The notes under the pieces: generated by a model
Told to the model about the DNA's origin: nothing
What the model saw: the letters and a program-made list of their open reading frames with translations, nothing else
The model's database searches: none
Origin: Promethearchaeota archaeon
GTDB taxonomy: Archaea > Asgardarchaeota > Lokiarchaeia > Sigyniarchaeales > SOKP01
Assembly (NCBI GenBank): GCA_019058015.1
Contig: JAHLWH010000207.1
Span: 1-18,793 of the forward strand
Direction of reading: 5' to 3'
Length of the DNA stretch: 18,793 nt
Program-made: the position numbers and the translations under genes
Part shown: positions 1 to 18,793 of the stretch, one piece after another
Layout: the number at the start of each line of letters is the position of its first letter
Position numbering within the stretch: the first letter of the stretch is position 1

Positions 1-201
1 GATAAAATTCTCACCAAAATCATTAGAGTTATGAATGAAATTAAAAGAGTTGATGATGTGGCTATTAAGGAAATTTTAGAGGACCGGCAGAAAAAACTTT
101 GGCAAAAACATAGCAAATGGAATCAAAAATATTGGAAAAAAAAGCGAAATTGCGAGAAAATTATATATTCTTTATGGAGCTCAATTAAATCTAAAAATTA
201 A
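1..201 (+). CDS. 3' end of an unidentified protein (runs in from the window edge)
   Basis: Frame 1 is open from base 1 (DKILTKIIRVMNEIKRVDD...WSSIKSKN) to TAA at 199-201, overlapping the stop of the convergent DUF72 gene. Confidence 0.55.
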   Translation, partial: DKILTKIIRVMNEIKRVDDVAIKEILEDRQKKLWQKHSKWNQKYWKKKRNCEKIIYSLWSSIKSKN

Positions 202-998
202 ACAAAATCAAATAAGTTTCTTTGCTGGGGGATGGGATGATAGTGCAGTCCTAATTTCTTTTTAAATTCATTTGCATCTTCCGGCGAAAAACCTCTAAAA
301 TTATTATTAAATATAATTATAATCTCCTTACCATTGGGAGATTTTTGAAGAGAATTTATATTCTGCTCTAAATCCTCTAAAGCTTCATCTTGATTCCTCT
401 GGATGCGATTGAAAATGGTAAGTTGATGATCCCCAAGGAGTCTAATATAATAATAATCTTGTTCTGGATAATAATACGGTTGCACACGCTTCATATATGA
501 AGTTGCTAAAAAAATTCGCGAAGCATCCAGAAATTGTGCAAGAATCTTAGGATTAAACCAAGAATTATGGCGGAATTCTAAAAAATATCTCGATTCAATA
601 GGAAATTTATAAATTATTTTTGACAAATATTTTATATGTTTAACCGTAGGGCTAAATCTTGGTGGAAATTGGATTAAATAACCTATAATTTTTGACTCCA
701 AAATCTTCATGCGAGAAAAAAATAGGTCAATTATGGATTCAATTTCCAAGTTGTTTATGTTATGCGTAATATTTTGCCAAACCTTAACCGAGAATTTGAA
801 ATTACCCGGCACCTGTTTGGACCAATTATGCACGGTTTCTTCAGAAGGTATATTGTAAAATGTTGTATTGATTTCTATACAATCAAAAAATTTAGAATAG
901 TAGTTCAAATAATTTTGTCTTTTTAAGTTTTTAGGATAAAACGTGCCTCGCCAATCCGAATAATCCCAACCGGCACAACCAATATTTATTTTTGTCAT
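198..998 (-). CDS. DUF72 (YecE-like) family protein
   Basis: Motifs IGCAGWDYSDWRGTFYP, EINTTFY, FSVKV..ITH, LIQFPP, LEFRHNSW, YIRLLG and FNN are typical of DUF72. Confidence 0.93.
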   Translation of the reverse strand: MTKINIGCAGWDYSDWRGTFYPKNLKRQNYLNYYSKFFDCIEINTTFYNIPSEETVHNWSKQVPGNFKFSVKVWQNITHNINNLEIESIIDLFFSRMKILESKIIGYLIQFPPRFSPTVKHIKYLSKIIYKFPIESRYFLEFRHNSWFNPKILAQFLDASRIFLATSYMKRVQPYYYPEQDYYYIRLLGDHQLTIFNRIQRNQDEALEDLEQNINSLQKSPNGKEIIIIFNNNFRGFSPEDANEFKKKLGLHYHPIPQQRNLFDFV

Positions 999-1055
999 GA
1001 GAGCTCGAAACTTAAAAATTTAGAAAATACAATTTTAATAATCGTTATTTTCAAA

Positions 1056-1184
1056 TTATTTTTTCTTTTCATGCTGATCTTTAGGGGCACCACAATTTGG
1101 GCACTTTGATAGCCTACATCTTGGATTATCATACTCCTTACCGCATTTTTTACATATCCAAGTAGTTATATTTACAACCTCCAA
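1056..1184 (-). CDS. Small rubredoxin-like / zinc-ribbon protein (37-42 aa), not in the ORF track
   Basis: Translates as (L)EVVNITTWICKKCGKEYDNPRCRLSKCPNCGAPKDQHEKKK*, with the W-x-C-x2-CG...CP-x-CGAPK rubredoxin-like signature. The start is TTG at 1184, or ATA at 1169, which lies 7 nt after a GGAGGT. Confidence 0.8.
   Translation of the reverse strand: MEVVNITTWICKKCGKEYDNPRCRLSKCPNCGAPKDQHEKKK
1177..1182 (-). promoter_or_regulatory. Shine-Dalgarno GGAGGT for the rubredoxin-like ORF
   Basis: ACCTCC on the plus strand, 7 nt from an in-frame ATA codon. Confidence 0.55.
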
Positions 1185-1270
1185 TCCATTCTAATAAAAT
1201 TGACTTTGTAATATTAATCAAATATTATTTTAAATTATATAAACATATTCTTAACAAATTATCAATTGTC

Positions 1271-1350
1271 TTTTTCAAGAAAATGCATATTTCAACTTTC
1301 TAACACAAATTACTTAGAAACGTTCTTTTTGAATGTGCTTTCTTGAAAAA
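1271..1350. repeat. Nested imperfect inverted repeat (long stem-loop)
   Basis: Outer arms TTTTTCAAGAAA (1271-1282) and TTTCTTGAAAAA (1339-1350) extend imperfectly inward. Inner arms are TTTCTAA (1297-1303) and TTAGAAA (1314-1320). Confidence 0.55.
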
Positions 1351-1666
1351 ATTTAGGAATTTTATATATTTTATACGATAATGGAAGGGAATTGCAAATT
1401 TAAACTAGTGAAAGAATTGAAAGCTCAAGGATCTTCAATTGATGTGAAAATTTCTTATTATTCCAAATAATAATATTTTTACTTTTACCTTGTCTTTATT
1501 TTTAAGTTTTTTTAAAAGTAGTTATAAAATTAATACCAATTTAAAACCTATAGAAATACATAACATTATCTAGAATTATTTTTCAAAAAAAATAATAATA
1601 ATGTGTGAAACCCTTCAAATAGATTTTATGTTTTATCAAAAATAAATCAAGGTTCATCTGAATTTT

Positions 1667-2536
1667 CTAATCATTAACTTTTTTTTTTGCATATTGATTA
1701 ATTTTTTGAATTAGATTTTCAAATATATCAATCTTCTCTTCAAGTATTTCTTTTAAAATAGATTCCTTATCTTTTTTTAAAAAATCTTTCTTGAATTTTA
1801 TAGATAATTTATATTTCCAATTTGGAACCAATTTGATTTCATTTTTACTACAATATTTAATTAAAGAATCATTAAATGCACTATCTTCAATTTCAGACTC
1901 GGAAACAAGTGGAGAAACAAGATTATTACGGTTAAGGCATTTCACTAAAAGTTCTTTTCCGATTAAATCTTCAATTTCACATTCTTCTTTTCTCTTAAGA
2001 AATTGTCCGATCAATAATATATTCTTTTTATTTTCCATAAAAAGAGATTCAGTTAAAATTTCATAAGCCTTTTGTCCACTCTCATCAGAATCCAATAGAA
2101 CAACAGGAATATTTTCTAAATCAATAAATAATCTTGCATACATTTCAATTTTTGATGCACTTTTACAGGGAACAATTACAAGATCTTTATCAAGAGTTGT
2201 TTTATTTAGTATTGATAATATTGAATTAATAGTTTTTATATAATTATAATCTGTATCTCCCTCTACAAGAAGTTGCTTTAAACCTTGATATATTATTTGA
2301 CTTGTTCGATAACTTAAAGCTGCTTGAAGTGGAAATATTGCCTTCTTATCAGGGATAAGATTATTTTCGGTAACTCTCGTTATACCATTTTTATCTTCAT
2401 ATACAGATCTAACCTGTTCTAAGTAGTTTTCATCAACAAGGAAAGGTGAATGAGTAGTGTAAATTATTTGATTAGTTTCTTTTAAATTTTGAAAGAAGTT
2501 TATTAAATTAAATTGAGCTTGTAAATGAAGATGATC
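1667..2536 (-). pseudogene. 5'-truncated OLD-family ATP-dependent nuclease (end of ABC-ATPase domain plus TOPRIM)
   Basis: The frame extends 131 codons upstream of the listed ATG: HLHLQAQ...QIIYTTHSPFLVD (H-loop), LLVEGDTD (TOPRIM Glu) and LLDSDESG (DxD). A TAG lies immediately upstream, and Walker A/B are missing. Confidence 0.85.
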
Positions 2537-2943
2537 CTAAAAATATAGAAAATTCTCCTGAAAACTATATCCTCTGCTTCTCGCTCTACGATATTAAACA
2601 TTTGTTAGATATCAAACCTCAAAATGGGACCTATATCTACTCCTCGAGTGAAGCCTTCGAAGAAGAATACGAGTTTGACTTTATCAGATTGAATAATTGC
2701 CTTAAGCATTTTGGATTCAAGGTTCATGGGTTCGAAATTATTGAAAAACGCGGCCAACAAAAACCCGAATTTATTAAAGGATTTCACGCATCTGGGCACG
2801 CATCGAAAAGCGATTTAATGAGAGCAATCGAAACAATCGATCCTGACTATATCATCCCCGTTCATACCGAAAATCCTAATTGGTTTAAAGAACATTTTGA
2901 TAATACGCTTCTAATAAAAAATGGAAAAAAAAATAACTTCTAA
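2533..2943 (+). pseudogene. 5'-truncated metallo-beta-lactamase / beta-CASP (RNase J-like) nuclease, C-terminal RMMBL part
   Basis: PENYILCFS..., YIYSSSEAF, FHASGHAS, IDPDYIIPVHTE. The N-terminal HxHxDH domain is absent. Confidence 0.85.
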
Positions 2944-3107
2944 TTATTAAGCTTCTATTGTTTTTACTGTTTTTACTTCAATTTAAAAAAATTAAGTCTC
3001 TTTGCATATATTCTTTAATGAATTTAAAGCAATATAAAAGAGATTTTATTTATTTTCTAATTTTCTGCATCTATGCCCAGTTCTCTGAGTTTTTCTTGAA
3101 TTTTAAA

Positions 3108-3209
3108 GTAATAGATCCAAAAGAAATCCAAGAAAAAATAGGAATTGCTAAAGGAGATAAACTAATTCTTGATTTAAAAGAGAATAAAATAATAATTACT
3201 AAATTTTAA
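3108..3209 (+). pseudogene. AbrB/MazE/SpoVT-type DNA-binding domain fragment
   Basis: PKEIQEKIGIAKGDKLILDLKENKIIITK matches the AbrB pattern IPKEIRE.LGI..GD.L. The N-terminal GQI strand is missing. Confidence 0.6.
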
Positions 3210-3264
3210 ATAAATAAAATTTCAGAGATACTAGAAAAATAGAAATCTCGAAAAATCTCTAGCA

Positions 3265-4329
3265 TTATGGACTCAAATTCACAAGATGGTCAGTTAATTT
3301 AGTTAAATATTCTGCTGATAGTCTGTCAACTTCGTCTATAGTAAATAAATGCATAAGATGACTTTTTTTAAATTTATTCCATTCTCCATGTTCGGAAATT
3401 TTATTCTGATAAGATTTTAATTGATCTTTATCTTTTGCGATTAAAAAATAAAGTGGTTTAATATCTTTAAAATGTACATTGCTTTTCAAAGTATTATCTA
3501 ATGCTACGAAATGGTCCATAACTGTTCTTAAGGCTCCATCTTTTTCATGTTCAAAAACAGCAAATGGAATATAGAAGCCTTCTGATTCTTCGAAAAATCA
3601 TATATTATCAATATATAATATTCTTTTTTTCGTTCCTAAAGCATCTCCAATATCTGATATCCAAGAAGGAATATCGATTGATTCCTTCTCAGATTCATCT
3701 TTATCACTAATATTATTCATTACTCGATTTCTTTCTTGGGAACCAATAAAACTCTCACATTGAAATTTACTAGCTTGGAGATGACTTGTTCGAATCATTT
3801 CAATATGTAATGATGGCTCAGTTGGAGATATAATTACTGTTTCAGATTTAGATTCCTCTCCTTTTTTAAGATATAAATTCTCAATCTTTTTAAAATCAGT
3901 TGTGGATAATGGTTTTATAGTACCTCGTAATTTAAAAGTGACAGAACCACCTTCTAAAATATTTCCTTCACTATCCTTGAAAAAATCCAGACTTTTTACT
4001 AATTCATAATAGGAAATATAATTTTCTTCACGGACTGGATAAATGGGTTTAATTTTAAATTGAATGGAATTAATCCAATCATTAGTATATAATTGTGGAC
4101 CTTCAATAATTTCAAATAATCCAACAATAAATTTTTTTGGTGCCGGGCAATAATATGCAACTTTATCTCCTGATTGAATCTGATGCGTTATTTTATATTG
4201 TGGGATTAATTTACCATCATTGGATTTAATAGGTTCACCTGACAGTTTATCCTTCTTTACGGGTAATCCAACTAAATCTTGATGTTCCATATAACTTGAA
4301 AATCTATGATTTATTAACCAAAAATTCAT
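3265..4329 (-). pseudogene. EVE-domain plus PD-(D/E)xK-type nuclease (354 codons) interrupted by one in-frame TGA at 3598-3600
   Basis: N-terminal EVE features (NFWLI, IQSGDKVAYY, IVGLFEI, LRGTIKPLSTTDFKKI). ORFs 3598..4329 and 3265..3519 are in the same frame and read YIDNI*FFEESEGFYIPFAVFEHEKDGALRTVMDHF across the stop. Confidence 0.78.
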
Positions 4330-4514
4330 TAAACAAACCCCTGTATTTTGGTTTTAATAATTATTAAAAATTTTATGGTTCAAAACGTGTAATTTATAAT
4401 TTTTTATGAGGAACGTTCAACTTTCCTCATTGATTTTAAAACCTGTTTAAGAAAAAAAGGTTTAGATAAAATAAAAAATTTATTAAAATTCTTAAACTCT
4501 AATACCTCCATAAT

Positions 4515-4817
4515 CTATTTTTCACCATCATTATTTTTAGAACTCCTTTTTAATTCTTCAAAAGAATTTGAAAATATTCTTTCTTTAGAATTTTTTGTTT
4601 TAATTGTATCAGATTCAAAATGATGTCCCTTTAAATTATAATGTTCACTTTTACAATTAGGACATCTTTTTATTTCATAATGTGCCCATCTTGGTATTCC
4701 CCAATCTATTCTAATAGGATGGGGTTGGTCAGGTATTACCCTTAGTGTTATAATCAAATCTGCTTCATCAAATATCTCTCCACAACGATAACATTTATTT
4801 TTTTTCTTTTCAGTCAT
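4515..4817 (-). CDS. Hypothetical C4 zinc-binding protein
   Basis: CYRC...CPNC pair, ATG start, 100 aa. Confidence 0.65.
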   Translation of the reverse strand: MTEKKKNKCYRCGEIFDEADLIITLRVIPDQPHPIRIDWGIPRWAHYEIKRCPNCKSEHYNLKGHHFESDTIKTKNSKERIFSNSFEELKRSSKNNDGEK

Positions 4818-4877
4818 TTTTATTATTTTAATTCCTTATAATAGAATTTACATAAGTTAAAAAAAAAAAATAAATAA

Positions 4878-5168
4878 TTAAACTTTCCTACCACAACCAA
4901 CACAATAATCATGCTCCTCATTTATTCTTGTTCCACAATTAGGACAGAAAATGCCTTTCACAACTTGTTGTTGAACTGGTTCCATTATTGGTTGGACTCC
5001 CCAATTAATGCTATTACACATAGGACATCTCTCTGTTTTTAGTACATGGTAAAGTATATAAATTACACCAGGACAACACCCAAGACATAAAAGGATTATG
5101 AATGCAATAACATTAAAGCCACTTTTTGCTGGTTGAACTGTCTGCTTACAATTGATACAATATTTCAT
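4878..5168 (-). CDS. LITAF-like membrane zinc-ribbon protein with C-terminal zinc ribbon
   Basis: CINC, then a hydrophobic stretch (VIAFIILLCLGCCPGVIYILY), then CPMC, followed by CPNCG...CVGCG. GGAGGT SD at 5177-5182. Confidence 0.8.
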   Translation of the reverse strand: MKYCINCKQTVQPAKSGFNVIAFIILLCLGCCPGVIYILYHVLKTERCPMCNSINWGVQPIMEPVQQQVVKGIFCPNCGTRINEEHDYCVGCGRKV

Positions 5169-5277
5169 ATTTTATTACCTCCATATTTTTTATTCTAATT
5201 CATACGAGTCTAATATATATATATTATATATTTACTCCGGAAAGCTTAGAACAGGAGTATATTTAATTTAGCGGGGG

Positions 5278-5892
5278 TTGATAAAATATTTAGAAACCTT
5301 ACATAGGGAAGAAGAATTTTGGACAAAGAAAGGCGCTTTATTAGAGAAGTGGTGCTATGAAAAAGCTATAGAATATGGTTTTTTTGATATTGAAAAATTT
5401 ATTTTAATAAATAAGGAAAAAAACCCTACTGAAAACTATGAAGATATGAGGAGACAAATTAGTTCCTTTCCTAAAGAGCCCCTTGAAATTCCAGTCGTGT
5501 TCTTTAATAAGGAGGATATGTCTTACTTTCATGAAATTGATTTTGCAATAAAGATTGATAATTATCTTTTCCCATTCGAATGCAAAGGGACTATGGCACC
5601 CATCGGAGAGTTGCCTAGATATGTAACTTGGATGGACAAAACTGAATTTGATTTTGAACGGTTGCAGTATAAAGTAGATATAATAAACTACAATCTTAAA
5701 AATACTACTATTAATCATCCATTCTTAGTTGATATTAAAAAGGTTTTATCTGGTCAAATCAAAACAGAGGGAATTCTATCAATATACGGAGATTTTACGC
5801 CAAAAAATTATGAAAATCTATTACTACAACTTCGAGAGAATCTCAATAATGATAGTTTTGACTCATTTTTTAATGAAATAACTCATCGATAA
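5278..5892 (+). CDS. PD-(D/E)xK (NERD-like) nuclease-domain protein, probably the 3' remnant of a longer gene
   Basis: HEIDFAIKIDNYLFPFECKG catalytic pattern. TTG start with no SD. The frame continues upstream through a TAG at 5269-5271 (YSGKLRTGVYLI*RGLIKY). Confidence 0.6.
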   Translation: MIKYLETLHREEEFWTKKGALLEKWCYEKAIEYGFFDIEKFILINKEKNPTENYEDMRRQISSFPKEPLEIPVVFFNKEDMSYFHEIDFAIKIDNYLFPFECKGTMAPIGELPRYVTWMDKTEFDFERLQYKVDIINYNLKNTTINHPFLVDIKKVLSGQIKTEGILSIYGDFTPKNYENLLLQLRENLNNDSFDSFFNEITHR

Positions 5893-5920
5893 GAAATTTA
5901 TCTATTATTATTTTCTAAAT

Positions 5921-6058
5921 AAAATCATTAGAAAGCAATAATATGATGGTCCATTTAATCAAATCCAAGATATTTTGGGAGCTCATGTTATAACATTTTA
6001 CGATAGTGATTTAGAAAAGGTTGTTAATATTATTACATCTGAATTTGAATTGATTTAA
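5921..6058 (+). pseudogene. RelA/SpoT (small alarmone synthetase-like) domain fragment
   Basis: KIIRKQ*YDGPFNQIQDILGAHVITFYDSDLEKVVNIITSEFELI* resembles the RelA_SpoT motif Y..P...I.D..G.RII..Y..D...V...I...F, with an internal stop and R to H substitution. Confidence 0.6.
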
Positions 6059-6322
6059 GGACTCCAATTGATATCCCCCTCCTCACAAGGACTTAATAAG
6101 CATGGCAATACAAAGAAATATTGAAATTATGAGGAAAAATATTGAAAATATGATTTAAAATCTTTTCAGGGATAATGCAAAACGCTTGAAAAATCCTCCA
6201 GACTCTCTTTATATTAATAATTCCAAATTTATTGATAAGCAAAATATATAATTATTCCTTTCCTTAATGAATATTAAATCATAATTCTTTAATTTTAAAT
6301 AAATAATGAAAAGGTAAGGCTA

Positions 6323-6727
6323 ATGAATGGAGATTTAAAAGATTTCATAAATAAAAAAGCTAATGAAAAAATAAAAAAGGATTCTAAACCTTATTTAAAA
6401 AATTTGAAAGAAGATTTTGCTGAAAAGTTTGAAGATCTAGTTAAAGAAACTCAAAGTAAAGAAAGAATAATATCGATTGAATATAATACATTATCCGAAA
6501 TTGAGTTTGAAATTGATATTAAAACACCCTCAGATAAATTAAAAATCATTGCAGAAGGTCCTAGCTTTTTTCTTAGATATTATATAATTTTAAAATGTAA
6601 TAATTGCCAAAAAGAATTCAAAGGATCAGAAATTTATGATATAATAACTTTAAATAAGGTCTTGAAACAAAAACATTTATGTAGTCTATGTGAATTTTTG
6701 GAGCTCTATAAATTAACGCAAAAATGA
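6323..6727 (+). CDS. Hypothetical protein with C-terminal C4 zinc site
   Basis: ATG start, 134 aa, CNNC...CSLC. Confidence 0.65.
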   Translation: MNGDLKDFINKKANEKIKKDSKPYLKNLKEDFAEKFEDLVKETQSKERIISIEYNTLSEIEFEIDIKTPSDKLKIIAEGPSFFLRYYIILKCNNCQKEFKGSEIYDIITLNKVLKQKHLCSLCEFLELYKLTQK

Positions 6728-6825
6728 TTATGAATGGAAATAATACGTATTATTGATATAAGAAAGAATTATAGTAATAATGTCAATCTCTCATATAGAT
6801 CTTAAAAAGGATTTTGTAGAATTAA

Positions 6826-6990
6826 TTAAGGATTATTTTCTGTCGCGTGAAGGGAAACATCTCTAAGTAATTCCATAATTTCTAATATTTTTAAATTATT
6901 ATCAGAGCTGAAGAGTTTGTATATACTATATTTAAAATCTAAATACTCACATTCCTTTATTTCCAACAATTCTTCAAGAGTTTTCCTCAT
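6826..6990 (-). pseudogene. Schlafen/AlbA_2 domain N-terminal fragment
   Basis: MRKTLEELLEIKECEYLDFKYSIY...ELLRDV matches the E...LDFK...ELLKDI start of AlbA_2. Similarity stops before the AxAN..GG motif. Confidence 0.6.
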
Positions 6991-7100
6991 TTTGAAACAG
7001 AAATTCTTTCTTTTTATTATTTAGTAATTTACACTTATATCAAAAAAAGACTTATTTATTAGTAATTAAAGATTGGTATATTAGATTTTTATAGATTTTT

Positions 7101-8144
7101 TTAATTCTTTAAGTTATTTTGAAGACTTAACAAGATATCTTCATAAGTAGTTAAGGCAAATTTCTCCATAAACTCATCTATATAAAATAGGATTTTATTT
7201 ATAATTTGGTCTGGTTGTTGGAAAAGATCAATATGTACTTTGAGTCCGACAAGATAAAATGTGATTAAAAAAATAAACACTTTATAGTACTCATTTGTAT
7301 ATTCTTTCAATGTCAGGGTAAGTTCTTTTTTTTTATCAATAAATATAATTTTCTTATCTTTAATTTTAGGCTCTTTTGTTAAATAAATAGTTTGATGAAA
7401 AATTGCATTACGATAATTAGTTAAAATTTTATCAATATTCAATTTATTTAATACACTTCCAATAGATAAGTGTTGATTATTCAAATAATCATAATTTTTT
7501 TTCCATGATATATATTTTAATTTTAAAAGAAAGAGTAAAGCGTTCTTAAGGGGTCCTTCGATTATTTGTGCATATTTAATTGTCCAATCACTCAAATATT
7601 TTTGGTATTCATTTTCATCTGCATTTTCAAGAATATTCTCTATATCGTTTTTTTCTTGAAAAATTGAAATAGTATTAACTATTGTAAAAAAAGATATTTT
7701 TTTTTCAAAATCCTTTCCGAATGAATAAAAAAGTTCCTTACCTTTTACAATTTCAGTTTTTATAATACTTTTAATAAATTTGGATAAAGAATTGAAGAGA
7801 TATTTGTCAATAATAGGCGTTGCTAATAAGATTTCTTCGATATTATATAGAAAAATTTCAAGTATTTTCAAAATTAATTTTCTTGTGGCCTTATCATGTA
7901 AAAAATTTTGAATTATCGCATATCCAATTTTATCTACTTCTAAATTTAAAGTATTCGTACTAAGCTCGTTTAATTTCTCTTGTATTACAGGATTATTTTT
8001 CCACTTATTATATTTACCTTTTAATTCATCAAAAGTCGAACTAAATAATTCTTTTATCTTTTTATCAATGTCATCTTCCAAAAATTCGAATATATCCACC
8101 CGTCTAAAAAAAAAATTAATTATTTTTGATATGTTTAAAATCAA
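7101..8144 (-). CDS. Helical protein with a C-terminal HEPN-like motif (start uncertain)
   Basis: 347 aa ORF containing YRNAIFHQ (R-N-x3-H) after IEGPLK...LSIGSVL helices. Confidence 0.6.
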   Translation of the reverse strand: MILNISKIINFFFRRVDIFEFLEDDIDKKIKELFSSTFDELKGKYNKWKNNPVIQEKLNELSTNTLNLEVDKIGYAIIQNFLHDKATRKLILKILEIFLYNIEEILLATPIIDKYLFNSLSKFIKSIIKTEIVKGKELFYSFGKDFEKKISFFTIVNTISIFQEKNDIENILENADENEYQKYLSDWTIKYAQIIEGPLKNALLFLLKLKYISWKKNYDYLNNQHLSIGSVLNKLNIDKILTNYRNAIFHQTIYLTKEPKIKDKKIIFIDKKKELTLTLKEYTNEYYKVFIFLITFYLVGLKVHIDLFQQPDQIINKILFYIDEFMEKFALTTYEDILLSLQNNLKN

Positions 8145-8714
8145 AATCTTTCAGCTTTTTTGTATTTTGTCTCTACTTAAAATAAAGTAAATTTAAATAT
8201 TTTAATTTTAGCATAAATCTGAGTGATCTCGACCTTCTTGTTGCTGAAGGTGTAAGGAATGCCGTTTGGATGTGCTTGGATGATGAAAGAACAGTGAATG
8301 AGCTAAACCATTTAGTATGTTTAAATTATATCGAAGAATTAGAGCACGATCGATTATTATTATCAAGAAACCCCGATTTTATTAAAAATTATATGAATGG
8401 TTATGATAAATATTATTACTTATATTCATAAAAACAATGGTTATTGCTCTATAGAGTGATTAAACTATAATAAGTAATTAACATCATATAATACCCAACA
8501 AATTTCCAATTTCAAACGATTCTTAATTAAATCGAATATTAAAACATTATAAAAGTCACTTTATTCTCGTTAAAGCGATGTATAATATATCTGACAGAAA
8601 TGTAAAGTCTTATTAAAAATAAATAAAATAATATTGTTTTACTAATTTTTATTTAATAAAAATTATAAATGTAGAATTTGAATTATTAATCGAATATAAA
8701 AAGATGAAATTTCA

Positions 8715-9632
8715 ATGGTTTATTATTATTGTGAATTCTGTAATAAGAATATAAATATAAAAATGGGTATGCCCCATAATTGTAAAATATGTGGAAATTA
8801 TTTAAGTAATTATACTCTTACATCAGAAGAAATAAAAAGAAGGCAAAAGGAACGGAAGGGAAATTGTAATTATTGTAATGAAATTGTTTATGGAGTTCCA
8901 ATTGATATTGTGCTTAATAATGCCCTTCAAAAAAAAGAATGGGAATTAAAAGCATATCAAAAGAGTTTTGTCTCAAGATTTCCTCTATATTTATGCTGTA
9001 TTTGGTTTATTTGCTTAATTCCAATTGGATTATTTGCACCATTTACTTATGATATAGAAGGAAATCTGAATTTTTATAATCCATTAACTTGGATTCTTTT
9101 TTTTTATACTTGGATATGGTTGATAGGAGGTAGTTATCTAATTTATAGGCAATATAATAAGATAAAATTAAAAACAAAAGAAGAAAAAAAAGAGACAATT
9201 CAAAAACTTAATGAAAAATATGAAAAAATATTAAATCCATTATTTAACATCAAAAACTCTTTTCAATATATTTGCCCAAAATGTTATAGAGGAGTCAAAT
9301 CTAAGCAAGAAATTATTGCCAAAAAACCCAGTGCTAAGGTTATATGTGAAAAGTGTGGCTCTGAAAATAAAATGGTTTCAAGTTTCTGTATTGAATGTGG
9401 AAACAGTTTAGAATCTGTTAAAATAAAGATTAAAGGACGTTCAAGACATATTCCAAGAGATGTAATGACCGCAGTATGGGTTCGTGATGATGGAAAATGT
9501 GTTGAATGTGGTAGTAGAGAAGATTTAGAATTTGACCATATTATTCCATTTTCTAAAGGAGGAGCTAATACAGTAGATAATATCCAAATTTTATGTAAAA
9601 AATGTAATTTAAAGAAATCTGATAAAATATGA
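8715..9632 (+). CDS. Membrane-anchored multi-zinc-ribbon HNH endonuclease
   Basis: C-terminal HNH (RHIPRDV..AVWVRDDGKCVECGS...EFDHIIPFSKGGANTVDNIQILCKKCN). Two hydrophobic segments and the CxxC pairs CEFC/CKIC, CNYC/CPKC and CEKC/CIEC. Confidence 0.88.
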   Translation: MVYYYCEFCNKNINIKMGMPHNCKICGNYLSNYTLTSEEIKRRQKERKGNCNYCNEIVYGVPIDIVLNNALQKKEWELKAYQKSFVSRFPLYLCCIWFICLIPIGLFAPFTYDIEGNLNFYNPLTWILFFYTWIWLIGGSYLIYRQYNKIKLKTKEEKKETIQKLNEKYEKILNPLFNIKNSFQYICPKCYRGVKSKQEIIAKKPSAKVICEKCGSENKMVSSFCIECGNSLESVKIKIKGRSRHIPRDVMTAVWVRDDGKCVECGSREDLEFDHIIPFSKGGANTVDNIQILCKKCNLKKSDKI

Positions 9633-9700
9633 ATGGAGAACTACAACTAAGATTTAAAATATTTATAAAAAAATAATAAAAACAGTTATTTTCACTATGA

Positions 9701-9946
9701 TTATATCAAAATAGTATTTTTACTCTTTTTGAGGATTATAAGGCAAAATGTCCGGTTTGTGAGAAACCATTCAAAATAAAGATTCAGAAGCCCTTCATTT
9801 ATTGCAGTGAATGCAAGTTTATTGTGAGCCTTGTTCCAAAAAGAAGGATTCTTTGTCCCAAGTGTGAGAGTCCACTGCAATTGAAGGTTCATAATCCTTT
9901 TATATACTGTAAGAGTTGCAAGTTCTTGGTAAGTTTAACTGATTGA
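9701..9946 (+). CDS. Small protein made of two tandem C4 zinc-ribbon repeats; no ATG/GTG/TTG start before the first repeat
   Basis: Open frame after TGA 9698-9700: ...KAKCPVCEKPFKIKIQKPFIYCSECKFIVSL VPKRRIL CPKCESPLQLKVHNPFIYCKSCKFLVSLTD*. Confidence 0.7.
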   Translation, partial: LYQNSIFTLFEDYKAKCPVCEKPFKIKIQKPFIYCSECKFIVSLVPKRRILCPKCESPLQLKVHNPFIYCKSCKFLVSLTD

Positions 9947-10132
9947 TTCAATGAATTTCTTGATTTTCATTTTTTCTTAATATAGATTTATTTTTAGAGT
10001 GATTTAATACAATTTTTTCGAATTTTGGAGATAAAATTACAAGAGTTGAAAAATCATAAAGTGGGCCGAAATTGATAATGAATGGCTGGATGAGTTCAGA
10101 AAAGCTCGTACACAACCTACAATTTACGAATC

Positions 10133-10798
10133 TTAGATTTTGAGAACATTTGTTAGTCTCATCAATTCAGGACCTGTTGAAAGTAAACCAAAAATTCCAG
10201 TTGTATCATTTACAATCGCCCCAGAACCTAAATAAGGAATACCCCGATTAATCGTACTGAGATCAACGTGTACCTTTAAATAATTAGAGACAATATCAAC
10301 ATCTTCATCGGTAGAGAGGGGGTGAATACAACAACCATGATTGTTAGTAATCCCATTAGAGCCGGGAAGATGATTACCTCCGAATTCAAATACATTAATT
10401 TCTACATCTAAAACATCTTTAATGACTTTTTGATGGTTCTTGAGAAGAGAACTAATAATAGCACCTTTATCATTACATAAAATCATATTTCCTAATGCAT
10501 TGTCTAATGAGTTAATAACTTCAATCTGAACAGAATCTCCAACTTCTCTTTTTAGTTTTTTAAATTCCTCGTCATATACTATTCTAGGGAGGAGAATTCC
10601 CTTATTATTTAATGCAACATAGACACCAAGAAGTGGAGATCTATTAATATTAATAGGAATTAAAAGATCAAAATTTTCCTTTAGTTTTAAAAGTAAATTT
10701 TGGTCAATACTCAGCGGGTATAAGACCCAAGAATTATTTGCTGCTAAATAGACACCTATAGAATTGACTCCAAAAATTTTAGATTTTATTATAACCAA
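10133..10798 (-). CDS. eif6: Translation initiation factor 6 (aIF6, ribosome anti-association factor)
   Basis: IGVYLAANN, LLGVYVALNNKGILLP, ALGNMILCNDKGAIIS, TINRGIPYLGSG..VND, STGPEL. Syntenic with L31e. Confidence 0.97.
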   Translation of the reverse strand: MVIIKSKIFGVNSIGVYLAANNSWVLYPLSIDQNLLLKLKENFDLLIPININRSPLLGVYVALNNKGILLPRIVYDEEFKKLKREVGDSVQIEVINSLDNALGNMILCNDKGAIISSLLKNHQKVIKDVLDVEINVFEFGGNHLPGSNGITNNHGCCIHPLSTDEDVDIVSNYLKVHVDLSTINRGIPYLGSGAIVNDTTGIFGLLSTGPELMRLTNVLKI

Positions 10799-10829
10799 TC
10801 AGTTCACTTTTCTTGTCTAAATATTAGAA

Positions 10830-11309
10830 TTAGGCCAAATAACACACTACTAGTCCATCTAAATTTTTTGTTGCTCTTATTTTGATTTTTCTTGGGGGTT
10901 TACTTATACCTCGAGACCATATTTTTTCATTAACATCTTGAGATATAATTAAAGCTTCAGGTTTAAAGTGGCGAGTCATAAATTTTCGTAAATATTTAAC
11001 AGATTTTTTTGCCCATTTTTTTCTGGGTCCATGTCTAGCTTTATATAATGGAACGATGTAAATTCTTTCATCGATAATTTCTTCTTCTTTAGTAATTTCT
11101 TCAATTTCTTCTTCTCGTTCGATTACCTCTTCTTCCTCAAATAGTTCCTCAATTTCTTCTTTCTCAGCTACTTCATCTAAACTAAATTCTTCGATTTCCT
11201 CAATTTCTTCTTCCTCCTCTACTACTTCCTCTTCCGTTTCTTCTTTTTCTTCGGTTAATTCTTCCTCTAGATCGTCAAGACTAATTTCTTTTTCCTTTTT
11301 TTTACCCAT
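10830..11309 (-). CDS. rpl31e: 50S ribosomal protein eL31 with long acidic N-terminal extension
   Basis: ERIYIVPL...RKKWAKKSVKYLRKFMTRH...VNEKIWSRGISKPPRKIKIRA. Confidence 0.96.
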   Translation of the reverse strand: MGKKKEKEISLDDLEEELTEEKEETEEEVVEEEEEIEEIEEFSLDEVAEKEEIEELFEEEEVIEREEEIEEITKEEEIIDERIYIVPLYKARHGPRKKWAKKSVKYLRKFMTRHFKPEALIISQDVNEKIWSRGISKPPRKIKIRATKNLDGLVVCYLA

Positions 11310-11326
11310 ATTTCACACCATTCTTG

Positions 11327-11488
11327 TTAACCTTTCTTTAATTTCTGATTTCTCCAATGTCGTTGGGAATAAGGAGAACTTCTTATTTTTGAACGTGTTT
11401 TCATTGTTACCCACGTTGGCACTGAGCGATTTTGCTTAAGTGCTTTACCTCTGCGGAGTTTATGGGCTAAATCTTTATTTCTACTCAT
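11327..11488 (-). CDS. rpl39e: 50S ribosomal protein eL39 (53 aa, not in the ORF track)
   Basis: MSRNKDLAHKLRRGKALKQNRSVPTWVTMKTRSKIRSSPYSQRHWRNQKLKKG*, directly upstream of eL31. Confidence 0.96.
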   Translation of the reverse strand: MSRNKDLAHKLRRGKALKQNRSVPTWVTMKTRSKIRSSPYSQRHWRNQKLKKG

Positions 11489-11526
11489 ATTTATCAGCTT
11501 TAATATCTATTTTGCTTAATTTCTAA

Positions 11527-11874
11527 TTAGAAATGTTTAATCTTAAAATCTCTTTTTTTCGAACTCTGGGTTAATTGCTCTAATAATTTTTTAAATTGTT
11601 CATCAGATAATGGTATTTGACCTCTTAGTCTTCCTGTTTGAAAAAGCTGAATTAATTGTAGCTCAATCATTTGAGCAAATTCTGGTTTTACCAATTTAAT
11701 ATTTTCTAATCGTTGCCTTCCTTCTTGTGAAAGAATTTGCCGCATTAAATTATATTTTTTTAATTCGAGTTCTTGTTGTTGCTGTTTTGCAAGTTCTCCC
11801 TGTGCAGCTTGTTGTTGAATCTGTGATAATTTTTCTCGTCTAATTCTTTCTAGTTCTTCATCTTCGTTACTCAT
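11527..11874 (-). CDS. PDCD5/TFAR19-family DNA-binding protein
   Basis: DEELERIRREKL...ILSQEGRQRLENIKLVKPEFAQMIELQLIQL...LSDEQFKKLL...RDFKIK. Conserved position after S19e. Confidence 0.95.
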   Translation of the reverse strand: MSNEDEELERIRREKLSQIQQQAAQGELAKQQQQELELKKYNLMRQILSQEGRQRLENIKLVKPEFAQMIELQLIQLFQTGRLRGQIPLSDEQFKKLLEQLTQSSKKRDFKIKHF

Positions 11875-11934
11875 TAATTATTACACCCTTTAATTCTAAG
11901 TTTATTGGCCCTGCAAAAAAATGTGTTCAGATTG

Positions 11935-12357
11935 CTACTTTTCACGTAGAATCCAATGAGCAGTTCGTTCTAGAAGCGATATACCTTCGGGAGATACTTT
12001 TCTCCCACCTTTTTCTGTTTTCTCAAGTAATTTTGCATCTTCTAATTGCTGCATTGCTACTCGAATTATTTTACCACTGCCCTTTGCACTGTGTGCAGGT
12101 TTTGAACCCCTTCGATTTTTTCCACTATACTTTTTTCTCATTCGATTTACACCGATTGGACCATACTTCCAGATCTTTCGCAAGACAGATGCAGTTCTAA
12201 TATACCAAAAATTTTCTTGGTCTAAAGGTGCGATCTCTTTGAAGAAAGCGGTCTTCCAGAATTCGCTACCTTCTGGGGGGTTTATTTCTGAGTATTCCTT
12301 TAATTTTTCGGATACAGCTTGTATCAACATTATTGGTTCTACACTATAAATCGACAT
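11935..12357 (-). CDS. rps19e: 30S ribosomal protein eS19
   Basis: FWKTAFFKEIAP, WYIRTASVLRKI, GPIGV, KGSGKIIRVAMQQLE, GRKVSPEG. Confidence 0.97.
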   Translation of the reverse strand: MSIYSVEPIMLIQAVSEKLKEYSEINPPEGSEFWKTAFFKEIAPLDQENFWYIRTASVLRKIWKYGPIGVNRMRKKYSGKNRRGSKPAHSAKGSGKIIRVAMQQLEDAKLLEKTEKGGRKVSPEGISLLERTAHWILREK

Positions 12358-12471
12358 AACTTCTATACTGCTCGAGCAAAACTTGATATTTTATGAATAT
12401 TTTAATTTATTTATTATTTGTAAAAACATACAGAAATTAAAAAATTTTCGGAAATTTTATAATTTAAGATA

Positions 12472-12765
12472 ATGAATCTGAGAAATAAGTATTTTGATGT
12501 ATTACATAGCAAAGCGTTAGTTAATATTGGAAAAAAAGGGATAAATTCTGAAGGGTTGATTAATCACATATCTAAAATGCTCAAAAAAGAAAAGATATTA
12601 AAAATTCACGCCCTTAAATCAGTCTTGGTTTTAATAGATATTAAAGATTTAGCCGAACTGGTCAAAATTAAAACCAACTCTTTTTTACTCGACCTGCGAG
12701 GACACACATTCATCATTTCAAAATATGATATTAAAAAAAAAAATACGCTCCAAAAAATTCCATAA
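12472..12765 (+). CDS. YhbY/CRM-domain RNA-binding protein
   Basis: VNIGKKGI (GxxG), LKKEKILKI, LDLRGHTFIISK. Linked to Rpp21 and S19e as in other archaea. Confidence 0.85.
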   Translation: MNLRNKYFDVLHSKALVNIGKKGINSEGLINHISKMLKKEKILKIHALKSVLVLIDIKDLAELVKIKTNSFLLDLRGHTFIISKYDIKKKNTLQKIP

Positions 12766-12766
12766 T

Positions 12767-13126
12767 ATGAAAAAAAATAAACAAATTATTAAAAAAATCG
12801 CATTATCACGGATAAAATTTTTATTTGAAAGAGCAGATGAAATTTTTCCGAAAGATCAAGATCTCGCAAATAGATATATAGAACTCTGCCAAGCTTACAG
12901 TCGGAGTGCAAATTTAAAAATACCCAAGGAATTAAAAAGACGAATTTGCCATTCTTGTAAGAAATTTCTTGTTCCCGGAGTGAATTGTCGTTATCGAATG
13001 CAATCACGTCGGGGAAAAGGTTCTCATGTGACCTTAACCTGTTTCATTTGTAATAATAAAACTCGTTATTATATTAAAAAGAAAAACCCGAAAATAAGAA
13101 AAGAAAAAAAAAAATATTCTCCATAA
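12767..13126 (+). CDS. rnp4: Ribonuclease P protein component 4 (Rpp21/Rpr2)
   Basis: IALSRIKFLF, LANRYI, LKRRICHSCKKFLVPG, TCFICNNKTRY. The ATG at 12767 just after the YhbY stop is preferred over 12725. Confidence 0.93.
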   Translation: MKKNKQIIKKIALSRIKFLFERADEIFPKDQDLANRYIELCQAYSRSANLKIPKELKRRICHSCKKFLVPGVNCRYRMQSRRGKGSHVTLTCFICNNKTRYYIKKKNPKIRKEKKKYSP

Positions 13127-13142
13127 AGAGCTGAGAAATCTT

Positions 13143-13820
13143 ACGCCATTAATTATAATTCTTGCAGAAACTGGACTTGAATTAATACCTGATGAATTAA
13201 AATCAGAAAAAATCACAAAAAAGAATTATGATCCTAATTATTATCCCTCTATGATCCTTGATAATGCAATATATCATCCAATTATGAATAAACTTTCCAA
13301 TACTGAAAAAAGAGGGAGACCCGATATCGTCCATCAATTCCTACTTAATTCCTTAGGCTCTCCATTAAATAAAAAGGGGCTTTTACAACTCTATATTCAT
13401 ACTATAAATAATAAAATTTTTAAAATTAACCCACGGCTACGGATTCTACGTAATTATGAGAGATTTAAAGGTCTTATATCAAAATTATTAATTGAACGAA
13501 ATATCAAATCCGAAAAAGAAACTTTAATATCTGAATATTCTGACTCCTTAAAAGATTTAATTATTGATATAAATCCAGATAAAATAATAATGCTTTCAAG
13601 TAAAGGAAAATTATCCAAAAATCCAATTACTTTATTTTCTTCAGATTTCACTAAAAAAATGTTAGTTCTTATTGGCGGTTTCCAAAAAGGAATGTTTAAT
13701 GAAGATATTTTATCTATATCTGATAATCTAATTTGCCTCTATAATGAAAGTCTAGATTCATGGATTACCACAAGTAGAATAATTACCTTCTATGAATTGG
13801 CAATTAAATTATATGAGTGA
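13143..13820 (+). CDS. nep1: Nep1/Emg1 rRNA pseudouridine N1-methyltransferase (SPOUT), with an apparent non-AUG start
   Basis: RGRPDIVHQFLLNSLGSPLNKKG, YIHT, RNYERFKGL, IGGFQKG. The conserved N-terminus PLIIILAETGLELIP lies 36 codons upstream of the listed ATG and begins with ACG at 13143. Confidence 0.92.
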   Translation, partial: TPLIIILAETGLELIPDELKSEKITKKNYDPNYYPSMILDNAIYHPIMNKLSNTEKRGRPDIVHQFLLNSLGSPLNKKGLLQLYIHTINNKIFKINPRLRILRNYERFKGLISKLLIERNIKSEKETLISEYSDSLKDLIIDINPDKIIMLSSKGKLSKNPITLFSSDFTKKMLVLIGGFQKGMFNEDILSISDNLICLYNESLDSWITTSRIITFYELAIKLYE

Positions 13821-13882
13821 ATTACCCAAAAATTAAAAAAAAATAGATAATTCTTAATAATATTATATTAAAAATTTAATGC

Positions 13883-13953
13883 GCGCTCGTTGTATAGAGG
13901 TAGTATCCAGGCCTTCCAAGCCTGTGGCCCGGGTTCGATTCCCGGCGGGCGCA
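13883..13953 (+). tRNA. tRNA-Gly (TCC), intronless, CCA not encoded
   Basis: Acceptor GCGCTCG/CGGGCGC+A, anticodon arm CAGGC CT-TCC-AA GCCTG, T arm CCGGG TTCGATT CCCGG. Confidence 0.97.
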
Positions 13954-14040
13954 TTTTCCCCTCTTAATAATCATTCTTTAACATAGTAAAACAGAATGGT
14001 TTATTGAATTCCAACTTAAAAAGATCAACTTCAGAAGATA

Positions 14041-14553
14041 TTATAATTCAAGATACCAAATATACCATCTTGCATATGTGTGAACCAACCCTAAAGGTTT
14101 AAACCAAATTACGACTGAAGTATACTTTGTTATGTCCATAGTGTTCGGTATAGATACTGAAAAATTCCCGATAAAATATGGTAATAAACCCAAATCAACA
14201 AATTCCCCAAGGTCATATGGCGGTGGTTGTTTAAAACTCGTCTGATTAGAAAGAACAACGTAACATTCTGGCTTATAATCAATAAATACATCAACAAAAT
14301 AAATTGAATAATTTCCTCCTGGTAATCTTACTAACCAAACATCTCCATGATGAGTATCATCTGAAAGCATTATTTTAAGTGAACCCTTTACTATCCATTC
14401 TGCATCTGGATCAAATTCCTCATATGTTGTACTAATTTGAAGAACCATGAAAATAGAAACACAAATCACAGGTACAATAATTACGACAATTATCAAGGAA
14501 TTTCTATATTTTTTGTTTTTAAAAGAAAATTTTGATGACTCTTTTTCCACCAT
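14041..14553 (-). CDS. Membrane-anchored DM13-like domain protein
   Basis: N-terminal TM (LIIVVIIVPVICVSIFMVL). PECYVVLS, VDLGLL..FIGNFSVSIP..MDITKYTSVVIW resemble the DM13 consensus. Confidence 0.72.
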   Translation of the reverse strand: MVEKESSKFSFKNKKYRNSLIIVVIIVPVICVSIFMVLQISTTYEEFDPDAEWIVKGSLKIMLSDDTHHGDVWLVRLPGGNYSIYFVDVFIDYKPECYVVLSNQTSFKQPPPYDLGEFVDLGLLPYFIGNFSVSIPNTMDITKYTSVVIWFKPLGLVHTYARWYIWYLEL

Positions 14554-14759
14554 TTGAATTTTACTCTTTTTAATATAAAACTGTATGAATCTATTTACAA
14601 TGTTTTCTTATTTAAATCTTTAAATTTAAAGCTACTAGACAATAAAAATCAAATAATTCTATTATTATCAAAAGAAAGAAAAAAGAAAATTTATCAATTA
14701 AAAAATATATTAAAAATTATTAAAAGAAGAAAAAAAATATCAAAGCCAAGGTGGCGTAG

Positions 14760-14788
14760 AATGCCGCTCAAATAGGGCACATACGTAA
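14760..14788 (+). other. tRNA intron 1 (29 nt, D-loop, position 15/16)
   Basis: Central helix GCGT/ACGT, bulges AG^A and AA^C, intron-side helix ATG/CAT. Confidence 0.82.
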
Positions 14789-14804
14789 CCCGGGAACGCA
14801 CCAG

Positions 14805-14825
14805 ATTTGTTTAAACAAAGGTGAT
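14805..14825 (+). other. tRNA intron 2 (21 nt, anticodon stem, position 30/31)
   Basis: Central helix CACC/GGTG, bulges AG^A and AT^A, intron hairpin TTTGT-TTAA-ACAAA. Confidence 0.88.
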
Positions 14826-14847
14826 ACTGAAGATCTGGGTATCGGGG

Positions 14848-14877
14848 AAAAGTTTCCGCCTCGGAGGCTTTCCGAAA
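14848..14877 (+). other. tRNA intron 3 (30 nt, T stem, position 52/53)
   Basis: Central helix TCGG/CCGA, bulges GG^A and AA^G, 10-bp intron hairpin AAAGTTTCCG/CGGAGGCTTT. Confidence 0.88.
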
Positions 14878-14940
14878 GTTCAAATCCCCTCCTTGGCAAA
14901 AAATCATCTGAATTATTCTTTTTTGAAAATCAAATGATTA

Positions 14941-15858
14941 TTATAAATCATTATAATAATGTGGTTTATTTTTACGAATTTCATTAATTTTTTTTCTTAA
15001 CATATAACTTTTAAAATTTAAAAATTTTTGATACAACTCAGTAGTATTAGGACCTCTGCCATTTTCCTCATAAAATTTATCTATATAATCATAAACATTT
15101 TGATGTTTGTTATCATCTTCCGCATAAAGATCTTCTTGTCTTAATTTCTCTATAATTTGAGATTTAATTTCAGGAAGTTTTACAATGAAATCTCTAAAAT
15201 CCCTAGTAATGATATCTTGATATATAGCCTTAGATTTGGGATTTTGATTTTCAAAATCTTTTTTATATTTATCTAATATTTTATTTGTTAATTTTATATC
15301 TTCATACTTTAAATTTCCACTTAAAGTATTAATTATTTGATTTCTTTCCAAATTTTGTCGAATTTCTATGGGTTTATTAGAAATTTCATGAATTTGCTTA
15401 TTAATATTTATTTTTCTTTGTTGCTCAATATCATACTTTTGAATTATTTTTTCTATATTTCCAAATTCTTGATGCTTTGCCAATAGTGTTCCTTGGTGAA
15501 TCTTTCCTTCTTCATCTAATTTTAATTTTCCATCCGTATTAGGTAAATTATTTATATCTACAATATAGGATTTACCAGTATCTTGATTAAATACCGCAAT
15601 AAAATCAACTTGACCTTTATAATTGACCCTGGAGGTGTCAGATTTTTGAACGGAAGCTTCAAATCTCACATATCTATTATCTTTTTCATGATAAGTCCTG
15701 CCAGTTTTAACTTGAACAGTATAAAATTTCCTTTCCTTTTTTATAGCTAAATCATATCTTTCATTGCCAGTAATTGGAGTTAATACATTATAGCCATTTT
15801 TTATAAATTCCTTAGCAATTCTCATTTCATTTATTTCACCAATATATCTTGCAGATTC
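14941..15858 (-). CDS. PD-(D/E)xK endonuclease of the group I intron-associated (PDDEXK_5, I-Ssp6803I-like) family with long C-terminal extension; 5' end clipped
   Basis: IGEINEMRIAKEFIKNGYNVLTPITGNERYDL...TVQVKTG...YKGQVDFIAVF. The conserved G-E-x2-E helix lies upstream of the listed ATG (15825), and no other start codon is in frame. Confidence 0.8.
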   Translation of the reverse strand, partial: ESARYIGEINEMRIAKEFIKNGYNVLTPITGNERYDLAIKKERKFYTVQVKTGRTYHEKDNRYVRFEASVQKSDTSRVNYKGQVDFIAVFNQDTGKSYIVDINNLPNTDGKLKLDEEGKIHQGTLLAKHQEFGNIEKIIQKYDIEQQRKININKQIHEISNKPIEIRQNLERNQIINTLSGNLKYEDIKLTNKILDKYKKDFENQNPKSKAIYQDIITRDFRDFIVKLPEIKSQIIEKLRQEDLYAEDDNKHQNVYDYIDKFYEENGRGPNTTELYQKFLNFKSYMLRKKINEIRKNKPHYYNDL

Positions 15859-17478
15859 TATTACGATTGAGAAAAGTGCTACAGTCTTTGGGACAAATTA
15901 TAAAGTAAGAACTGCAGCAGGGGAATTTAGTATTCCTACATCAATTATTGACGATAAAAAGAATTTAGCAGAGATTTTAAATATAATTGAAGAATGTGTG
16001 AGATTAAAATATTCCGCAGATGACTTTGAAAAGAGAATAAAAACGACAGCTATAAATATTGAAGATAAGGAAATTTCTGAAATAAAAATTGGATTATATA
16101 ATGATTTATTAGAGTTAGAAAAGAATGGAAAGGATCACATTTGGGTAAGTATTCTACGTAATGCTTTTAGACCTTTATTCATTGGCAAATTTGATTATGT
16201 TGTAGGAAATCCTCCTTGGATCCTTTGGGATAATTTACCAGAAGATTATAGGGAGAGTACGATAAGTTTATGGAAAAAATATGGATTATTTACCCTATCT
16301 GGTTCCAGAGCGAGATATGGGGGAGCTAAAAAAGATATTTCAATATTATTTACTTATGTAGGAAGTGATAAATATCTTAAAAAGAATGGAAAATTAGGCT
16401 TTCTAATTACTCAATCCGTATTTAAAACTAAAGGTGCTGGTGAGGGCTTTAGATCTTTTAGATTTCCTCAAAAAAAGAAAATTAATGGGAAAGATATCAC
16501 AGTTAATATAGATTTGAAATTAATAGAAGTTTATGATTTTGTAGATGTTAAACCATTTGAAGGGGCAAATAATAAAACTAATGCTTTTATTTTAAAAAAA
16601 AGTGGTGAAAAAACATTATATCCTATTGATTATACATTATGGAGGAACTAAATGATATAGATCAAAAAGAATCGTTAGAAACAGCAATTAAAAAATTAAT
16701 ACCCATAGAGATGGCAGCTATTCCTTCTGATCCTAATAATGAATTATCTCCTTGGATAACATTACCCAAGAATGTAATTAAAATTGTAAAAAATTTTTAT
16801 GGACAGAATGAATATAAATCTCATGAAGGAGTTAATAGTGGAGGTGCTAATGGGGTCTATTTTATTGAAATCTCAGATATATTAGATCAAAAAGAAGTTG
16901 GGATTGATATCTCAAATAAAGAATTAGAAAAACTACTAAATATAGCTCAACCAGTAAGAATAAAAGAATTAAGGATTAAAAATGTATTAAAGGGAATGAA
17001 AAAAAAATATCCTAAAGTTGAAACCCTTATTGAGGATTTTTTTATATATCCAATGATAAAATCCAAAAATGTTAGGAGATGGAAACTAGATGGATATAAT
17101 TATATAATACAAATGCAAAATCCAATTACAAAGGTGGGTTTTGATGAAAGTTTTGTAAGAATAAATTTTCCAAAAACCTATTCATATTTTGATTCTTTTA
17201 GAAGAATTTTAAGTGAAAGAAAAACTAAAGTTGTTAGACAACTTGTTGATAATGGTTCTGCTTTTTATACTATGTACGGCGTAGGTGAGTATACTTATGC
17301 TCCTTTTAAAGTCGTATGGAATCAGATGGGTAAAAAGTTAACATGTTGTGTCATTTCAACCATTAATGATAAATATTTAGGAGAAAAACTTATCTTACCT
17401 GAACATGTATTAGCGTTTATGGAATTTTATAATAAATTAGAAGCACATTATGTTTGTGCTATTATGAACTCAAGTATT
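15839..17478 (+). pseudogene. Type IIG-like N6-adenine methyltransferase/TRD, 5'-truncated, frameshifted at ~16647 and 3'-truncated
   Basis: PIYLADSI, FDYVVGNPPW (motif IV), YLKKNGKLGFLIT, FEGANNKT. After a frame change it continues with SPW, HEGVNSGGANGVYF, YTYAPFKVVW and EAHYVCAIMNSSI. Motif I and the nuclease domain are absent. Confidence 0.85.
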
Positions 17479-18793
17479 GACAGTTTAGAAAAAGAATTAC
17501 AGGATAAGTTTGATGAAATTGATCTAGTTTTTCGAACATTTTTTAGTAATTATCCACGTGTTGTATTAAAAGACCATAAATTATTATCCGGATTGAAAGT
17601 TGTTATCTTAAAGAACAAATTTATCAGACGGGAAGGCTCATATTTACCATATACACTGATTCAAGGAGTAGTTCTCTCAAACATTAATAAGATTATGGAT
17701 GAATTAAAGAAAAGTATAAAGACTCAAGTCGCTGCTGAATTTAACACGCCTTTAAATTTACAAAATCAATTCATCGTAGGAAACACGATTAATACCGAAT
17801 TTTGTAGGGAAGAGATTCCATTTGGTTTTAAACTTGATCAAGTTAGAAACCTTCTCATAAGTGGAGGGACCAATTCTCAAAGAGACAATATCGCTATGAA
17901 AATTATCTCAGAATTAGTTAAAAGTGAGATTCCATCAATAATTTTCGATTTTAAAGGAAATTATAGCAAAATAATTAATTCATTTTCAAAAACTCAATTT
18001 AAAAACAACTTCCACTATTTCAAATTGGGACAATCTTTTCAAATTTCCTTATTGAAGTCGGATATAGAGAATGATATTGATAATACTAAATATTTAGATT
18101 ATGTTTATGAATGCCTTGGTATGGTGTTTAAATTAGATGATAAGGCAATTTTAGATTTAAAAAAAGAAATTAAATTATTAGATTTGGAAGTAAAGTCGCT
18201 AGAACTCAATGATGAATTAAAAAAGGCTTGGGAAAAGAACCGTAAATTAGAACAATCAATGTCAAAGCTTACAGAATTTTTAGATCTGACTCGATCAACC
18301 ATTAGTGCCTTGGGATTACCGGAAGGAGTTATAACTTCGGAAGATTTTCTAAAAGATGGTAAAACGGTAATTATTGATTTGAGTTTATTAAGACCACCTT
18401 ATAATCTATTTGGAATGTTTGTAATTATTTCAAAAATAATTAGATATATTGAAGAATTTGAAGATTTCCAATCAAAAATATTGGTTATGCCAAATATTGA
18501 ATATTTTTTTGATAAATATTATTTAGATAGGTGGATAAAATCTCCTATTATCGATTTATTTCTCGATCCTTTAGCCGAAAATGGGTTCGGGTTTTTATTC
18601 TTGGTTAATGAAATAAATAAACTCCACCCAGCCGTTTATAATTATTTAGAAAATTTCATTGCACTAAAGACAGTCAATAGTTATGATTTTCAAGTATTAA
18701 AGAATTTGTTTAATCTTCAGGAAATTCAAGGGCAGGGCTATTATACCAATAAGAGAAAAAATACTTATCAAATAGATTTCTTAAAGCAGTTAA
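16639..18793 (+). CDS. Long open frame (>700 codons, runs off the window): Type IIG TRD joined at ~17478 to a degenerate HerA/VirB4-like ATPase
   Basis: No stop in frame 1 from ATG 16639 to the end. After NSSI it reads LLISGGTNSQRDN (Walker A position), IPSIIFDFKGNY, KTVIIDLS, KILVMPNIE (Walker B position) and GFGFLFLVNEINKLHPAVY. Confidence 0.75.
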   Translation, partial: MEELNDIDQKESLETAIKKLIPIEMAAIPSDPNNELSPWITLPKNVIKIVKNFYGQNEYKSHEGVNSGGANGVYFIEISDILDQKEVGIDISNKELEKLLNIAQPVRIKELRIKNVLKGMKKKYPKVETLIEDFFIYPMIKSKNVRRWKLDGYNYIIQMQNPITKVGFDESFVRINFPKTYSYFDSFRRILSERKTKVVRQLVDNGSAFYTMYGVGEYTYAPFKVVWNQMGKKLTCCVISTINDKYLGEKLILPEHVLAFMEFYNKLEAHYVCAIMNSSIDSLEKELQDKFDEIDLVFRTFFSNYPRVVLKDHKLLSGLKVVILKNKFIRREGSYLPYTLIQGVVLSNINKIMDELKKSIKTQVAAEFNTPLNLQNQFIVGNTINTEFCREEIPFGFKLDQVRNLLISGGTNSQRDNIAMKIISELVKSEIPSIIFDFKGNYSKIINSFSKTQFKNNFHYFKLGQSFQISLLKSDIENDIDNTKYLDYVYECLGMVFKLDDKAILDLKKEIKLLDLEVKSLELNDELKKAWEKNRKLEQSMSKLTEFLDLTRSTISALGLPEGVITSEDFLKDGKTVIIDLSLLRPPYNLFGMFVIISKIIRYIEEFEDFQSKILVMPNIEYFFDKYYLDRWIKSPIIDLFLDPLAENGFGFLFLVNEINKLHPAVYNYLENFIALKTVNSYDFQVLKNLFNLQEIQGQGYYTNKRKNTYQIDFLKQL

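Follow-up and report, generated by a model that had tools for sequence, protein, structure and literature searches.

The canonical intron of archaeal tRNA genes is located at position 37/38 and is reportedly enclosed by a strict hBHBh′ motif, as set out by Marck and Grosjean in 2003. In the Thermoproteales up to three bulge-helix-bulge (BHB) introns are found per tRNA gene, non-canonical sites are used, and the splicing endonuclease EndA is of the (αβ)2 type with the crenarchaeal specificity loop. The multi-intron tRNA genes of this order are said to have been described by Sugahara et al. in 2007 and 2008.

Heavily interrupted tRNA genes have also been described in Asgard archaea. According to the accessible text of PMC11291895, introns are present in 92–95% of the tRNA genes of three Asgard genomes, with more than half carrying several. 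The available sections of a 2026 preprint (Goswami et al. 2026; bioRxiv 10.64898/2026.10.13.758758) report up to five introns in single Asgard tRNA genes, a load of 2.2 introns per gene across three focal families compared with 0.91 for the remaining Asgard families, repeated gains, a tRNAscan-SE miss rate of 30% for the focal group, and a pair of EndA paralogues encoded by 44 of 60 genomes; a tRNA-Phe(GAA) interrupted by three intervening sequences serves there as the worked example. An Asgard (αβ)2 EndA with an L1 loop was reported in 2018 (accessible part of PMC5829648). The initial annotation of the locus studied here regarded triple-intron tRNAs as rare and best known from the Thermoproteales; judged by the available text of these sources (PMC11291895; bioRxiv 10.64898/2026.10.13.758758) that view is outdated, such genes being common in Asgard archaea, where a gene may carry as many as five introns, and the novelty of the locus was overrated because Asgard multi-intron tRNAs and the (αβ)2 EndA were already in print. 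The gene described below is a three-intron tRNA-Phe of this already published kind.

The genome examined (G000) comprises 3.84 Mb in 283 contigs, is 94.4% complete and has a G+C content of 29.4%. The window, that is, the whole stretch of 18,793 nt that was analysed, corresponds to its contig C211. An island of 154 nt (G+C 50.6%, with 60.8% in the exons and 18–21% in the flanks) at 14745–14898 on the plus strand is a phenylalanine tRNA gene of this Asgard archaeon and is interrupted by three BHB introns. Removal of insertions of 29, 21 and 30 nt left exons of 15 + 16 + 22 + 21 = 74 nt, which were recognised by ARAGORN as tRNA-Phe(GAA) with a call spanning positions 1–74 and a score of 119.3, within the range of 110.9–121.3 obtained with ARAGORN for the unambiguous intronless tRNAs of G000. 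The coordinates, insertion lengths and 74-nt product proposed in the initial annotation were thus exact. The minimum free energy (MFE) structure of the spliced 74-mer was the cloverleaf, at −29.7 kcal/mol (RNAfold), and the ARAGORN bracket structure showed stems of 7/4/5/5 bp and a 7-nt anticodon loop with GAA. The features of the locus are the following:

14700–14744, plus strand: AT-rich leader with TATA-like stretches (e.g., 14717–14725), read from the sequence; putative promoter
14745–14759 (15 nt), plus strand: exon 1, 5′ sides of the acceptor and D stems, with U8, A14 and G15; aligns to positions 1–15 of the intronless tRNA-Phe
14760–14788 (29 nt), plus strand: intron 1, site 15/16, D-loop
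14789–14804 (16 nt), plus strand: exon 2, remaining D-loop and 3′ side of the D-stem, position 26, and 27–30 of the anticodon stem
14805–14825 (21 nt), plus strand: intron 2, site 30/31, anticodon stem
14826–14847 (22 nt), plus strand: exon 3, from position 31 through the anticodon loop (GAA) and the 3′ side of its stem to the variable loop and T-stem 49–52
14848–14877 (30 nt), plus strand: intron 3, site 52/53, T-stem
14878–14898 (21 nt), plus strand: exon 4, G53 with the T-loop, the 3′ sides of the T and acceptor stems, and A73 as discriminator; CCA not encoded
14916–14924, plus strand: T-rich tract 3′ of the gene, read from the sequence; possible archaeal terminator

The exon sequences hold U8, A14, G18, G19, G20, U33, G53, T54, T55, C56, A58 and A73, and the T-loop of the spliced tRNA-Phe is GTTCAAAT. 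We take G20, the anticodon and A73 to be tRNA-Phe identity elements. The three insertions were exactly reproduced in a motif-free MAFFT alignment with the intron-free 74-nt tRNA-Phe genes of G050 and G040, genomes of a sister family; both genes are tRNA-Phe(GAA) according to ARAGORN. The Sprinzl assignments 15/16, 30/31 and 52/53 are correct if the 9-nt D-loop contains a 17a. For introns 1 and 3 it is the mature tRNA, not the motif, that sets the junctions; the middle junction is the sole one that can be shifted, by one base, on the letters alone because an A stands on both sides of it, and there the BHB fixes 30/31. An intronless tRNA-Gly(TCC), the only ARAGORN call in the window, is located 790 nt upstream at 13883–13953, and the two neighbouring tRNA genes are sharply unequal in their intron load.

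The BHB geometry used here, the canonical one of archaea, takes as central helix the pairing of exon bases −6 to −3 with intron bases n−5 to n−2, and as bulges exon bases −2 and −1 plus intron base 1 on one strand, and intron bases n−1 and n plus exon base +1 on the other. The motifs at the three introns are given below, with the slash marking the splice junction:

Intron 1 (15/16): central helix GCGT:ACGT, 4/4 pairs (one G-U); bulges AG/A and AA/C; inner helix 3 bp, outer helix 1 bp
Intron 2 (30/31): central helix CACC:GGTG, 4/4 pairs; bulges AG/A and AT/A; inner helix 5 bp, outer helix 1 bp
Intron 3 (52/53): central helix TCGG:CCGA, 4/4 pairs; bulges GG/A and AA/G; inner helix 10 bp, outer helix 1 bp

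These data are in full agreement with the initially annotated three BHB introns of non-canonical position, which lie in the D-loop, anticodon stem and T-stem and each have a 4-bp helix and two 3-nt bulges. When the introns were shuffled (20,000 times each), a canonical motif appeared at the exact junction with frequencies of 0.00165, 0.00025 and 0.0042 for introns 1, 2 and 3, respectively, the product of which is about 2 × 10−9; as a local background, 18 of the 13,080 (position, length) pairs in 250 nt matched a 4/4 central helix plus an inner helix of at least 3 bp. The inner flanking helix h′ (3, 5 and 10 bp) exceeded the required 2 bp at all three introns, and the outer helix h, for which the strict hBHBh′ definition also asks at least 2 bp, was of 1 bp at each. 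The three motifs are therefore HBh′-like and not strict hBHBh′; they are canonical by the rule of four central pairs plus one flank used in the preprint and relaxed by the strict rule. With outer helices of 1 bp, motifs of the HBh′ kind would be expected to depend on a broad-specificity enzyme.

Exon bases 10–13, 25–28 and 47–50 take part in the central helices and are later found in the D, anticodon and T stems, which confirms that the BHBs borrow bases of the future stems. The further claim that the precursor cannot fold as a cloverleaf held locally; it failed for the acceptor stem, which was already present in the MFE structure of the precursor. A structure with all three BHBs and the acceptor stem was feasible at −48.5 kcal/mol, compared with −53.4 kcal/mol for the unconstrained MFE, and in the unconstrained ensemble the pair probabilities of the central helices were about 0.5–0.8, 0.5 and 0.2 for introns 1, 2 and 3, intron 3 being the lowest. 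No base is common to any two of the three BHBs, and therefore the order of splicing is not forced; overlapping BHBs with an imposed order of removal were ruled out for the same reason.

Two EndA paralogues were found in the genome, on contigs C235 (200 aa) and C115 (206 aa), each containing both PF02778 and PF01974, the N- and C-terminal endonuclease domains. The 200-aa protein (α) was nearest to A. pernix 3p1z_B (E 1.2e-34) and P. aerophilum 2zyz_B, both catalytic subunits; aligned to the A. pernix subunit it keeps the Tyr/His/Lys triad and runs ungapped through the crenarchaeal specificity loop, with K58 and R60 opposite A. pernix K44 and R46. The 206-aa protein (β) has a Pro at the position of the catalytic His. 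According to the accessible part of PMC3241643, K44 is required for the cutting of non-canonical introns. The pair is of the (αβ)2 type with an L1 loop, its assembly and substrate range being predicted. The EndA subunit architecture, whose determination had been suggested in the initial annotation, comprises an α with triad and loop and a β without the catalytic His, and the proposal made there of a suitable enzyme is consistent with a two-subunit EndA whose catalytic subunit has the crenarchaeal-type Lys/Arg in the loop. An RtcB gene is present as well. Among named public genomes, EndA relatives (90–92% identity for the best 3 of 42 loci) came from metagenome-assembled genomes labelled ‘Promethearchaeota’ or ‘Promethearchaeia archaeon’, in agreement with the Asgard host initially suspected; Promethearchaeia is the Asgard class formerly named Lokiarchaeia.

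From the sequence, the following course can be proposed for transcription, cleavage, ligation and charging of the product of 14745–14898. Transcription would give a precursor of at least 154 nt with three protein-spliced introns. At each intron, four exon bases ending two upstream of the 5′ cut would pair with four bases near the intron 3′ end, and the remainder of the intron would form a hairpin, giving a BHB with one 3-nt bulge per strand. The two-subunit EndA would make its cuts behind base 2 of the bulges, and the exons would be ligated by RtcB; the freed exon strands would then pair into the D, anticodon and T arms, with CCA added later. We hold it to be very probable that the locus is the only recovered tRNA-Phe(GAA) gene of G000, with three protein-spliced introns processed by EndA α plus β and then RtcB. 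The gene anatomy, the motif statistics, the orthologues and the enzyme genes on which this account draws are direct observations.

No other tRNA-Phe was recovered from the 94.4%-complete, 283-contig assembly by ARAGORN with and without introns, Rfam, a pattern search or a survey based on BHB removal, so that an intronless copy elsewhere, named in the initial annotation as a possible refutation, was not found. ARAGORN reported 16 tRNA genes in G000 without and 38 with its intron mode, none of them Phe(GAA); the 35 Rfam tRNA matches did not include the tRNA-Phe locus; and a 19-nt pattern of the Phe anticodon arm had one match. On the unspliced gene, ARAGORN in intron mode gave no call for 14700–14950, Rfam at the gathering threshold found only the tRNA-Gly in the window, and at E ≤ 10 six weak matches were obtained for 14650–15000, none of them a tRNA. 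The expectation that standard scans would overlook this gene was therefore correct for ARAGORN in both modes and for Rfam cmscan up to E = 10. No paralogues of the three introns were found elsewhere in G000, and no spare copy of the acceptor strand in the leader within 14401–15200.

In the BHB-removal survey, an ad hoc and uncurated one, 45 tRNA loci of G000 were resolved into about 15 intronless genes, 24 with one intron, five with two and only the tRNA-Phe gene with three, that is, roughly 0.8 introns per gene. Genes for the tRNAs of Asp, Glu and Trp were not recovered in G000 by any method used; since the survey was uncurated and lacked these three, genes with several introns may be undercounted. 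The G000 calls of ARAGORN in intron mode also included one tRNA with a stop anticodon and two each of Pyl and Phe(AAA). Odd calls of this kind, when solved again, were ordinary tRNAs with non-canonical introns, such as Pro(GGG) and Ala(CGC), and of the two ‘Phe(AAA)’ one was an Asn(GTT) interrupted twice and the other a single-intron Gln(TTG). A candidate for a second tRNA-Phe at C75:22235–22372 on the minus strand, named Pro(cgg) by ARAGORN in intron mode, was rejected on account of G3:U70, which identifies it as tRNA-Ala(UGC) with two introns. Different intron removals yield different anticodons, and therefore features of the tRNA body are needed to name such genes. The tRNA sets of such genomes are under-annotated.

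The anticodon-arm pattern was also applied to the family, where it matched 88 places in 84 of 121 genomes. Two matches at contig ends were omitted, and of the 86 examined 72 were solved, with one BHB candidate taken per alignment gap; the 14 unsolved loci are L050, L119, L124–L127, L129, L130, L135, L141–L143, L150 and L175, of which L126 matches poorly and L175 is truncated by a contig end. Because the pattern sits in exon 3, genes interrupted there escape it. Of the 72 solved tRNA-Phe genes, 18 had a single intron, 28 had two, 18 had three and eight had four, and none was intronless. In the sister family, by comparison, a tRNA-Phe was found at seven of the 13 loci examined, with no intron or one.

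The introns of the family recur at about six sites (linear positions 15, 20, 23, 31, 52–54 and 59–60), among them the 15/16, 30/31 and 52/53 for which a survey of relatives had been suggested. Introns at 15/16 were found in 11 family genes and at 30/31 in 37, the latter all ending in GGTGA or AGTGA plus one more base. All 34 distinct introns at 30/31 keep GGTG or AGTG, and all six distinct introns at 52/53 keep CCGA with differing hairpins; in introns of the same site the exon-complementary 3′ end is constant and the hairpin sequence varies. The congeneric genome G002 has an identical gene (154/154 nt), with flanks 94–96% identical over 14702–15841 and, further upstream, 13200–13958. In G001, of the same genus, introns were found at 15/16 (39 nt) and 52/53 and none at 30/31, and the changes in its counterparts of introns 1 and 3 keep the pairing.

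Four introns were seen at L054, L055, L056, L121, L131, L136, L144 and L151 (in genomes such as G008, G011 and G018), at linear positions 20, 31, 52 and 60, which extends the genes to about 193–205 nt for a 74-nt product; several of the unsolved loci resemble them. L040 on G004:C2, about 4 kb from the tRNA-Phe of its genome, resembles a tRNA-Arg(TCG) gene and has an intron of 30 nt at 52/53; this intron has the same exon context as intron 3 of the G000 tRNA-Phe and is similar to it. Similar matches were found at G001:C43:5432–5478 and G002:C249:4130–4176, and the tRNA-Arg(TCG) of G000 (C43:1471–1544) is intronless. There are hints that introns may be shared between tRNA genes with like T-arms.

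It is very unlikely that the locus is a decaying or non-functional tRNA-Phe copy with insertions, its working counterpart being located in the 6% of the genome missing from the assembly. An assembly that is 94.4% complete and divided into 283 contigs leaves room for such a gene, and expression of the present one is predicted only; however, the cloverleaf is perfect once the insertions are removed, all three insertions sit on canonical BHBs, the G002 gene is identical, and at least one intron is present in 72 of the 72 solved family genes, so that interrupted genes are the working form in the family.

A cut of the middle insertion at a relaxed 37/38 motif instead, which would excise a different stretch of 21 nt and give the Phe body a UGU anticodon, has a next to negligible probability. 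The product of this alternative (window 14798–14838) scored 117.8 in ARAGORN, with 3/4 pairs in the central helix and 5 bp in the outer helix on the anticodon stem, but the 37/38 motif is without an inner helix, whereas the 30/31 motif is canonical with 4/4 pairs and an inner helix of 5 bp. Orthologues lacking intron 2 (G001, G036 and the intronless sister-family genes) read GAA without interruption, the remaining 30/31 introns of the family differ in sequence, position 37 would become a pyrimidine, and a separate intronless tRNA-Thr(UGU) is present on C179. The UGU-anticodon cut is probably a chance decoy, and 30/31 is retained as the site of intron 2.

An artefact or chimera of metagenomic reads can be practically dismissed, for although the genome is a metagenome-assembled draft, the stretch occurs whole in four runs (possibly its own source), about half or more of the sampled words occur in runs of other studies, a 155-nt contig of another study covers 14743–14884 with one difference, and G002 has the identical gene within flanks of 94–96% identity. 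Among the runs listed for the stretch, none was of RNA.

The tRNA-Phe gene is located at the boundary between a core and a variable region. The core genes for S19e, the RNase P protein Rpp21 and Nep1 are found upstream, and directly downstream, at 14941–16651, there are a PD-(D/E)XK endonuclease gene (PDDEXK_5) and a fragment of an Eco57I-type methylase gene. In the congeneric G004 (L198, on G004:C2), compared with window positions 13200–14759, the Nep1/tRNA-Gly neighbourhood is shared with 94% identity, the DM13-domain ORF (14041–14553) is missing, and the tRNA-Phe differs in its T-stem and has one intron, placed at 19/20 or 20/21. The intron set {15/16, 30/31, 52/53} of G000 and G002 thus stands against {19/20} in G004, the T-stem sequence differs along with the set, and homology between G000 and G004 stops at the tRNA gene, adjoining the variable nuclease/methylase region. 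In addition, DNA metagenome contigs of near relatives (runs X8 and X12) showed direct joins of exons 1–2, 2–3 or 3–4, their loose ends lying at 14759, 14826 and 14847. Because these contigs lack single introns, the presence of single introns varies among natural populations. A speculative reading, which we consider rather unlikely, is that the set of tRNA-Phe introns in this Lokiarchaeial family undergoes turnover at the level of species or strains, moving as whole alleles. Were recombination or gene conversion, and not separate insertions and deletions, responsible, a route of intron arrival and loss would be named; in the available text of the 2026 preprint several intron routes were tested and none was general (bioRxiv 10.64898/2026.10.13.758758).

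Nothing new is added to the mechanism by the three-intron tRNA-Phe gene. It is a fully resolved tRNA, invisible to two standard scanners, in the Asgard class to which the cultured relatives of eukaryotes belong. The family survey is the more useful product, since it follows a single, easily aligned gene: the range of one to four introns in 72 solved family genes, against none or one in the sister family, allows gain and loss to be tracked at a fine grain.

In comparison with the Asgard multi-intron tRNAs described in the accessible parts of the published reports, the present gene is alike in its short BHB introns at non-canonical sites of the D-arm, anticodon stem and T-arm and in being partly invisible to annotators; those cases centre on Atabeyarchaeia, Freyrarchaeaceae and Jordiarchaeaceae, whereas this tRNA-Phe belongs to a family of Promethearchaeia (Lokiarchaeia), and the main text of the preprint (bioRxiv 10.64898/2026.10.13.758758), as distinct from its supplementary tables, has no occurrence of ‘Lokiarch’ or ‘Prometheoarch’. 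The load of G000, a modest one of about 0.8 introns per gene in the rough survey, is near the 0.91 which the available preprint text gives for non-focal families. The (αβ)2 EndA of A. pernix and P. aerophilum (PDB 3p1z, 3ajv, 2zyz; accessible parts of PMC3241643 and PMC5829648) aligned end to end with the α subunit (E 1e-34 to 3e-31) and shares with the Lokiarchaeial genome the loop Lys/Arg, the Tyr/His/Lys triad and a second paralogue without the His; it differs in that the identity of α is roughly 40% or less, as judged by eye from the alignment. The canonical 37/38 intron has the same cut geometry, a 4-bp helix and two 3-nt bulges cut past the second bulge base, but the present introns occupy other positions, have outer helices of 1 bp and form their central helices with D, anticodon and T stem bases. 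The multi-intron tRNAs of the Thermoproteales are alike in intron number, sites and EndA type; the tRNA-Phe gene differs from them in having no paralogue of any of its three introns in the genome and in its host, a sediment Asgard archaeon of 29% G+C.
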